A stretch of DNA of 64,000 nt from Bdellovibrionales bacterium (GTDB lineage: Bacteria; Bdellovibrionota; Bdellovibrionia; Bdellovibrionales; UBA1609), in the NCBI GenBank assembly GCA_965203095.1, contig OZ241877.1, positions 576,001 to 640,000 on the forward strand, read 5' to 3'. Numbering within the stretch: the first letter of the stretch is position 1; the number at the start of each line of letters is the position of its first letter. This document shows positions 1 to 64,000 of this stretch, in pieces. Below the pieces are notes generated by a model. The model had not been told where the DNA came from. It made no database searches and saw nothing but the letters and a program-made list of their open reading frames with translations. A program made the translations under genes and the position numbers.

Positions 1-1
1 A

Positions 2-793
2 AAAGAAAAGCTATTGAGCCAGGCCACAGTCATTCAAAAAGCCAAGTTAGCTAAAAAACAAGGGGCCAGCCGTTTTTGCATGGGGGCCGCATGGAGAGAG
101 GTAAGGGAAGGCACTGCTTTTGATCAGGTTTTAGAAATGGTAAAGGCTATAAGCCAAATGGATATGGAGGTTTGTTGCTCTTTAGGAATGTTGAGTTTAG
201 AGCAGGCCAAAAAGTTAAAACAGGCTGGACTTTACGCCTACAACCACAACATTGACACTTCTCCTGAGTTTTACCCTCAAATCATCACTACTCGAAAATA
301 CGAAGATCGTTTAAAAACTTTGGACAATGTAAGGCAAGCGGGTATCACTGTTTGTGTGGGAGGCATTTTAGGGATGGGGGAAAGTGCTGAAGATCGCGTG
401 TCTTTTATCCATCAGTTGAACTGCCTTTCCCCTCCGCCAGAGAGCATTACAATCAATACACTGGTCCCTATAAAAGGCACTCCGCTGGCAAAACAAAAAC
501 CTATTTCTGCTTTGGAAGTGGCTCGTGTAATTGCCATTAGCCGAATCCTTATGCCCAAGTCCTTAATCCGTTTGAGTGCGGGAAGGAAAAACATGACAAC
601 AGCGGAGCAATTTCTTTGTTTTTACTCTGGAGCCAATTCTATTTTTATAGGGAATAAACTTTTAACTGCAAGCAATCCGGAATGGAGTAGTGATCAACAA
701 ATGCTTGAAAACATGGGATTAAAACTGAAAAAATTTTTTGAACCAATGGCTTGGGAGGAAAAGCCTTTACCAGAATCTCCAGACTTATTGTAA
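2..793 (+). CDS. bioB: Biotin synthase (5' end lies outside the window)
   Basis: RFCMGAAWR, YNHNIDTS, CVGGILGMGE, IRLSAGR and GANSIF motifs; the frame is open to the window edge. Confidence 0.95.
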   Translation, partial: KEKLLSQATVIQKAKLAKKQGASRFCMGAAWREVREGTAFDQVLEMVKAISQMDMEVCCSLGMLSLEQAKKLKQAGLYAYNHNIDTSPEFYPQIITTRKYEDRLKTLDNVRQAGITVCVGGILGMGESAEDRVSFIHQLNCLSPPPESITINTLVPIKGTPLAKQKPISALEVARVIAISRILMPKSLIRLSAGRKNMTTAEQFLCFYSGANSIFIGNKLLTASNPEWSSDQQMLENMGLKLKKFFEPMAWEEKPLPESPDLL

Positions 794-796
794 GGA

Positions 797-1099
797 TTAA
801 ATATTATCAGGGAAGATAAAGATCAAATCTCCTTCGCCGGTGTAATCCAGCCTTTGCCGGATCTCTTTTTCTACAAAGTGGGGATCATTTGCTTTTTTGA
901 TTTTGTGCTCAATATTCTGGTTTAATGCCTTTATGTGTTCAATGCGATGCCGTATGATTCTCAAATCCCTACTCAAACCAAAAAGCTGAAACAGAGAACC
1001 ATTCCCAATTAGGTTGAAAAACAAAAATAAAAGGCATAGTAAAAAAACCAGTTTGGGCCTGTATAATATGTTGAGGATAATTTTTTTTGCCTTTTTCAT
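797..1099 (-). CDS. Septum formation initiator, FtsB/DivIC family
   Basis: Single N-terminal TM helix, coiled coil, 'DPHFVEKEIRQRLDYTGEGDLIFIF' C-terminal signature. Confidence 0.75.
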   Translation of the reverse strand: MKKAKKIILNILYRPKLVFLLCLLFLFFNLIGNGSLFQLFGLSRDLRIIRHRIEHIKALNQNIEHKIKKANDPHFVEKEIRQRLDYTGEGDLIFIFPDNI

Positions 1100-1116
1100 A
1101 TTGTTGTCTTGTTTTG

Positions 1117-1172
1117 ATGCCTCAATGCCTCAATGCCTCAATGCCTCAATGCCTCAATGCCTCAATGCCTCA
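1117..1172. repeat. Microsatellite (ATGCCTCA)x7
   Basis: Seven perfect 8-bp units, starting 18 nt upstream of the FtsB-like start codon. Confidence 0.97.
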
Positions 1173-1242
1173 ATTTATTGAGCCTTTTTGTTTTGACTAT
1201 AACACAAATTTTAGGACGGATCAAATCATTCCGGCCTTGACA

Positions 1243-1270
1243 GTCATTCCTGCCTTGAGCGGGAATCCAG
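1243..1270 (+). repeat. REP-like palindrome GTCATTCC...GGAATCCAG
   Basis: GTCATTCCTGCCTTGAGCGGGAATCCAG; a partial copy sits at 1226-1240. Confidence 0.8.
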
Positions 1271-1319
1271 ATACTTTGTTTTAGGGGAAGACCCTCTGTT
1301 TTCATAAAAACTGGCTGTT

Positions 1320-1346
1320 CTGGATTCCCGTTTTCACGGGAATGAC
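1320..1346 (-). repeat. REP-like palindrome (same family)
   Basis: CTGGATTCCCGTTTTCACGGGAATGAC, inverted relative to the 1243 copy. Confidence 0.8.
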
Positions 1347-1395
1347 TTGCTGGCAGGAGAGCTAAAAAGTCCGGGGGGCTTTTTGGCAAGGTTTT

Positions 1396-2865
1396 TCACT
1401 GGCGACTATTTTTTTGCCGATTTGAGGATTTGATAATTCTTTTATAATATTGAAATTTACTGAAATAATATATTTTCATTAAAGAGGATCTCAAAATTAA
1501 AGCATACATTGAGCCTACAGCAAAATAGAGAAATCCAAGCCCTCTCAGCAAAACAGAACCATAGAGCCAACCTATAACAAACCAGAGTATGCCAAGCCCT
1601 CTAAGCAAAATAGAACCATAGAGCCAGCCTATAACAAACCAGAGTAGGCCAAGCCCCCTCAGCAAAACAGAACCATAGAGCCAACCTATAACAAACCAAA
1701 GAAATCCAAACCCCCTCAGCAAAACAGAACCATAGAGCCAGCCTATAACAAACCAAAGAAATCCAAGCCCTCTCAGCAAAACAGAACCATAGAGCCAGCC
1801 TATAACAAACCAAAGAAATCCAAGCCCTCTCAGCAAAACAGAACCATAGAGCCAACCTATAACAAACCAAAGAAGGCCAAGCCCTCTAAGCAAGATAGAG
1901 CCGTATATCCAACCCATGACGAAATAGAGATGGCCAAAAAACCTTTTTTGTTTAAAAAAATAAAAACGACTTTTAAGTAGTAAAAAAACAAACCGAAAAA
2001 ACCGGCCCCCTAAAAACTTCCCGCCGGCCAAGCCATAAAAATAGCCCAACTTAAAAAATAATGAATAAAAATAGAGGAAGAAATCGGTTTCAGAACCTGC
2101 AAAAAAAGCCCATTCTTTTTCAATATTTCTTAAGCTTTTTATAGATTGTTTGGACTGCCGATTTTTAAATAAACCCAAACCCTGTTGAAAGGACTTAGCT
2201 AAAAAGCTAAAAAAACCAAGCTTAATTTTATGAAAAACCCATAATCTTTCAATGTTCAGCAAACTATAGCCCTGCTCGATGAGTGATTGATTAAAGCTTT
2301 CTTCCGCTCCTCCAAAAACAATGGAGGGATTAAAGTTAAAGCCTCGGTCAAAAACTTCTCTTTTATAAGAGGCATTGCCTCCAATAAGTTGTTGGCTTAG
2401 CCCTTCTGATTTGTGTTTTTGGATCCATTCTAAATGTTGAACATGGTAAGTTTTTTTATACTTATTAAGCGGTTCAAGAGTTTTGTATTGGGCCCCAATG
2501 CCCATAGCCAAAGGATGATTTTTATGTTCTTGCACAAGGTTTTTCAGATGCTTTTTATGAGGCAAAAGGCAATCGTCATCTAAAAAGTATAAAATATCTC
2601 CACCGGCAAAACGAATGCCTAAGTTTCTGGCTTTATTGACCCCTTTAGAGCCTACTTCTTTATATTTGAAATCAAAAAACAAAGACTCAAAATGAGAGGC
2701 TCGCTCTCTTAATTTTTTATCTTTTAAATTAGAAATAAGTAAAATTTGTAAATTTTGATATGGGAAATCCTGCCCCGCTATAGACTCCACAAGTGCTATG
2801 GCCGATAAAGCCCTTTTATGTGTGGGAATAATTATGGAAACTGTCTCTAACATTTTCCTTTTCAT
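1396..2865 (-). CDS. Family 2 glycosyltransferase with a C-terminal hydrophobic 19-aa tandem repeat
   Basis: SIIIPT, ARNLG, FLDDD (DxD) and GGNASY motifs; 7+ copies of xLWFVIGWLYGSVLLRGLG. Confidence 0.85.
   Translation of the reverse strand: MKRKMLETVSIIIPTHKRALSAIALVESIAGQDFPYQNLQILLISNLKDKKLRERASHFESLFFDFKYKEVGSKGVNKARNLGIRFAGGDILYFLDDDCLLPHKKHLKNLVQEHKNHPLAMGIGAQYKTLEPLNKYKKTYHVQHLEWIQKHKSEGLSQQLIGGNASYKREVFDRGFNFNPSIVFGGAEESFNQSLIEQGYSLLNIERLWVFHKIKLGFFSFLAKSFQQGLGLFKNRQSKQSIKSLRNIEKEWAFFAGSETDFFLYFYSLFFKLGYFYGLAGGKFLGGRFFRFVFLLLKSRFYFFKQKRFFGHLYFVMGWIYGSILLRGLGLLWFVIGWLYGSVLLRGLGFLWFVIGWLYGSVLLRGLGFLWFVIGWLYGSVLLRGFGFLWFVIGWLYGSVLLRGLGLLWFVIGWLYGSILLRGLGILWFVIGWLYGSVLLRGLGFLYFAVGSMYALILRSSLMKIYYFSKFQYYKRIIKSSNRQKNSRQ
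1504..1932 (-). repeat. 57-bp in-frame tandem repeat (7 full units plus a partial)
   Basis: Repeated CCATAGAGCCA(A/G)CCTATAACAAACCA with 57-bp period. Confidence 0.95.
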
Positions 2866-2874
2866 AAAAAAGAA

Positions 2875-5800
2875 TCAAAGCTCTCTTTTAAAAAATGCAG
2901 GCTTTATCCATTTCCTTGTTTTACTAACCCATTCTTCTGAAAGCAAAATAGCACAAGGGATCCAAATCAAAGTTAAAAAAGTGGCTGTAAAAAGACCCCA
3001 AAAAAGAGCCAATGTCATAGGTTGAAGCAAAGGCTCAAAACCGGCCAAACCATAAGCTGTGGGAAAAAAGCCTCCCAAAGTTGTAAGATTAGTGATCATT
3101 ATAGGGCGAAAACGCATTGTTGAAGCCTTAATCACAACAGCAGAAAGCGGAAGTTCTGGGTTCTCTTTTTTTAAATTCAAAATAAAACTGACCAATATAA
3201 TAGCGGAATTAACTACAACACCAGCCAAACCCACAACACCAATCATGGCAAAAAAACTTAAAGCCTCCCCATGCAAAAGGAAGGCCCAAACCACACCTAT
3301 CAAACCCAAAGGTATGCAAGTTAAAATTAACAGAGAGAGGAAGAAACTTTTAAACAAAGCCACCAAAATAATAAAAATAGCAAAAACTGCTAAAACAGCG
3401 GCTTTAAAAAGTGATTTTAAAGACTCATCTGTAATCTCTTGCTCGCCCACTAATTTAAAAGACAAAGCAGGATAGTTTTTAATTTCCCTCTCAATAATTT
3501 TTTGAGCTTGTGCGTTCACTTTTATACTGGTTGTTTTTTTTGGATTAATGTCAGCCTGTAAAAAAATAACTGGTGAGAAGTTATAACTCATCCGGTAAGG
3601 TTCTGAAAGGACCTCTTGAATATCGGCCACCTCATCCAGAGCAATTAGCCTCCCCATTCTCTCCCGGATTTTAATGCCTTTTAAATCCTTTAAAGAGGAT
3701 ATCTTGGCCTCATCATGTTTGACACGAATATAAAAAGACTCATTATTTTCTGTAAGCTCTGTAATCAAATACCCCTCAAGGGCTGTTCTTAAGGCTAAAC
3801 CCACAGCTTGAAAACTTAAACCTAAACGGGCTAAAGTTTCTGGTTGAATTTGAATCCTATACTCTAAACCTCGATCTTTATCCGGATGGCTTTTTATGTT
3901 AATCAGTCCGGGGATCTTTTTTATTTCCGGCAAAATGTCCTCAATAAACTGCCGTCCCTCTTTCCGGCTGTTTGATTGAATGGCTATATTTAAAGGTTTT
4001 CCTACTGGAGGCCCCACCTTCATTGCAGAAAATCTCAGGTTTTTAAGATCGCCTTTGTCTATCGCCCTTAACTGGTTGAGAATATCCTTATGTTTGAGCT
4101 TTCTTAAAACAGAAGGTTTGAGTTTGAGCAAAATGTCTCCCGATTCTGTCCCCCACCGGACAGACATCCACTGAATATTTTGATCCCCCTTAAAAACATT
4201 TTGCATTTGATAAGCTATTTGTTTTGTTTTTTTATCAATAAGAGGGAGTGAGGCATTGGCCTGAGGCTCTAATCTGGCTGTCCAAAATTCCGGACTTCGT
4301 GAAGGGAAAAGATCCACCTGACTCGCCCACTTAAAAACCAAAATGGTTATAAAAAGCAATAAGACAATACTACCTAAACTGATATGTTTTATAGATACGA
4401 TTTTTGTCATGGATTTTTCAAAACGATTTTCTAACCAATAAATAAATCGTTTTAACAAAGCCTCCTTTTGCCCACCGGATTTTTTTTGAGAAAACCACAG
4501 CAAGCGATTGGGTAAAAGGCAAAAAGATTCAAACAGACTCATCAAAAGGGCTAAAGTCACTACAATAGGTATCCATTTGATAAATTGGCCCATAACCCCT
4601 GTAGTCACCAACATAGGTAAAAAAGCCACTATAGTTGTAAGAACTGTGGCTGTAATGGGTTTCCGGAACTGGCGGACCGATTGAACAGCAGAGCTTTTAG
4701 GAGAGCGATTTTCATCCACAACCAAGCGAGAGTAATATTCTGCAATCACAACAGAATTGTCGACCAACATTCCAATACAAATTACAAAAGCCAACATAGT
4801 GATCACATTAAAACTAACCCCCATAAAAGGGAAGAATGAAAAAGTCCCTAAAACAGAAAGAGGTAAACTAAAACTCACTAATAAGCCCATTCTTGAGGGA
4901 AGGAAGAGAAAAAACACAATAAAAATAAGAGCTAAACCTGTTAAAGCATTATTGATGACACTTTTTAGCCTTCTCTTTATGTTTTCCTCATCATTAAAGC
5001 CGATTAAAATTTTATATTCTTCATCCAGTTGGTTTTTAAAAACCTTAAGGCTTTTTTGAATATCTGATATGAGTTTTAAAGTGTCTACCCCTTCAGCCCT
5101 ACTGATAGAAAGAGAGGTGACAGGGTTTAAATGATAGCCTGTCTTTTTTTTAGATTGATAAAAGTATTCTTTTTGAATTTCTTTTTCTGACCCATCTTTA
5201 ATTGTAGCTACATCTTTAATAAAAATTTTTTTTCCGGAAAAATTGGATCTAATAATAGTGTTTCCTAAATCCTTTAAAGAGCGAGCTTTGCCTAAAAAAC
5301 GAACCAATTTTCTCTCTTTATCCGATTCCAAATAGCCAGCAGGAACATCTGTTTTTTTTTGCTCCAAAGCCGAAATCACATCAGCAGAGGAAACATACAA
5401 GCGATCCATCTTTTCTTGAGAGAGGAGAACTAAAAACTCTCTTTTTTTATAACTGCCCAAGCGGATTTCTGAAATGCCATTGATCCTCTCTAAACGGCTT
5501 TTTAAATCCCAGCTGATCTTGTCCCTCAACCGGCCCTTATCTGGCCCGGAAACATAGATCCAAAGAATAGGATTATCCTTATTGGCGTCAATATGATTGA
5601 GCTTAGGGGGATCTAACACTTCCAAGGGCAAGCCTCGTGCGTTTTGTAAATTTTTTTGCAGTTCGTGTATTACTTCTTGAGTGTTGGCATTGTCTAAATC
5701 AATACGAATAGTGATTTGGCTTAAGCCCGGCCTGGAGACAGACTGCGAATCTTTTAAATGATCCACAGATCGAAATTCGTCTTCAATTTTTTTTGTGATC

Positions 5801-5976
5801 AGCTCCTCCACCTCTGCTGAAGAAGAGCCAGGGTAGACAGTAGTAATAACAGCAGTGGCAAAGTCCACATTAGGATAGCTCTCCCTTTGAAGGCTCAAAA
5901 GCCCCCGCACCCCCATAAAAATAAACATCAAACTGATTAATATTACTAAGTGAGAATTGTGAATAAAAAATTTCAT
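2875..5976 (-). CDS. RND efflux permease (AcrB/AcrD/AcrF family)
   Basis: 1033 aa; GMLVDNSVV, GVVVNSAII and RFRPIMIT motifs; two TM bundles. Confidence 0.92.
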   Translation of the reverse strand: MKFFIHNSHLVILISLMFIFMGVRGLLSLQRESYPNVDFATAVITTVYPGSSSAEVEELITKKIEDEFRSVDHLKDSQSVSRPGLSQITIRIDLDNANTQEVIHELQKNLQNARGLPLEVLDPPKLNHIDANKDNPILWIYVSGPDKGRLRDKISWDLKSRLERINGISEIRLGSYKKREFLVLLSQEKMDRLYVSSADVISALEQKKTDVPAGYLESDKERKLVRFLGKARSLKDLGNTIIRSNFSGKKIFIKDVATIKDGSEKEIQKEYFYQSKKKTGYHLNPVTSLSISRAEGVDTLKLISDIQKSLKVFKNQLDEEYKILIGFNDEENIKRRLKSVINNALTGLALIFIVFFLFLPSRMGLLVSFSLPLSVLGTFSFFPFMGVSFNVITMLAFVICIGMLVDNSVVIAEYYSRLVVDENRSPKSSAVQSVRQFRKPITATVLTTIVAFLPMLVTTGVMGQFIKWIPIVVTLALLMSLFESFCLLPNRLLWFSQKKSGGQKEALLKRFIYWLENRFEKSMTKIVSIKHISLGSIVLLLFITILVFKWASQVDLFPSRSPEFWTARLEPQANASLPLIDKKTKQIAYQMQNVFKGDQNIQWMSVRWGTESGDILLKLKPSVLRKLKHKDILNQLRAIDKGDLKNLRFSAMKVGPPVGKPLNIAIQSNSRKEGRQFIEDILPEIKKIPGLINIKSHPDKDRGLEYRIQIQPETLARLGLSFQAVGLALRTALEGYLITELTENNESFYIRVKHDEAKISSLKDLKGIKIRERMGRLIALDEVADIQEVLSEPYRMSYNFSPVIFLQADINPKKTTSIKVNAQAQKIIEREIKNYPALSFKLVGEQEITDESLKSLFKAAVLAVFAIFIILVALFKSFFLSLLILTCIPLGLIGVVWAFLLHGEALSFFAMIGVVGLAGVVVNSAIILVSFILNLKKENPELPLSAVVIKASTMRFRPIMITNLTTLGGFFPTAYGLAGFEPLLQPMTLALFWGLFTATFLTLIWIPCAILLSEEWVSKTRKWIKPAFFKREL

Positions 5977-5978
5977 GA

Positions 5979-7478
5979 TTAAAGATAAGCCTCCACTAAT
6001 TGATCTTTCAAAGCTAAAAATTGTAGGTTGAGAAGGGAATACTCACTTAAGGCAGAGGCTTTTCTGAGTTCGGATTCTCTTAGTTTGTTTTCCGCACGGA
6101 TAAGTTCAAAAATATCTACTCGCCCTTGGTCAAAAGATCTTTTTAGCTCTTTAAAAGCTTTTTTTTGATAACTGTTGGCCCGCTCGGCCCGATAAATATT
6201 TTTATAGCTGACAGAAATTTCCTCTTTTAATGAGTCCATCTGATTTTCTATTTCTTTTTTAAATATTTCCATATCAATTTTGTCTTCTTCTAACTGGTAT
6301 CTCTCTTGATGGGCTTTTTCATAAAAAGATTTTGAAAACAAATTCCAATTCAAACTCACCCCTAACTCATAAAAAGAGTTTTTTCGGGAAAAAGAGAGAT
6401 CTTTTCTGGATCCCGCACTGGCAGGAATCAGACCCCCTTGGCTAATAAAACGAATATCGGGGAATAGCTGAACCCGATGACTTCGCCACTTTAACTCTCT
6501 CTCGGTTATTTGTTGTGCTCTCATTTGAACCCCTCGCACAGAATCTATTTTTATTTTTGAAAAAGTAGGAGGAGGGGAAGGGAGAGTTTTAAACTTTAAA
6601 TCATAATCTTCCGCTGGTTTTTGTAAGAAAAGGAACAGAGCCTTTTTCTCCCTCTCATAATTTTGCTTTTGGCTATCTGCTTTTTGTTGCAAGTTTTCAT
6701 ACTCGGCTAAAACTTGAGGCCCTTCCCCTGGATTTAAAAAATTATACTTTTGCTTATTGGCAATTTGCCGGACCAACTGCTGGTAAGTTTTTAAACCTTC
6801 TTGGCTTTTTAGCCAACTCACTTGTGCCAAATAGGTTTTCCAATATTGTCTGACTGAGCGAAGGGCCAACTCTTCTGCTTTTTCATAGTAAAGCCATTGG
6901 ACAGCCTCTTCCCCCGATTGAATGGCCTTTAAAGCCCAGTTTTGAGTTAAAGCCTCTTTTAAGCTGGCATTGAGTTCTAAACTGAGGCTTTTCCGGTAAA
7001 TTTGTGATGGAGATTGAGCTGTGTTTAAAAAATCAGAGTTTAATCTCAATTCGCTCAAATCAGAGTAAGAGGATTTTAAACTCAAGCCATAAGGAATGTT
7101 TTTTTTTAAACTGAGATTCCAGCTATTGGTTTTATCTCTCCGGGCCTCAAAAACAGACACTTGAGGGTTATTTTTTTGGGAACCTGTCCAAGAGGATAAA
7201 AAATTCCAGGTTGAAAAAGAATGCTTTTTCTCTTTTAAATGGGAGAGGTTTTTTTGTTTTTCAAATTGAATTTTTTTGACAAATAAGCTGTTGGATAAAG
7301 TGGCTTTTAAAACATCTTGTTCTGTCAAAATCAGGAGTTTTTTCCCAAAGGAGGAAAAGCTAAATACAGCCACTGCAAAGGCAAAACAAATAAAAAATCT
7401 TTTTTGTCCCATAAATGAAGAACCTATCTTACAAAATAAAACCTTCCTGGCGAACCAAAAATAACAAGCTTTTTTCAA
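5979..7478 (-). CDS. TolC-family outer membrane efflux protein (start uncertain)
   Basis: Signal peptide, OEP-type helical repeats, 'FDQGRVDIFELIRAE'; directly upstream of the RND gene. Confidence 0.8.
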   Translation of the reverse strand: MKKACYFWFARKVLFCKIGSSFMGQKRFFICFAFAVAVFSFSSFGKKLLILTEQDVLKATLSNSLFVKKIQFEKQKNLSHLKEKKHSFSTWNFLSSWTGSQKNNPQVSVFEARRDKTNSWNLSLKKNIPYGLSLKSSYSDLSELRLNSDFLNTAQSPSQIYRKSLSLELNASLKEALTQNWALKAIQSGEEAVQWLYYEKAEELALRSVRQYWKTYLAQVSWLKSQEGLKTYQQLVRQIANKQKYNFLNPGEGPQVLAEYENLQQKADSQKQNYEREKKALFLFLQKPAEDYDLKFKTLPSPPPTFSKIKIDSVRGVQMRAQQITERELKWRSHRVQLFPDIRFISQGGLIPASAGSRKDLSFSRKNSFYELGVSLNWNLFSKSFYEKAHQERYQLEEDKIDMEIFKKEIENQMDSLKEEISVSYKNIYRAERANSYQKKAFKELKRSFDQGRVDIFELIRAENKLRESELRKASALSEYSLLNLQFLALKDQLVEAYL

Positions 7479-7508
7479 AAATACAAGAGTAAGAACTTTA
7501 ATAAAAAA

Positions 7509-8216
7509 TCAAATAGAGTTTTTTTTAAAAAATAAATAATAAACAAGGGTTTTTAAAAAAACAAATCCGTCTTTAAAAAACTGGAGTTTAGACTCCCCTA
7601 TCCTCTTCTTGTAAGATATATTTACTAAGGAAAAAACTTTGCGATAACGAATCACATGGGCTGTAAAAGCTATGGAAAAACTCAAATCATCTGGAAATTC
7701 TTGAATTTGAGTTAATGCCGATCGTTTAAAGAGGCGAAAGCCACTGCAAGTGTCAGCCACAAAATGAAAAGATAGGCACAACAGCAAAAGGGAGTAAAAG
7801 TAGTTGCCCACTTTTCGGGTTAAGGGCATTTCACTTAAGCGATTTATGCGATTCCCCCACACTATGGGAATACCGGATTTTTTGGCTTTTTTAATAAAAT
7901 ATTTTAACTCTGAGATCTGGCATGTGCCGTCCAAATCTAAAAAAGCTATCCAATCCCCCTTAGCCAGCTCTATTCCTTTTTTGATAGCTTGACCATAGCC
8001 TTTTTGCTTTTTTAAAGAAATAATTTGTATCTCTTTTTGAAACTCTTTTAATTTTTTAAGAGAATCATCTTGGGAGCCATCATCCACCACAATAATTTCA
8101 AAACCTTTGACTTCACTTGTTTTTAGCAATTCCCTTTGGATCCCAAGGGCTTGAGGCAAAACATGAGGGATAGCCTGCTCTTCATTGTGACAGGGAAAGA
8201 TAAGACTTACAAACAT
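7509..8216 (-). CDS. Family 2 glycosyltransferase (DPM1/GtrB-like)
   Basis: PCHNEE, VDDGSQD, GYGQA, LDLDG and DTCSGFRLF motifs. Confidence 0.9.
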   Translation of the reverse strand: MFVSLIFPCHNEEQAIPHVLPQALGIQRELLKTSEVKGFEIIVVDDGSQDDSLKKLKEFQKEIQIISLKKQKGYGQAIKKGIELAKGDWIAFLDLDGTCQISELKYFIKKAKKSGIPIVWGNRINRLSEMPLTRKVGNYFYSLLLLCLSFHFVADTCSGFRLFKRSALTQIQEFPDDLSFSIAFTAHVIRYRKVFSLVNISYKKRIGESKLQFFKDGFVFLKTLVYYLFFKKNSI

Positions 8217-8277
8217 TATCCTGTTATGTTAGAATTTACATTGATTTTGTCAATCAAATTTTTTTGCTGAGAGCTGA

Positions 8278-9444
8278 TTAAAGAAGAAGAGGGTTTGTAA
8301 GGGCACAGTGGGACCTTGTTTTTATAAGTCTCTCAGAGTTTGTAATAATTTTTGATATTTTTATATTTTTTCCCCCTATAATGGATTGCATTTTAAGAAT
8401 GTTTTTTGGTATTCCCCCTTTTTGAAAACTCCATTTGCACTCATAAAGGCTCAAACGATTCCCTTCAGGAATAATAAAATCCACTTCATGACCATAGTTG
8501 TCCCTAAAATAATAGATAGAGGTTGGGAGCCCCTTATTATGAAAATTCTTAATAAATTGCCCGCAACAAAAAGTTTCAAAAAAAGCTCCTAATAAAGGGC
8601 TATTTTCTAAAACTGTCTTTTTATGAATGCCGGAAAGAAAACAAAGTAAACCTGTATCTAAAAAATAAATTTTAGGTGATTTTATCAACCTTTTTCCGTA
8701 ATTGTTATAGAAAGGCTTTAGTAGATAAATAATATTGTTGGCTTCAAGAACAGATATCCAACTTTTTACTGTGTGCAAACTAACACTTAAAGCATTGGAA
8801 AGTGAGTTCATTGATAAAACCTGACCAGAACGCAAAGCCAACAAACTTAAAAATTTACCAAATATAGAAAGATTTTTCACATTGAGAAACTGCCGGACAT
8901 CCCTTTCTAAATAAGTAGCTAAGTAATCCGCATAAAATCTCTCCGGTGGGAGGAGCTGTGCTTGAACTTCAGGATAGCCTCCTTGTAGAATAATTTTTAA
9001 AATATTTTTGTGAGATACTTTCTCCCCACTGTGTTTAAAAATCTCTTTTGCAGATAGTGAATATAGCTCTAAAATAGAAATTCTGCCGGAAAGGCTTTCG
9101 CTCACCCCTTTCATTAAAGAAAATTTTTGTGATCCGGTGAGGATATACTGGCCAAAACGGTTTCTGTTTTTATCTATGGCAATTTTAAGATAGCGAAAAA
9201 GCTCCGGTGCATACTGTATCTCATCAATTATGAGAGGGGCCGGGTGTTTTTCTAAAAAATAAGCTCCAGCCTCTTTAGCTTCCATAGCTTTATGGGGCCA
9301 ATCCAAACTCACATAATTATAATGAGGGAAAAGCTTTTCCAGTAAAGAGGACTTTCCTGTTTGCCGAGCACCGGTAAGAAGAATAGCTGGACGATGGCGA
9401 GCAGTTTTTTTAAGAATTGAGCTGATTTCCCTTTGAATCCACAT
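8278..9444 (-). CDS. AAA+ ATPase, AAA_14 plus DUF4143 family
   Basis: Walker A GARQTGKS, Walker B IIDEIQ, LTGS, GGYPE, KSPKIYFLDTG, EVDF...ECK; start moved to MWIQRE. Confidence 0.88.
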   Translation of the reverse strand: MWIQREISSILKKTARHRPAILLTGARQTGKSSLLEKLFPHYNYVSLDWPHKAMEAKEAGAYFLEKHPAPLIIDEIQYAPELFRYLKIAIDKNRNRFGQYILTGSQKFSLMKGVSESLSGRISILELYSLSAKEIFKHSGEKVSHKNILKIILQGGYPEVQAQLLPPERFYADYLATYLERDVRQFLNVKNLSIFGKFLSLLALRSGQVLSMNSLSNALSVSLHTVKSWISVLEANNIIYLLKPFYNNYGKRLIKSPKIYFLDTGLLCFLSGIHKKTVLENSPLLGAFFETFCCGQFIKNFHNKGLPTSIYYFRDNYGHEVDFIIPEGNRLSLYECKWSFQKGGIPKNILKMQSIIGGKNIKISKIITNSERLIKTRSHCALTNPLLL

Positions 9445-9480
9445 TACGACAATTATGAAGTTAAACTTCATAATTGTCAA
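9445..9480 (-). promoter_or_regulatory. Sigma70 promoter with overlapping operator palindrome; likely leaderless transcript
   Basis: TTGACA(9480-9475)-N17-CATAAT(9457-9452)-N7-ATG; inverted repeat GACAATTATGAAGT-TAA-ACTTCATAATTGTC at 9448-9478. Confidence 0.7.
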
Positions 9481-9539
9481 GGTTTTATTTTGTGAAATTA
9501 TGGCATAAGCAAAAGTCCTGCGGTGAGAAACAGACTTTT

Positions 9540-9596
9540 CTGGATTCCCGTTGGCACGGGAATGACTATCTTTAGCACGGGAATGACTATCTTTAG
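9540..9596 (-). repeat. REP-like palindrome plus 21-bp tandem duplication
   Basis: CTGGATTCCCGTTGGCACGGGAATGAC, with GCACGGGAATGACTATCTTTA repeated twice. Confidence 0.8.
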
Positions 9597-9612
9597 AAAG
9601 GGCAAGATGAGT

Positions 9613-10107
9613 TTATTTGATGCAGGCGGAGGAAAGACCCTGAAAGCTACAACCCCTTTTGCACTTAATTTTTTCAAAAGAGAATAACCTCTCCTGTTGA
9701 GGATCACAGAAAAACCTCAGCAAGTGATCGCCTTCGCATCGGTTTCTCTCAATACGATATACAGCCAAACAGAGGTTAGCCCCCTTTTCGCATCCGTATC
9801 CCACTTGAACATAGCCTGGGGTATATTCGTCCTGATAGCTCTCTGAACAACTGTAAGCTGTGCTGGCCAGTTTCCTTTTATTTTTAGATGAAGGACGAGC
9901 CTTAGTCACCACTCTTTTTTTCTTAATGAGATTTGCTTTTTCTTTGAGAGGGCTATGGTTTTTGCTTTCAGCCATTTCCGCTAAAAGAGCTTTTTCTAAA
10001 ACAAGTCCGGAAAAAACACTGCTCACACACAATAAAAACATTGTTTTTAACATAATGGATTTTAAAAGCCTGTTTCTAAATTTATTTAACATAATATTCC
10101 TCCTCAT
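9613..10107 (-). CDS. Secreted Cys-rich hypothetical protein
   Basis: Signal-peptide-like hydrophobic stretch, basic linker, 8 Cys in the C-terminal domain. Confidence 0.7.
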   Translation of the reverse strand: MRRNIMLNKFRNRLLKSIMLKTMFLLCVSSVFSGLVLEKALLAEMAESKNHSPLKEKANLIKKKRVVTKARPSSKNKRKLASTAYSCSESYQDEYTPGYVQVGYGCEKGANLCLAVYRIERNRCEGDHLLRFFCDPQQERLFSFEKIKCKRGCSFQGLSSACIK

Positions 10108-10169
10108 TTATAAAAGTGAATGCAAGGTCCCTCTTTTATAGAAATTAAATTCATAAGCGTTTACACTCC

Positions 10170-10970
10170 TTACTCTTTACACTGGAGATCGGCCTTATAA
10201 CCTACAAACAGATTATAATAGGGAACACCAACCCAAGTGGTATCATAACTATGGGTGCACAATACTTTGAGAGTTAAATTCCCCTGGCAAATACCCTCAT
10301 TGACTTGTATAACATAGTTCATATCAAAAGAGCAAGGATCCGGACATGCCCGCCAAAGTTTTTTAGCATGTTCACTTTCATTTTTTTCTACAACACTTTC
10401 AACAAAGTTTTGGAAGTATTCATACATTTTATTTTTATGCTCCATACTACAATCTGTTTTTACAGGAAGTTTTTTAGTGGTTTTGTATTCATGGGTTTTA
10501 ATGTATTTTGAGGGGCAGTCCTTTTCTTCCTGAAAAGGCTCAGCATGAATAGTTATTTCAGGAAGTAAATGGCAGTTCGGGCAGTTGGCCTTCACTTGCT
10601 TTTTATTTAGCTTTTCTATTTTATCAATTTCTTTTTTAGATTTTTCTAAAAAAGGGCCTCCGTCTTCCCACATATCGGCTTCGTCCATGGAAAAGCTTTT
10701 TTCTACCACCCCCCCTTCTAAACACTGTTCAATGGTTTTTCCTTGGAGTTGATCAAAAAAATCTTGAAGGCCACATATAGAGATGCAGTCGGGGTTAGAG
10801 CATTTTTTTTCTGCCTTAATTTGGTCGCAAGGGCATTGCTCCAGGGTGCTCTCCGCCCCTATTTGAATTGAAAAAAAAGCCAAAAAAAACAAAGACATAA
10901 TTTTTAACCCCTCATTCCTGCCTTGAGTAGGAATCCAAAAAAGCCCAAAAGACTCTTTAGCAAACTTCAT
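10170..10970 (-). CDS. Secreted Cys-rich hypothetical protein (start may be 10898)
   Basis: Signal peptide MSLFFLAFFSIQIGA and many Cys; a REP-like element lies in the 5' part of the ORF. Confidence 0.7.
   Translation of the reverse strand: MKFAKESFGLFWIPTQGRNEGLKIMSLFFLAFFSIQIGAESTLEQCPCDQIKAEKKCSNPDCISICGLQDFFDQLQGKTIEQCLEGGVVEKSFSMDEADMWEDGGPFLEKSKKEIDKIEKLNKKQVKANCPNCHLLPEITIHAEPFQEEKDCPSKYIKTHEYKTTKKLPVKTDCSMEHKNKMYEYFQNFVESVVEKNESEHAKKLWRACPDPCSFDMNYVIQVNEGICQGNLTLKVLCTHSYDTTWVGVPYYNLFVGYKADLQCKE
10912..10937 (+). repeat. REP-like palindrome (same family)
   Basis: TCATTCCTGCCTTGAGTAGGAATCCA. Confidence 0.7.
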
Positions 10971-10979
10971 AAACGAATA

Positions 10980-12803
10980 TTATCTTTCTATAATGAGTGG
11001 GACTTCACCACTACCCGATTTTGTTGTAGGGGCTGGGGTTGGGGCCGGAGTGTGTTGAGGGCCACTGCCCGCTCCCGCATTTAAACCTGTATTTAAACTA
11101 TTATTGCTGGCTCCTAAAATGGAGTTTCCGGCCACACCTCCAGAAGATACTAACTGGATCTGTTGCCGTATTCTATAAATTTCTTGAGTGAGGCTGGAGA
11201 TCACTTCCTGCCTTTGCATCCAGTCTTTTTGGACAGATTGCTGATGTTGGAGCCATGCTTGTTGCATTTTTATCCGAGCTTGCATTTGTTGCTGTTGAAA
11301 CTGAATGTATTGGCTGTATCGTTGCTGTTGCCATATCCCGGCATTCATCCCTGGCCCCCCTCCAAACTGAAATCCGGCTCCTGCACCGGCCCAAGGGTTG
11401 CCCCCAAAAGAAGAAGCTGGGGGACAGCCTATAGCCATACAAGTCATCCCTCCTCCAAACTGGAAACCGGCACTCGCCCCTCCAAAAGGGTTGCCTCCAA
11501 AAGGGCTACCCCCAAACTGAAAACCGGCACTCGCCCCTCCAAAAGGGTTGCCTCCAAAAGGGCTACCCCCAAACTGAAAACCGGCACTGGCTCCGGACCA
11601 AGGATTTCCTCCAAAAGGACCCCCTCCAAACTGAAAACCGGCACTCGCCCCTCCAAAAGGGTTGCCTCCAAAAGGACCACCTCCAAATTGAAAACCGGCA
11701 CTGGCACCGCCCCAAGGGTTGCCACCAAAACCAGCTCCTGCACTGGCCCAAGGGTTGCCCCCACCGTGAAAGCCTGCACCCGCCCCAAACTGGAAGGGGG
11801 AATACATATTGCCTCTACTATGGGATCCCGGGCTACAGGCAAAACTCCCAAAACGGGAATGCCCACCGGCCAAACCGTGAATACCGTTAGAGATAAAAGG
11901 AAGACCTAAAGAAGCCCCCGCCCAGGACAGGCCGGAAGAGCTTATAGGGTCATAACCCTGCCTTACTCTCAAGTTGTTAAGGGCTAAAGCCTCTTTTTTT
12001 CCAGCTCTATATCCATAATAGGACATAGCCCCGCCAGCTAAAATGGAAAGGGCATTACCTACCACTTGCCCAGTAGTGGGGCCGTCTAAATCCCTCAACT
12101 CTTCTAAACATTCAAAACAAAAGGTATTGGCTTCTGTCTCTTCGTCCTCGTCATCATCAGGCTCTATTTCGCCAAGTTCTTCTTCCCAGTTGTATATCTT
12201 TTCGTCATACTCTTTTCGATTATCGAGCTGTTCTCTCAGCTTATCAAGACTTTTCTCACAAGTTTTTTGACAGTCCTGAAGATTACTTCTACCCTCAACA
12301 TTACATGTTTTTTCTTGTTTGGCATATTCTTTGGCATATTCTCTACAAAACCCCCCGTTCTTGATCCGACCATTGGAGGTAAAAGGCGAAGAAGAATCAT
12401 CTGCCCAAGGAGCCTTTGCAGGATCTATATTACCACTTTCGCCAAGATTCTCCCAACCACTAACTTCTCCAGCTATATAATTTTCAATAAGGTTCACAGC
12501 ATCTTCAGGCGTGCCAATTTCACCTGATGCTGTGTTTAAAGCATCATATTTGTTGCCTGCATCATCAAGAGAGTTAGCCAAATCTGTTTTGAATCTTTCG
12601 ATTTTGTCTTCTATGTTTTCTTGTTTTCTTTGTGCTTTTTCAATCTTTTTTTCTAATTCCTTATAGCGATCTTTTTTGCTCTGTCTTTCCGGTCTTCCAT
12701 GGAGCAGAGCCGCTAATTCTAAAGGGTGCAAACAGGGGTTCCCCGGCATATACATGGATAAAGAAGGCCAGGGGATGAAAAATAAAAATAATATAACTTT
12801 CAA
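10980..12803 (-). CDS. Secreted protein with coiled coils, Gly/Phe-rich 19-aa repeats and a Gln-rich segment
   Basis: Signal peptide; GGNPFGGASAGFQFGG repeats; paralogous to 13381-14940. Confidence 0.8.
   Translation of the reverse strand: MKVILFLFFIPWPSLSMYMPGNPCLHPLELAALLHGRPERQSKKDRYKELEKKIEKAQRKQENIEDKIERFKTDLANSLDDAGNKYDALNTASGEIGTPEDAVNLIENYIAGEVSGWENLGESGNIDPAKAPWADDSSSPFTSNGRIKNGGFCREYAKEYAKQEKTCNVEGRSNLQDCQKTCEKSLDKLREQLDNRKEYDEKIYNWEEELGEIEPDDDEDEETEANTFCFECLEELRDLDGPTTGQVVGNALSILAGGAMSYYGYRAGKKEALALNNLRVRQGYDPISSSGLSWAGASLGLPFISNGIHGLAGGHSRFGSFACSPGSHSRGNMYSPFQFGAGAGFHGGGNPWASAGAGFGGNPWGGASAGFQFGGGPFGGNPFGGASAGFQFGGGPFGGNPWSGASAGFQFGGSPFGGNPFGGASAGFQFGGSPFGGNPFGGASAGFQFGGGMTCMAIGCPPASSFGGNPWAGAGAGFQFGGGPGMNAGIWQQQRYSQYIQFQQQQMQARIKMQQAWLQHQQSVQKDWMQRQEVISSLTQEIYRIRQQIQLVSSGGVAGNSILGASNNSLNTGLNAGAGSGPQHTPAPTPAPTTKSGSGEVPLIIER
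11350..11790 (-). repeat. 57-bp in-frame tandem repeats encoding GGNPFGGASAGFQFGGSPF-like units
   Basis: CCAAACTG(A/G)AAACCGGCACT recurs with 57-bp period; edges are degenerate. Confidence 0.9.
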
Positions 12804-12851
12804 AATAAAAACCTCATAATACTCATTCCCTTTTTACAGGATCCGGCTTTT

Positions 12852-12879
12852 CTGGATTCCCGCTCAAGGCGGGAATGAC
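12852..12879 (-). repeat. REP-like palindrome (same family)
   Basis: CTGGATTCCCGCTCAAGGCGGGAATGAC, followed by a second hairpin GCCCAAAAGCCCA/TGGGCTTTTGGGC. Confidence 0.8.
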
Positions 12880-13183
12880 AGGCAAGGCGGGAGCCCAAAA
12901 GCCCAGTGGGCTTTTGGGCAAAATCTACAAGAACCACCCAAAAGTAAACTTTTTAACAAAATCTGGCAAACTCTCAAAAATAAAAACCTCTTAAATAGTA
13001 TAAGCAAAAACTTAAAAAATAAAAACTTAAATTTTACTTAAAATTACATGAATCCAGTTAAAAGATTCAAGATAGAGTTTTGCCTCTATTAAAACAATGT
13101 CAGCAAAAACTGAATTTTAAAAAAATGGACCTCCTTTTTCTATAAAAAATCAGGACTTAAAGCCAGATCATTTAAGCTATTTA

Positions 13184-13336
13184 GTCGTCCGTGAAAAAGC
13201 TGGACAAAAAGCCTCATCCTCTTTTTCCTGATTTTGTCCAAAGGCCATTCGGTGATGGTCCAAGGTATGGCCGTCCCGAAATGGAATGGTCCTTTGGACA
13301 AAAAAAGTTAAAAAACAAAGGTTTTTCACGGACAAC
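13184..13336 (+). mobile_element. MITE, 153 bp (copy A)
   Basis: TIRs GTCGTCCGTGAAAAA / TTTTTCACGGACAAC; flanking direct repeat TATTTA; internal hairpin; near-identical to 51853-52006. Confidence 0.85.
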
Positions 13337-13380
13337 TATTTAAAAAAAGAAAAAACCCCTTTAATAGCCATGAACCTTCC

Positions 13381-14940
13381 TTAATAATGCAACATGTTAA
13401 AGCCCTGCCCGTATTGGTAATTATACCTGTGACCGTGAGGATCCATTGAGGGGCTACAGGACCAGCCCCCTACTGGGGTATTGGTCCGGGTCAAGCCATG
13501 GAGGCCCTGGGCCATAAAAGGGAAACCGGCACTGGCTCCCGAAAAAGAGTAAAAGTCATGTTGAGCCTCATAGCCTTGGCGGATCCTCATCATATTGAGG
13601 TCCATCTGGGATTGACGACCTATACGGTAGCCTAAAACACCCATGCCCGCACCGGCCACAATGTTTAGTGCATTGCCAATAGTCTCGCCCACAGTGGGAC
13701 GACTGGCATCTAAAACCCTTTTTAAGCAGGAAATGCATATCCCGCCGGCTTCTGTTTTTCTTTGGGATTCTGAGTCGGTGGAATCTTTTTTATCTTCCAG
13801 ATCATCTTGTAAATCATCTAAATCTTTTTCTGCCTTAGCAATTTTTTTGACATAGCTTTGCATTCTTTTTAAGGCTCTATTGCAATCATTTTTATCCTGA
13901 GCATATTGATTGCAAAAACTTTGGCTCACCCGGCCCTTGTCTTGAAAAGCCTTATGATTTTGCCACTCCTCCTCACACTCTGTTGCTGTTTCAGCTGGTG
14001 GGGCTGGCTCTTCTGATTCTGTAGTTGGGGAGGGCTTTTTGGCTGGGATTGGGACTGTTTCTATAATAGGTCGTGCACCAGGATAACCTTCGGTGTCGCC
14101 TATTTGGCATGTTCTGTTTGTAAAAGTAAGTCCTTTGTTATCACATTCTATTCTTTCCTTAGTTTTTACGCATTTGTTATTGCCCGCTTTTATGAAACCT
14201 CTATGTTCAAGACAGTTACACTTTTTGTGCTGAAAACTCCAAAATAGTTCACCAGGACAGTCACAATAATAGCTCTCACTTATATGTTTTGTATATGTCC
14301 CACCGCCATTCTTGCATTCTTGTGCTTTTTGATCATCTATTCTGCTTGCATCTACTTCTACCTCAGACCTCCCAGATGCTAAAACGCCCTCTTTCTCAAT
14401 CTCTTCATTATCGCCATTAGTTGCATTAAAATTAAGAAGATCCTTACTAAAAGCGAAAGGGAAGGAGGCTCGCCACAAAATTTCCAGCATGGGCGAGTTG
14501 GGGAAAAAAGCAGATCTTAGCTCCCTTAAAAAACCCGGATCGGCAAAGCCCTGCCCCACTCTATAAGCAAAATAGCCATTTTTTAAGCCATCTAAGGAAG
14601 AAGTTTCAGCACAGTCAAAACCATTTTGCCGGGACTCCATATAATCGCGAATCTGGCTGGCCACTCTATATTTATCGTCTAAAGAAAGGGAATCCCCTAA
14701 CTCCCCTTCATATTTATCCAAAGATTTATAAAGTTTGTTGATGGATTTCTTTTTTTTCCGGATCTTTTTTCTTAAACTATCAATGGGTGATTCTTGTTTT
14801 GGAGGTTTAGACATCAGAGCCGCTAACTGAATGGGCGAATGGCACATACTATTATAAGCCCCAGCAGGGCTTAAAACCAAAGCCGGACTACAGATCAAGC
14901 CCAATAAGGAAATTCTTTTTAAATATGTCATAGACTCCAT
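13381..14940 (-). CDS. Secreted protein, paralogue of 10980-12803, with a central Cys-rich and Pro-rich insertion
   Basis: Shared blocks: LAAL, TEA..CxxCL, PT.G...GNAL.I.AG, RQGY, G.PF...G.HGL, CSP. Confidence 0.8.
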   Translation of the reverse strand: MESMTYLKRISLLGLICSPALVLSPAGAYNSMCHSPIQLAALMSKPPKQESPIDSLRKKIRKKKKSINKLYKSLDKYEGELGDSLSLDDKYRVASQIRDYMESRQNGFDCAETSSLDGLKNGYFAYRVGQGFADPGFLRELRSAFFPNSPMLEILWRASFPFAFSKDLLNFNATNGDNEEIEKEGVLASGRSEVEVDASRIDDQKAQECKNGGGTYTKHISESYYCDCPGELFWSFQHKKCNCLEHRGFIKAGNNKCVKTKERIECDNKGLTFTNRTCQIGDTEGYPGARPIIETVPIPAKKPSPTTESEEPAPPAETATECEEEWQNHKAFQDKGRVSQSFCNQYAQDKNDCNRALKRMQSYVKKIAKAEKDLDDLQDDLEDKKDSTDSESQRKTEAGGICISCLKRVLDASRPTVGETIGNALNIVAGAGMGVLGYRIGRQSQMDLNMMRIRQGYEAQHDFYSFSGASAGFPFMAQGLHGLTRTNTPVGGWSCSPSMDPHGHRYNYQYGQGFNMLHY

Positions 14941-15105
14941 TTTTTAAAAGCCCTTAACTGATTCCATAATAATTGAACCAGCTGATTAAAATCCACTATA
15001 AATAAAATCGGCAATTTAAAAGCCAAGCTTTAATTATTCCCCCAAGACAAAAGTCCAAAAAAAGCCCTTTTTTTAGGGAATCTTTTTTGCATGTAAATAT
15101 TAGGT

Positions 15106-16332
15106 ATGAGGTGTTTTTTTGGAATAAGCCTTCTTTTTTGCCCTTTTTCCCCCATTTTATTAGCCGAAAAAATCATTTTATCCCCAGGAGAACTGGCCTT
15201 TATCCCCCGCCCTACGGATCAAAAAATTCGTATAGGGGACAAAAGTCTGTTATCCTTCCGGGCAGAACAGGGCCAGATCTCCCTTTTGGCCAGAAAACGG
15301 GGGCAGAGCCTGCTTGTGGCGGGCAATAAAAAGTATGAAATTTTTGTTCTGGAAAAGGAGAAAAAGCAAAAAGCCATAAAGTTAGACCAACTTTTAAACA
15401 AAATGTGGGGCTTAAGCTGGTCTCTTTCAAGTCAATCAATTTTTCAAATCACAGGGAGGCTTAACCGCCTTCATGACTATGTGGATCTGGCTGAGCTGAG
15501 CCAATCACTCAATATTTTATACGAGTTTAAGGCTTTGCCCGGCGAAGGTCTTAAACCAAGCATTAAACAATATTTTAAAAAAATTTTTAAAAATCAGATT
15601 CTTCCGGAATTTATTTGGGGAGAGCAAGCTTTAGCCTATACCCCTAAGGGGGCAGATCTCTCTTATTACAAAAATATTCTCCGGCCCTTTGGCCTTACTC
15701 CTAAGGAAGATCCTCTATGGTTTTTCAAAAATCCTTTTATTGAGATAGAAATCGCTTTGGTGGAGATTTTAAATTCTTCCAGCTTTTCCTTCAAAAGCCA
15801 AGATGGGGGATTTGATCAGGTTTTTTTAAAAAACTGGAGTTCTCTCTTAGGTTTTTTGAATTTTTTAAAAAGTTCCGGCTATGGGAAAAGCCTGCATCAC
15901 TCCTCCATTATAGCACAAAGTGGGCAAAGCTTGAAAATCCATTCCGGTGGCCAAATCCCCTTCCACAATTACAACACAAAAACAGAGCAAAGCAGTGCTC
16001 AGTGGAAGTCGCACGGACTTCAGCTCCATATCACTCCCACAGTGGGAAAAAGAGATCATATTTTGCTAACTATTAAGGCTCAGCTTTCAGAACCCCTGCC
16101 CCAAAGTTTTTTGTCCGGCCCTCCCCCTTTAAAAAACCAAAGTTGGGAGAGCCAGATAGTGTTAAAAAATCGGCAAATTTTAAAACTTTTCCATTTAAAA
16201 AAACAGGCTCAAGGGAAACAAAACAACAGCCAGATAGGCTGGCTTAACAGCCTCACTTATTCCCTTTTTGGCGGTAGTGGCCAACACAAAATGTCCCAGT
16301 TTGTTTTTATTCAAGCCCGAATTAAAAAATGA
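15106..16332 (+). CDS. Tad/Flp pilus secretin (RcpA/CpaC-like)
   Basis: Signal peptide, N-terminal pilus-formation-like domain, secretin motifs HSGGQIPF and GLQLHITP; stop overlaps the ATPase start. Confidence 0.7.
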   Translation: MRCFFGISLLFCPFSPILLAEKIILSPGELAFIPRPTDQKIRIGDKSLLSFRAEQGQISLLARKRGQSLLVAGNKKYEIFVLEKEKKQKAIKLDQLLNKMWGLSWSLSSQSIFQITGRLNRLHDYVDLAELSQSLNILYEFKALPGEGLKPSIKQYFKKIFKNQILPEFIWGEQALAYTPKGADLSYYKNILRPFGLTPKEDPLWFFKNPFIEIEIALVEILNSSSFSFKSQDGGFDQVFLKNWSSLLGFLNFLKSSGYGKSLHHSSIIAQSGQSLKIHSGGQIPFHNYNTKTEQSSAQWKSHGLQLHITPTVGKRDHILLTIKAQLSEPLPQSFLSGPPPLKNQSWESQIVLKNRQILKLFHLKKQAQGKQNNSQIGWLNSLTYSLFGGSGQHKMSQFVFIQARIKK

Positions 16333-17444
16333 AACCGGAAAACAGCCTTTTTAAAGAGTTTGAAAGCATCCTCCATCTCTTCCAAAACAGCCTGACAGAA
16401 AAGGGCCTGAGCCTCCCCCCACAAGAAAAAAGCAATGATGAGAGCATCCACAAAATCATAGAGGAAAGCAGTTCTACAAAAAACAAACAGAGAATCCTGT
16501 CTGAATTTTCCAGTTTTGGACCCTTAGATGACCTCTTACAAGAACCCGACATCAATGAAATTATTATTTCCAGCAAAGATCATATTTTTTATGAAAAGTA
16601 TGGGAAGATTTTGCAATGGGAAGATAGTTTTTTATCCACAATCACTTTTCATAACATTGTTGAAAAGATAGGGGCACAGGCCCAAATTGCAGTGAATGTT
16701 AAAAAGCCCTTTGCTGAGGGGAAGTGGAAAGATTTCCGGGTGCATTTACTTCGCCCCCCTGTGGTGAAAGAGGATTTTCAGCTCTGTTTGAGGAGACATC
16801 CTAAAAGTTTTTGGACTTTAGACAAGTTGGAGGGAAAAAGCTGGGCAAGGCCCCAAGCTGTAGACATTGTTCGGCAATTTGTGCGGGATCGCTTGAATTT
16901 TTTAATTGTTGGCCCCACCAGCTCAGGGAAAACCTCTGTCCTCAATGCCTGTTTGCAAGAGCTTACCCCTGATGAAAGAGTCCTCAGTATTGAGGATACT
17001 GATGAAATCATCCTGCCCAACAAAGTGAGCACTAAACTTTTCAGCCAAACGGATCCGGAGAGTTTAAAAGCATCCATTAGCCAGCAGGAACTAGTCCGGC
17101 AGAGTTTGAGATTACGACCTGACCGAATTGTTATGGGTGAAGTCCGGGGGGAAGAGGCTAAGGATCTCCTCCTATCTCTTTCCACAGGCCATAGAGGGAG
17201 TATTGGCACCATCCACGGGAGTAGTCACAAACAGGCTTTATGGAAGTTGGAGACTTTGGCACAGATGGGTGCCCCTCAGTGGAGGAGTGAAACTGTCAAA
17301 AATTTGATATTTTCCAGCCTGAATGGGCTTTTGGTTTTGGAAAAAAGGGAAGGGATAAGACTTCTTAAAGGGATTTACAAAATCACGGCCTTAGAGCCTT
17401 CGGGTTTTTTATTTGAGAGCCTATTTGAAAGGCCCTCTGTTTGA
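16329..17444 (+). CDS. cpaF: Tad pilus assembly ATPase (CpaF/TadA)
   Basis: Walker A GPTSSGKT, IEDTDE, LRLRPDRIVMGEVRG, TGHRG..TIH. Confidence 0.88.
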   Translation: MKPENSLFKEFESILHLFQNSLTEKGLSLPPQEKSNDESIHKIIEESSSTKNKQRILSEFSSFGPLDDLLQEPDINEIIISSKDHIFYEKYGKILQWEDSFLSTITFHNIVEKIGAQAQIAVNVKKPFAEGKWKDFRVHLLRPPVVKEDFQLCLRRHPKSFWTLDKLEGKSWARPQAVDIVRQFVRDRLNFLIVGPTSSGKTSVLNACLQELTPDERVLSIEDTDEIILPNKVSTKLFSQTDPESLKASISQQELVRQSLRLRPDRIVMGEVRGEEAKDLLLSLSTGHRGSIGTIHGSSHKQALWKLETLAQMGAPQWRSETVKNLIFSSLNGLLVLEKREGIRLLKGIYKITALEPSGFLFESLFERPSV

Positions 17445-17459
17445 GGGACTACTGGAATT

Positions 17460-18335
17460 TTATGTTTTATCCAGCCTCAAAACAGATTTTTTGGCTTTAA
17501 TAGCTAAAACCACACAGTCTTTTGAAAGGGCTTGGCTTTTCCCAAACTCATTGCAGGCAAACAAGACATTTTGCCGTATTTCTAAAACATCATCCGTCCG
17601 GTGGTGATTGACTGTGAGAGCAATGTTTTTCCGGCCAAAGCTTTGCCCTTTTTGGTTTTTCCTTTGAGCCACTCCGGGAGAGCAAAGTAAAAGTATGTCT
17701 CCGGGCTGAATGCTTAACTTGGCACTTTGAACAGGTTTTTGATGAAAATAAGGAGCTGAAGGAGGCAAAATATTTATGTCCTTCCCTGGAGGCTTTTTTC
17801 CAAAAAATATGTCTCCGGTCAAACAGTAATCTAACTCTAAAGAAGAGGCGGAGACAATGCCGTAAAACAGATGAATCTTTTCCTTCCGGCTCACAACGGA
17901 AAAGATCTGTTGGGAGATAAAGGAAAAAAAATCTTTTGCCGTTTTTTTGCCTTTCAAGTGAGGGGAAAATTTTAAAAAAGAAGACAAAAAAAGCGAACTC
18001 ACTGCATAGGCATTAAAACTGGAGAGCACAAATCCAAAATTCATGGAGTCTTTAATTTTAATCACATCAAAAAAATCCCCACTCACCCCTTGTTGGCATG
18101 GCAAAAATCTATAGCTAAATTCAAACCCATGAATTTGTGGTAAACGAACAGGAAGAAGATTTTTATGTATGTCACGGATAAGAGATAGATTTTTTTCTAA
18201 CTGGGTAGAAATGTTTTTAATTCGAGTATAAGACTGTGTTAAAGCTTTTTTCTGATTTTTCAAAATCTGATCTTTTTCTTTTAGTTTTTGCTCCAATAGC
18301 CGGACTTTCTTTTTTAAAAGATCGGGGTTTTTCAC
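17460..18335 (-). CDS. SpoIIE/PP2C-like phosphatase-domain protein
   Basis: N-terminal coiled coil, LLP...VSGDFFDV, GDILLLCSPGV; several metal-binding Asp look substituted. Confidence 0.75.
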   Translation of the reverse strand: MKNPDLLKKKVRLLEQKLKEKDQILKNQKKALTQSYTRIKNISTQLEKNLSLIRDIHKNLLPVRLPQIHGFEFSYRFLPCQQGVSGDFFDVIKIKDSMNFGFVLSSFNAYAVSSLFLSSFLKFSPHLKGKKTAKDFFSFISQQIFSVVSRKEKIHLFYGIVSASSLELDYCLTGDIFFGKKPPGKDINILPPSAPYFHQKPVQSAKLSIQPGDILLLCSPGVAQRKNQKGQSFGRKNIALTVNHHRTDDVLEIRQNVLFACNEFGKSQALSKDCVVLAIKAKKSVLRLDKT

Positions 18336-19069
18336 AACAGGGCCTCCCTTTTTTTTGGTTGAAAAACATCATAACAAATAGAGTGGCTTTTAAAGCAATG
18401 AAGGACAGGCTGATAAAGCGACGGTTCCCGCCTTTGCCTTTTTACAACCACCCTCTTTTTGGCCTTTTGCAAAGCCATTTTTAAAAGAGCATGTTGATTT
18501 TTAGTCTCCCCTACAAGTTTTTTTAAAATCTGCATATTTTTTTTGCCCAAAGCCTTTTTTTTCTCTCCAAACATGGGATCCATATAAATAACATCGGGTT
18601 CATCTTCTGTTTTGAGCTGGCTCAAGTAATTTAAGCTATCACAAAGTATAAGTTGCAAACCTTTTATTTGAAAGTGAGTTTCCCCCAACTCATAAGGCTC
18701 AATTCCTTTTTGTGGATATAAACAATTGAGTTTTTGGTTTTTGCCTTTTGCTTTTTGCTCCAAATAGGATCGAACAAAATGAAAAACAAAAGGATGAGAC
18801 TCTACAGCCCTCACCTGACAACCCATTTGAGAAAGCAAAAAAGCCTCTCGTGCCCAACCGGCGGTAATATCTAAAACTTTTAGGGCCTGCCCTTTAAAGC
18901 CAATAGCTTTAAATAGAGCTTGGCTATGGAAGAGAGGTTTTTTATCTAAATCCAACACAAAATTGTAATGAGTGGTTTTAAGAGACCAAGCCCCTCCTTT
19001 TGTTTTTTTGACCTGCCAACCAGTGGGGAGGGGAAATGTGTCAAAAAACTTTTCCTGAATGGAACTCAT
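18332..19069 (-). CDS. rsmJ: 16S rRNA m2G1516 methyltransferase
   Basis: VLDITAGWAREAF, PDVIYMDPMF, KRVVVKR. Confidence 0.82.
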   Translation of the reverse strand: MSSIQEKFFDTFPLPTGWQVKKTKGGAWSLKTTHYNFVLDLDKKPLFHSQALFKAIGFKGQALKVLDITAGWAREAFLLSQMGCQVRAVESHPFVFHFVRSYLEQKAKGKNQKLNCLYPQKGIEPYELGETHFQIKGLQLILCDSLNYLSQLKTEDEPDVIYMDPMFGEKKKALGKKNMQILKKLVGETKNQHALLKMALQKAKKRVVVKRQRREPSLYQPVLHCFKSHSICYDVFQPKKREALL

Positions 19070-19095
19070 AATTTTACCTGCTCCGCTTTTAACCC

Positions 19096-19149
19096 GATTT
19101 TATTGGAAAACTCCTGCCTTTTGGACTCTGTTTTGACCGGAAAATTCAA
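19096..19149 (+). repeat. Dispersed ~55-bp intergenic repeat (copy 1)
   Basis: GATTTTATTGGAAAACTCCTGCCTTTTGGACTCTGTTTTGACCGGAAAATTCAA; homologues at 29149, 39416 (reverse) and 52016 (reverse). Confidence 0.75.
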
Positions 19150-20159
19150 ATCTGATCAGGACAATCCCATTTTTGTCTCCAATAGAGAAAATACATCCAA
19201 CTTTTCAACAGGGCTGGAAGAGCCTTTTCCCTTTTTTTTAAAAAAGGCTTGAGCCGGTCTATCTCCTTATGGCCCTTTTTTATTATTTGTGAATTGACCT
19301 GATCAAAAGCCTGAATCCTATTTTTAAAATCCGGGAAAAGTTTGTGGACAGAGGCTAAAGTTCTCAGTTTTTTTAACTCCCTTTCCTGCCGAGGGTTGGC
19401 ATTTTTAAGTAAAAAACAAGCAAAAGAGTTAAAATAAGTTTGACGGAGATCGGAGAAACAATGTTTTTTGTCTTTATTCCGGACAGAAAAATCCATCAGA
19501 TCATCCGACCTTTGAAATAAAAGGCCCATCTGCCGGCCCAAATTTTCTAACAAAGGATATAACGAGAACCTGTCTCTCCTCTGGTAAATAAATGGGGCTT
19601 GCAAACACCATTTGAATAGGCTGGCGGTTTTCAGCTCACTCACTTTATCTCTCTTTTTTAAGTTTTTGTCACAAAAACCCAGCAGTTCCCTTTGAAGGAA
19701 CTCCCCTTCTGCTAACTGGCTAAGTGCCCTGGCCGTTTGTTTTATTAAAGTCAAATTTCCCTCCTGGGCCAAATAAATATTCACTTTAGCTAAAAGATAA
19801 TCCCCCGCCAGCACAGCTTGAGATGGGGAAAACTCCAACCAAGCGGTGGGGCTATTCCTCCGGGTTTTGGAATGATCGATAAAATCGTCATGCAATAAGG
19901 AGGAATTGTGTATATACTCTACAATCCGGGATAAAAATAAAACCTCTTTCGTGCTCAGTTGGAGGATATGGCCTATTTGTGAGCTTAACTGCGAGCGAAG
20001 CCCCTTACCATGGAAAAAAATTTTTTTGCAAATCCCTCTCAATTCAAGAGGTTGCTTTCTTAAATCCCTCTTATCTAACAGATAGAATAAACTCCCCATC
20101 AAAGCCACCTTTCTTGTTTGTGTGTAGGAGATTATCCTGCTTTTTTTTAAAAAAGTCAT
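19146..20159 (-). CDS. Polyprenyl diphosphate synthase (start may be ~20102)
   Basis: GKGLR, SLLHDDFID..TRR, VLAGDYL, KTASLF, FQRSDDLMD. Confidence 0.9.
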   Translation of the reverse strand: MTFLKKSRIISYTQTRKVALMGSLFYLLDKRDLRKQPLELRGICKKIFFHGKGLRSQLSSQIGHILQLSTKEVLFLSRIVEYIHNSSLLHDDFIDHSKTRRNSPTAWLEFSPSQAVLAGDYLLAKVNIYLAQEGNLTLIKQTARALSQLAEGEFLQRELLGFCDKNLKKRDKVSELKTASLFKWCLQAPFIYQRRDRFSLYPLLENLGRQMGLLFQRSDDLMDFSVRNKDKKHCFSDLRQTYFNSFACFLLKNANPRQERELKKLRTLASVHKLFPDFKNRIQAFDQVNSQIIKKGHKEIDRLKPFLKKREKALPALLKSWMYFLYWRQKWDCPDQI

Positions 20160-20264
20160 TGTTTTTTCTCAGCAATGTATTGGCCTCTATTTTTGGCCTT
20201 CTGCGTAATATCCTCAAACTTTCCATTCCATTATCTCAATCATCTGTGAGTTATAGCCAATAAA

Positions 20265-20483
20265 ACATCCTCCTATTTGCTTTTGCCCAAAGGCCACTCC
20301 ATGAGGGTCCAAGGTATGGCCGTCCCGAAATGGGGTAGCCTTTGGGCAAAAAAACTAAAGAATATTGCTTTTTAGCAAGGTTTGCAAAAGGACAAGCTTT
20401 TCTGGATTCCCGCTCTCAAAGGAATGACTGTGTTCGCGATAGCCAAGCTGAATAGAAAAATGACTTGCTTTTTCACGGGCGAC
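20265..20483 (+). mobile_element. Degenerate MITE (copy D) containing a nested REP-like palindrome at 20402-20428
   Basis: Core TGAGGGTCCAAGGTATGGCCGTCCCGAA inside a stem; right TIR TTTTTCACGGGCGAC followed by TAATTA; left TIR not recognisable. Confidence 0.7.
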
Positions 20484-20540
20484 TAATTAATATAGGTATA
20501 ATAACAGTATGGAGTTCTCAAATAAAGTGAGTAGGAAACT

Positions 20541-23090
20541 ATGGCTCTTCAAACCACCCCTTTAATGCATCAATACAAAAAAATCAAAAGCATGCATAAA
20601 GATAAAATTTTGTTTTTTCGCATGGGAGATTTTTTTGAAATGTTTGACCAGGATGCAGAAATAGTAGCACCCATTTTAAACATTGCCTTAACTTATCGCA
20701 ACAAAAAGGCCGGCCTAAAAACCAAAATGTGTGGTGTGCCTCACCATAGCATTTCTGCCCCTATATCCAAACTTTTATCTGAGGGCTTGCAAGTGGCTAT
20801 ATGCGATCAAATTGAACCCGCAACCCCAGGAAAATCTTTGGTTAAAAGAGCAGTGACTCGAGTGCTCAGTCCAGGGATGGTTTATGACTTAGACACTTTA
20901 GATCAGCTCATGGCCAATTACATGGGGGCTTTTGACAAAAATCATATCAGTTTTTTAGATCTGTCCACTGGTTCTGCTTTTTATTATGAACTCTCCAACA
21001 GTGCTGATTTTTTTAAGCTTTTAGAGCAATTTCAACCTCGTGAGCTGGTTGTCACATTAGCTCAAAAAGAAAAATGCTCTTCATGGCCTAAGCCTTCTTC
21101 TCCCGCTTTTAGCCTTTTTGACAGAGCTTGGCCGGAAGAGGCTTTTTTACCAGTGCCCTCTTTAAAAAGGTTCAGCCCCTTCCCCCAAAGTGCGAAAAGG
21201 CTGGTGCATTATGTTTATTGCACTCAAGGGGAAGAAAGCCTCAAACTCATAAACTCTTTTGACAAACTCAATTTAAACAAAAATATGTTTTACTCCCATC
21301 AACTTTACTCCCATTTAGAGGTTTTTAAAAATTATGAAGGCCATTCAAAAGACACATTATTTTCTGCTATTAACCGGACAAAAACTCCTTGTGGTGCTCG
21401 GCTGTTAAAAAAAAGGCTAAAATGCCCCTCGATAAATCAGGAGGAAATTGAGAAACACTATGATCAAATAGATTGGTGGATCTCCAACTCTCAACTTTTA
21501 GAGCCTGCTCGTAAAATTTTGACACAGATGGGGGATGGGGAGAGGAAGTTAGGCAAAATTGTCCAACCCAACTGTAACGGTAGAGATATTTTAAGCCTGT
21601 CTTTATGGTTGGACTTGGGCTTAGAGATGGGGGATCTTCTTAAAAATAAATTTTCTATAGAAAAGATAGAAAAAGCTCACAGCTTAAGGGATAAAATCAA
21701 ACATGTTGTCTCTTCCTCCTGCCCTCCTCTTTTAAAAGAAGGAGGGCTTATTAACAAGGGAGTCAACCCTCAGTTAGATGAATGGATGAATTTGGCTAAA
21801 AATGCACAGGCCAGCCTTTTAAAAATGGAACAAAGGGAGCAAAAAAAACTTCAAATTCCTTCTTTAAAAATTCGCTATAATAATGTGTTTGGCTATTATA
21901 TTGAGATCAGAAAAATCCATAACTCTAAAGTTCCTTCTCATTATATGAGGAAACAAACTTTAACTCAAGCCGAACGATACACCACAGCTGAGCTGAGCAG
22001 TTTAGAGGAAAAGATCCTCTCTGCCCGCTCCCGACAAATAGAAATGGAATACCAAATTTTTAAAGATTTAAGAGGGGAGGTTTTAGAGGCACTGCCTGAA
22101 CTTTTAGCCCTTTGTGAACAATGGAGTCAGATGGATGTGCACTCGGCTTTAGCTTTTTTGGCTATAGAGAACCGATACACTCGCCCTCGTTTTGCTCATC
22201 ATCTCAAATTGGTAAATAGCCGGCACCCTGTTTTAGAGCAAAAAACTTTTCATGAGTTTGTGCCCAATACCATCGAGCTGGATCGCCATCAGACTTTAAT
22301 TCTAACAGGGCCTAATATGGCGGGGAAAAGCACTTTAATGCGTCAAACGGCTTTAACTGTTTTACTTGCACAAAGTGGTTGTTTTGTGCCAGCAGATCAG
22401 GCAGAACTTCCGCTTTTTCATAAAATGTTCACTCGGATTGGTGCCAGCGATCTTTTATCGCAAGGGCTTTCTACCTTTATGGTGGAAATGAAGGAAACCG
22501 CAGAAATTTTGGAAAAAGCAGACGACAAAAGCCTCATCATCTTAGACGAAATAGGAAGAGGCACAGCCACTTTTGACGGGATGAGTCTGGCTCAATCCAT
22601 TTTAGAGTTTTTAACGGTAGAAAAAAAGCCTTTTCTGCTTTCTGCCACTCATTATCAAGAGCTGACACAAATGGCTCAGCAAAATAAAAACATTCATAAT
22701 GGATCTATGGCCATTCGTGAAGAGGCTGGGGATATTCACTTTCTTTATCTTTTACAAAAAAGTCCGGCGGGCAAGTCTTATGGGATTGCTACAGCTCGCC
22801 GGGCGGGCCTTCCTCCCGCAGTAGTGGAAAGGGCTTGCCAACTTTTAAACCATTATGAACAAAGCTCTTCTAAAACTGAAAAAGAATTTCCTAAAAGAAA
22901 AGCCAACAGCGACTATAGCACATTAATTAAAGAGATCTCAGAATACCCTTTAATGACTCAAAGCCCTATAGACGCAATGAATCAAATACAAAAATGGCAA
23001 AAAGCCATTCAGCAAAAAGTTAGAAAAAGCTTGAAAACAAAGACTCAGAGCCGTTTGCAACAAGATCTTTTCTTAAGCACCCTGAATTAA
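20541..23090 (+). CDS. mutS: DNA mismatch repair protein MutS
   Basis: TPLMHQY, FRMGDFFEMF, GPNMAGKST, STFMVEM, DEIGRGT, SYGI. Confidence 0.97.
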   Translation: MALQTTPLMHQYKKIKSMHKDKILFFRMGDFFEMFDQDAEIVAPILNIALTYRNKKAGLKTKMCGVPHHSISAPISKLLSEGLQVAICDQIEPATPGKSLVKRAVTRVLSPGMVYDLDTLDQLMANYMGAFDKNHISFLDLSTGSAFYYELSNSADFFKLLEQFQPRELVVTLAQKEKCSSWPKPSSPAFSLFDRAWPEEAFLPVPSLKRFSPFPQSAKRLVHYVYCTQGEESLKLINSFDKLNLNKNMFYSHQLYSHLEVFKNYEGHSKDTLFSAINRTKTPCGARLLKKRLKCPSINQEEIEKHYDQIDWWISNSQLLEPARKILTQMGDGERKLGKIVQPNCNGRDILSLSLWLDLGLEMGDLLKNKFSIEKIEKAHSLRDKIKHVVSSSCPPLLKEGGLINKGVNPQLDEWMNLAKNAQASLLKMEQREQKKLQIPSLKIRYNNVFGYYIEIRKIHNSKVPSHYMRKQTLTQAERYTTAELSSLEEKILSARSRQIEMEYQIFKDLRGEVLEALPELLALCEQWSQMDVHSALAFLAIENRYTRPRFAHHLKLVNSRHPVLEQKTFHEFVPNTIELDRHQTLILTGPNMAGKSTLMRQTALTVLLAQSGCFVPADQAELPLFHKMFTRIGASDLLSQGLSTFMVEMKETAEILEKADDKSLIILDEIGRGTATFDGMSLAQSILEFLTVEKKPFLLSATHYQELTQMAQQNKNIHNGSMAIREEAGDIHFLYLLQKSPAGKSYGIATARRAGLPPAVVERACQLLNHYEQSSSKTEKEFPKRKANSDYSTLIKEISEYPLMTQSPIDAMNQIQKWQKAIQQKVRKSLKTKTQSRLQQDLFLSTLN

Positions 23091-23180
23091 AGTCCAGTTT
23101 TTTTTAAAAATTATAGATTTTAGTCTTGATTATTTTATCGGACCTATTGCTTAATTAAAGCAGAAATCCAAGGAGGGATT

Positions 23181-23540
23181 ATGCAACCTTTTACTGCAAA
23201 CCAAAAAAAGTTTTTAGAAGATCACTTTCTCACAAAAAACCTTTCAAAATCAGAAGTGAATGTTGTCATTTTGGTTTTGCAGGGTCTTATAAACAGAGAG
23301 GTAGCCAATAGGCTCTGTGTGGCGGAAAAAACCATTAAGTTTCATCTTGGGAATGCCTACAAAAAACTGAATATTTCCAGAAGATCTCAGTTGATATGGA
23401 CATTGCCTTTAGCCAATTTTGTAGGGGTTACTGAAAAACCCGCTGTCCCCGCTTTTAGCCCTTCGTCACCTGAAGAGCCCAAAAGTGCTGAGGAAAGCAT
23501 TCCCTCTGGAATATCCACAGTAAATGATATGTTGAAATAA
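23181..23540 (+). CDS. LuxR-type HTH transcriptional regulator (no receiver domain)
   Basis: LSKSE..V..LVLQGLINREVA.RL.VAEKTIKFHL...YKKL; AAGGAG RBS. Confidence 0.85.
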   Translation: MQPFTANQKKFLEDHFLTKNLSKSEVNVVILVLQGLINREVANRLCVAEKTIKFHLGNAYKKLNISRRSQLIWTLPLANFVGVTEKPAVPAFSPSSPEEPKSAEESIPSGISTVNDMLK

Positions 23541-23542
23541 GT

Positions 23543-24424
23543 TTGCTACCTAAAACCGATTCCCTTTATTTAGGGATTCTCTTTTTATTTTTGTTTTGCT
23601 CTTGTGGAGAGTCTCCCTCTGATGCTCGCCCTTTTTTTATGGCCAGCCGATCGGCTGATTCTTTTAAATCTCACCATAAAGATCCGAACAGAAAAAAAAC
23701 TTTAGATCAATCTCCTAAAATTTATCCTGGAAAAAAATGCTCTTCTCGCCCCTCTTGTGAGGCAATATGTGAAGAGCTATTCAGCTTAACACCCGATCGG
23801 GAAGATTGCTTGCAACTCCCTATTCAGCAGGTGTCCCAGTTTGAGAAGTTGTCTCAACTGGTTCTTTCAGAAGAATTGGTGGAATTGCAAAAAATCAATT
23901 TTTTTGACTTAAAAGTTTTGTTGAGTTTGAGCCAAGAACCTCTATTTCGATTTTTTAATTCTTTAAGCCCCTTTCCCACAAAAAAAATCTTATATTGGAT
24001 TTTTAGTGATTGGCGGGTAGCTCAAGTGTTTAGAGAAGAGGATAAAGATTTCCTGTTTTTAGAGATTTTTTTAAAAAAGGTGCATTTTTCTCCGATAGAT
24101 TCTTTAGGAGAAGAGGCTGAAAAAGGCCGGACTTTTGTCGAGGTCGCTTGGTTAAAACAAAATGATCCTGCCCTTTTTTGGTTAAATGATTATTTTAAAA
24201 ATAAGGAGTGTGCTCATTTAGAAAAGGAAGAGAGGGAATTTTGTGTTTTTTCTCAATATTGCCTTTTGAGCCAAAAGTTTCAAGATGATGTGGCGGAGGA
24301 GTTTATGGAATTTAAAAATATAGAACCCATTTTAAATAGCATGCCCCATCTGCCACAGTCCAATTTAAAAAGCTTTTGTTTGGCTTTTTGCTCTAATGAA
24401 AAAGGCCAGAATTACTGTTCATAA
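23543..24424 (+). CDS. Cys-rich lipoprotein (paralogue 1 of 3)
   Basis: Lipobox FCSC; C-x5-C-x3-C motif shared with the two downstream genes. Confidence 0.7.
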   Translation: MLPKTDSLYLGILFLFLFCSCGESPSDARPFFMASRSADSFKSHHKDPNRKKTLDQSPKIYPGKKCSSRPSCEAICEELFSLTPDREDCLQLPIQQVSQFEKLSQLVLSEELVELQKINFFDLKVLLSLSQEPLFRFFNSLSPFPTKKILYWIFSDWRVAQVFREEDKDFLFLEIFLKKVHFSPIDSLGEEAEKGRTFVEVAWLKQNDPALFWLNDYFKNKECAHLEKEEREFCVFSQYCLLSQKFQDDVAEEFMEFKNIEPILNSMPHLPQSNLKSFCLAFCSNEKGQNYCS

Positions 24425-24544
24425 TTTTTTTTGAGTGATTTTTTTGTTATACTGTCTCTGTTGGGGTTTGAAAAATTGAAGATGAGGAGGTGATTGTTCC
24501 TGGGCCTTCCCCATTATGGAGGGGAGTTTGTGAAAAATCATAAT

Positions 24545-25597
24545 ATGAAATTTTTAAGCTATTTGTTTTTTTTATTTTTTTTGCTATCTTGCGGAAATAT
24601 GGCCGGCAAGGTAGGAGGCCAAAGAGATGCTCGAAAGGGGGACTCCCGTGGAGATTTTAATGATGAAGAGAGCCGTTCCCGCGAACTGAATCGTTTAAGA
24701 GGATCTGGCAAGCAAGTCATTGAGGCGGAATTGGAATCCCGATTTGATGGAGGATACCATTATGAGGGATATGGCGGAGAGGAATGCCGGAGAAGTGACG
24801 CCTGTATGGCTATTTGTGACGGTGGCTTAATTCCCAATAATACTCAAAAAAGATGTTATCGATCTCCTAAAAATCTGGTTGAAGATTTGGAAGAAGGTTT
24901 TTTTAATCTTCTTAATATTTCTGAAGTGGATTCTGTAAATATCAGCCCAGGGCTACTGGCAGGAATGTTAGATATGAATTTAAATATGGTGGCCGATCTT
25001 GTGGAAGATCGCATGAGTGAGGGGGACTTAAAAAGCTTTTTGGCTTGGGTGGCAGTTAATGAGAGTATAGCTTATGTTTTTTTAGAAGAAGACAAACGAT
25101 CTAAAATAATGGAAAAAGCTTTTAAAGAGTTAGGAGAACATCAGGAAGAGGCTAATAAAAAAAGAGAGACAGGTTTAAACTTGGGCTTAATACATAAAGA
25201 GGATAGCTTTTTTTATCTTTCTGCCGTGAAGGACAACGCTTACGGTTTTCAAATTGCTTACGAAGTTTTGGAATCGGCTTGCTCCTCAAAAAACTGCAAA
25301 ATTGATTTGTTATGTGCCAGAGAGACTTTAACAGGAAGACGATATCGAAATCTTGGTTATGGTGCTACAGAATTTACATGCAGAACATCTGCTGAGAGAA
25401 GAAGACGGAGTCGCCCTACAAGAGATTCTATTTGTTATATCCATGGAGCCGCTGTTTGGAGCTATTTGACTGAGCTGATTGATGAAAGAAAAATCCGCGA
25501 CAAGGACTTCAAAGGAGAAAACAACGCCATCACTGTTCAAACTTGCAACAATTATTGTGGCAGTAGAGACAGTGACAAATGTAAAAGAATATTTTAA
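24545..25597 (+). CDS. Cys-rich lipoprotein (paralogue 2 of 3)
   Basis: MKFLSYLFFLFFLLSC lipobox; C-x5-C-x3-C; LAWVA block. Confidence 0.7.
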   Translation: MKFLSYLFFLFFLLSCGNMAGKVGGQRDARKGDSRGDFNDEESRSRELNRLRGSGKQVIEAELESRFDGGYHYEGYGGEECRRSDACMAICDGGLIPNNTQKRCYRSPKNLVEDLEEGFFNLLNISEVDSVNISPGLLAGMLDMNLNMVADLVEDRMSEGDLKSFLAWVAVNESIAYVFLEEDKRSKIMEKAFKELGEHQEEANKKRETGLNLGLIHKEDSFFYLSAVKDNAYGFQIAYEVLESACSSKNCKIDLLCARETLTGRRYRNLGYGATEFTCRTSAERRRRSRPTRDSICYIHGAAVWSYLTELIDERKIRDKDFKGENNAITVQTCNNYCGSRDSDKCKRIF

Positions 25598-25608
25598 AGG
25601 AGGTCATT

Positions 25609-26457
25609 ATGAAACACATAATAAAAATTTTTTGGCTATCGGGTTTCCTTATTTTATCGTCTTGTATTTTTGGAGGGGACAACTCCAGCAGTGGCCTGAT
25701 CACTTTAGCTTCAGAAAGTGAGACAGAAGACAGCAATAGGAAAAATGAAAGAAGCCTGTCTGCCAGAAGGGGAAGGTGTGAAGATAATAGAGAATGTGTA
25801 AATATATGTGAGGATATTTACGAAGAGGATTACCCTGACGATGAGGACGAAGATGGAGAGGAGAGAGTAAACACCTGTATTGAATCAGGATATAATATAG
25901 TAGCTGATCATTTTGAGAGAATATATGAAATTTTAGACAGCCCATCTTCTTCTGGTTTGAGGAATATTGAAGTAAAAGCTTTTGATGAATTTTTAGAGAT
26001 CTCTGTTAAGCCTTGGATAGAGCTAATGAAAAAAGCCAGCAAAAGTGAAGCTAAGGCCGTTTTGGCTTGGATAGCTAAAGATACAAAAGTCAGCTCAGCC
26101 ATTGAGGATGCTTACAAAGACAGTTATGAAAATGTGGATAAATATGAAGGAGTGGCCGAATTATTTGCAGAGTTAGAAGGTGGCTCCGGAAATAATTGTT
26201 CTAAATTTTGCAGTCGTGTGAGTGGGGTAAATATTTTAGGAAAGTTTAGTTTTTGGGCATTATTAGAACCTCGGCAAGTGACTAATCAAATCACTACAAA
26301 AAACCCTCAAGCTTTAGATATTGTTTGTGAGCTTTTTAAAGAGGAGTGCACGACGCCTACTCAGAGAGACCCTGATAACGGTGAGGCGACTTGTGGAACC
26401 ACAGGTGGAGGAGACAACGAGATCTCTGATATATGTGAAATTTATTCAAGTAATTAA
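25609..26457 (+). CDS. Cys-rich lipoprotein (paralogue 3 of 3)
   Basis: AAGGAGG RBS; LSSC lipobox; C-x5-C-x3-C; LAWIA block. Confidence 0.72.
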   Translation: MKHIIKIFWLSGFLILSSCIFGGDNSSSGLITLASESETEDSNRKNERSLSARRGRCEDNRECVNICEDIYEEDYPDDEDEDGEERVNTCIESGYNIVADHFERIYEILDSPSSSGLRNIEVKAFDEFLEISVKPWIELMKKASKSEAKAVLAWIAKDTKVSSAIEDAYKDSYENVDKYEGVAELFAELEGGSGNNCSKFCSRVSGVNILGKFSFWALLEPRQVTNQITTKNPQALDIVCELFKEECTTPTQRDPDNGEATCGTTGGGDNEISDICEIYSSN

Positions 26458-26589
26458 TTGCCCGTGAAAAAGTCTACATTTAATGGATCGCATAAGCAAA
26501 AGTCCAGCTTGTTCGGGACGGGAATACCTTGGACCCTCACCGCTGGATTTTGCTTATGCAATAAAGGACAGAGGGTTTTCACAGAGGAC
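26457..26589 (-). mobile_element. MITE variant (copy C) with the same ends and core but a different stem
   Basis: Ends ATTGCCCGTGAAAA / TTTTCACAGAGGAC; the core reads TGAGGGTCCAAGGTATTCCCGTCCCGAA on the minus strand. Confidence 0.7.
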
Positions 26590-26705
26590 TATGCAGTGAA
26601 TGATTTTAATAAGCCGGCCATGAAAACCTGGATAAAAAGCCTATTCTTTAGTTTTTGTTCTAAAAGCCATTACAAAAAATAAAAACTTAAACAGGAGGGA
26701 TTAAA

Positions 26706-26891
26706 ATGAATTATTTTTATGGGCTGGGTTTTTTTATGTTTTTAGGCGGAATTTTGTTGGGAGGAATTTACTTTGTTCAATGGAAGTTTGGGCCATACAA
26801 TGACATGGCTATGTCTTTATTTTTCGCCGGTTATAATGTGTTTTTGGTATTGCTCTGCATTTCAATTTCAGTAATAGCTAATCGCCCGTAA
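26706..26891 (+). CDS. Small membrane protein with two TM helices
   Basis: AGGAGG RBS before ATG; two hydrophobic segments. Confidence 0.55.
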   Translation: MNYFYGLGFFMFLGGILLGGIYFVQWKFGPYNDMAMSLFFAGYNVFLVLLCISISVIANRP

Positions 26892-26951
26892 AAAGCCTTC
26901 AGTCTTTTTAAGCTCCTCTTCTTGCCCTTAACAAATTTTCGGCTTACCCCC

Positions 26952-27348
26952 ACCCTGTTTTTGGCAATGGGCCACAGTGCGACTGAGGGAATATATCGTC
27001 AAGGGCTTTCTTTTAGACGATGAAAGGCTTAAAAACCCCCACCAAGCCTTTGATTATTTTGAAGAGCTACTTCATCGCATTCAGGACATTAGAACTTCCG
27101 AACGGCGATTTTATCAAAAAATCACTGATATTTACGCCACCAGTGCCGATTATGACCCCACGGAAAAGATAAGACTTACTTTCTTCAAGACTGTTCAAAA
27201 CAAACTGCATTGGGCTATCACCGGCTGGACTGCGGCTGAAATTGTCCATCAGAGGGTCGACAGCAAAAAAGACAATATGGGCCTCACAAGTTGGCGGGGT
27301 GAAAAAGTCCGAAAGGCGGATGTGGGCATTGCAAAAAACTTTTTGTGA
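26952..27348 (+). pseudogene. rhuM fragment (central part)
   Basis: Near-identical to 33625-34015; lacks both N- and C-termini. Confidence 0.85.
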
Positions 27349-27417
27349 AAAATTTACAATAAGCACTTTATTTCATTTGACATAATGATTAAAGAATTTT
27401 AATAGTAGCTCAGGATT

Positions 27418-28401
27418 ATGAGGTTTTTAACTTTTTTTCTGACTTTGTTTTTTTCTTTCAAAGCCATTGGAACTATGCTCCATGAATCAACCACTATACC
27501 TCCTCTTTATGAGGCTGTCAAAAAATCAGATTATGACAACTATTCAAAAGAGATGGAGCGGTTGTTAAATGGCCCTGTAGAGGATTTTATAACAGCCCTT
27601 GCCTTTGTAAATGGAAAAGGCGATAGCATCCTTCATCTAATCATCGAGGCTCAAAAAAACCAAAAACAATTTGCTCAAGAATTGGCTTCCTTACTTCTTT
27701 TAATGACTGGTCAAAAATTTAGTCTTTACTTGGCCTCATTCCAACTGGGAGGCCGGTGGATAAACATTCCTAAGATGGAAGAAACAGCCCTTGGCCAGGC
27801 CATTTTGTTTAAAAAAAAGGAAGAGATAAAAAAGCTAGTTCATAACCTATTAAAAGGCCCTACCATAGATATCATTCGCAATTTTTACAGCTCATCATTC
27901 ATTATGAAGAAAAATAGAAAAACTGTGCTGGAATATATCAGTAAAAACTATTTGTCCCAATTAGATCCTCAACTTTACAAGGATCAATACAACAATCCCT
28001 CGGCCAAGGGATGGCCTGAACCCAAAACTTTAAAACTTTCTGGGCTCCTTCGGCTGGCCCAATCAGTGGATAATCTGCCGGCCTACTTTGCCTTGAAACA
28101 ATTAAAAAATGAACAAAAAAACTGGGAGAACCCCTTTTCTGTTCTAAGCCATTCACTCGTTTTTGTTTCTACATTTGTTATAGTAGGTCTGACAAAAGCA
28201 GGCACCAAAAAATTTACAGACTATAACTGGCCCACTGTTGTGGAACATTTTTTTCCATCTCTTGTTTCTTTTGATAGTTTATTTACAGAACATGCTATAC
28301 AAATCTTACTATCTTCCTCAGTTGCTACTGCCTTGAGTTTATGTCATAGTTCTTTTAAGAAAAAGAGAGGGCGAGAGAAAAGAACATTAGCGAACCAATA
28401 A
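27418..28401 (+). CDS. Exported/membrane hypothetical protein with degenerate ankyrin-like motifs
   Basis: Signal peptide; PPLYEAVK, GDSILHLII, TALGQAI; two C-terminal hydrophobic segments. Confidence 0.6.
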   Translation: MRFLTFFLTLFFSFKAIGTMLHESTTIPPLYEAVKKSDYDNYSKEMERLLNGPVEDFITALAFVNGKGDSILHLIIEAQKNQKQFAQELASLLLLMTGQKFSLYLASFQLGGRWINIPKMEETALGQAILFKKKEEIKKLVHNLLKGPTIDIIRNFYSSSFIMKKNRKTVLEYISKNYLSQLDPQLYKDQYNNPSAKGWPEPKTLKLSGLLRLAQSVDNLPAYFALKQLKNEQKNWENPFSVLSHSLVFVSTFVIVGLTKAGTKKFTDYNWPTVVEHFFPSLVSFDSLFTEHAIQILLSSSVATALSLCHSSFKKKRGREKRTLANQ

Positions 28402-28560
28402 ATAGCCCCTCCAAAAAAAGTTTGTTTTTTAAATCAGAAATCCATATCTGAAAAAATCTATTTTTAAAGATCACATAAGCAAAACTCCCGGCTTTTGTTT
28501 GGAACAGGAAAATTTGCCTAAAAATCCCTATTCCGGCAGATTTTTTAGAGTATTTTATAA

Positions 28561-29144
28561 AATTAATGAGGCAACAGAAGAAGACAGAAATGTCTGGCAG
28601 ATCCTTTTTTTTGTTGATGAGGATCATAAAGTTTCAAAAATTGTTGTCCATAAAAACTGTTGCTATTAAATGTATGGTTGCAGGATATGAGGGCATTTGT
28701 GAGGGTTTTTGGTATGAGGGAAAAAATAAGATCAATCCTGACCACAAACCAGCTCTATGTCCTCTATTCGGAAATGGAAGATGAGGACTTTAAAGTAAGC
28801 CAAGAGGACAAACATTTAAACCAACTTTTTTATACAGAGAATTGAAACTGTCCAGAAAACTCTGAACTTGTTATTATGACTTGTTTTTAAGTTTCTTGAT
28901 TTCTCGAATAGGCAGACCCGTCACTTTAGAGATGAAAGAAAAATCAGCTTTTTCCTTCAACATATTCAAAATAAGCTCTTTATCTCTTTCCAGCCGACCT
29001 TCCCACCGGCCTTCCCACCGAATTTCCTCTTTTATGTCCATATAGCCTCCTTTCTTTAATAAAACTTTCTTAATAGCTTCTTTCTCCAACCTAAAAATAG
29101 TATAGAATGCTTTTTGTGGAAAAGCAAGCTTGTGAATAGTGCTA
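28561..29144. repeat. Internally deleted miniature copy of 33059-37606
   Basis: 28561-28701 is identical to 33059-33199; 28746-29090 matches 36549-36905; 29093-29144 resembles 37556-37606. Confidence 0.9.
28874..29041 (-). CDS. Stand-alone RpnS-like small protein (55 aa, Rpn C-terminal module)
   Basis: AGGAGG RBS then ATG; MDIKEEIRWEGRWEGRLER...ISKVTGLPIREIKKL. Confidence 0.6.
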   Translation of the reverse strand: MDIKEEIRWEGRWEGRLERDKELILNMLKEKADFSFISKVTGLPIREIKKLKNKS

Positions 29145-29148
29145 TACT

Positions 29149-29202
29149 GATTTTATTTGAAAATTCCTGCTTTCTGAACTCTGTTTTGACCGGAAATTTC
29201 AA
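29149..29202 (+). repeat. Dispersed ~55-bp intergenic repeat (copy 2)
   Basis: GATTTTATTTGAAAATTCCTGCTTTCTGAACTCTGTTTTGACCGGAAATTTCAA. Confidence 0.75.
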
Positions 29203-29214
29203 CTGTGATCAATT

Positions 29215-29509
29215 AAGCTATGGCAGAGCTTTATCAAACCAGTATTCCCAATATCAACATTCATATCCAAAATATCTGTAATGAGGGGGAGTTAAGGCTG
29301 AAGGCAACTGTCAAGGAATTCTTGACAGTTCAAAAAGAAGGCTCAAGAACAGTAAAACGCTCTCAAGATTTTTACAATTTGGATATGATCCTCTTTGTGG
29401 GATGTCGCATCAAATCCCACACAGCGACCCGTTTTCGGCAATGGGCCACAGTGCGACTGAGGGAATATATCGTCAAAGGCTTTCTTTTAGACGATGAAAG
29501 GCTTAAAAA
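29215..29509 (+). pseudogene. rhuM fragment (N-terminal region, divergent allele)
   Basis: MAELYQTS...YNLDMIL...RQWATVRLREYIVKGFLLDDERLK, after which homology stops. Confidence 0.85.
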
Positions 29510-29550
29510 AACCTTAGCTTATTGCTATATTTTTTATTGTATTCGTCAAA

Positions 29551-30396
29551 ATGACGAGTATGATAAAAAATATGACAAGAAAAATCTCTATGTTAGGGCC
29601 AATGGAAATCCAGTTTTTTGCATGGATTCAACTGGAAAAAAAGAGGCATGTCCGGACCAGTGACCTTGTGAAAGCCATGAATCTTTCCACCAAGCAATCC
29701 GCAGATCTGCTTTATAATCTGTCTTCCAGTGGTTTTATTGTAAAACTCCAGAGAGGTTTTTATCTCGTGCCTCAGAAAATTCCCTCTGGTGGATGCTGGT
29801 CGCCATCTCCTTATTTAATTATCAATAAATATATGGAAAATGCGGGCACAAAAAAGTTTTATGTCAGCGGGCCAGCCATATTTAATCTATATGGGTATTC
29901 TGATCAAGTTTCCTCTTGGTTTACTGTGTATAACAATAAATTCTCCAAAAAGCTGTATATACTTCAGTATCATTTGGATTTTGTGAAGGTTGTTTCAAGC
30001 CGTCTGGGGATTGTGCGAAAAATCAAGTCCTATGACGATATGGGAGGAGTTATTTGGACAGCTTGCGGTTCTCCTGAGCAGACTTTACTTGATGCTGTTT
30101 ATGATTATAAAAAATACGGAACTTTGCCCAAAGCTTATGACTGGATATCCAACGCCTTGAAAGACAAAAAAATCAATCCGACAAAAATGGCCACTGCAAC
30201 GGTTAAATACGGCAACACAATAAGCCAAAAGCGGATTGGCTGGGTTTTAGACAAATTGGTCTCTGAAAAAAAGATTGTTAAGCCTTTGTGGGAAAAGGTA
30301 TCCAGATCAAATTTTTTAACAGCACTTGATCCAAAAAACAGAAGAGGCATTGTAAATAAAAAATGGGCTGTGATTGAAAATGTCAAATTTTCATAA
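29551..30396 (+). CDS. Type IV toxin-antitoxin antitoxin, AbiEi family
   Basis: N-terminal wHTH, LQRGFYL, YVSG..IFNLYG, SPEQTLLD, KRIGWVLD; overlaps the toxin gene. Confidence 0.8.
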   Translation: MTSMIKNMTRKISMLGPMEIQFFAWIQLEKKRHVRTSDLVKAMNLSTKQSADLLYNLSSSGFIVKLQRGFYLVPQKIPSGGCWSPSPYLIINKYMENAGTKKFYVSGPAIFNLYGYSDQVSSWFTVYNNKFSKKLYILQYHLDFVKVVSSRLGIVRKIKSYDDMGGVIWTACGSPEQTLLDAVYDYKKYGTLPKAYDWISNALKDKKINPTKMATATVKYGNTISQKRIGWVLDKLVSEKKIVKPLWEKVSRSNFLTALDPKNRRGIVNKKWAVIENVKFS

Positions 30397-31255
30397 ACAA
30401 AAAGAAAAATTTTTAAGAGCTGTCAGAGCAACTGCTGGTATTACCGGATTTTCAGAGGAATTGATAGAAAAAGATTATTATTGCTCTCTTATTCTTAAAG
30501 AGATTTTTCAATCAAGGAACTATATATTGGTTTTTAAAGGTGGGACTCTTCTTAATAAGGCTCATGTTGGATTTTATAGATTAAGCGAAGATTTAGATTT
30601 TTCCATTTCAGCTGAAAGGGGACTTTCCAGAAAAAAAAGAAGTGTTTTAGCCCAAATTGCTAAAAAATCTATAGTTTTAGCTGTTGAAAGTTTATCTTTA
30701 GTTTTTTTAAAACCATTTGAAGGGCGAAACGAAAACCGTTTGTATATTGCTGAAGTGGAATATAACTCTTTAATTTCTGAAAACAAAAAAACAATTAAAG
30801 TCGAGTTTGGAGTTCAGGAAAAAGTATGGGAAAGAGAGAGTTTAATGGCAAAAACTCTCCTTGTGGATTCTATTGTGCAAAAGCCAATTGTTCCGAAATT
30901 TCTTATAACCGGCTTAAGTCTTAAAGAAGCTTATAGTGAAAAAATCAGAGCGGCACTGTCCCGGGAAAAACCAGCCATAAGGGACATTTTTGATATTCAT
31001 TATGCTTTAAAAAAGCGTCTTATAGAAACTAAAGGGTTTATCAAAATTCATGACATTTCCCCGATGGTTAAATACAAATTGAAGGTTTTAAACCGGAAAA
31101 TAGACTTATCTTCCAAGAGAAAAAAGGAATTTTTAGGTCAGCTACAAACAGATTTAAAACCGGTTTTACGTCGGAAAGACTTTGAAGATTTTGATTTTGA
31201 TCAGGCATGGAACTGGTTGAAAAAACTTGAACATGCTATATCCATGTCGTTATAA
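30380..31255 (+). CDS. AbiEii/AbiGii nucleotidyltransferase toxin
   Basis: IEKDYY, FKGGTLL.K, RLSEDLDF, EKIRA, RDIFD. Confidence 0.88.
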   Translation: MSNFHKQKEKFLRAVRATAGITGFSEELIEKDYYCSLILKEIFQSRNYILVFKGGTLLNKAHVGFYRLSEDLDFSISAERGLSRKKRSVLAQIAKKSIVLAVESLSLVFLKPFEGRNENRLYIAEVEYNSLISENKKTIKVEFGVQEKVWERESLMAKTLLVDSIVQKPIVPKFLITGLSLKEAYSEKIRAALSREKPAIRDIFDIHYALKKRLIETKGFIKIHDISPMVKYKLKVLNRKIDLSSKRKKEFLGQLQTDLKPVLRRKDFEDFDFDQAWNWLKKLEHAISMSL

Positions 31256-31404
31256 TATACTATTAATGGATGAGTTTTTCAGGTTTTGTTTTCATTTATG
31301 GAGTATAAAAGACAAGATAATTTATATCAAAAAAAGGTTGATAGGATTTGGTAATGAGATTAAATTGATATTAGATGCCACTTTTAGGAGGTCAATCTAA
31401 GAAC

Positions 31405-31944
31405 ATGAACCAAACTATTCTTATTTTATTTGGATTTACATTCATTATAAGTTGTTCTAGTTTAGATCATCAAACGAGTTCAGGAGATAAAGAAGCTTCA
31501 TGTATTACATTGAAACCTCATTTCAGTTGTCCTTTAGAACCATTAAAAGATATAGGAATATTTGTCCGTCAGTTCGAACGAATAAAACATAAATACGAAC
31601 TATCTTTAATTGACGGTTCTACATATAATTTAATTTCAAAATTGCAAGTCCTGTATAAAGAATTAAACCAACAGGCAGAAGTTTTTGATTATAATTTGCA
31701 AATCATAACCGCCAAGGTTGATAACTATAATAATATATGGGCACGAAATCCTAGGGAAGGAAATTGGCTTAGAATCAAAATAATAGAATATCAGAACTAT
31801 GCCCCAAGATTTAAAGATATGAAACATAACCTATCAATGCTCATTGAAAAACTAAAAGCTATTAAAAAGCACTCAAACAAATGGAAATCCCAAAAAGAAA
31901 AAGGAGACAAAACATTAAAGGCATTAAAAGTTTATAGTATTTAA
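31405..31944 (+). CDS. Hypothetical lipoprotein
   Basis: AGGAGG upstream; lipobox IISC; helical, AT-rich coding sequence. Confidence 0.6.
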   Translation: MNQTILILFGFTFIISCSSLDHQTSSGDKEASCITLKPHFSCPLEPLKDIGIFVRQFERIKHKYELSLIDGSTYNLISKLQVLYKELNQQAEVFDYNLQIITAKVDNYNNIWARNPREGNWLRIKIIEYQNYAPRFKDMKHNLSMLIEKLKAIKKHSNKWKSQKEKGDKTLKALKVYSI

Positions 31945-32025
31945 TTAAGATATAGCAAAGCTTTGTGCCTCCTTGGTTAAAGAGGATTTTTGCCAAAAAC
32001 ATAACTTAAAGCACAATAAATAAGT

Positions 32026-32751
32026 ATGGCATTAAAAATAAATGGTAATACACATTTTTTCATATATTTTATGACTCTCACCATGTGTTTTGGCCTTCAG
32101 CCTCTATCTTTAGCGGATGACTGCCAGAAATGGTTCGAACAACAAAGCTTAAAAAAAGGAGGGGATTGTCAAATTGAATGTTCTATTGCAGAAACAGATA
32201 TGGGGACTTTCCATTGTCCTGAACAATGTGTAAAACTTTGCAAAAAAAAGCCAAAAGAGCAAATTTATTTGGCTCTTTCCAGATTTTACCCTACACTGAC
32301 TCCAGCGGAGCGTGACCTTGTGGCTAAGTATCCAAAAGAAATGTTACGGGCCTATAAAATAAATTGGGAAGCTGAAAACCTATGCTCAACTCTTTTTAAG
32401 GAAAGTATAGCAAATGATGATAGTGATGCTTGCCGGCATTTTGTTGGAGCGGCACTTCTATATAAAAAATTTGGCCGGAAGCTCAGTCAGACCATCTTGG
32501 ATGCTCATGAAAAAAACCCAAGACAACCTTCCGCTGAAAAACTAATGGACAAGGCGAATAATCATTTAGGACTAATAACAGCCACACAACTTAAAAAGAA
32601 AAATAAATTAAATAAGAAGGAAATTTTAAAATCTTTTCAAGAGAATTTAAAGGCTGGAAACTTTGTAATTCTTAATCCGGGAGCAAAAAAAACATCTTTA
32701 AAAGACAAAAAGAAATATAAAAAGTCCAAAGAACAAAAGGAGGTAAAATGA
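32026..32751 (+). CDS. Secreted protein with a DUF6973-like 'DAxRH...AHE...MD..NN..G' domain
   Basis: Signal peptide, Cys-rich N-terminus, SDACRHF / LDAHE / MDKANNHLG. Confidence 0.6.
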   Translation: MALKINGNTHFFIYFMTLTMCFGLQPLSLADDCQKWFEQQSLKKGGDCQIECSIAETDMGTFHCPEQCVKLCKKKPKEQIYLALSRFYPTLTPAERDLVAKYPKEMLRAYKINWEAENLCSTLFKESIANDDSDACRHFVGAALLYKKFGRKLSQTILDAHEKNPRQPSAEKLMDKANNHLGLITATQLKKKNKLNKKEILKSFQENLKAGNFVILNPGAKKTSLKDKKKYKKSKEQKEVK

Positions 32752-33167
32752 AAAAAATATTTTTAATCTCAGGAGTCTTTATTGTTTTCTGTATCGCTCT
32801 TATTTATGCTGTAGCAAAAATATATTTGCGACCAATGGAGTATATGAGCCTCAAAAAAGTCTGTCGCCGATGGGGAGATCGGCCTTTTGATGAGGCAAAG
32901 TTCAAAACAGCTGTTGAAAATAGAACCATCCGAGCAAAAATGACCTGCTCTCTTTTAAAAAATCAAAAAATGTATATTGGATTGGACAGCCTTGAAATAA
33001 GAGAAAGGCTTGGAGATTACTCCGGATATTTTTTCAGTGAGTCCTTTCCGGCTTATATAATTAATGAGGCAACAGAAGAAGACAGAAATGTCTGGCAGAT
33101 CCTTTTTTTTGTTGATGAGGATCATAAAGTTTCAAAAATTGTTGTCCATAAAAACTGTTGCTATTAA
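32748..33167 (+). CDS. Membrane-anchored hypothetical protein
   Basis: AAGGAGG RBS; ATGA overlap with the upstream gene; N-terminal TM helix. Confidence 0.7.
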   Translation: MKKIFLISGVFIVFCIALIYAVAKIYLRPMEYMSLKKVCRRWGDRPFDEAKFKTAVENRTIRAKMTCSLLKNQKMYIGLDSLEIRERLGDYSGYFFSESFPAYIINEATEEDRNVWQILFFVDEDHKVSKIVVHKNCCY

Positions 33168-33290
33168 ATGTATGGTTGCAGGATATGAGGGCATTTGTGG
33201 ATGTTTTTGATCTTGTGTTAATTTGAAAGGATAAAAAAATATGAGTAAAAATTTTTTATAAAAAAGTTAGAAAGGAGCAGTTAAAAAACA

Positions 33291-34382
33291 ATGACAAAAA
33301 AATCTTTTTCGGGAAAAGTTTTAGAAAAATCTAAAGGTCAGATCCTCATCTATCAAACAGAAGGAGGGCAAACCAAGCTGGAGGTCCGGTTAGAGGGGGA
33401 TACTGTTTGGCTCACTCAAAAAGCTATGGCAGAGCTTTATCAAACCAGCAAGCAGAATATCAGCCTCCATATCCAAAATATCTGTAATGAAGGGGAGTTA
33501 TCTGAAAATTCAGTTGTCAAGGATTTTTTGACAACTGCCACAGACGGCAAAAATTATCGGATAAAATTCTACAACTTGGATATGATCCTCTCTGTGGGAT
33601 ACCGCATCAAATCCCACACAGCGACCCGTTTTCGGCAATGGGCCACAGTGCGACTGAGGGAATATATCGTCAAAGGCTTTCTTTTAGACGATGAAAGGCT
33701 TAAAAACCCCCACCAAACTTTTGATTATTTTGAAGAGCTACTTCATCGCATTCAGGACATCAGAACCTCCGAACGGCGGTTTTACCAAAAAATTACTGAT
33801 ATTTACGCCACCAGTGCCGATTATGACCCCACGGAAAAGATAAGCCTTACTTTCTTCAAGACTGTTCAAAACAAACTGCATTGGGCCATCACTGGCCGGA
33901 CTGCGGCTGAAATTGTCCACCAAAGGGCCGACAGCAAAAAAGCCAATATGGGTCTTACCAGTTGGAGGGGCGAAAAAATCCGAAAGGCAGATGTAGGCAT
34001 TGCAAAAAATTATCTTAATGAAAAAGAGCTGAAAGCTTTAAACAACTTGGTTGAGCAATATCTTTTGTTTGCTGAAGGGCAGGCTATGAGACGAAAGCCT
34101 ATGTTCATGAAAGACTGGGTTAAAAAATTAGATAGCTTTCTTCAAGTGAATGAAAGGGATATTTTAAGCCATGCGGGAAAAATCGCCCATGAGACAGCCC
34201 AAACCTTTGCGAGAAAAGAATATGACAAATTTCAAATCAAAAGGATAAAAGCAGATGATAAAAAGAAAAGTGATTTTGACAAATTTACTAAAAAAATATC
34301 AGCTCAAAAATCAAAAAGAATCCCAAGCAGGACCTTTGCCGGAAATCCTAAGAGCCGTCAAAAAAAGAACAAACGGAAATAA
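33291..34382 (+). CDS. rhuM: RhuM-family DNA-binding protein
   Basis: TVWLTQKAMAELY, YNLDMILSVGYRIKS, FRQWAT.RLREY..KGF, RTSERRFYQKITDIYA. Confidence 0.88.
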   Translation: MTKKSFSGKVLEKSKGQILIYQTEGGQTKLEVRLEGDTVWLTQKAMAELYQTSKQNISLHIQNICNEGELSENSVVKDFLTTATDGKNYRIKFYNLDMILSVGYRIKSHTATRFRQWATVRLREYIVKGFLLDDERLKNPHQTFDYFEELLHRIQDIRTSERRFYQKITDIYATSADYDPTEKISLTFFKTVQNKLHWAITGRTAAEIVHQRADSKKANMGLTSWRGEKIRKADVGIAKNYLNEKELKALNNLVEQYLLFAEGQAMRRKPMFMKDWVKKLDSFLQVNERDILSHAGKIAHETAQTFARKEYDKFQIKRIKADDKKKSDFDKFTKKISAQKSKRIPSRTFAGNPKSRQKKNKRK

Positions 34383-34536
34383 AAGACCAGACTTTTTATA
34401 GGGCTTAGGAGGTTTTATTGTGACAATTTTAACCAGCTTTGTTATGAGAAAAGGCTCAATAAAAACAATGCAAAAGGCCAGTTTTGACACACAAACAGGT
34501 ATGGCATTATAAGGAGGGCTAAACTGGCAAAAAAAT

Positions 34537-36648
34537 ATGAGTAAAAATTTTGACAAAAAATTGATTGAGCTGTTGGAAACAGATCCAAGTTTTACAGATC
34601 AAAACGGGAAGTTGATTAAGAGGATTGTCATTGATAAGGCTTGGAGGACAGATAAGCAATTGGTCCGGCTTTTGCTTTCTGATACAGAAGTCAAAGCAAA
34701 GTTTTTTGATAAAATTGCCGGGCACTATGTTTTTAACATCAATACTTTGATTGATTATATTTCCAATAAAAAATTTTTAGGCAACTCCTATACTCGTTTT
34801 AGAAATAAAATTGGCCTGAACATTGACGGGAAATTCCTAAAAGAGCGGGGCGAAGTCTCCCTTGTTTGGCCCTATAAAGACTGTGTGTTAGAAGGAGGGC
34901 AAACCAAAGAGGAAGAGACACGAAAAGAAATCTTTTTTAATGAGATTTTAGCCCATGATGAAATCAACAGGCTTTTTGATCCGAAAGTTCTTACCAACTG
35001 GAAAAGGCATACAGTTAAAGGAACGGAGCCAGTATCAAAAATAAAAAGAGACAAAAACGGAACTCTCCGGGAAAATTTTATTGTTAAGGGAAACAACCTT
35101 TTGGCCCTTCATACCCTGAAACAACAGTTTCAAGGAAAAGTAAAACTTGTTTATATGGATCCGCCCTTTAATACAAAAGGAGATGCCAATACATTTTTAT
35201 ACAATAATAACTTCAATCATTCCGGCTGGCTTACTTTTATGAAGAATAGGCTTGAAGTTGCAAGAAAGTTGCTTTCTGAAAATGGAATCGCAGTTATAGC
35301 AATCGATCATGCAGAACTATTTTATATCGGAGTTTTAGCAGATGAGATTTTTTCAAGAAAAAATAGAATTGGCATTATCTCTGTTCAAACAAATCCCGGT
35401 GGCAGAAGTGACGCAGAGTTTTTTGCTACATCCTCTGAGTTTTTCTTAGTATATGCTAAGGAAAGGGAGATAGCATCCATCAATCTTTTACCTCTAACAG
35501 AAGAGCAAAAAGCTGTTTTTAAATTCAAAGATGATTTTTCTCCCTACAGATGGTGTCCATTTCGGAGAGGTGGTTCTAACTCCACCCCGGCAGACAGGCC
35601 CAATTTATTTTACTCCATTTTTTACAATGAGAAAACTGGTTATATCGGCCTTGAAAAAACAAAAGAGTCAGAAAAAATTATTCCATTGGACTCTAATGGT
35701 GTTAAACGAGTATGGCGTCAGTCTAAAGAGAGATTTATGGAGGCAGTAGCAAAAGAAGATATAAGAATAAAAAAGGGGCCGAGAGGCTATATTGTTGATT
35801 TAAAGGACAGGATCAAAAAGGGGCGAAAGCCAAAAACAATTTGGATAGATCCCTCTTACGACGCCTCTTCTCACGGGACAAGAATTTTAAAAAATATATT
35901 TCAAAAAAATAATATTTTTAGTTATCCAAAATCAAAACATTTGATGAAAGACATTATTAAAATCACAACTGAAAAAAATGCTTTGATTTTGGATTTTTTT
36001 GCTGGTTCTGGAACAACGGCGTCAGCTGTTTTAGAATTAAACCAAGAGGATAAAGGAAGTAGAAAGTTTATCCTCTGCGAACAAATGGATTATATAAATA
36101 AAGTCACAGTCCCCAGAGTTTGCCATGTGGCAAAACAAAATCTTAAAGAAGATTTTATTTATTGTGAGCTGATGAAATATAATGAAGTTTTTATGGATAA
36201 GATACAAATGGCAAAATCTTCAAAGGAGTTGGTGAAACTTTGGAAGGATATTTCTAAAAACTCTTTTCTCAACTGGTATGTAAATCCTGAAGTCCCGGAA
36301 GATGCCTTAAATGATTTTGTAAAAATCGGGGAGGAGGATTTTTCCCGGAACCAGAACCAACACAAATCCGGAGAATCCAAAACAAATACTTCCGGCAAGA
36401 CCAATGGTCTAAAAGCAGGCACAAAGCAAAAGAAACCGGAAGAGTGGAAAAACCAGAAGTATATAGAAAAAACTTTTGGAGCCGTTTTGGAAAAAAACAA
36501 AACCGGTTTGGAAAGACAAAAAAATCTTTTAGCAGAGCTATTGAACAAAAACCAACTCTATGTCCTCTATTCAGAAATTGATGACAAAGATTTTAAAGTG
36601 AGCCAGGAGGACAAACATTTAAACCAACTCTTTTATGGAGAGAATTGA
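34537..36648 (+). CDS. Type III-like DNA methyltransferase (Mod), no adjacent Res
   Basis: V.LVWPYKDCVLEGGQ, KGNNLLAL, catalytic DPPF before SAM motif LDFFAGSGTT, and LNKNQLYV tail. Confidence 0.88.
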   Translation: MSKNFDKKLIELLETDPSFTDQNGKLIKRIVIDKAWRTDKQLVRLLLSDTEVKAKFFDKIAGHYVFNINTLIDYISNKKFLGNSYTRFRNKIGLNIDGKFLKERGEVSLVWPYKDCVLEGGQTKEEETRKEIFFNEILAHDEINRLFDPKVLTNWKRHTVKGTEPVSKIKRDKNGTLRENFIVKGNNLLALHTLKQQFQGKVKLVYMDPPFNTKGDANTFLYNNNFNHSGWLTFMKNRLEVARKLLSENGIAVIAIDHAELFYIGVLADEIFSRKNRIGIISVQTNPGGRSDAEFFATSSEFFLVYAKEREIASINLLPLTEEQKAVFKFKDDFSPYRWCPFRRGGSNSTPADRPNLFYSIFYNEKTGYIGLEKTKESEKIIPLDSNGVKRVWRQSKERFMEAVAKEDIRIKKGPRGYIVDLKDRIKKGRKPKTIWIDPSYDASSHGTRILKNIFQKNNIFSYPKSKHLMKDIIKITTEKNALILDFFAGSGTTASAVLELNQEDKGSRKFILCEQMDYINKVTVPRVCHVAKQNLKEDFIYCELMKYNEVFMDKIQMAKSSKELVKLWKDISKNSFLNWYVNPEVPEDALNDFVKIGEEDFSRNQNQHKSGESKTNTSGKTNGLKAGTKQKKPEEWKNQKYIEKTFGAVLEKNKTGLERQKNLLAELLNKNQLYVLYSEIDDKDFKVSQEDKHLNQLFYGEN

Positions 36649-36676
36649 AACTGTCCAAAAAACTCTGAACTTGTTG

Positions 36677-36856
36677 TTATGACTTGTTTTTAAGTTTCTT
36701 GATTTCTCGAATAGGCAGACCCGTCACTTTAGAGATGAAAGAAAAATCAGCTTTTTCCTTCAACATATTCAAAATAAGCTCTTTATCTCTTTCCAGCCGA
36801 CCTTCTTGACGACCTTCCCACCGGCCTTCCAGCCGAATTTCCTCTTTTATATCCAT
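36677..36856 (-). CDS. Intragenic RpnS-like small protein (59 aa)
   Basis: Internal AGGAGG RBS then in-frame ATG (KKGGY-M); EGR repeats and a C-terminal HTH-like tail. Confidence 0.65.
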   Translation of the reverse strand: MDIKEEIRLEGRWEGRQEGRLERDKELILNMLKEKADFSFISKVTGLPIREIKKLKNKS

Positions 36857-37520
36857 ATAGCCTCCTTTCTTTAATAAAGCTTTCTTAATAGCTTCTTCCT
36901 CCAACTTGTTCCAAAGTTTAAAACTCACCCCCGCCGACCTCAAATACTTGGCCACAGCCAATATCCACTCATCACGCTTAAAAACCCTAAAAAAAGCAAA
37001 CAATACCTCCCGCAACTCCCCCTCATTATCCTTTAAAAACCACACACGGTCCAACAACTGCAAAACCCGACCCGTCTTAAAACTCCGATCATCAAAAACC
37101 CTCTGAACCCTCTTATCCCCTGTATTCAATAAGCTCAAACCATAATTTAACATGTTTTTTCTAAAAGATCGAGGAATTTTTAAAAAAAACTCTCCTAAAA
37201 CAGCCTCCTGAAAAGACAACTTCCAACTCCAAGGGACTTTTCCGTGATAAAACAAAACAGGGATTACCGCTATCCTCTGTTGAGATTGCTCGTAGAGCTT
37301 TGTCTGATACCTTAAAACCTGCTTAAAGAGATTTTTGTCATATTTGGACTTGTGCTCAAACAGGACGACTATCCTGATCTGGCTTTTAGGAAAGTTTTTT
37401 AGGGGAAAGGACAGAACCAAGTCCATTTGCTTATCTTTTAAAGAATTTGTCGTGGTGGTTTCCGGGTTTTAATACTGAAAATTTCTCAAGTTCTTTTTTA
37501 GTTTCAGTTTTTATTGGCAT
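36677..37520 (-). pseudogene. Rpn (YhgA-like) PD-(D/E)XK nuclease, frameshifted by an internal deletion
   Basis: AAGGAG + ATG(37520) encodes MPIK...HHDKFFKR*; the rest (MDLV...LFEHKS...PVLFYHG) is in another frame and the usual intervening segment is missing. Confidence 0.8.
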
Positions 37521-37622
37521 GTTGCTCCTTTTTGTTGATTTAGCTGAAAGTTCAAAAAAATAGTATAGAATGGTTTTTATAAAAAAGCAAGCTATGGGTA
37601 GTGCTAATTTAAGGTCTGCTTT

Positions 37623-37706
37623 TCAAATCCCATACAGCGACCCATTTCGGCAATGGGCCACAGTGCGACTGAGGGAATATATCGTCTATATCGTTAAAGG
37701 CTTTCT
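37623..37706 (+). pseudogene. Short rhuM fragment
   Basis: Matches 33607-33682, with a 1-bp loss and a 9-bp TATATCGTC/T duplication. Confidence 0.8.
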
Positions 37707-37877
37707 GTTAAAGCTTGACATAGTGGTTATGCAAATCTAAACTGACTTTAGCTAAAAATGAATGAGTGGCTTATGGAGCACTGCGTCAAACCCTTAAAAC
37801 TACTCATTTTTGGGAAAGATTTGTAAAAAATTGAGAAAAAAATACTTATCGAGAAACTGTTTACAAGAATATAAACC

Positions 37878-38894
37878 ATGACAACAGAAACTATGAGATA
37901 TGCCATTTGGAACAATAAAGGAGGGGTAGGCAAAACCTTCCTCACTTTTATGCTGTCCTCAGAATATGCTATCAAACATGAAAACAAAAAAATCGTGGTT
38001 GTGGATATGTGCCCGCAAGCCAATCTTTCTGAGATTTTACTTGGCGGAAATGGACCCGGTTCAGAAAAGCTGGAACAATGTATAAAAGAAAAAAAAACAA
38101 TAGGGGAATATATCAACTTAAGAATCGAAAGCCCGCATCAAAAATTAGGAAGAGAAACAGATTTTTTTATAAATGTTTATGAATTTAACAAGGAAATACC
38201 AAAAAATTTATACCTTATAGTGGGTGACCCCCAATTAGAAATTCAAGCCCAAGTAATGAATCAAATAAGCAGTCAGGATCTGCCTGAAAACTCGTGGAAG
38301 AATGTTCATTCTTGGCTTATTGATCTCATCATAGCCGGTGAAAAAAAACATGGCAATACAACAACTTTCATAGATTGTAACCCCAGCTTTTCCTCTTATA
38401 CAGAAATTGCCTTATTGGCGGCTATGAAAATTATCATTCCCTGCTCCAGTGATGGTTCATCTGCAAGGGCTATTGACAACGTGGCCTCTCTTGTATATGG
38501 GCAGAATTTACCGGAAAATTTGAAGTCTGCTAGTTTTTTTACAAAAGCTAAAAAATTCGGCATGAGCCTGCCGGTAATTCATTCTGTTTTGCTAAATCGT
38601 TCCACTCAATATGACAAAAAAGCAAGTAAAGCCTTTGGTGCTATGTTTAAAGAAATCAAAAACAGGGTGGAAAGGTTTAAAGACTCCAATAAACAATGGT
38701 TTCATAGTCATTTTGAATATTTTGATATCCCTGATGCACATTCCCCTGCCATTGTATGTTCTCATAAAGGTCTTCCTATCAGCAAATTAAAAGCAGGACA
38801 CCATAAAGTGCATAAGACAATGCCACAAGTGAATCCAGAACCGTTGAAAAGATATAAAGAAGCTATAAAAAAACTGGTTAATGTTTTAAACTGA
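37878..38894 (+). CDS. ParA/Soj-family ATPase (orphan)
   Basis: Deviant Walker A NNKGGVGKT, VDMCPQANLS, IDCNPS. Confidence 0.85.
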   Translation: MTTETMRYAIWNNKGGVGKTFLTFMLSSEYAIKHENKKIVVVDMCPQANLSEILLGGNGPGSEKLEQCIKEKKTIGEYINLRIESPHQKLGRETDFFINVYEFNKEIPKNLYLIVGDPQLEIQAQVMNQISSQDLPENSWKNVHSWLIDLIIAGEKKHGNTTTFIDCNPSFSSYTEIALLAAMKIIIPCSSDGSSARAIDNVASLVYGQNLPENLKSASFFTKAKKFGMSLPVIHSVLLNRSTQYDKKASKAFGAMFKEIKNRVERFKDSNKQWFHSHFEYFDIPDAHSPAIVCSHKGLPISKLKAGHHKVHKTMPQVNPEPLKRYKEAIKKLVNVLN

Positions 38895-39262
38895 TTAAAA
38901 ATCTTCATTTTTTACTATAAGAAGACCAAGGTGACTAAGGTTTTTTAAATCTGGATCTGATGTTTTGACTTAATAGCCCGGCAAAAAAAGCTTGTTTTCT
39001 TGAAAGCCTTTAAAATTAGGGCTTTCGTTCCGTTTATCCCGTGCCACATTGTGCTGCAATGTCTTTTATGAAAAGATAGCAAAATAATGGGCATGAACCA
39101 AAGCCTTTATTCTGCCTTAAACGAAGCCTAATTCAGTTAATCAAAAAAATCCATAAAACCAACAGCTCAACTAACTCTGAATCTAAGAATATATTGAGAA
39201 ACTAAAACAAAAATTGAAGATCGTTAAATGGAAAGAAACAAAACAAATGAAATAAATTAAAA

Positions 39263-39339
39263 TGGTCGGGGAGACAGGATTTGAACCTGCGACCCCCTGG
39301 TCCCAAACCAGATGCGCTACCGGACTGCGCTACTCCCCG
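39263..39339 (-). tRNA. tRNA-Pro(TGG)
   Basis: CGGGGAGTAGCGCAGTCCGGTAGCGCATCTGGTTTGGGACCAGGGGGTCGCAGGTTCAAATCCTGTCTCCCCGACCA: cloverleaf, TGG anticodon, encoded CCA. Confidence 0.97.
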
Positions 39340-39415
39340 ATAAGAGGGACTATATCAAAAAATCCTATGATTCTGCAAAATAAAAATGCATTGCTTTCAG
39401 TTATATTGATCCTAT

Positions 39416-39470
39416 TTAAAATTTCCGGTCAAAATAGAGTCCAGAAAGTAGGAATTTTTCAAACACAATC
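39416..39470 (-). repeat. Dispersed ~55-bp intergenic repeat (copy 3)
   Basis: Reverse complement reads GATTGTGTTTGAAAAATTCCTACTTTCTGGACTCTATTTTGACCGGAAATTTTAA. Confidence 0.72.
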
Positions 39471-39579
39471 GGTATAAATGTTCGTTTTTTTAAGCTTATT
39501 AAGGGAAATGGACCCCTGTTGGCCTGGGAGCTAAAAAGCGGAGGCTTCTTTTTAGGACAAAGCTGAGCAGGAAGAACCA

Positions 39580-41508
39580 TTATTGAGGCAAGATCCATTT
39601 TAGGTTTTGAAACTCATCGTTTTTGAGTAAGAGTCCATTTTTCTTTTTTCGCTCTCCAAAAAAATAATCTCTGAGGGTAGACATATTTTTATAGGTCACC
39701 TTTTGATTCCCTTTAAAAATTTTGTTTGCTATTCTTTTTTGCCCTTCTTGCCCTTGGTAGCCTTCAGGATAGTGATTTACAAAATCCTCAATTAAGGCTA
39801 AAAACTGGCTGGAAGTTCCGGTTAGGCTTTTCCAAGCCAATTCCTGAAATTGAGATGAGTCTAAAGAGGCAGATACATTGATGAAAGTTCTTAGCATATA
39901 TCCATCTTCATATTTTTCGGCAAAGCGAACATAACCCTCTATACCGATAAACTCTGGTCTCAGTTCCCCCTTTTCATTTAGAATTTTTTCCCTATAAGTT
40001 CGGAATTTAGTAGTAGATCCTTGAAATTGTTGCCAACCGAGTTTTTTTAAAATATCTTTGTCTAATATGGCGGAAACATTGTTAAAAGCTCTGCTCATTT
40101 TTCCATCTTCGTATTTTTCCGTAAAGTGTGCATAGCCTGCCATACCGGTAAATTCTGGTCGCAATTCCTCACTTTTTGGATCCAGTATTTTTTCTCTATA
40201 AGCTCGGAATGTGGCTATACTCCCATGAAAGGCTTTCCATCTTAACCCTTGGAACTGTTTTTTACTTAGAATAGCGGAAACATTGCTAAAAGCTGTTCGC
40301 ATGGCCCCATCTTCATATTTTTCGGCAAAGTGAGCATATCCATCTATGCCGATAAATTCTGGCCTCAGCTTTCCTTCTTGATCTAAAATTTTGTTTCTAT
40401 AAGACTTAAATTTTTCTACATTTCCGTGAAATTGTTGCCAGCCTAAGTTTTTAAACTGTTCTCTATTCAAGACAGAAGAGACATTAAAAAAACTTTTATG
40501 CATATTTCCATCTGCATATTTTTCGGCAAAGCGAGCATAGCCTTCCATACCTACAAACTCCATTCTAAAAGAACCATCCTCATGCAAAATTTTAGATTTT
40601 TGCCTTCTAAATTCTCTCACATCCCCTCTAAAAATAGACCAACCTAATTTTTTAAACAAAGCTTTATCTAAAACAGCAGATACACTGCCAAAAGCTTTAT
40701 GCATTTTTCCTTCTTCGTAAAGGTCTGCAAAGCGAACATAGCCCTCCATCCCGATAAATTCTGGCCTGAGCCTCCCCTCTTCATCAAGGATTTTAGATTT
40801 ATAAGATCTAAACTCCAGCACAGATCCATAAAAGCTTTTCCAGCCTAAGTTTTTAAAGTCAATTTTATCAAGAATAACAGACACATTTTTAAAAGCTTTA
40901 TGCATTTTTCCTTCTTCGTAAAGGTCTGCGAAGCGAGCATAGCCCTCTATCCCGATAAACTCTGGCCTCAGCTTTCCCGTTTCATTCAGAATTTTCTCTC
41001 TATAAGTCCGGAATTTAGTAGTAGATCCGTAAAATTGTTGCCAGCCGAGTTTTTTAAACAGAGTTTTATTCAAGACAGCAGATACATTGCCAAAAGCTTT
41101 ATGCATTTTTCCTTCTTCGTAAAGGTCTGCAAAGCGAACATAGCCCTCTATCCCGATAAACTCTAACCTCAGCTCCCCTTTTTCATTTAGAATTTTTTCC
41201 CTATAAGCTCTATATTGCTTTACATTGCCGGCAAAATATTGCCAACCGAGTTTTTTAAACAGAGTTTTTTTCAGAGTAGTAGAAACATTGTTAAAAACCG
41301 TTTGCATGGATCTATATCCATTTTGTTCGGCAAAGAGGGCATAGCCCTCCATACCTTGAAATTCTGGGCGGGGCTGTCCTTTTTCATCAAGGATTTTACT
41401 TGTTAGCCTTTGAAAAACTGTGGAACATGCTGTGGGAACTGTTGAGGGATGAGCGAAAAGAGAATAAAAAGCCAAAAAAAGAAATAAGATAAGATTTTTA
41501 AAGTTCAT
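39580..41508 (-). CDS. Secreted protein with eight 67-aa tandem repeats plus a degenerate ninth (family not recognised)
   Basis: Signal peptide; unit KIL.E.G.LRPEF.G.EGY..FA..Y..G.M...F.NVS..L....FK.LGW..F.G....FR.Y; 201-bp DNA period. Confidence 0.9.
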   Translation of the reverse strand: MNFKNLILFLFLAFYSLFAHPSTVPTACSTVFQRLTSKILDEKGQPRPEFQGMEGYALFAEQNGYRSMQTVFNNVSTTLKKTLFKKLGWQYFAGNVKQYRAYREKILNEKGELRLEFIGIEGYVRFADLYEEGKMHKAFGNVSAVLNKTLFKKLGWQQFYGSTTKFRTYREKILNETGKLRPEFIGIEGYARFADLYEEGKMHKAFKNVSVILDKIDFKNLGWKSFYGSVLEFRSYKSKILDEEGRLRPEFIGMEGYVRFADLYEEGKMHKAFGSVSAVLDKALFKKLGWSIFRGDVREFRRQKSKILHEDGSFRMEFVGMEGYARFAEKYADGNMHKSFFNVSSVLNREQFKNLGWQQFHGNVEKFKSYRNKILDQEGKLRPEFIGIDGYAHFAEKYEDGAMRTAFSNVSAILSKKQFQGLRWKAFHGSIATFRAYREKILDPKSEELRPEFTGMAGYAHFTEKYEDGKMSRAFNNVSAILDKDILKKLGWQQFQGSTTKFRTYREKILNEKGELRPEFIGIEGYVRFAEKYEDGYMLRTFINVSASLDSSQFQELAWKSLTGTSSQFLALIEDFVNHYPEGYQGQEGQKRIANKIFKGNQKVTYKNMSTLRDYFFGERKKKNGLLLKNDEFQNLKWILPQ

Positions 41509-41627
41509 ATTTTTATTTACCTGTAAAAACTCTTATTAAAAAGCTCTGGATTTTTAACTGTCGTGAAAACAAAAATCCAAATACCTTGCTTTGCAAAAAA
41601 AAACCATTTTCACAATGTCTGGCTTTC

Positions 41628-41654
41628 CTGGATTCCCATTTTCACGGGAATGAC
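41628..41654 (-). repeat. REP-like palindrome (same family)
   Basis: CTGGATTCCCATTTTCACGGGAATGAC. Confidence 0.78.
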
Positions 41655-41843
41655 AGACCTGGCAGGAACAATGGGAATCCACCCGACAAAACCCATAGCC
41701 ATAGAGCAAAACCCTACAAAAAGGTCTCTACTCTCTTAAGTTTTGCAAGCTATAGCAAGCAAAAATAGATTTTTCAATAATTTTGAAAAAAATTCCTTCT
41801 TTTTCTTGATTCTTACCTTTATATTTGTTAAGAGCTTTTAGGG

Positions 41844-41866
41844 AAGAGGGCTAAAACCCTCTTTTT
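41844..41866 (+). promoter_or_regulatory. rimP leader hairpin with U-tract (attenuator-like)
   Basis: AAGAGGG-CTAAAA-CCCTCTT-TTT just before rimP; similar hairpins precede rimP-nusA in many bacteria. Confidence 0.55.
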
Positions 41867-41869
41867 CTA

Positions 41870-42451
41870 ATGTTTTCTAATGAATGGAGGGATGTTTTGA
41901 CAGAATTTTTAAAAATTAAAGAAATCACCAGTCAAGCTGTCCGGCAAAATGACTGCCGAGTTTATGATATTTATAAGCACAGGGATCGTTTGCAGGTGTT
42001 TATTGATAAACAATCAAAAGAGCATGTTGTGAATCTAAAAGACTGTGAAAATGTTTTCCATAGTCTGCGATTCCTCCTTCGCTCAGCTTTGCCTCATATT
42101 TTAGAAAAGCGGTATTTAGAGGTATCCACCCCAGGGATAGAAAAGCCACTGAGAGAAAAATGGCATTTTGAAGAATCCATTGGCGAGCGGATTCAACTCA
42201 GCACAAATTCCCCCATTACGGCTCAAAACCGGAAAACGGGGGTAAGATTTCGCTCTCAGTCTTTTAAGGCTCAATTAATTTCTGTATCCCAGCAAAAACT
42301 CAATTTACAGAACCCCTTTATGGAATGTGAAGTGCCTTTTTCCGAAATAAAATCCGCCCGATTGCTTTTCCCTTTTAAAAACTCAGCCTCTTTTTCCACA
42401 AAAAAAAGAGGAATACAAAACAAAAAACGAGGAGGTTCTCATGTCTCTTGA
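41870..42451 (+). CDS. rimP: Ribosome maturation factor RimP
   Basis: LQVFIDK, LKDCE, YLEVSTPGIEKPL; lies before nusA. Confidence 0.88.
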   Translation: MFSNEWRDVLTEFLKIKEITSQAVRQNDCRVYDIYKHRDRLQVFIDKQSKEHVVNLKDCENVFHSLRFLLRSALPHILEKRYLEVSTPGIEKPLREKWHFEESIGERIQLSTNSPITAQNRKTGVRFRSQSFKAQLISVSQQKLNLQNPFMECEVPFSEIKSARLLFPFKNSASFSTKKRGIQNKKRGGSHVS

Positions 42452-44195
42452 TTTTTTATCCAACTTGGGCCGTGTCATTCAGCAGGTCAGTAAGGACAAA
42501 GGCGTCAGCCAGGAGGTGGTAATTAACTCTGTGGTTCAGGGAGTTTTATCCGCCGTGAGGAAAAAGTATGGAACTTACCGGGACATTGAAGTCAAATACA
42601 ACGAACAAACAGGCGAGTTAGAGCTTTTCGAGTTTAAAAAAGTAGTTCCCGATGAAGAGTTTGAAGATGAGATGATAGAGATCAAATACAGCACTGCCAA
42701 AGATTTAGATCCCTCAGCCCATTTAGGAGATCAAATTGGTGCCCGTTTGGATCTCAAAGACTTAGGTAGAATTGACGCTCAAGCCGCTAAGCAAATTATC
42801 ATTCAAAATTTAAGAAGTATTGAGCATGAGATCATTTTTAACGAGTTTGAAAAACGAAAAGGAGAGATAGCCAGTGGTGTAGTTCGCCGAGCTGATCCCG
42901 GTATGATTGTTGTGGATCTGGAAAAAACAGAAGCTTATATCCCCAGAAAAGAGCAGATCCCCGGAGAGCAATACAAATCCGGAGATCGCATTCAAGGCTA
43001 TCTTTTAGAAGTGCGACAAACCACAAGAGGCCCTCAAATTATTATGTCCCGATCACATGAGCAGTATTTGATTAAACTTTTTGAAGCAGAGGTGCCGGAA
43101 GTGAGTGAAGGAATTGTGAAAATTGTCTCCGCCGCCAGAGAACCGGGGCAAAGGGCAAAGATGTCTGTCTATAGCACAGATCCTGCTGTGCATCCTGTGG
43201 GATCTTGTGTAGGAGTTAAGGGAAGTCGTGTTCAAAATATTACTCAGGAGCTTAAAGGGGAAAGGGTGGATGTGATTATATGGGAGGAGGATACCGTTCA
43301 GTATATTTGCAATGCCTTAGCTCCAGCTAAAATTTTAAAAATTTTAATGGATGAAGATCAAAAACAAATGCAGATCATTGTTCCTGATGATCAGTTGTCT
43401 TTAGCTATTGGAAAAAAGGGGCAAAATGTCCGTTTGGCCTCTAAGTTGACGGGATGGAGTTTAAATTTAATCTCAGAAGAGGAATCCAAACAGGCGAAAA
43501 AAGAGGCTTTGTTCAATTTGTCTTTACTGCCAGAGCTGTCTGAAACAAAAGCACAAATCTTATTTCAATACGGTTATTCTAATTTGAAACAGCTGTCCGA
43601 GGCCAGCCCCTCTGAGTTTAAATCCATTCCAGAATTTGAGAATGAGAGCAAAGCCAAAGAGCTTATTCAATCAGCTAAAAACCTACTTAAAAAATACGCT
43701 AAAGAAGGGAAAGAATTACCTAAGCTGGAAGACTCTCAAAAGGATAAAAAGCCTTTGTCCTCCCATCTCAAAGAGCAAGCAGAAGAGATTTTAAAAAGGG
43801 AATTGGCCCAGTTAGAGGGGGAAAAAGCCAATAAAACAGAGGAAGAGGCAAAAACAAATCCTGTGGGAGAGAAGGAAAGCCATAAACCAAAAGATCCATC
43901 GGTTTTAGCAAAGGAGGCGGAAAGCTCTCAAAAAGAATTAAAAGAAGATAAACCCACTGCTGAAAAAACAGAAGAACTATCAGAAAAAAAGACAAAAGAA
44001 GCTTTAGAAAAAAACAAAGTGAAAGAGCAAAAAGAAGATAAACCCACCGCTGAAAAAACAGAAAAACCATCAGAAAAAAAGACAAAGAAGACTTTAGAAA
44101 ACAAAACGGAAGAGAAAAAACCAGAGGATAGCACTAAAGAATCTACAACAACTAAAGATAAAAAGCTGTCCTCAAATAAAAAAAATGAGGGATAA
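42441..44195 (+). CDS. nusA: Transcription termination factor NusA with a long Lys/Glu-rich C-terminal tail
   Basis: GRIDAQAAKQ, S1 domain, AREPGQRAK, SLAIGKKGQNVRLA. Confidence 0.96.
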   Translation: MSLDFLSNLGRVIQQVSKDKGVSQEVVINSVVQGVLSAVRKKYGTYRDIEVKYNEQTGELELFEFKKVVPDEEFEDEMIEIKYSTAKDLDPSAHLGDQIGARLDLKDLGRIDAQAAKQIIIQNLRSIEHEIIFNEFEKRKGEIASGVVRRADPGMIVVDLEKTEAYIPRKEQIPGEQYKSGDRIQGYLLEVRQTTRGPQIIMSRSHEQYLIKLFEAEVPEVSEGIVKIVSAAREPGQRAKMSVYSTDPAVHPVGSCVGVKGSRVQNITQELKGERVDVIIWEEDTVQYICNALAPAKILKILMDEDQKQMQIIVPDDQLSLAIGKKGQNVRLASKLTGWSLNLISEEESKQAKKEALFNLSLLPELSETKAQILFQYGYSNLKQLSEASPSEFKSIPEFENESKAKELIQSAKNLLKKYAKEGKELPKLEDSQKDKKPLSSHLKEQAEEILKRELAQLEGEKANKTEEEAKTNPVGEKESHKPKDPSVLAKEAESSQKELKEDKPTAEKTEELSEKKTKEALEKNKVKEQKEDKPTAEKTEKPSEKKTKKTLENKTEEKKPEDSTKESTTTKDKKLSSNKKNEG

Positions 44196-46695
44196 AAAAT
44201 TTATGAAAGTTTATGAGTTGGCTAAAAAATTAGAAGTCAAAAGTGTTTTTTTAATGGACAAGATCCGGAAAGAGTGGAAGCTCCCTGTGAGAACTCACAT
44301 GGAATCTCTCACTCCGGAAATGGCTAAAAAAATTGAGAAAAAGTTTTACGCCACTCAAAGGTTAAAGAATCCTCCTCTTAAAAAAACTAAAAAGCCAGTC
44401 AAGAAACTGGTCAAAAAAACCCGCGTTGCTAAAAAAAAGCCATCATCCTCCACCACTAAAAAGTCAACTATTAAAAAGCAAAGCTCTGCACCATTGGAAA
44501 GCCCTCCACCAATAGAGGAAAAAACAAAACAGCAGGAAAAACCTTCGCCTCAAAAAAAAATTATAATCCGCCGTAAGGCGAAAGAGACTCAGCCTGTAAA
44601 GCGTCGTCCAACCGCTAAATCAAGCTCTCCAAAAGTTTCAAAACCAAAACAAAAACTTACTCCAGGTGCTCTTGCCAGTTCTAAAAGTATTCGTATGGAT
44701 CTGGTTTCTGTTAAAAGTAGAGATCCTTTGGACGAAAGTTTTTGGGATAAAACGGAAGAAGAGGAAAAGCCAGTTCAAAAACAACCTAAAAAACCTCTGG
44801 CAGAAAAAGATCTTTCGTCCAAATTCCACGCGACAGACTTCAGAAAAAGGGAAGTGATTTTTCAACCCAGGAAAAAACGAATGGCCCTTACTGGAGACTT
44901 CAAAAGCACTATCATCACTACCCCTAAATCCCATAAAAGAGTCATAAAAGTTTATGGGGAAATGAGTATAGAGAACCTTTGTAAAAAAATGGGAATAAAA
45001 AGGAGATCTCTTATTAAAAAACTCAAAGAGGAGGGGGTAGATTTTAAAGAGCTTTCTGTTTTGGATTTTGATACCATTGCCCTTATTGTTCCCTCTTTTG
45101 GCTTTGAGGCCAAAAACACAAAAACAACAGAAGAGGAAATTTTAAAGCGGATGGAAAGCCCCACAACTCATAAAGAGCTACAGCTTAAACCCCCAGTGGT
45201 GACTGTTATGGGCCATGTCGATCACGGGAAAACCACTCTGTTAGATAAAATTAGGAAAACCAAAGTGGCTGAAGGAGAAAGTGGAGGTATTACCCAGCAT
45301 ATTGGAGCTTACAGTGTTTCTTGGGAAGGAAAGCCCATCACTTTTATAGATACCCCTGGCCATGAGGCTTTTACGGCTATCCGTTCCCGCGGTGTTCAGG
45401 TGACAGATATTGTGGTTCTTCTTGTTTCCGCAGTGGATGGGGTCCAACCACAAACTTTAGAGGCTTTAAATCATGCACAAGCTGGAAAAAGCCCTGTCAT
45501 TATCGCCATCAGTAAAATGGATGCCCCAGGGGCTAATCCTGACAAAATCAAAAAACAGCTGGCCGATCGAGGGCTTACTCCTGAAGACTGGGGAGGGGAC
45601 ACCAGTTTTATCCCTATATCCTCTATTAAAGGTGAGGGGATTAAAGAGTTGTTGGAGCAAATTCAAATTTTAGCGGAACTACAGGAGTTAAAATACCAAA
45701 GTTCAGCTCCGGGCAGTGGTGTGGTTTTAGAGGCAAGAAAAGACAAAGGCTCAGGTGCTGTAGTCAGCCTTTTGTTAAAAGATGGAACTCTTAAAACAGG
45801 GCAACACATTGTGGCTGGAGAACAATTAGGAAAGGTCCGCCAGATGAAAGACGATCAGGGAAAAGTGATCTCCACTGTAAGAGCTGGTTTTCCGGTGGAG
45901 GTGATGGGTTTTTCTGATCTCCCTCAAGCCGGTGATAGCTTTTGTGTTGTGACGGACAGTAAAACAGCTAAAAATATTTTGCTTTTAAGAAGAGACAAAG
46001 GCCAGGCGGAACAAGTCGCCCCAGCCCCACTTTCCCCAGAGGAATTATTATTAAAAATGCAAAGTCTTGATGAGGAAAGGCGAGACCTAAATCTTATCGT
46101 TAAAGCCGATAGGGAAGGCAGTTTAGAAGCTCTAAAAAACAGTTTGGAAAAACTTCCCTCAAAAGAAGTTTCAGCAAAAGTCATTCACTCCGGGACAGGA
46201 GCTATTACGGAAAGCGATGTCCTTTTGGCCTTTACAGTTTCCGGTATTGTTTTGGGTTTTAATGTTCGCCCTGATGGGAAAACGGCACGCGTGGCTAAGG
46301 AGAAATCTGTTGATATTCACACAGGTTCTGTAATTTATAAACTCTTAGATCAGGTCCGAACACTTATGTTGGGCCTTTTAAAAGATGAATTTGTGGAAGA
46401 GGACCAAGGCTCAGCTGAGGTGCGAGAGATCTTTCATATTTCCAAAGCGGGAACAGTGGCGGGCTGTTATGTGACTGAGGGGCAAATACTCCGATCTTCT
46501 TTAATCCGATTGGTTCGTGATGGGCGGGTAATGTATGACGGGGCTTTATCCAGCCTCAAACGGTTTAAAGATGATGTTCAAAAAGTGGGAGAGGGTTTAG
46601 AGTGTGGTATGACTTTAAAAAATTTTAATGACATAAAACCAAAGGATATTTTATCCGCCTACACGAAAAAGAAAAAAATTAGAACAGAGCTTTAA
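44185..46695 (+). CDS. infB: Translation initiation factor IF-2
   Basis: KVYELAK, VMGHVDHGKTTLLD, GGITQHIGAY, DTPGHEAF, SSLKRFKDD. Confidence 0.97.
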   Translation: MRDKKFMKVYELAKKLEVKSVFLMDKIRKEWKLPVRTHMESLTPEMAKKIEKKFYATQRLKNPPLKKTKKPVKKLVKKTRVAKKKPSSSTTKKSTIKKQSSAPLESPPPIEEKTKQQEKPSPQKKIIIRRKAKETQPVKRRPTAKSSSPKVSKPKQKLTPGALASSKSIRMDLVSVKSRDPLDESFWDKTEEEEKPVQKQPKKPLAEKDLSSKFHATDFRKREVIFQPRKKRMALTGDFKSTIITTPKSHKRVIKVYGEMSIENLCKKMGIKRRSLIKKLKEEGVDFKELSVLDFDTIALIVPSFGFEAKNTKTTEEEILKRMESPTTHKELQLKPPVVTVMGHVDHGKTTLLDKIRKTKVAEGESGGITQHIGAYSVSWEGKPITFIDTPGHEAFTAIRSRGVQVTDIVVLLVSAVDGVQPQTLEALNHAQAGKSPVIIAISKMDAPGANPDKIKKQLADRGLTPEDWGGDTSFIPISSIKGEGIKELLEQIQILAELQELKYQSSAPGSGVVLEARKDKGSGAVVSLLLKDGTLKTGQHIVAGEQLGKVRQMKDDQGKVISTVRAGFPVEVMGFSDLPQAGDSFCVVTDSKTAKNILLLRRDKGQAEQVAPAPLSPEELLLKMQSLDEERRDLNLIVKADREGSLEALKNSLEKLPSKEVSAKVIHSGTGAITESDVLLAFTVSGIVLGFNVRPDGKTARVAKEKSVDIHTGSVIYKLLDQVRTLMLGLLKDEFVEEDQGSAEVREIFHISKAGTVAGCYVTEGQILRSSLIRLVRDGRVMYDGALSSLKRFKDDVQKVGEGLECGMTLKNFNDIKPKDILSAYTKKKKIRTEL

Positions 46696-46719
46696 CTTTT
46701 ATTCTTAAGAGGAAGTATT

Positions 46720-47001
46720 ATGGATCCATCTGTTTTAAAGCTGAGCGAACAGGAGTTAAAAGCTCTTATCGAAAAAGGGGAAAGTGAAAATGTAGAATTT
46801 TGCGAATCCCCGAAAGACAAAGATAAAATTGCTAAAGCGATATGTGCCTTCTCCAATAATATCGCTGATTTAGGCTTTGTGGAACGGTTTGGCTTTGGCT
46901 TGCCTCAAGCCCGAAAAGCCCTTAAGGAAAATGGAAATCCAGAATTGGAGTTAAAAGCAGAACTTTCTTTTATTTGTGCTTTTGTGAAAAAAGCCTCTTA
47001 A
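46720..47001 (+). pseudogene. Internally deleted AlbA_2 (Schlafen-like)/HATPase_c_4 regulator remnant, frame preserved
   Basis: N-terminal GESENVEF...IAKAICAFSN joined directly to C-terminal LGFVERFGFGL...ENGNP. Confidence 0.7.
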
Positions 47002-47023
47002 ATACTCATGGATTTTAATTGGT

Positions 47024-47992
47024 ATGTCTCAAAAGGTTTTTAGTGGTGTTTTGCTTATCAATAAGGATAAGGATGGCACCAGCCATCAGATTGTAGATGA
47101 AGTCCGAAAAATCCTTAAGCAAAGAGCTGTGGGTCATGCCGGCACTTTAGACCCTACGGCCAGAGGGCTGATGGTGATTTTATGTGGTATGGCTACAAAG
47201 CTGAGCCATTATTTCTTGAATGCTGACAAAAGATATAAATTGAGCTTAAAGTTTGGCTTGGAGACTAACACTTTTGATCTCCAGGGAAAGGTTTTAAAAT
47301 CAAAGGAAGTTTCTTTAAAAAAAGAAGAAATAGAAAATCTTTTAAAAAAAGAAAGTAGAGAGTTGGAGATCCCTGTTCCTGTGTTTTCTGCTGTAAAAAT
47401 TAAGGGGAAAAAGCTCTATTCTTATGCCTTTGCTGGGCGAGAAAAGGAAGTGGATCTACCTGTAAAAAAAATGTCTTTTTGGGATTTAGATATTCATTCC
47501 ATTCAAAAAGATAGTGCGAGCTTGAGTATTTCTGGATCTAAAGGCTCTTACATTCGCTCTTGGGTCCATTATTTAGGGCAAAAAATGAAAACAGGAGCCT
47601 GTTTAATACAGTTGGAGAGGCTTTCTTCCGGAAATTTTAATGTTCAGGATAGTTTGACTACAGAGGAGTTAAAAAACAAATTATCTAAAAATTTTCCTGA
47701 AGAGGAAGAAGGGTTAAAATCCCTTTTAGGGGATAGTTTTTTGTTCCCTGGTTCCGCTTTAAGCCAGTTCCCGGAAATAGAACTCAACGGCAAAAACGCC
47801 AAACTCCTCCAACAAGGGAAATTGCCTTTGTATGTTTTGTCCGCCAGCCAAAAAGATCAAATTAAGGTCAATAAAAAGGGCCAATCTCAAATTTTAAAAG
47901 CAGTTAAGGGGGGAAAACTAGTGGCTCTTTTAGAAATGCAACCTTTTAAAAAAATAAAAATTTTAAAAAATTTTCCTCAGCAAAAATTTTGA
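47024..47992 (+). CDS. truB: tRNA pseudouridine(55) synthase
   Basis: GVLLINK, VGHAGTLDPTARG, FSAVKIKGKKLY, SKGSYIRS. Confidence 0.95.
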   Translation: MSQKVFSGVLLINKDKDGTSHQIVDEVRKILKQRAVGHAGTLDPTARGLMVILCGMATKLSHYFLNADKRYKLSLKFGLETNTFDLQGKVLKSKEVSLKKEEIENLLKKESRELEIPVPVFSAVKIKGKKLYSYAFAGREKEVDLPVKKMSFWDLDIHSIQKDSASLSISGSKGSYIRSWVHYLGQKMKTGACLIQLERLSSGNFNVQDSLTTEELKNKLSKNFPEEEEGLKSLLGDSFLFPGSALSQFPEIELNGKNAKLLQQGKLPLYVLSASQKDQIKVNKKGQSQILKAVKGGKLVALLEMQPFKKIKILKNFPQQKF

Positions 47993-48007
47993 AAAAGGAT
48001 CAATCCC

Positions 48008-49603
48008 TCACTCCCCAAAAAGGAAATGATCCCAACCCTGCCAATCCTCTGGATAGGCTTTGGAGGGATCGGGAGGAAGCCCCTCTCCCTCTTCTTTTGA
48101 TTGTGACAAGCTAAAATAATCTTCCGGGCTGAGCACATTTAAAAACTGAACATAAACTTGAGCGGATTTAAAATCCATCCATTGGATCCCTAAAAAATTT
48201 TCTACATTTATCCATTGATCCTCATAAGCAATATGAGGCTGTCGGGGGAAGTTTTTTGGCCTTTGATCGGTTTTAAGCCATTGATAAAACTCTTCAGCTG
48301 TCATGTTTTTCTTTCGGATATAGGCACGAGCTTTTTTGTATGGCATTATGGGCTGTTTTTGGCCTAAAAAGGATCTCCAACCTTTCCAATAATAGGAATA
48401 AACTTCCCGCGGGTGAAAAGGGATATCTTCTGGCCGATCTCCTGACACACTCCACCTTTCATATTCCTTTTGAGTCCTTATTCCTAAAGACTGGACATGA
48501 TCTTGGGCCTCTCGGTAAGGCCTCCACTTTTTTCTGCGTTTATTTCCTGTGCCAAGGAAGATCTTCCAGCCCTCCCACTCTTCTTTGTAGATTTTTTGAG
48601 GGTCAGAAGGGATATCCTGTGGCCTCTCTCCGGATTTGCTCCATTCATTATATTCCTTTTGAGTCCTTATTCCCATGGATTGGACATGATCTTGAGCCTC
48701 TCGGTAAGGCCTCCACTTTTTTCTACGTTTATTTCCTGTGCCGAGGAAACTTCCCCAGCCTTCCCATTCTTCTTTGTAAACACTTTCGGGGCTTGAGGGG
48801 ATGTCCTTCGGCCTCTCTCCGGACTGGATCCAAACTCTAAATTCTCTCCTGTTTTTTAGGCCAAGGGATCGGATATACGCTTTAGCCTTTTGATAAGCTC
48901 TCCACTTTTTTTTGTGTTGGTTTGCCGTTCCAAGGAAGATCCCCCAACCTCCCCACTCTTCCTTGTAGATTTTTTGAGGGTCAGAAGGGATATCTTTTGG
49001 TCGATCTCCGGATTTGCTCCACTCATTATATTTCCGTTTAGTTTTTATACCGAGGGATTGGACATGGGCCTGAACTTCTGAATAAGATCTCCACTTTTTT
49101 TCTTCCCTCCTTGGGCCTAAAAAAACCTCCCAGCCCTCCCATTCCTCTCTATAACTCACTTGAGGGCGACTGGGGATATCTTCCAGCCCACTAGATCTTC
49201 TCCATTTTCGATAGCTATCCTCATTTTTTATTCCATGGGCTTGAACTAAAGATTGGACTTCCCTATACGGCCTCCACTGTCTTTTCTTTACCCCTAAAAG
49301 AAAAACTGTCCATCCTTCCCACTCTTTTTTATAAACTCTATTGGGGTTAGAGGGGATGTCTTGGGGTCGATCTCCGGATTTGCTCCACTCATTATATTGC
49401 TTTTGAGTTCTTATTCCCAAAGACTGAACATGGTTTTGAGCTTTTTTGTAGCTGATCCATTTGGAGCTATGGGAAAAACTTTGCCGGCACCCTTCATCCG
49501 CTGGAGCAGGTAAAAAAACCAATAGGCAAAGGCACAGCACAATCCCTCGAATAAGTTTGAAATGATCAGATAAAAAGATTTTAAAAAATAATTGTAATCT
49601 CAT
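48008..49603 (-). CDS. Secreted protein with integrase-repeat-like (INT_rpt) tandem domains: 6 variable plus 2 cap repeats
   Basis: Unit W..Y.EA...VQSLGI....EY.EWSKSG.RP.DIP..P..VY..EW.GW..FLG; signal peptide ending PAPA-DEGCRQSFS. Confidence 0.85.
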   Translation of the reverse strand: MRLQLFFKIFLSDHFKLIRGIVLCLCLLVFLPAPADEGCRQSFSHSSKWISYKKAQNHVQSLGIRTQKQYNEWSKSGDRPQDIPSNPNRVYKKEWEGWTVFLLGVKKRQWRPYREVQSLVQAHGIKNEDSYRKWRRSSGLEDIPSRPQVSYREEWEGWEVFLGPRREEKKWRSYSEVQAHVQSLGIKTKRKYNEWSKSGDRPKDIPSDPQKIYKEEWGGWGIFLGTANQHKKKWRAYQKAKAYIRSLGLKNRREFRVWIQSGERPKDIPSSPESVYKEEWEGWGSFLGTGNKRRKKWRPYREAQDHVQSMGIRTQKEYNEWSKSGERPQDIPSDPQKIYKEEWEGWKIFLGTGNKRRKKWRPYREAQDHVQSLGIRTQKEYERWSVSGDRPEDIPFHPREVYSYYWKGWRSFLGQKQPIMPYKKARAYIRKKNMTAEEFYQWLKTDQRPKNFPRQPHIAYEDQWINVENFLGIQWMDFKSAQVYVQFLNVLSPEDYFSLSQSKEEGEGLPPDPSKAYPEDWQGWDHFLFGE

Positions 49604-49621
49604 GTTTTTATTTTCTTATCC

Positions 49622-51721
49622 TTATTTCCCGAAAAGGAAATGATCCCAACCCCGCCAATCCTTTTGATAGGCTTTAGAAGGATCGGGTGGAAGCCCCTCT
49701 CCCTCCTCTTTTGATTGTGACAAGCTAAAATAATCTTCCGGACTGAGCACATTTAAAAACTGAACATAAACTTGAGCGGATTTAAAATCCATCCATTGGA
49801 TTCCTAAAAAATTTTCTACATTTATCCATTGATCCTCATAAGCAATATGAGGCTGTCGGGGGAAGTTTTTTGGCCTTTGATCGGATTTAAGCCATTGATA
49901 AAACTCTTCAGCTGTCATGTTTTTCTTTCGGATATAGGCACGAGCCATTTTGTATGGCATTATGGGCTGTTTTTGGCCTAAAAAGGATCTCCAACCTTTC
50001 CAATAATAAGAATACACTCGATATGGGCTGGATGGGATGTCCTCTGGTCGATCTCCGGACTTGCTCCATTGCTCATACTCATGTTTAGTTTTTATACCGA
50101 GGGACTGAATGTATGCTTTGGCTTTTAAATAAGATCTCCACTTTTTTTTGAGTTGATTCCCTGTGCCAAGGAAAATACCCCAACCTTCCCATTCTTCTCT
50201 GTAGATTTTTCGAAGGTTAAAAGGAATGTCCTTTGGTCGCTTTCCGGATTGATTCCATTTTTCATACTCCTTTTTGGTTTTTATTCCCTGGGATTGAATA
50301 TAAATTTTAACTTCTTGATAGGGTCTCCATTCTGTTTTTGTCCCAAGAAAAGAGGGCCAGCCCTCCCACTCTTTGTATGTTTTGTCCGGCCGAAAAGGGA
50401 TGTCTTCTGGTCGATCTCCGGATTTGCTCCACTCTTTATATTCCCGTTCAGTTTTTATTCCCAGGGACTGGACATGATCTTGAGCTGATTGATAAGACCT
50501 CCATTCTTTTTTGCGTTGGTTCCCTGTTCCGAGAAAGATCCCCCAACCTTCCCACTCATTATAGATTTCATGAGGGGCTGAGGGAATATCCTCTGGCCTT
50601 TGTCCGGATGTGCTCCACTCCTTATATTCCCGTTTGCTTTTTATACCGAGGGATTGGACATGAGCTTTAGCTTTTAAATAAGACCTCCACTTTTTTTTGT
50701 GTTTGTTCCCTGTGCCAAGAAAAATCCTCCAGCCTTCCCATTCTTCTCTGTAGACCCTGTCAGGGTCAGAAGGGATATCTTTTGGTCGATCTCCGGATTT
50801 GCTCCATTCATTATATTCCCGTTCGGTTTTTATGCCGAGGGATTGGACATGAACCTGAGCCTTTGCGTAAGGTCTCCACCTATTTTGTTTGTTCCCTGTG
50901 CCAAGGAAAATGCCCCAGCCTTCCCATTCTTCTTTATAAACACTTTCGGGGCTTGAGGGAATGTCTTCTGGTCGATCTCCGGATTTGCTCCACTCCTTAT
51001 ATTTCCGTTTGCTTTTTATACCGAGGGATTGGACATGAACCTGAGCCTTTGCGTAAGGCCTCCACCTATTTTGTTTGTTCCATGTGCCAAGAAAAATCCT
51101 CCAGCCTTCCCATTCTTCTTTATAAACACTTTCGGGGCTTGAGGGAATGTCTTCTGGTCGATCTCCGGATTTGCTCCACTCCTTATATTCCCGTTTGCTT
51201 TTTATACCGAGGGATTGGATGTATGCTTTAGCCTCTTGATAAGGCATCCATTCTTTTTTTGTCCCAAGAAAAGAGGGCCAACTCTCCCATTCTTCTCTAT
51301 AGACCCTGTCAGGGTCAGAAGGGATATCTTTTGGTCGATCTCCGGATTTGCTCCATTCCTCATATTCCTCTTTAGTTTTTATACCAAGGGATCGGACATG
51401 AGCTTGAACCTCTAAATAAGATTTCCAGTTTGTTCCAAAAAAACGGGGCCAGCCCTTCCACTCTTCTTTGTAGACCCCTTTGGGGTTAGAGGGGATATCC
51501 TTTGGTCGATCTCCGGATTTGCTCCATTCTCTATATTCCTCTTGAGTCCTTATCTTTAAGGATCGGATATAAGCCTGAGCCTCTGCATAAGGCATCCACC
51601 TGTTTTGTTTGGAGAAGCTTTGCCGGCACCCTTCATCCGCTGGAGCAGGTAAAAAAACCAACAGCCCTCCCCCACATACAAGAAGGCAGAAAATCTTTAA
51701 AAATACAATTTTTGATCTCAT
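49622..51721 (-). CDS. Secreted protein with integrase-repeat-like (INT_rpt) tandem domains: 9 variable plus 2 cap repeats
   Basis: Same unit and caps as 48008-49603; start moved to MRSKIVFLK because the upstream extension runs into a MITE. Confidence 0.85.
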   Translation of the reverse strand: MRSKIVFLKIFCLLVCGGGLLVFLPAPADEGCRQSFSKQNRWMPYAEAQAYIRSLKIRTQEEYREWSKSGDRPKDIPSNPKGVYKEEWKGWPRFFGTNWKSYLEVQAHVRSLGIKTKEEYEEWSKSGDRPKDIPSDPDRVYREEWESWPSFLGTKKEWMPYQEAKAYIQSLGIKSKREYKEWSKSGDRPEDIPSSPESVYKEEWEGWRIFLGTWNKQNRWRPYAKAQVHVQSLGIKSKRKYKEWSKSGDRPEDIPSSPESVYKEEWEGWGIFLGTGNKQNRWRPYAKAQVHVQSLGIKTEREYNEWSKSGDRPKDIPSDPDRVYREEWEGWRIFLGTGNKHKKKWRSYLKAKAHVQSLGIKSKREYKEWSTSGQRPEDIPSAPHEIYNEWEGWGIFLGTGNQRKKEWRSYQSAQDHVQSLGIKTEREYKEWSKSGDRPEDIPFRPDKTYKEWEGWPSFLGTKTEWRPYQEVKIYIQSQGIKTKKEYEKWNQSGKRPKDIPFNLRKIYREEWEGWGIFLGTGNQLKKKWRSYLKAKAYIQSLGIKTKHEYEQWSKSGDRPEDIPSSPYRVYSYYWKGWRSFLGQKQPIMPYKMARAYIRKKNMTAEEFYQWLKSDQRPKNFPRQPHIAYEDQWINVENFLGIQWMDFKSAQVYVQFLNVLSPEDYFSLSQSKEEGEGLPPDPSKAYQKDWRGWDHFLFGK

Positions 51722-51852
51722 ATTTTTTAGTTGGTTTAAGATTATGTGTTTTTTTGTTAAAATCAAAATAATGAGTTTAAAATGAAAATATTTCCCTTCA
51801 GAAATGGGTTTTTTCCACCACTTCTTTAAAGGCATGGGTATATTACTAATTA

Positions 51853-52006
51853 GTCGTCCGTGAAAAAGCTGGACAAAAAACCTCGTCCTCTTTTTCCTGC
51901 TTTTGTCCAAAGGCCATTCCATGAGGGTCCAAGGTATTGCCGTCCCGAAATGGAATGGTCCTTTAGATAAAAAAAGTTAAAAAAACAAAGGTTTTTCACG
52001 AGCGAT
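51853..52006 (+). mobile_element. MITE, 154 bp (copy B)
   Basis: TIRs GTCGTCCGTGAAAAA / TTTTTCACGAGCGAT; flanking direct repeat TAATTA; near-identical to copy A. Confidence 0.85.
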
Positions 52007-52015
52007 TAATTACAG

Positions 52016-52062
52016 CTGAATTTTCCAGTCAAAATAAAATAGAGAAAGCAGAAATTTTCAAA
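52016..52062 (-). repeat. Dispersed ~55-bp repeat (degenerate copy 4)
   Basis: Plus strand CTGAATTTTCCAGTCAAAATAAAATAGAGAAAGCAGAAATTTTCAA resembles the reverse complement of the family. Confidence 0.5.
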
Positions 52063-52203
52063 AAAATGGCATAAATGCAAAGTTTTGTTAAAATTTAGCC
52101 TTTGTGGGCCTTTACTGTTTTTTGACAAAAGGGAAGGCCCAGTTAAAAACTTGTGGCAATATTTTTAATCTTCTCTATAATATCAACTCTAAGGGAGTTT
52201 AAA

Positions 52204-53571
52204 ATGAGCAGAAAAACCATAATGGAACCTTACAAAATAAAGACTGTCCAACCGATTCAAAAAACCACAAGAGAGGACCGCCGTCATGCCCTTCAAAAAG
52301 CTTTTTTGAATTTGTTTTTGATCCCCTCAAAAGATGTCTTGATTGACCTTTTAACAGATTCGGGCACAGGGGCTATGAGCGATAGCCAATGGGGGGCTTT
52401 AATGCAAGGGGATGAATCCTATGCCGGGGCCAAAAGCTTTTTTGAATTTGAAAAAACAGTTCAAGACATTACCGGCCTGCCTTTTGTGATACCCACTCAT
52501 CAGGGTCGCTCAGCAGAGAGAATCCTTTTGAATTATCTAAAATCCCAGGGAGAATATATTGTCTCCAACATGCTTTTTGACACCACAAGAGCTAACGCTG
52601 AGGACATGGGCCTTAAAGTTTTGGATCTCCCCTGCCCGGAATCTTTTGAGGATTTAGAGCACCCCTTTAAAGGGAATATTGATTTGCCGGCTTTAGAGAA
52701 AAGCTTAAAAGAAAAAAATCTGGCCGGAGTTTTAATCAGCATCACTAATAACTCTGGAGGGGGGCAACCTGTTTCTCTAAAAAACCTGCAATCTGCCCAG
52801 AGGCTTTGTAAAAACCATTCTGTCCCTCTGATTTTAGATGCCTGTCGTTTTGCAGAAAATGCTTGGTTTATAAAACAAAGAGAGAAGGCTTTTAAAGGGC
52901 AAAGCCCACAGCAAATCGCCCGTGCGACTTTTGATACAGCGGATATGTGTTTTGTCTCGGCAAAAAAAGATGGCTTGGCTAACATTGGAGGTTTTATTTG
53001 TGTCCGTGACGAATCCTTGAGTCTGTTTTGTAAAAATCGTTTGGTATTGACAGAGGGCTTTCCCACTTATGGAGGGCTGGCAGGAAGAGATCTTTCAGCC
53101 ATTGCCATAGGTTTAAAAGAGGCTTTAGAGCCTTCTTACCTTGAGCAGAGGATAGCCTCTGTATCTCACCTGCATGAGCAGTTAGCTGAAGGGAGCATCC
53201 CTTTACTAAAACCTCCCGGCGGGCATGCTGTTTATATTGATGCTAAAAAACTTTTGCCTCATATTCCTGTATCAGCTTATCCTGGGCAAGCTTTAGTTTC
53301 GGGCTTGTATGAATACTCTGGGATTCGCAGTTGTGAGATTGGTTCTGTAATGTTTGGTAAGACATTAGCCAATGGGGAGAAAACATATCACTCCAAAGAG
53401 TTGGTCCGGCTTTGTTTGCCCCGCCGGGTTTACACTCAGTCCCATATAGATTTTGTGGCGGAATCCATTATTTCCTTTGCTCAAGGGGAGGCCCTTCAGT
53501 TAAAGGGTGTTAAATTTATAAAAGAACCTCCTTTTTTACGCCATTTCACTGGTCATTTTGCATGGATATAA
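52204..53571 (+). CDS. tnaA: Tryptophanase
   Basis: IDLLTDSGT, GDESYAG, PTHQGR, SAKKD (PLP Lys); FDTT, EIG and LRHFT residues favour TnaA over tyrosine phenol-lyase. Confidence 0.88.
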   Translation: MSRKTIMEPYKIKTVQPIQKTTREDRRHALQKAFLNLFLIPSKDVLIDLLTDSGTGAMSDSQWGALMQGDESYAGAKSFFEFEKTVQDITGLPFVIPTHQGRSAERILLNYLKSQGEYIVSNMLFDTTRANAEDMGLKVLDLPCPESFEDLEHPFKGNIDLPALEKSLKEKNLAGVLISITNNSGGGQPVSLKNLQSAQRLCKNHSVPLILDACRFAENAWFIKQREKAFKGQSPQQIARATFDTADMCFVSAKKDGLANIGGFICVRDESLSLFCKNRLVLTEGFPTYGGLAGRDLSAIAIGLKEALEPSYLEQRIASVSHLHEQLAEGSIPLLKPPGGHAVYIDAKKLLPHIPVSAYPGQALVSGLYEYSGIRSCEIGSVMFGKTLANGEKTYHSKELVRLCLPRRVYTQSHIDFVAESIISFAQGEALQLKGVKFIKEPPFLRHFTGHFAWI

Positions 53572-53578
53572 ATGATTT

Positions 53579-54187
53579 ATGTTGAATACACTTTATAAAC
53601 TTCCCAAGGCCCTTTTGGCCAGCCTTTTTATAGGGGGCGGAATTTTGTTTATTATTATGAACGACCCTCCTCATCATTTTTGCGACAGTCAAATTGAGCA
53701 TTTTAAAAAGGTTCAGAAGGGGCTCCTCTTTGATAATTCTGAAGATTTTCGGAAAGAAAAAAAGATTTTAAAAAGAAAGCAGACCCTTTGCAAAAAAGAG
53801 AACACTCCCGGAGCTTGTTATGAGTATTTTGCCTATTTAAAAAAAATATTAAGGGGCTTTGATCTTATTTCCCAGGACTGTCTATCTTTGGTTTATTCCC
53901 AACCGGAGGTGAAGGGAGCCTTTTCTTCCGCCCTTATGCTGATGACAGCTGTGGCTTGGAGGGAAGAGGCTTTGACTGGCCGAGTGAGCCGATACCACTG
54001 GCTGACCCGATCGGATTTGTATTTGTTTTGTGAAGTGAAAAACAAATACATCATGCAATATGGACAGGACAGCTATCAGTTGTTGGAAAATCAAATTTTA
54101 AAGCTTTTACCTGTTTCAAAAAAAGTGCCCATTCAGCAGTTGATGAAAAAAACCATTTTGCATGAATCCTGCTTAGCTTATAGATAA
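53579..54187 (+). CDS. Membrane-anchored Cys-containing hypothetical protein
   Basis: N-terminal TM helix, NDPPHHFCD; 202-aa ORF directly after tnaA. Confidence 0.7.
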   Translation: MLNTLYKLPKALLASLFIGGGILFIIMNDPPHHFCDSQIEHFKKVQKGLLFDNSEDFRKEKKILKRKQTLCKKENTPGACYEYFAYLKKILRGFDLISQDCLSLVYSQPEVKGAFSSALMLMTAVAWREEALTGRVSRYHWLTRSDLYLFCEVKNKYIMQYGQDSYQLLENQILKLLPVSKKVPIQQLMKKTILHESCLAYR

Positions 54188-54334
54188 TTCTCAGTAAAAA
54201 AACCTACACTTTTAATAGAAAAAAGATATAGAGATTTTAAAAGATGGACAAAACCGCTTTGATAAAGAGCTTAAAGAAAGAAAAGCTGGATCAGATTTTA
54301 GAAAAACAACAAAAATAAGGTGTTTAGTAGTGTA

Positions 54335-54601
54335 TTATTTATATTTGAAAGGTTTATGAGATATCATCTCTGGTCGCCCAAAATCGTCAAAAGATTGAAA
54401 ATGGGTGGGAAGAAGACCCAAATTTCTGGCTTTTTTAATGGCCTTTTTCATTAACCTTTCCTGCTTGCTGGTTAAGCCATTAGTTCGAGCTGGGGTGATT
54501 TTTGCCCCTTCAATAAAGCCGTAAAGGGATAATGGGTCTTTATAATCAAAATGAAGATGATGACGGCTTTGTTTAACTGGCTTTTTTTTCTCAAACAACA
54601 A
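54335..54601 (-). CDS. rpsR: 30S ribosomal protein S18
   Basis: FDYKD...KITPAR..G....Q....KAIKKARNLGLLP; AGGAG RBS. Confidence 0.88.
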   Translation of the reverse strand: MLFEKKKPVKQSRHHLHFDYKDPLSLYGFIEGAKITPARTNGLTSKQERLMKKAIKKARNLGLLPTHFQSFDDFGRPEMISHKPFKYK

Positions 54602-54823
54602 AATGATCTCCTATTTCAGCTCTTTAAACCTATTTTTTAGGGAAAAGTCAATCCTCTCTTGATAATTTTTTAAAAAAATAGAAAAAGCCTTAGTTTTCTC
54701 ACTATGACAGCAAACTTCCAGTAATAAAAACACAATTTTTATTTGCTATATCAAAAAAAAAATGATAAGTGGAATGAAATTTTTACTTTTTTAAGGTAAA
54801 ATAACTTTTAAGAGGATAAGCCG

Positions 54824-55123
54824 ATGGCCAGTTGTGAATTGAGCGGGAAAGCTCCTGTAGTTAAAAATTTAGTGAGTCACTCTAACATTAAGACCAAATC
54901 CAAAGCTTTGCCCAATATTCAATCTAAAAAATTTTTTAGCTCTCGCCTCAAGCAGTTTTTTAAATTAAAAGTAGCTGTGAGTGCTATTCGGAATGTAGAT
55001 AAGGTGGGTGGTTTTGACCTATTTATTGTCCAGCAAAAAGACAGCTTGCTCTCTCCTAAGGCTTTAAAAATTAAAAAGCAAATTTTAAAAAAAAGAAAGG
55101 TCAGTCATGAAGTTAAAAATTAA
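54824..55123 (+). CDS. rpmB: 50S ribosomal protein L28
   Basis: CELSGK....NLVSHSNIKTK...PNIQ. Confidence 0.92.
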   Translation: MASCELSGKAPVVKNLVSHSNIKTKSKALPNIQSKKFFSSRLKQFFKLKVAVSAIRNVDKVGGFDLFIVQQKDSLLSPKALKIKKQILKKRKVSHEVKN

Positions 55124-55379
55124 AGTGGGAGACGAAGTTCAGGTCACTGCTGGAAGTGATAAAGGGCGAAAAGGTTCTGTTTTAGAGATTCAGCCCATTC
55201 AACAAAAAATACGGATTAAAAATGTTCGTGTTCAAACCTGTTTTGATAAAGAAAAAGGGATTCAAAAGCGAGAGGGCTTTATTCATTACTCTAATGTGAA
55301 ACTTGTCAAAAAAGCTGAAACCAAAGCCTATAAAAAATCTAAAAAGAATTCTGGCAAACAGGGAAGGCTTTTTCGCTAA
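55107..55379 (+). CDS. rplX: 50S ribosomal protein L24
   Basis: IKVGDEVQVTAGSDKGRKG (KOW), GIQKREGFIHYSNV. Confidence 0.9.
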   Translation: MKLKIKVGDEVQVTAGSDKGRKGSVLEIQPIQQKIRIKNVRVQTCFDKEKGIQKREGFIHYSNVKLVKKAETKAYKKSKKNSGKQGRLFR

Positions 55380-55702
55380 TGATATTCAGTTTTATCAGCT
55401 GGGCTTATTTTTCTTTTCAGGCCGGTTGGGCTTTGGAGCTACCGGTTAAAAACTATTTTTTTTGTTTGCGGGAAAAGGCCATCGCGGTAGAATCCCGAAC
55501 TATTAGAGTGCAGGAGTTTCCCGAAAAGGAAAATTTTTGTGCTGTAATTTACTCTGTTAAAGGTCAAGACAAAATAGTGGCACAAGGGCGATGGCTTGCT
55601 TTTTGTGAAAAGGCGGCAAAAAAATTAAAAACCCGCCTTCAGCAAAACTTGTGGAAGTGCAACCAAAAAACTAAAGTTCAAGTTTTTTACTCTTCTTCAT
55701 AA
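55379..55702 (+). CDS. Small secreted hypothetical protein
   Basis: Hydrophobic N-terminus, 4 Cys, translationally coupled to rplX. Confidence 0.6.
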   Translation: MIFSFISWAYFSFQAGWALELPVKNYFFCLREKAIAVESRTIRVQEFPEKENFCAVIYSVKGQDKIVAQGRWLAFCEKAAKKLKTRLQQNLWKCNQKTKVQVFYSSS

Positions 55703-57550
55703 AGAGAAGTGCTTGTTTTTAAAAGCTTCTCTCCCTCTATAAAACCCCTCTTGCCCTAATTCCTCCTCTATACGAAGCAAGCGGTTGTATTTTGCTGTTC
55801 TCTCCCCTCGCGACACACTGCCGGCTTTAATCTGCTCTGTGCCCCAAGCTACAGACAGATCGGCAATGCTACTGTCTTCCGTCTCACCACTCCTGTGGGA
55901 CATAATGCAGGAAAAACCGGCGGACTTGGCTTTTAAAACCGCCGCTTGGCTTTCTGTAATAGTGCCCGCCTGATTAAATTTCACAAGTAAAGCATTGCCT
56001 GCCCCCTGTTCAACCCCCTTTTTTACACGGTCTTTTTGACTCACGAATAGGTCATCCCCCACAAGCTGAATTTTTTTTCCCAATTTTTTAGTCATTCGCC
56101 CCCACCCTCCCCAATCCTCCTCTGCTAAACCATCCTCTATACTGATAAGGGGATACTGCTGGGACCACTTTTCATAAATGGATATCATCTGATCGCTATT
56201 TAGAGACTTCCCTTCAAAATGATAGCATTGATTTTTATAAAATCCCGAAGAGGCACAATCTAAAGCTAAGGCCATTTTTCCCGTATAAGAACATTTTTCT
56301 ATAGCGGATAAGATCAGGTCAAAAGCCTGAGTGGAAGAAGAAAGTGCCGGAGCAAAGCCCCCTTCATCCCCTACAGAGGTAGAAAAACCCTTGGATTTTA
56401 GCTGGCCCTTCAAATGATGAAACACCTCGCAACCGGCCCTTAAGGCGGATTTAAAAGATTCAAAACCAAAAGGAACTATCATAAATTCCTGAATGTCCAT
56501 ATTGCCCCCTCCGTGAAGGCCACCATTGATAACATTCATTAAAGGAACAGGAAGAAAGAGATCCTGCCCCTTAAGTGCCGCATGCTCATAAAGTGGTTTT
56601 TTAACGGCACAGGCCGCTCCTTTTAAACAAGCCAGAGAAATACCTATTAAAGTGTTGGCCCCTAAACGAGCTTTTAGTGGGCTGGCATCTTTTGTCAAAA
56701 GAGTTTTGTCAATCATCGCCTGATTTTGTATATCTTGGCCCTTTAGGGCGGGCAAAAGTGAGCGAACATTTTGGCAAGCTTTTTTTAAACCCTTAGAGAA
56801 AAAATACTGAGGATCCTCATCTCTTAGCTCTTTGGCTTCATACTGGCCTTTAGAAGCTCCACTGGGCACAGATCCTCTACCTAAAAATCCATCTTCAGTT
56901 AAAACATCCACCTCTAAGGCCGGTGTGCCCCGGCTGTCAATGATCTCTCTGGCTTTTAAATCAGATATAATGTTGGACTGAAAAGCACTTTTTAAACCAA
57001 TTAAAGGGAGAGGTAAAGTCCGTTCCCTTTCATGATAAATTTTCACTATCTCACTTTCCCAGTTCACCTCCGTTGGATCTTGGCCTAAGAAAACAGGAAG
57101 AGTCTCTAACACGGATTGCAAATAATCCCTCACTGTGGAGTATTTGGCTTTATTGAAATCCGTTTTAAAGGAGAAAAAATCCTTCCCGTCCGCCTTCCCG
57201 TAAATGGACATATTAGGGGATACAAAAAAACTCAAAAATTTGTCTATTTTATTATAAATGGCTTTGGGACTGTTAAAAAAATGAAGAGAACCCTCTAAAC
57301 CACCCCAAGATTTTAAATGGGGGGCATTATGCCCCACGGTGGCCACCAGATCTTTGTCTATAAATCTCTGCTGATAAGCCCTTCGAATATTCCTCAACAA
57401 GAGTTCCACTTGCTCCGCATCCATCCAAGAGTGGGGGTCGCGGATAAAATCAATTTCTAAAGGAGTCATTTCAAAAAACCGGCTGGTATCTAATTCATAC
57501 CGGCTCAAAAAAGTGAAAAAAGAGTTGGTGATTTTCCCGCTAAAGTGCAT
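55697..57550 (-). CDS. eno: Enolase with a ~190-aa N-terminal extra domain
   Basis: AREIIDSRG.P, VPSGAS, QEFM, GDEGGFAP, IEDG, VGDDL, KFNQAG, SHRSGETED, AKYNRLLRIEE. Confidence 0.93.
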   Translation of the reverse strand: MHFSGKITNSFFTFLSRYELDTSRFFEMTPLEIDFIRDPHSWMDAEQVELLLRNIRRAYQQRFIDKDLVATVGHNAPHLKSWGGLEGSLHFFNSPKAIYNKIDKFLSFFVSPNMSIYGKADGKDFFSFKTDFNKAKYSTVRDYLQSVLETLPVFLGQDPTEVNWESEIVKIYHERERTLPLPLIGLKSAFQSNIISDLKAREIIDSRGTPALEVDVLTEDGFLGRGSVPSGASKGQYEAKELRDEDPQYFFSKGLKKACQNVRSLLPALKGQDIQNQAMIDKTLLTKDASPLKARLGANTLIGISLACLKGAACAVKKPLYEHAALKGQDLFLPVPLMNVINGGLHGGGNMDIQEFMIVPFGFESFKSALRAGCEVFHHLKGQLKSKGFSTSVGDEGGFAPALSSSTQAFDLILSAIEKCSYTGKMALALDCASSGFYKNQCYHFEGKSLNSDQMISIYEKWSQQYPLISIEDGLAEEDWGGWGRMTKKLGKKIQLVGDDLFVSQKDRVKKGVEQGAGNALLVKFNQAGTITESQAAVLKAKSAGFSCIMSHRSGETEDSSIADLSVAWGTEQIKAGSVSRGERTAKYNRLLRIEEELGQEGFYRGREAFKNKHFSL

Positions 57551-57621
57551 ACTTATAACTTAGCCATGAAAACGAAAAAAGTCAATTTTCTTTAAAAGAC
57601 CTTTCTCTTCCCAAGATAATT

Positions 57622-58245
57622 ATGAGTTGGCCCAATATGGATTTTCGTTCTTTTTCCCCTCAACCGGTTGTGGGTGTGGACGAAGCCGGGCGAGGTTGCT
57701 TAGCTGGGCCTGTTTTTGCAGGAGCGGTCATTTTGAACTTCCCTCAACTGTTTAAAGACTCCAAGCAAATCAGTGCAAAACAAAGACAAATTATGGCTGA
57801 AGAAATTAAAAAACAGCACCGTTTTTCCATTGGAACAGCCAGTGTGCAAGAAATTGAAACACTCAATATTCATCAAGCGAGCCTGCTGGCTATGAAAAGG
57901 GCTGTGGAGGGGCTGAACCTCACTCAAGGCCATATTCTTGTTGACGGGGCATTCCCTATCCCCTCACTACCCCATATATCTCAAACCCCTATTATCCAAG
58001 GAGATAGAAGGTTTGCCCCTATCTCTGCAGGAGGGATTTTGGCAAAAACAGAAAGGGATAAGTTGCTTTTAAAATATAGCCAACAGTATCCTCAATACGG
58101 TTTTGAAAAGCATAAAGGCTATGCAACAAAAAGCCATAGAGAGGCTGTAAAAAAATATGGCCCCTGTCCTATTCACAGGAAAAGTTTTTCTAAGGTTAAG
58201 GAGTTTATAAATTCAGATCAGATGATACTGGACCACAAAATATAG
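57622..58245 (+). CDS. rnhB: Ribonuclease HII
   Basis: GVDEAGRGCLAGPV, KDSK, LVDG, HKGYAT, HRKSF. Confidence 0.95.
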   Translation: MSWPNMDFRSFSPQPVVGVDEAGRGCLAGPVFAGAVILNFPQLFKDSKQISAKQRQIMAEEIKKQHRFSIGTASVQEIETLNIHQASLLAMKRAVEGLNLTQGHILVDGAFPIPSLPHISQTPIIQGDRRFAPISAGGILAKTERDKLLLKYSQQYPQYGFEKHKGYATKSHREAVKKYGPCPIHRKSFSKVKEFINSDQMILDHKI

Positions 58246-58559
58246 GGCTTCTGGCACTTTAAGCACCGCCAGGGCCACAGGATAATCTTTTGAGAAAGGC
58301 TTTGGATTATTTTTTAAAGTGCTGATCAATTTTAGATTCAAGCTTATCAATCTTTTTGTTTGTGTCTGTTATATGATTGGTTCATGGGTATTCTCAATAT
58401 AAGATTTTGTAAGAAAGCTTTGTTTTCAATGCTTTTAAACTTTTTTTCTTCCTCAATGGGCGAACTCAGGAAAAAAAATAGGAAATTTTTTCACTGAGCT
58501 TGATTTTTTGTATTTTTTTGCTTATCTATTTAACCGTTTCAATCAGCAGGAGGAAAATT

Positions 58560-59396
58560 ATGAAGATTATCTTAATTATTGGTGCTTTTATTTTTGCTGA
58601 GATGTTTTTCAGCAAGTCAGCTCTTGGTTCAAGCTCATGTATAGATGCATGTCCAGAGGAAAAAGAAGACAATAGTCAGAACGAAACAAACGAAGAGGTT
58701 TTGTTTTCTGCTATCCATTCAGGGGACTTATCAGCTGTTCAGGCTGTTTTAGAAAAAGGAGTGAATATAGAGGCCAGAGATGAAAAAGACCGGACCCCTT
58801 TGCATGTAGCCAGTCTCTTGGGGTATCCAGAAGTTATCCGTATTTTATTGGACGCGGGAGCAGATATAGAGGCCAGAGATGAAAAACACTACTGGACCCC
58901 TCTGTTGATGGCCAGCTTTTTGGGACATCCAGAAGTTGTCCAAACTTTAATAGAGGCAGGAGCCAACATAAATGCTGAAGATGATTATGGAAAGACCCCT
59001 TTGTATGTCGCCAGCCATAAGCAGAAATTAAAAGTTGTCCGTATTTTATTGGACGCAGGAGCCAACACAGAGATCGCAGGAGGTATGGGTCTAGTAGCGT
59101 CCACCCCTTTGCTGATAGCCAGTCTCTTAGGGCATTCAGAAATTGTCCGAGCTTTATTGGACGGAGGAGCCAACATAAATGCTGAAGATAGTTCTGGAAA
59201 TACCCCTTTGCATGTCGCCAGCATACAAGGGAATGTAATAGTTGTCCGTATTTTATTATCAGCAGGAGCAGACATAGAGGCTGAAGATAATTTTGGAAAG
59301 ACCGCTTTAGAACGAAGCAAAAACAAAAGGGTTATCCAAATTTTAAAGCAAAGGGGAGCAAGAGAGACCACAAGCTGGTGGGACTTTCTTTTTTAA
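58560..59396 (+). CDS. Secreted ankyrin-repeat protein (about 6 repeats)
   Basis: AGGAGG RBS before ATG 58560; signal peptide; TPLH.AS..G..EV...LL.AGA.I units. Confidence 0.9.
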   Translation: MKIILIIGAFIFAEMFFSKSALGSSSCIDACPEEKEDNSQNETNEEVLFSAIHSGDLSAVQAVLEKGVNIEARDEKDRTPLHVASLLGYPEVIRILLDAGADIEARDEKHYWTPLLMASFLGHPEVVQTLIEAGANINAEDDYGKTPLYVASHKQKLKVVRILLDAGANTEIAGGMGLVASTPLLIASLLGHSEIVRALLDGGANINAEDSSGNTPLHVASIQGNVIVVRILLSAGADIEAEDNFGKTALERSKNKRVIQILKQRGARETTSWWDFLF

Positions 59397-59411
59397 CAAA
59401 GAAACTTATTT

Positions 59412-60707
59412 TTAAGCCGCTTTCAAGATTTTTTGATAAACATGAGGCTTAAAAAACTCAGAGACCAACCGTTCAGAATTTTTGATCTCCTCTATGGAAA
59501 AAGTCCTCATACTGAGACCTACAAAAACCAACTTTAACTCCTGTTTTTCATCTTTTATTGGAATAGCTGTAATGTGTTCAGAGTATTTCTCCCAACCTAT
59601 TTTATTAAAAAACTTTTTGTGGGCCGGAGTATCCACAATAAAACCATGATAGGGATGGCCTTTTCGAACCATTTTAAATAAAGAATGATCGTTCAGATCC
59701 GCAAGCTCTTCGTCTTTTTGATCCACCTGCATCCTTCCAAACCAAGACAAAGGGTAAATTTTGTCTTGTTTGACTGCTAAAAGCATAGCCGAGCAAAAGA
59801 GAGATTTCGTCTTTAACCACAAGTCATCATAGTTAGGAGTCTGAACCTGAACTGTTGTAATTTGAGTTTTTGAGTTTTCTAAATAGGCAGAGCTTTCAGA
59901 AGAGCGATCTTTTTGAGCTTGAGACTGAAAATTACCCATAATCAAGTTATCATTTGTCTCTTGAGGGGAACGGCCGGGGAAAGTGGCTTGTTCTACCTCA
60001 GTAAGCCTCTCTTCCTCCTGCTCTGGGAATAAATCTTGGGCTTTTAATTGGGGACCATCTGTTTTCCCATGATCTTGATCGCTTGAAGTAGCCTTTTTAA
60101 AAACAGGAATAGAAGGTTGCTGGGTAAAAGGCTCTCCTAAAGGATGTTTATGCCCTGGAGAAGTTTTAGCAGAAAAAGCCTGATCTTGAGCAATAACTGT
60201 TTCTTCTTCTGAACGAGGAGGGCTATCCTTCACTTTTGAAGGCTTGCTCGTATGCAGTGAGGAAGGGGAAACTTCATCCTTCTTAATGGTTTTAGTCAGC
60301 TCACTGGTGAATCCATGGATAAGCTTTAAAGCTTGATAACTAACCAAAACATGACGACATTTAAAGGGAAAGCTTTCTTCCTTTTCTGCCGTGCCCTCCA
60401 CTGAACCAACAAAAACAATATCTCTCCAACAAGCTACTGGCAAAAATTCCGGTGTCCAATTTGACAGATCTTTTATCTCTTCCCACTGTTTTTTAGGCAT
60501 TAGATTTTGCTCAAAAAACATATCCTGTAGAAAAGGTATCTTATAGTATTCCACAGCCCATTCAAAATAGAGATTTGAGGGGATCAGGTTGTTTTTTAAA
60601 GACCAAAAGGTAAAACTCTCACCATGGCCTTCAGTTTGCCATTTTATAAAATCCTTTGATGAGATTTTTAGATTTTCTGTCCAAGGATAACTTTTTATCG
60701 TTTCCAT
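59412..60707 (-). CDS. Hypothetical protein: two folded domains joined by a low-complexity linker
   Basis: 431-aa ORF; N-terminal domain, P/S/E/K-rich middle, GAF-like C-terminal domain (HITAIPI...LVFVG). Confidence 0.65.
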   Translation of the reverse strand: METIKSYPWTENLKISSKDFIKWQTEGHGESFTFWSLKNNLIPSNLYFEWAVEYYKIPFLQDMFFEQNLMPKKQWEEIKDLSNWTPEFLPVACWRDIVFVGSVEGTAEKEESFPFKCRHVLVSYQALKLIHGFTSELTKTIKKDEVSPSSLHTSKPSKVKDSPPRSEEETVIAQDQAFSAKTSPGHKHPLGEPFTQQPSIPVFKKATSSDQDHGKTDGPQLKAQDLFPEQEEERLTEVEQATFPGRSPQETNDNLIMGNFQSQAQKDRSSESSAYLENSKTQITTVQVQTPNYDDLWLKTKSLFCSAMLLAVKQDKIYPLSWFGRMQVDQKDEELADLNDHSLFKMVRKGHPYHGFIVDTPAHKKFFNKIGWEKYSEHITAIPIKDEKQELKLVFVGLSMRTFSIEEIKNSERLVSEFFKPHVYQKILKAA

Positions 60708-60748
60708 ATTTATTTTTTCGGCTTTTTGAGCTAAAAACTTAAATAATT

Positions 60749-61909
60749 ATGTTTAATTTTTCCCGTTCTCGCGTTTATTTGGACTATAATGCCACAACAG
60801 CCCCCGCAAAAGAGGCCATTAAAAGTGCGAAAAAAGCTATGAAATTTTGGGGGAACCCCAGCAGTGTCCATCAAGATTCCAGAATGGCCAAAGCCTTGCT
60901 ATGGACTGCTCGCCAAAACCTCAGCCAGCTCCTGCATTGTCACCCTTTAGAGATTATTTTCACCAGCGGGGCCAGCGAATCCAATAATCATGCGATAAAG
61001 AGCCTGTTTCAAAATCCTCCAAAAAAACGGGGGGAATTGTTGATCTCCTCTGTGGAGCATCCCAGTATTTTGTCTCCGGCGGATTTTTTGGCCCAACAAG
61101 GTATCAAAGTTCATAAAATTCCTGTCTCAAAAAAAGGCTTTTTGGATGAGGATTTTTTTGAAGAGCGACTGAGTGAAAAAACTCTTTTGGTTTCCATAAT
61201 GACTGCTAATAATGAGACTGGCACATTGTTCCCCATCCCAAAATGGGTTCAAAAAGCCCATGAAAAAGGAGCTTTATTCCACAGCGATATGGCTCAAGTT
61301 TTAGGGAAAACAGCCATCCATCTCAAAAATTGGGATGTGGATTTGGCCAGTTTTTCTGCCCATAAATTTTACAGCTTAAAAGGTTGCGGGATTCTTTACT
61401 GTAAAAAAGGAGTGGAATTACAGCCCCTGATCCACGGAGGGCCTCAAGAAAGGCAAAGAAGGGCGGGAACAGAAAATCTCCCCAGTATCTCCGCCTTTGG
61501 TGCTGTCGCGAAAAAAGGCCAGAACATTGAACAAAAAAACCAAAGGCTCAAGTCCTTAAGAGATAGTATGGAGAAAAATATATTATCCGCTATCCCCAAT
61601 GCTCAAGTGGTGGGTTTTGAGGCCCCCAGGCTAAACAACACCTCTTGTATGATTTTCCCTGGTATTGAAGGGGAGACTCTGCTTATGAATTTAGATTTGA
61701 AGGGAATTTCTGTTAGTGTGGGGTCTGCTTGTGGTTCCGGCAAAATGGAATCCAGTAGAGTTTTAAAATCTATGGGCTACTCTGAAGAGATGGTCCGTAG
61801 TGCTGTTAGAGTGAGCCTCGGATGGGATAGCACTAAAAAACAAGTGACATACTTCCAAAAAATCTTGATAGAGTGTGTCCATCGGCTAAGCCAACTGGCT
61901 CAACATTGA
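60749..61909 (+). CDS. iscS: Cysteine desulfurase, NifS/IscS family
   Basis: YLDYNATT, GNPSSVH, FTSGASESNN, SAHK (PLP Lys), RAGTEN, GSAC. Confidence 0.9.
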   Translation: MFNFSRSRVYLDYNATTAPAKEAIKSAKKAMKFWGNPSSVHQDSRMAKALLWTARQNLSQLLHCHPLEIIFTSGASESNNHAIKSLFQNPPKKRGELLISSVEHPSILSPADFLAQQGIKVHKIPVSKKGFLDEDFFEERLSEKTLLVSIMTANNETGTLFPIPKWVQKAHEKGALFHSDMAQVLGKTAIHLKNWDVDLASFSAHKFYSLKGCGILYCKKGVELQPLIHGGPQERQRRAGTENLPSISAFGAVAKKGQNIEQKNQRLKSLRDSMEKNILSAIPNAQVVGFEAPRLNNTSCMIFPGIEGETLLMNLDLKGISVSVGSACGSGKMESSRVLKSMGYSEEMVRSAVRVSLGWDSTKKQVTYFQKILIECVHRLSQLAQH

Positions 61910-62038
61910 GTGGGAATCCCTACCCATAAAGCAAATAAAGTTTTTTGTCTAAAATTTTCACAAAAACAGAATATTTTACAAATTAAGAAAAAATAAGTTT
62001 ACAAATTCCATAAAAAAAATTTATTATGAATAAACATA

Positions 62039-63934
62039 ATGAACCAATATATAAAAAGTTTTTTGTTTTTCTGTAGTCTTTTTTCTCTCAATGCGGTTTC
62101 AGCTAAAGAGGACAGCTCCACAAAAGAGCACTTTACAGTTAAAGCCTTAACTCAACCTTTAAATCATAAACAAAGGCTTATCTCCATGACAGTTATCACT
62201 AAAGAGGATATTAGGAAATGCATTGGCTGTGACCTCACTGATCTTTTAGAAAGAGCGGGGGTTCAAGTCCGAAGATATCATTCCCAATTTTCCCAATCCT
62301 CTGATACCGATACAACTGTTGTCTCTCTTAGAGGAGTGACGGACACTCAAACCCTTTTGTTAGTGGACGGCGTCCGGCAAAAAGACAGCATGACTTCTGA
62401 TCCTTTTTGGGATTTTATCCCCATTCATCACATTGAGAGAATTGAAATTGTCAGAGGGCCTTCAGCTGTCATTCAAGGGGACTCCGCTATAGGAGGGGTG
62501 ATTCATATTTTCACCCAAAAACCAAATTGCCCCTTGGAAAAAACTTGTGTGAGTGGAGAGACACAAATTTCAAACGAATCCAACACCGGAGGCGAGGCTT
62601 ACTTTAGTGCCTCTCATCAAAGCCAGCCATTGAGCTGGCGTTTAGGGGTCCAAGCCGACAAAAGCAAAGATCCTGAAAAAACAGGTGATTACAAGGAGAG
62701 AGCCTTAAGCTTTAACTTAGAGAGCCGATGGAATGATCAATGGCTAATAGAAAGTAGTTCTCTTATATATGATGGCCAAAGCCAGGGAGAACCCTTGCCT
62801 TTTATTGAAAAAGGCGGTTCTGATATAGCGAGTTTAGGAGTCACTTACTATATGTCTCCTGAGCTGTTGTTTAAATCTCTTGTGGGATACAATCAAGAAA
62901 CACAAAGCTGGACAGATGATGACACAAAATACATTAGCCGGCGAATATCCATTCAACTCATTGGGGAATATCACTTTGAATTTGCTGGAGGGAATTACAC
63001 CTTAACCACTGGTTTAGAAACGGAACAAGATCGCATTGATTCCCAACCTGATGAAACTTATGATCAAAAAGAAAGAGATAGCCATTCTGTTCGAACCAGC
63101 TTAAATGGAGGACAAGGCCCTTTTAACTATCAAGCCTCTGTCCGCATGGACAGCCTCACTGGTGACATAAAAGAAAAGGTTTGGACATGGGGAGGGGCAT
63201 TATCCTACCATGTTGCACAGATATCTGCCCATGATATTTTTCTAAGAGGTGGAGCGAGAACGGGTTTTCGTGCCCCCGGATTTGATGAGCAGTATTTAGG
63301 CAATTATTATCCTGCGGATTCTGATCAGGAGTTTGATTTATTATTCGAGGGAAATCCCGATTTGATCTTGGAAAAATCCAAAACTTATGAAATCGGTATC
63401 CGGCTGGAGAGAGACAATAAGTATTTTCTTGATCTGACAGCTTTTGAAACCACATTGGAAAATCCTGTTCGTCGCACAGAGCGAAGGTTATTCCCTAATG
63501 AACAAGATCCTCTTTATTATTTAATCACTTGGGAGCAAACATCCGAGGCAAAACTAAAAGGGGTGGAGACATCAGCACGGTTTAATCTGGAACCTATTAG
63601 CGGGAAGGCTCAATACACTTGGACAGAAATCGACCAAACAGACCTGCTGAGAGGGCATAATCCTGTTCAGCATTTGGCTTCTATAAGGCTGGATTTTTCT
63701 GCTACAGAAAGTTTGGGTTTTGGAGCGGAATTGACAAGCAGAGGAACACGGGAAAATAAGGACATTTCAGGAGAGGCTGTAAATATAGTGGATCTTTATT
63801 CTTACTACGATCTGAATGATAATGTCCATTTTGGAGTGGCCTTAAAAAATGTCACAGACAAAAAATATGATCTTTACAACCTCACAGACGGCCCTCGCCG
63901 AACTTTATGGTTAAGGTTTAAAGTAAATAACTGA
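62039..63934 (+). CDS. TonB-dependent receptor (BtuB-like; substrate uncertain)
   Basis: Signal peptide; plug motifs SLRG, LLLVDG, IERIEIVRGP, IGGVIHI; FRAP, GNPDL, NVTDKKY. Confidence 0.85.
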   Translation: MNQYIKSFLFFCSLFSLNAVSAKEDSSTKEHFTVKALTQPLNHKQRLISMTVITKEDIRKCIGCDLTDLLERAGVQVRRYHSQFSQSSDTDTTVVSLRGVTDTQTLLLVDGVRQKDSMTSDPFWDFIPIHHIERIEIVRGPSAVIQGDSAIGGVIHIFTQKPNCPLEKTCVSGETQISNESNTGGEAYFSASHQSQPLSWRLGVQADKSKDPEKTGDYKERALSFNLESRWNDQWLIESSSLIYDGQSQGEPLPFIEKGGSDIASLGVTYYMSPELLFKSLVGYNQETQSWTDDDTKYISRRISIQLIGEYHFEFAGGNYTLTTGLETEQDRIDSQPDETYDQKERDSHSVRTSLNGGQGPFNYQASVRMDSLTGDIKEKVWTWGGALSYHVAQISAHDIFLRGGARTGFRAPGFDEQYLGNYYPADSDQEFDLLFEGNPDLILEKSKTYEIGIRLERDNKYFLDLTAFETTLENPVRRTERRLFPNEQDPLYYLITWEQTSEAKLKGVETSARFNLEPISGKAQYTWTEIDQTDLLRGHNPVQHLASIRLDFSATESLGFGAELTSRGTRENKDISGEAVNIVDLYSYYDLNDNVHFGVALKNVTDKKYDLYNLTDGPRRTLWLRFKVNN

Positions 63935-64000
63935 GCCTGAGGCCAGCCTTTAATCATTGCTACTACTCATAAAAAACTAAAAAACTTTCCTATTTTTTGT

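What the first reader, a model, noticed from the sequence alone, without database searches (positions are those of the whole stretch)
39580..41508. Secreted protein built from an unrecognised 67-aa repeat with a hypervariable helix: candidate modular binder
Seen: a signal peptide, then 8 tandem 67-aa units and a degenerate cap. The scaffold is highly conserved, but residues vary in two windows. The helix window reads MQTVFNNVS, MHKAFGNVS, MHKAFKNVS, MHKAFGSVS, MHKSFFNVS, MRTAFSNVS, MSRAFNNVS, MLRTFINVS. The W-x-x-F-x-G window reads QY/A, QQ/Y, KS/Y, SI/R, QQ/H, KA/H, QQ/Q. Half-units are shuffled at DNA level (WQQF.GSTTKFRTYREKILNE recurs in units 2-3 and 7-8). The unit does not match ankyrin, TPR, Sel1, LRR, PPR or TALE consensus as I know them. 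There is no catalytic domain, and a basic RKKK sits near the C-terminus. Inference: a modular nucleic-acid- or protein-binding effector with a repeat-encoded specificity code, exported to prey or host.
Basis: partly seen in the sequence, partly recalled or inferred. Interest (0 to 1): 0.82.

Follow-up and report, generated by a model that had tools for sequence, protein, structure and literature searches.

The report
Secreted helix-turn-helix array with repeat code
A small Bdellovibrio-like bacterium encodes a protein with a likely export signal and eight 67-residue modules from an unnamed family in which four residues per module change much faster than the rest; the modules are predicted to fold like DNA-reading helix-turn-helix domains, so it is likely a natural programmable DNA binder that would be aimed at a prey or host cell.

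Summary
The ORF is real: 642 aa with a signal-like N-terminus, a Cys-x3-Phe motif, eight units of 67 aa (one has 68) and a cap. It belongs to a large family with no Pfam, NCBIfam, PHROG or PDB name. The same four unit positions (33, 37, 55, 57) are the most variable in three separate homologue sets. Their non-synonymous divergence exceeds synonymous divergence, and they shun acidic residues. One genome holds at least 38 paralogues with 82% scaffold identity but 27% identity at these four sites. AlphaFold2 (pLDDT 95) gives each unit an extended arm plus a three-helix bundle with weak homeodomain/HTH likeness (Z 5.7 or less). Positions 33 and 37 sit on the would-be recognition helix, 55 and 57 on the arm. 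Relatives fuse the array to HTH_3, an OmpR winged helix, an RNA-polymerase alpha-CTD-like domain or a nuclease-like domain. Best reading: an exported, modular sequence-specific DNA binder acting in a prey or host cell. Binding, target and delivery are untested. The RKKK is not conserved, so it gives no support for a eukaryotic nucleus.

The parts
39580..41508 (-). Whole gene, 642 aa (P0001); single copy in its genome
41452..41508 (-). Signal-peptide-like N-terminus, about aa 1-19 (basic start, hydrophobic core); predicted by rule, not SignalP
   Evidence: sequence; 100 of 120 homologues have such a stretch
41413..41427 (-). Cys-x3-Phe motif, aa 28-32, holding the protein's only cysteine; candidate export/translocation tag; not a lipobox
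   Evidence: 94 of 100 signal-bearing homologues; lipobox in 4 of 103
41200..41400 (-). Unit 1 (aa 37-103); variable residues 33/37/55/57 = Q N Y A
40999..41199 (-). Unit 2 (aa 104-170); H G Q Y
40798..40998 (-). Unit 3 (aa 171-237); H K S Y
40597..40797 (-). Unit 4 (aa 238-304); H G I R
40396..40596 (-). Unit 5 (aa 305-371); H F Q H
40195..40395 (-). Unit 6 (aa 372-438); R S A H
39991..40194 (-). Unit 7 (aa 439-506, 68 aa); S N Q Q
39790..39990 (-). Unit 8 (aa 507-573); L I S T
39580..39789 (-). C-terminal cap (aa 574-642): a degenerate, hairpin-less unit conserved in the family; the part with the best homeodomain/HTH likeness
39640..39651 (-). RKKK (aa 620-623), in an insertion; not conserved
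39263..39339 (-). tRNA-Pro just downstream; the gene lies between it and rimP-nusA-infB, at the edge of an island (methyltransferase, ParA-like and Rpn-type genes)
   Evidence: rimP named from position and recall

Best explanation
The protein is an array of eight 67-residue modules, each predicted to fold like a helix-turn-helix with a preceding arm, in which four residues per module vary under diversifying selection; it is likely exported and likely reads a specific DNA sequence through those residues, and would act inside a prey or host cell. Mechanism by step. SHOWN: the repeat array, the four variable positions, unit shuffling and paralogue expansion. PREDICTED: the structural unit runs W53-arm (55, 57), helix A, hairpin, helix B, turn at G30, helix C (33, 37), helix D. 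INFERRED: helix C enters the major groove with 33/34/37/38 as recognition-helix positions 1/2/5/6 (33 and 37 variable, K34 and N38 nearly fixed), the arm reads the minor groove or adjacent bases, and units are copied and swapped to build new targets. INFERRED: export is by Sec followed by a secretin system (type II, type IV pilus or Tad) that uses the Cys-x3-Phe tag. This copy has no catalytic domain, so it would act by occupying DNA (blocking or redirecting transcription). The target is more likely a bacterial cytoplasm than a eukaryotic nucleus. Rough odds by step: nucleic-acid ligand 0.7, double-stranded DNA 0.55, action inside another cell 0.5.
For: Within-protein entropy is 1.38-1.73 bits at positions 33, 37, 55 and 57 and at most 0.91 elsewhere, in 36 proteins. 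The same four rank top in two further sets of 41 and 23 proteins. pN at the four sites over overall pS exceeds 1.2 in 11 of 13 genes, against 0.25-0.93 for the scaffold. 38 paralogues listed with one contig length have 38 distinct code strings and 128 tetrads in 213 units, with 82% scaffold versus 27% site identity. Over 2972 residues the four sites are 32% Gln, 15.5% Lys/Arg, 6.7% His, 17% Leu/Ile and 4.4% Asp/Glu, against 29% Asp/Glu at other variable positions, as expected if they face a polyanion. Lys/Arg is kept at positions 2, 11, 34, 49 and 67. Models reach pLDDT 94.7 and 96.3. For the cap, 44 of 50 structural neighbours are by title homeodomains, HTH/winged-helix regulators or Z-alpha domains (my count). 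The internal unit aligns from residue 55 onward with Oct4, NKX2-5, engrailed and Brn-5. Fusions: HTH_3 (P0084, E 5e-6) and Trans_reg_C (P0216, E 2e-13); alpha-CTD-like domain in 4 of 5 related proteins tested (best E 4.5e-5); a nuclease-like C-terminal domain in 12 of 16 proteins, the other 4 carrying unrelated repeats in the same place. Other signal+Cys-x3-Phe proteins of this genome are pentapeptide repeats, integrase-repeat arrays and an alpha-CTD-like protein.
Against: No binding data. Fold likeness is below the tool's significance level: best Z 5.7 (rmsd 1.8, 57 residues, RecJ) for the cap and 4.1 (rmsd 3.0, 63 residues, CopN) for internal units. The internal-unit list is led by CopN/InvE/MxiC and ribosomal proteins, and HTH domains are abundant in the PDB. 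I had no coordinates, so I could not measure whether the four sites share a face or whether the array has DNA-like pitch. Family net charge is near neutral (median +0.29 per unit; 55% of proteins positive), although this protein is +26. Leu/Ile/Phe/Met are common at the variable sites, which also suits protein binding. In this gene pN/pS at the four sites is only 1.05; the test uses uncorrected distances, positions 1 (2.74), 12 (1.46) and 9 (1.30) also exceed 1, and the sites were chosen from an overlapping protein set. The nuclease-like domain is recognised by a recalled motif only; the profile test was not significant. Alpha-CTD hits are below Pfam's cut-off in the fused proteins. A Sec signal reaches only the periplasm, and no route into another cell is shown. 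Habitat and host were not determined.
Confidence: 0.5

Rival explanations
1. A diversified protein- or glycan-binding scaffold (DARPin- or LRR-like) used outside the cytoplasm for prey recognition, adhesion or inhibition of host proteins; the HTH likeness is only a common three-helix arrangement.
For: Signal peptide; near-neutral family charge; hydrophobic residues at the variable sites; Z-scores under 8 with non-DNA-binding proteins at the top for internal units; diversifying selection and paralogue expansion are equally expected in an arms race over a protein target.
Against: Only 4 of 67 positions vary; Trp, Tyr and Asp are almost absent there (0.0, 0.8, 0.5%), unlike antibody-like binders (recalled); fusion partners are DNA or transcription domains; relatives lacking a signal peptide keep the same helix and arm motifs.
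Confidence: 0.2
2. A modular single-stranded RNA binder (PPR/PUF-like) that would block translation or stabilise transcripts in the target cell.
For: A Gln-rich variable alphabet is typical of PUF/PPR base readers (recalled); low net charge suits base-specific RNA readers; ribosomal proteins appear among the weak structural neighbours.
Against: No PPR or PUF match in Pfam; Foldseek gave Pumilio only E 0.16, TM 0.11; the unit is HTH-like rather than a two-helix hairpin; fusion partners are DNA/transcription domains.
Confidence: 0.15
3. A DNA binder that acts outside cells or in the producer's own envelope (capturing chosen extracellular or prey DNA for uptake or defence) and is never delivered into another living cell.
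For: Sec export is enough for this; no FlhA/SctV, VipB or VirB4 found; four secretins present.
Against: Sequence-specific diversification across dozens of paralogues and alpha-CTD fusions make more sense at promoters than on free DNA; other tag-bearing cargo looks cytoplasm-acting.
Confidence: 0.12

Closest known systems
TAL effectors and TALE-likes (RipTAL, Bat, MOrTL, STAR)
   Same: Tandem near-identical units, a few hypervariable residues per unit, unit shuffling, a terminal degenerate unit, paralogue sets per genome, export from a bacterium.
   Different: 67-aa three-helix-plus-arm unit rather than a 33-35 aa two-helix unit; four separated variable residues rather than one adjacent pair; Sec-type signal rather than type III; no conserved NLS or activation domain; no sequence or Foldseek match. 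TALE features are recalled and seen in search abstracts.
Homeodomain / HTH DNA-binding domains and tandem Myb-type arrays
   Same: Predicted three-helix bundle with a turn before the third helix and an extended arm before the first; the variable residues map to the third helix and the arm.
   Different: Z 5.7 or less; a beta-hairpin between helices A and B and a fourth linker helix; 4-18 units in a rigid array; the homeodomain W-F-x-N-x-R motif (recalled) is not present; carries a signal peptide.
C2H2 zinc-finger arrays (functional analogy only)
   Same: About four variable contact residues per module drawn from Q/K/R/H/E/T-type alphabets, many paralogues under diversifying selection (recalled).
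   Different: No zinc ligands, different fold and length, bacterial and exported.
pTERF and MOON (Hu et al. 2024, PMC11417379)
   Same: Metagenome-derived repeat proteins with variable positions and tested DNA binding (passages read).
   Different: That screen's candidate set covered periods of 15-35 aa, so a 67-aa unit lay outside it; the main text never mentions Bdellovibrio or signal peptides; its supplement could not be read.
INT_rpt (PF14882) repeat proteins
   Same: Two neighbours at 48008-51922 share the signal + Cys-x3-Phe start and a tandem Trp-containing unit.
   Different: Profile comparison of the units: probability 0.4%, E 0.16; a separate family.

Membership tests
TALE / TALE-like | 33-35 aa repeat with an adjacent variable di-residue | tested here: not met
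   Period 67 (63-80 in relatives); variable sites 33, 37, 55, 57; no TALE family in the Pfam scan at E up to 1
TALE / TALE-like | Type III delivery and conserved NLS | tested here: not met
   No PF00771 match in the 90%-complete genome while 4 of 14 controls rang; basic C-terminal run in 3 of 115
TALE / TALE-like | Superhelix that wraps dsDNA | tested here: inconclusive
   No TALE among listed Foldseek or VIA rows; coordinates not available for measuring pitch
TALE / TALE-like | Sequence-specific DNA binding set by the variable residues | not testable with these tools
   Needs SELEX/PBM and swaps
HTH / homeodomain-like superfamily | Three-helix bundle with a turn before the recognition helix | tested here: inconclusive
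   Secondary structure fits; Z 5.7 for the cap and up to 3.7 for homeodomain rows with internal units, below significance
HTH / homeodomain-like superfamily | Sequence profile match to a curated HTH, Myb or homeodomain family | tested here: not met
   Best is Myb_DNA-binding_7 at 16.7 bits against a cut-off of 27, with no significant single stretch; no PDB sequence hit
Ankyrin, TPR, Sel1, LRR, PPR, PUF, mTERF | Pfam profile match and characteristic period | tested here: not met
   None listed at E up to 1; Foldseek TM 0.17 or less to helical solenoids
INT_rpt PF14882 | Profile match | tested here: not met
   No Pfam hit for P0001 while both neighbours hit; hhalign E 0.16
Lipoprotein (signal peptidase II substrate) | Lipobox before the conserved Cys | tested here: not met
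   4 of 103 homologues
PD-(D/E)xK nuclease (C-terminal domain of 12 relatives, not of this protein) | Catalytic motif order and fold | tested here: inconclusive
   Invariant E, D-F and E-Y-H columns; hhalign against small DUF559 and MTES_1575 sets not above shuffles; no PDB or Pfam hit; not folded

The most novel reading that the evidence does not exclude
Predatory or host-dependent bacteria export libraries of programmable HTH-array transcription effectors into other bacteria: a second, independent TALE-like code with four residues per 67-aa module, re-used in nature with RNA-polymerase alpha-CTD-like and nuclease-like domains, and delivered by an undescribed Cys-x3-Phe-tagged route.
Probability: 0.3. 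Interest if true: 0.95.

Novelty: new variant of a known kind. Interest (0 to 1): 0.82.

Why it matters
Few natural modular nucleic-acid readers are known (zinc fingers, TALEs, PPR, PUF), and each became a tool. This family supplies more than 700 natural units on a nearly fixed scaffold with four free positions, so a code could be read directly by SELEX or PBM on a handful of paralogues. It also makes an open question testable: whether Bdellovibrio-type bacteria manipulate prey or host gene expression with delivered DNA-binding proteins, and by which export route.

Tried and rejected
No curated family: Pfam (one Ig_ENGASE1_C score at its cut-off with no significant single stretch, read as repeat summation), NCBIfam, PHROGs, PDB sequences. 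ESM Atlas gave no usable hit, which shows neither novelty nor absence. Foldseek PDB and BFVD had no hit at E 0.001 or better. NLS reading of RKKK rejected. Lipoprotein reading rejected. A diversity-generating retroelement was considered and set aside by inspection: the Asn-38 codon stays fixed beside the variable sites; no reverse-transcriptase search was run. An mTERF-like reading of the N-terminal repeats of P0153/P0158 found no support. The nuclease profile test was not significant. No kinship to INT_rpt. Pattern scans of GTDB and viral contigs found no relative. An IF2 scan was useless for taxonomy. Genome searches for PF14882 and PF03219 rang in no control and are uninformative. No RNA holder listed. 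No clear promoter by consensus scan. No conserved neighbour or immunity-like gene seen by eye in 15 loci. Literature: 10 full-text searches listed no description of this family; I saw listings and abstract starts, plus passages of PMC11417379, PMC12419801 and PMC8078820. The supplement of PMC11417379 could not be read and may list such proteins. A homeodomain-code paper sought by recalled id was not held, so homeodomain and HTH contact positions are recalled. Complex prediction was not run (no protein partner is claimed).

Full report
OBSERVATION. The ORF at 39580-41508 (-) encodes 642 aa: a signal-like N-terminus, the only cysteine at 28 in a Cys-x3-Phe motif, eight units (seven of 67 aa, one of 68) and a 69-aa cap. 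The half-unit exchange is visible in DNA: last third of units 2 and 7 85% identical against 43-71% for other pairs, first third of units 2 and 8 89%. Contigs of four public runs (two samples, one study, possibly including the source) match the gene without differences in the listed pieces. The gene is single-copy in a 1.8-Mb genome and stands alone between tRNA-Pro and rimP-nusA-infB. A homologue from another genome of the same genus is labelled Bdellovibrionaceae bacterium by NCBI (P0136), in line with unchecked earlier notes on this genome. Habitat and host were not determined.

THE FAMILY. A word-based search gave 167 relatives among 8000 scored candidates (120 listed); a profile search of 1.84 billion representatives gave 445 at E 0.001 or better (150 listed). 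The first 120 carry 4-14 units, mostly of 67 or 69 aa; longer members reach 18. By my hydrophobicity rule 100 of 120 have a signal-like stretch and 94 of those 100 have Cys-x3-[FLVI] after it; it is a lipobox in 4 of 103, and 77 of 103 have no further cysteine. The family is in 6 of 9 other genomes of the genus and 0 of 31 other relatives with the single-protein query. A unit profile matched 13 of 401 genomes across the phylum, own genome included, several with one weak match only. No conserved neighbour or immunity-like partner was seen in 15 loci. Pfam, NCBIfam, PHROGs, PDB sequences and the ESM Atlas give no name.

THE CODE. In 36 proteins with six or more internal 67-aa units, within-protein entropy is 1.45, 1.73, 1.54 and 1.38 bits at unit positions 33, 37, 55 and 57 and at most 0.91 elsewhere. 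The same four rank top in two further sets of 41 and 23 proteins. They sit in two motifs, M-[33]-K-A-F-[37]-N-V-S and W-Q-[55]-F-[57]-G, whose fixed residues persist in distant relatives. Positions 33/37 and 55/57 covary above within-protein shuffles (0.41 vs 0.30 +/- 0.02 and 0.38 vs 0.24 +/- 0.02 bits), which linkage could also produce. In 13 genes with DNA and at least three internal units (one further locus dropped for too few), pN at the four sites over overall pS was 1.0-6.8, above 1.2 in 11 of 13, while the scaffold gave 0.25-0.93; this gene gives only 1.05 because its units are old. Caveats: uncorrected distances, sites chosen on an overlapping set, and positions 1, 9 and 12 also above 1. 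The 38 listed paralogues that share one contig length (taken as one genome) have 38 different code strings, 128 tetrads in 213 units, 82% scaffold identity and 27% identity at the four sites. The alphabet differs from ordinary surface positions: Gln 32 vs 7%, His 6.7 vs 1%, Leu+Ile 17 vs 6%, Asp+Glu 4.4 vs 29%.

STRUCTURE. AlphaFold2 gives pLDDT 94.7, pTM 0.77 for aa 29-642 and 96.3 for two units. Read from W53, a unit is an extended arm (55, 57), helix A, a hairpin, helix B, a turn at G30, helix C (33, 37) and a short helix D. On helix C the pattern M32, A35/F36, V39/S40, L43 marks the buried face, leaving 33, 34, 37, 38 and 41 exposed (inference from periodicity). Foldseek found nothing at E 0.001 or better. 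The wide structural search matched the cap to three-helix domains with best Z 5.7 (RecJ, rmsd 1.8, 57 residues); by title 44 of 50 rows are homeodomains, HTH/winged-helix regulators or Z-alpha domains. For internal units the best Z is 4.1 and the list is mixed: CopN, InvE, MxiC and ribosomal proteins beside Oct4, NKX2-5, engrailed and Brn-5. These scores are below the tool's significance level. The NKX2-5 range (model 55-112 to chain 142-191, Z 3.4, rmsd 3.1) would put position 55 at the homeodomain arm arginine and 33/37 at the first and fifth positions of the recognition helix; this uses recalled numbering and range ends, not a residue alignment. I had no coordinates to test a shared face or DNA-like pitch.

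DOMAIN PARTNERS. Of 50 long or distant relatives scanned, P0084 carries HTH_3 (E 5e-6) and P0216 an OmpR-type winged helix (E 2e-13); the other listed hits had no significant single stretch. Four of five related proteins tested have a weak RNA polymerase alpha-CTD match between the cysteine motif and the array (E 4.5e-5 to 0.035, all under the cut-off; P0074 not listed). Twelve of 16 proteins sharing a C-terminal domain with invariant E, D-F and E-Y-H columns carry this repeat, and the other four carry three unrelated repeats in the same place. The motif order recalls PD-(D/E)xK nucleases, but a profile test was not significant. In this genome the signal + Cys-x3-Phe start is shared by two INT_rpt arrays, pentapeptide-repeat proteins and a free alpha-CTD-like protein.

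DELIVERY. FlhA/SctV, VipB and VirB4 families were not found in the 90%-complete genome while controls rang; four secretins were. RKKK-like runs occur in 3 of 115 C-termini. A TALE-like type III route to a eukaryotic nucleus is therefore not supported. Sec export plus a secretin system is the available path, and the alpha-CTD links point to bacterial transcription. Entry into another cell is inferred, not shown.

MECHANISM AND RIVALS. Best reading (0.5): an exported modular DNA reader with four contact residues per module, retargeted by unit copying and swapping, acting by occupancy in a prey or host cell. Rivals: a diversified protein or glycan binder (0.2; near-neutral family charge, median +0.29 per unit, and hydrophobic variable residues favour it), an RNA reader (0.15), and a DNA binder that stays outside cells (0.12).

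COMPARISON AND NOVELTY. It works like TALEs or zinc-finger arrays but fails TALE membership on period, variable-site layout, delivery and NLS, and has no profile match to ankyrin, TPR, Sel1, LRR, PPR, PUF, mTERF or INT_rpt. Ten full-text searches listed no description (listings and abstract starts seen). Hu et al. 2024 (PMC11417379; passages read, supplement unreadable) screened periods of 15-35 aa only. PMC12419801 (passages) proposes secreted effectors in Bdellovibrionota and Omnitrophota, and the passages seen do not mention this family. PMC8078820 (one passage) only tabulates PF14882. Sequence look-ups in the scan's own notes found nothing; word look-ups showed two analogous but different arrays. 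Verdict: a real, unnamed repeat family with a strong statistical signature of a specificity code and a plausible but unproven DNA ligand; new variant of a known kind; interest 0.82.

Noticed in passing
window 48008-49603 and 49622-51922 (-): Two tandem INT_rpt (PF14882) repeat proteins with the same signal + Cys-x3-Phe start; relatives in 6 of 9 other genomes of the genus. Possibly a second exported DNA-binding repeat family.
   Followed up: partly
G000:C1:249545-249955 (L140): Free-standing protein with signal, Cys-x3-Phe and an RNA polymerase alpha-CTD-like domain (PF03118, E 2e-5); a candidate exported transcription decoy.
   Followed up: partly
G000:C1 near 478403, 697879, 964224, 1680351: Four paralogues with a signal + Cys-x3-Phe start; the two scanned are pentapeptide-repeat proteins, a fold known for DNA mimicry (recalled). 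The motif occurs in 17 of 438 signal-like ORFs against 6.2 expected, several hits being false by eye.
   Followed up: partly
G000:C1:1524862-1526109 (L142): The only glycerol-3-phosphate dehydrogenase found in the genome has a signal-like N-terminal extension with Cys-x3-Phe; the start codon is uncertain.
   Followed up: partly
P0190, P0226, P0256-P0269: One nuclease-like C-terminal domain is fused to this repeat in 12 of 16 proteins and to three unrelated repeat types in the other 4.
   Followed up: partly
P0127, P0272, P0275: An unnamed N-terminal region of about 540 aa precedes the array; no informative Pfam hit.
   Followed up: partly
P0213, P0170, P0194, P0231, P0251: Distant relatives without a classical signal peptide; their N-termini recall Omnitrophota and Patescibacteria proteins (recalled, taxon not tested).
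   Followed up: no
L002, L009, L014, L016, L017 (G009): Copies in this genome lie beside paralogous small secreted Cys-containing repeat proteins, suggesting effector islands.
   Followed up: no
window 40892-40893: A 4-base deletion at the position-37 codon of unit 3 in one contig of run X1 and one of run X4; a variant allele or a mis-laid repeat.
   Followed up: no
window 41566-41690: High summed contig depth over a hairpin-like element upstream of the gene, probably a dispersed repeat of the kind noted earlier in this genome.
   Followed up: no
window 15106-17444 (+): A secretin and a TadA-like ATPase lie 22 kb from the gene: a candidate export route.
   Followed up: no
window 58500-59396 (+); 1529-1914 and 11455-11730: An ankyrin-repeat protein, and two 57-bp coding tandem repeats.
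   Followed up: no
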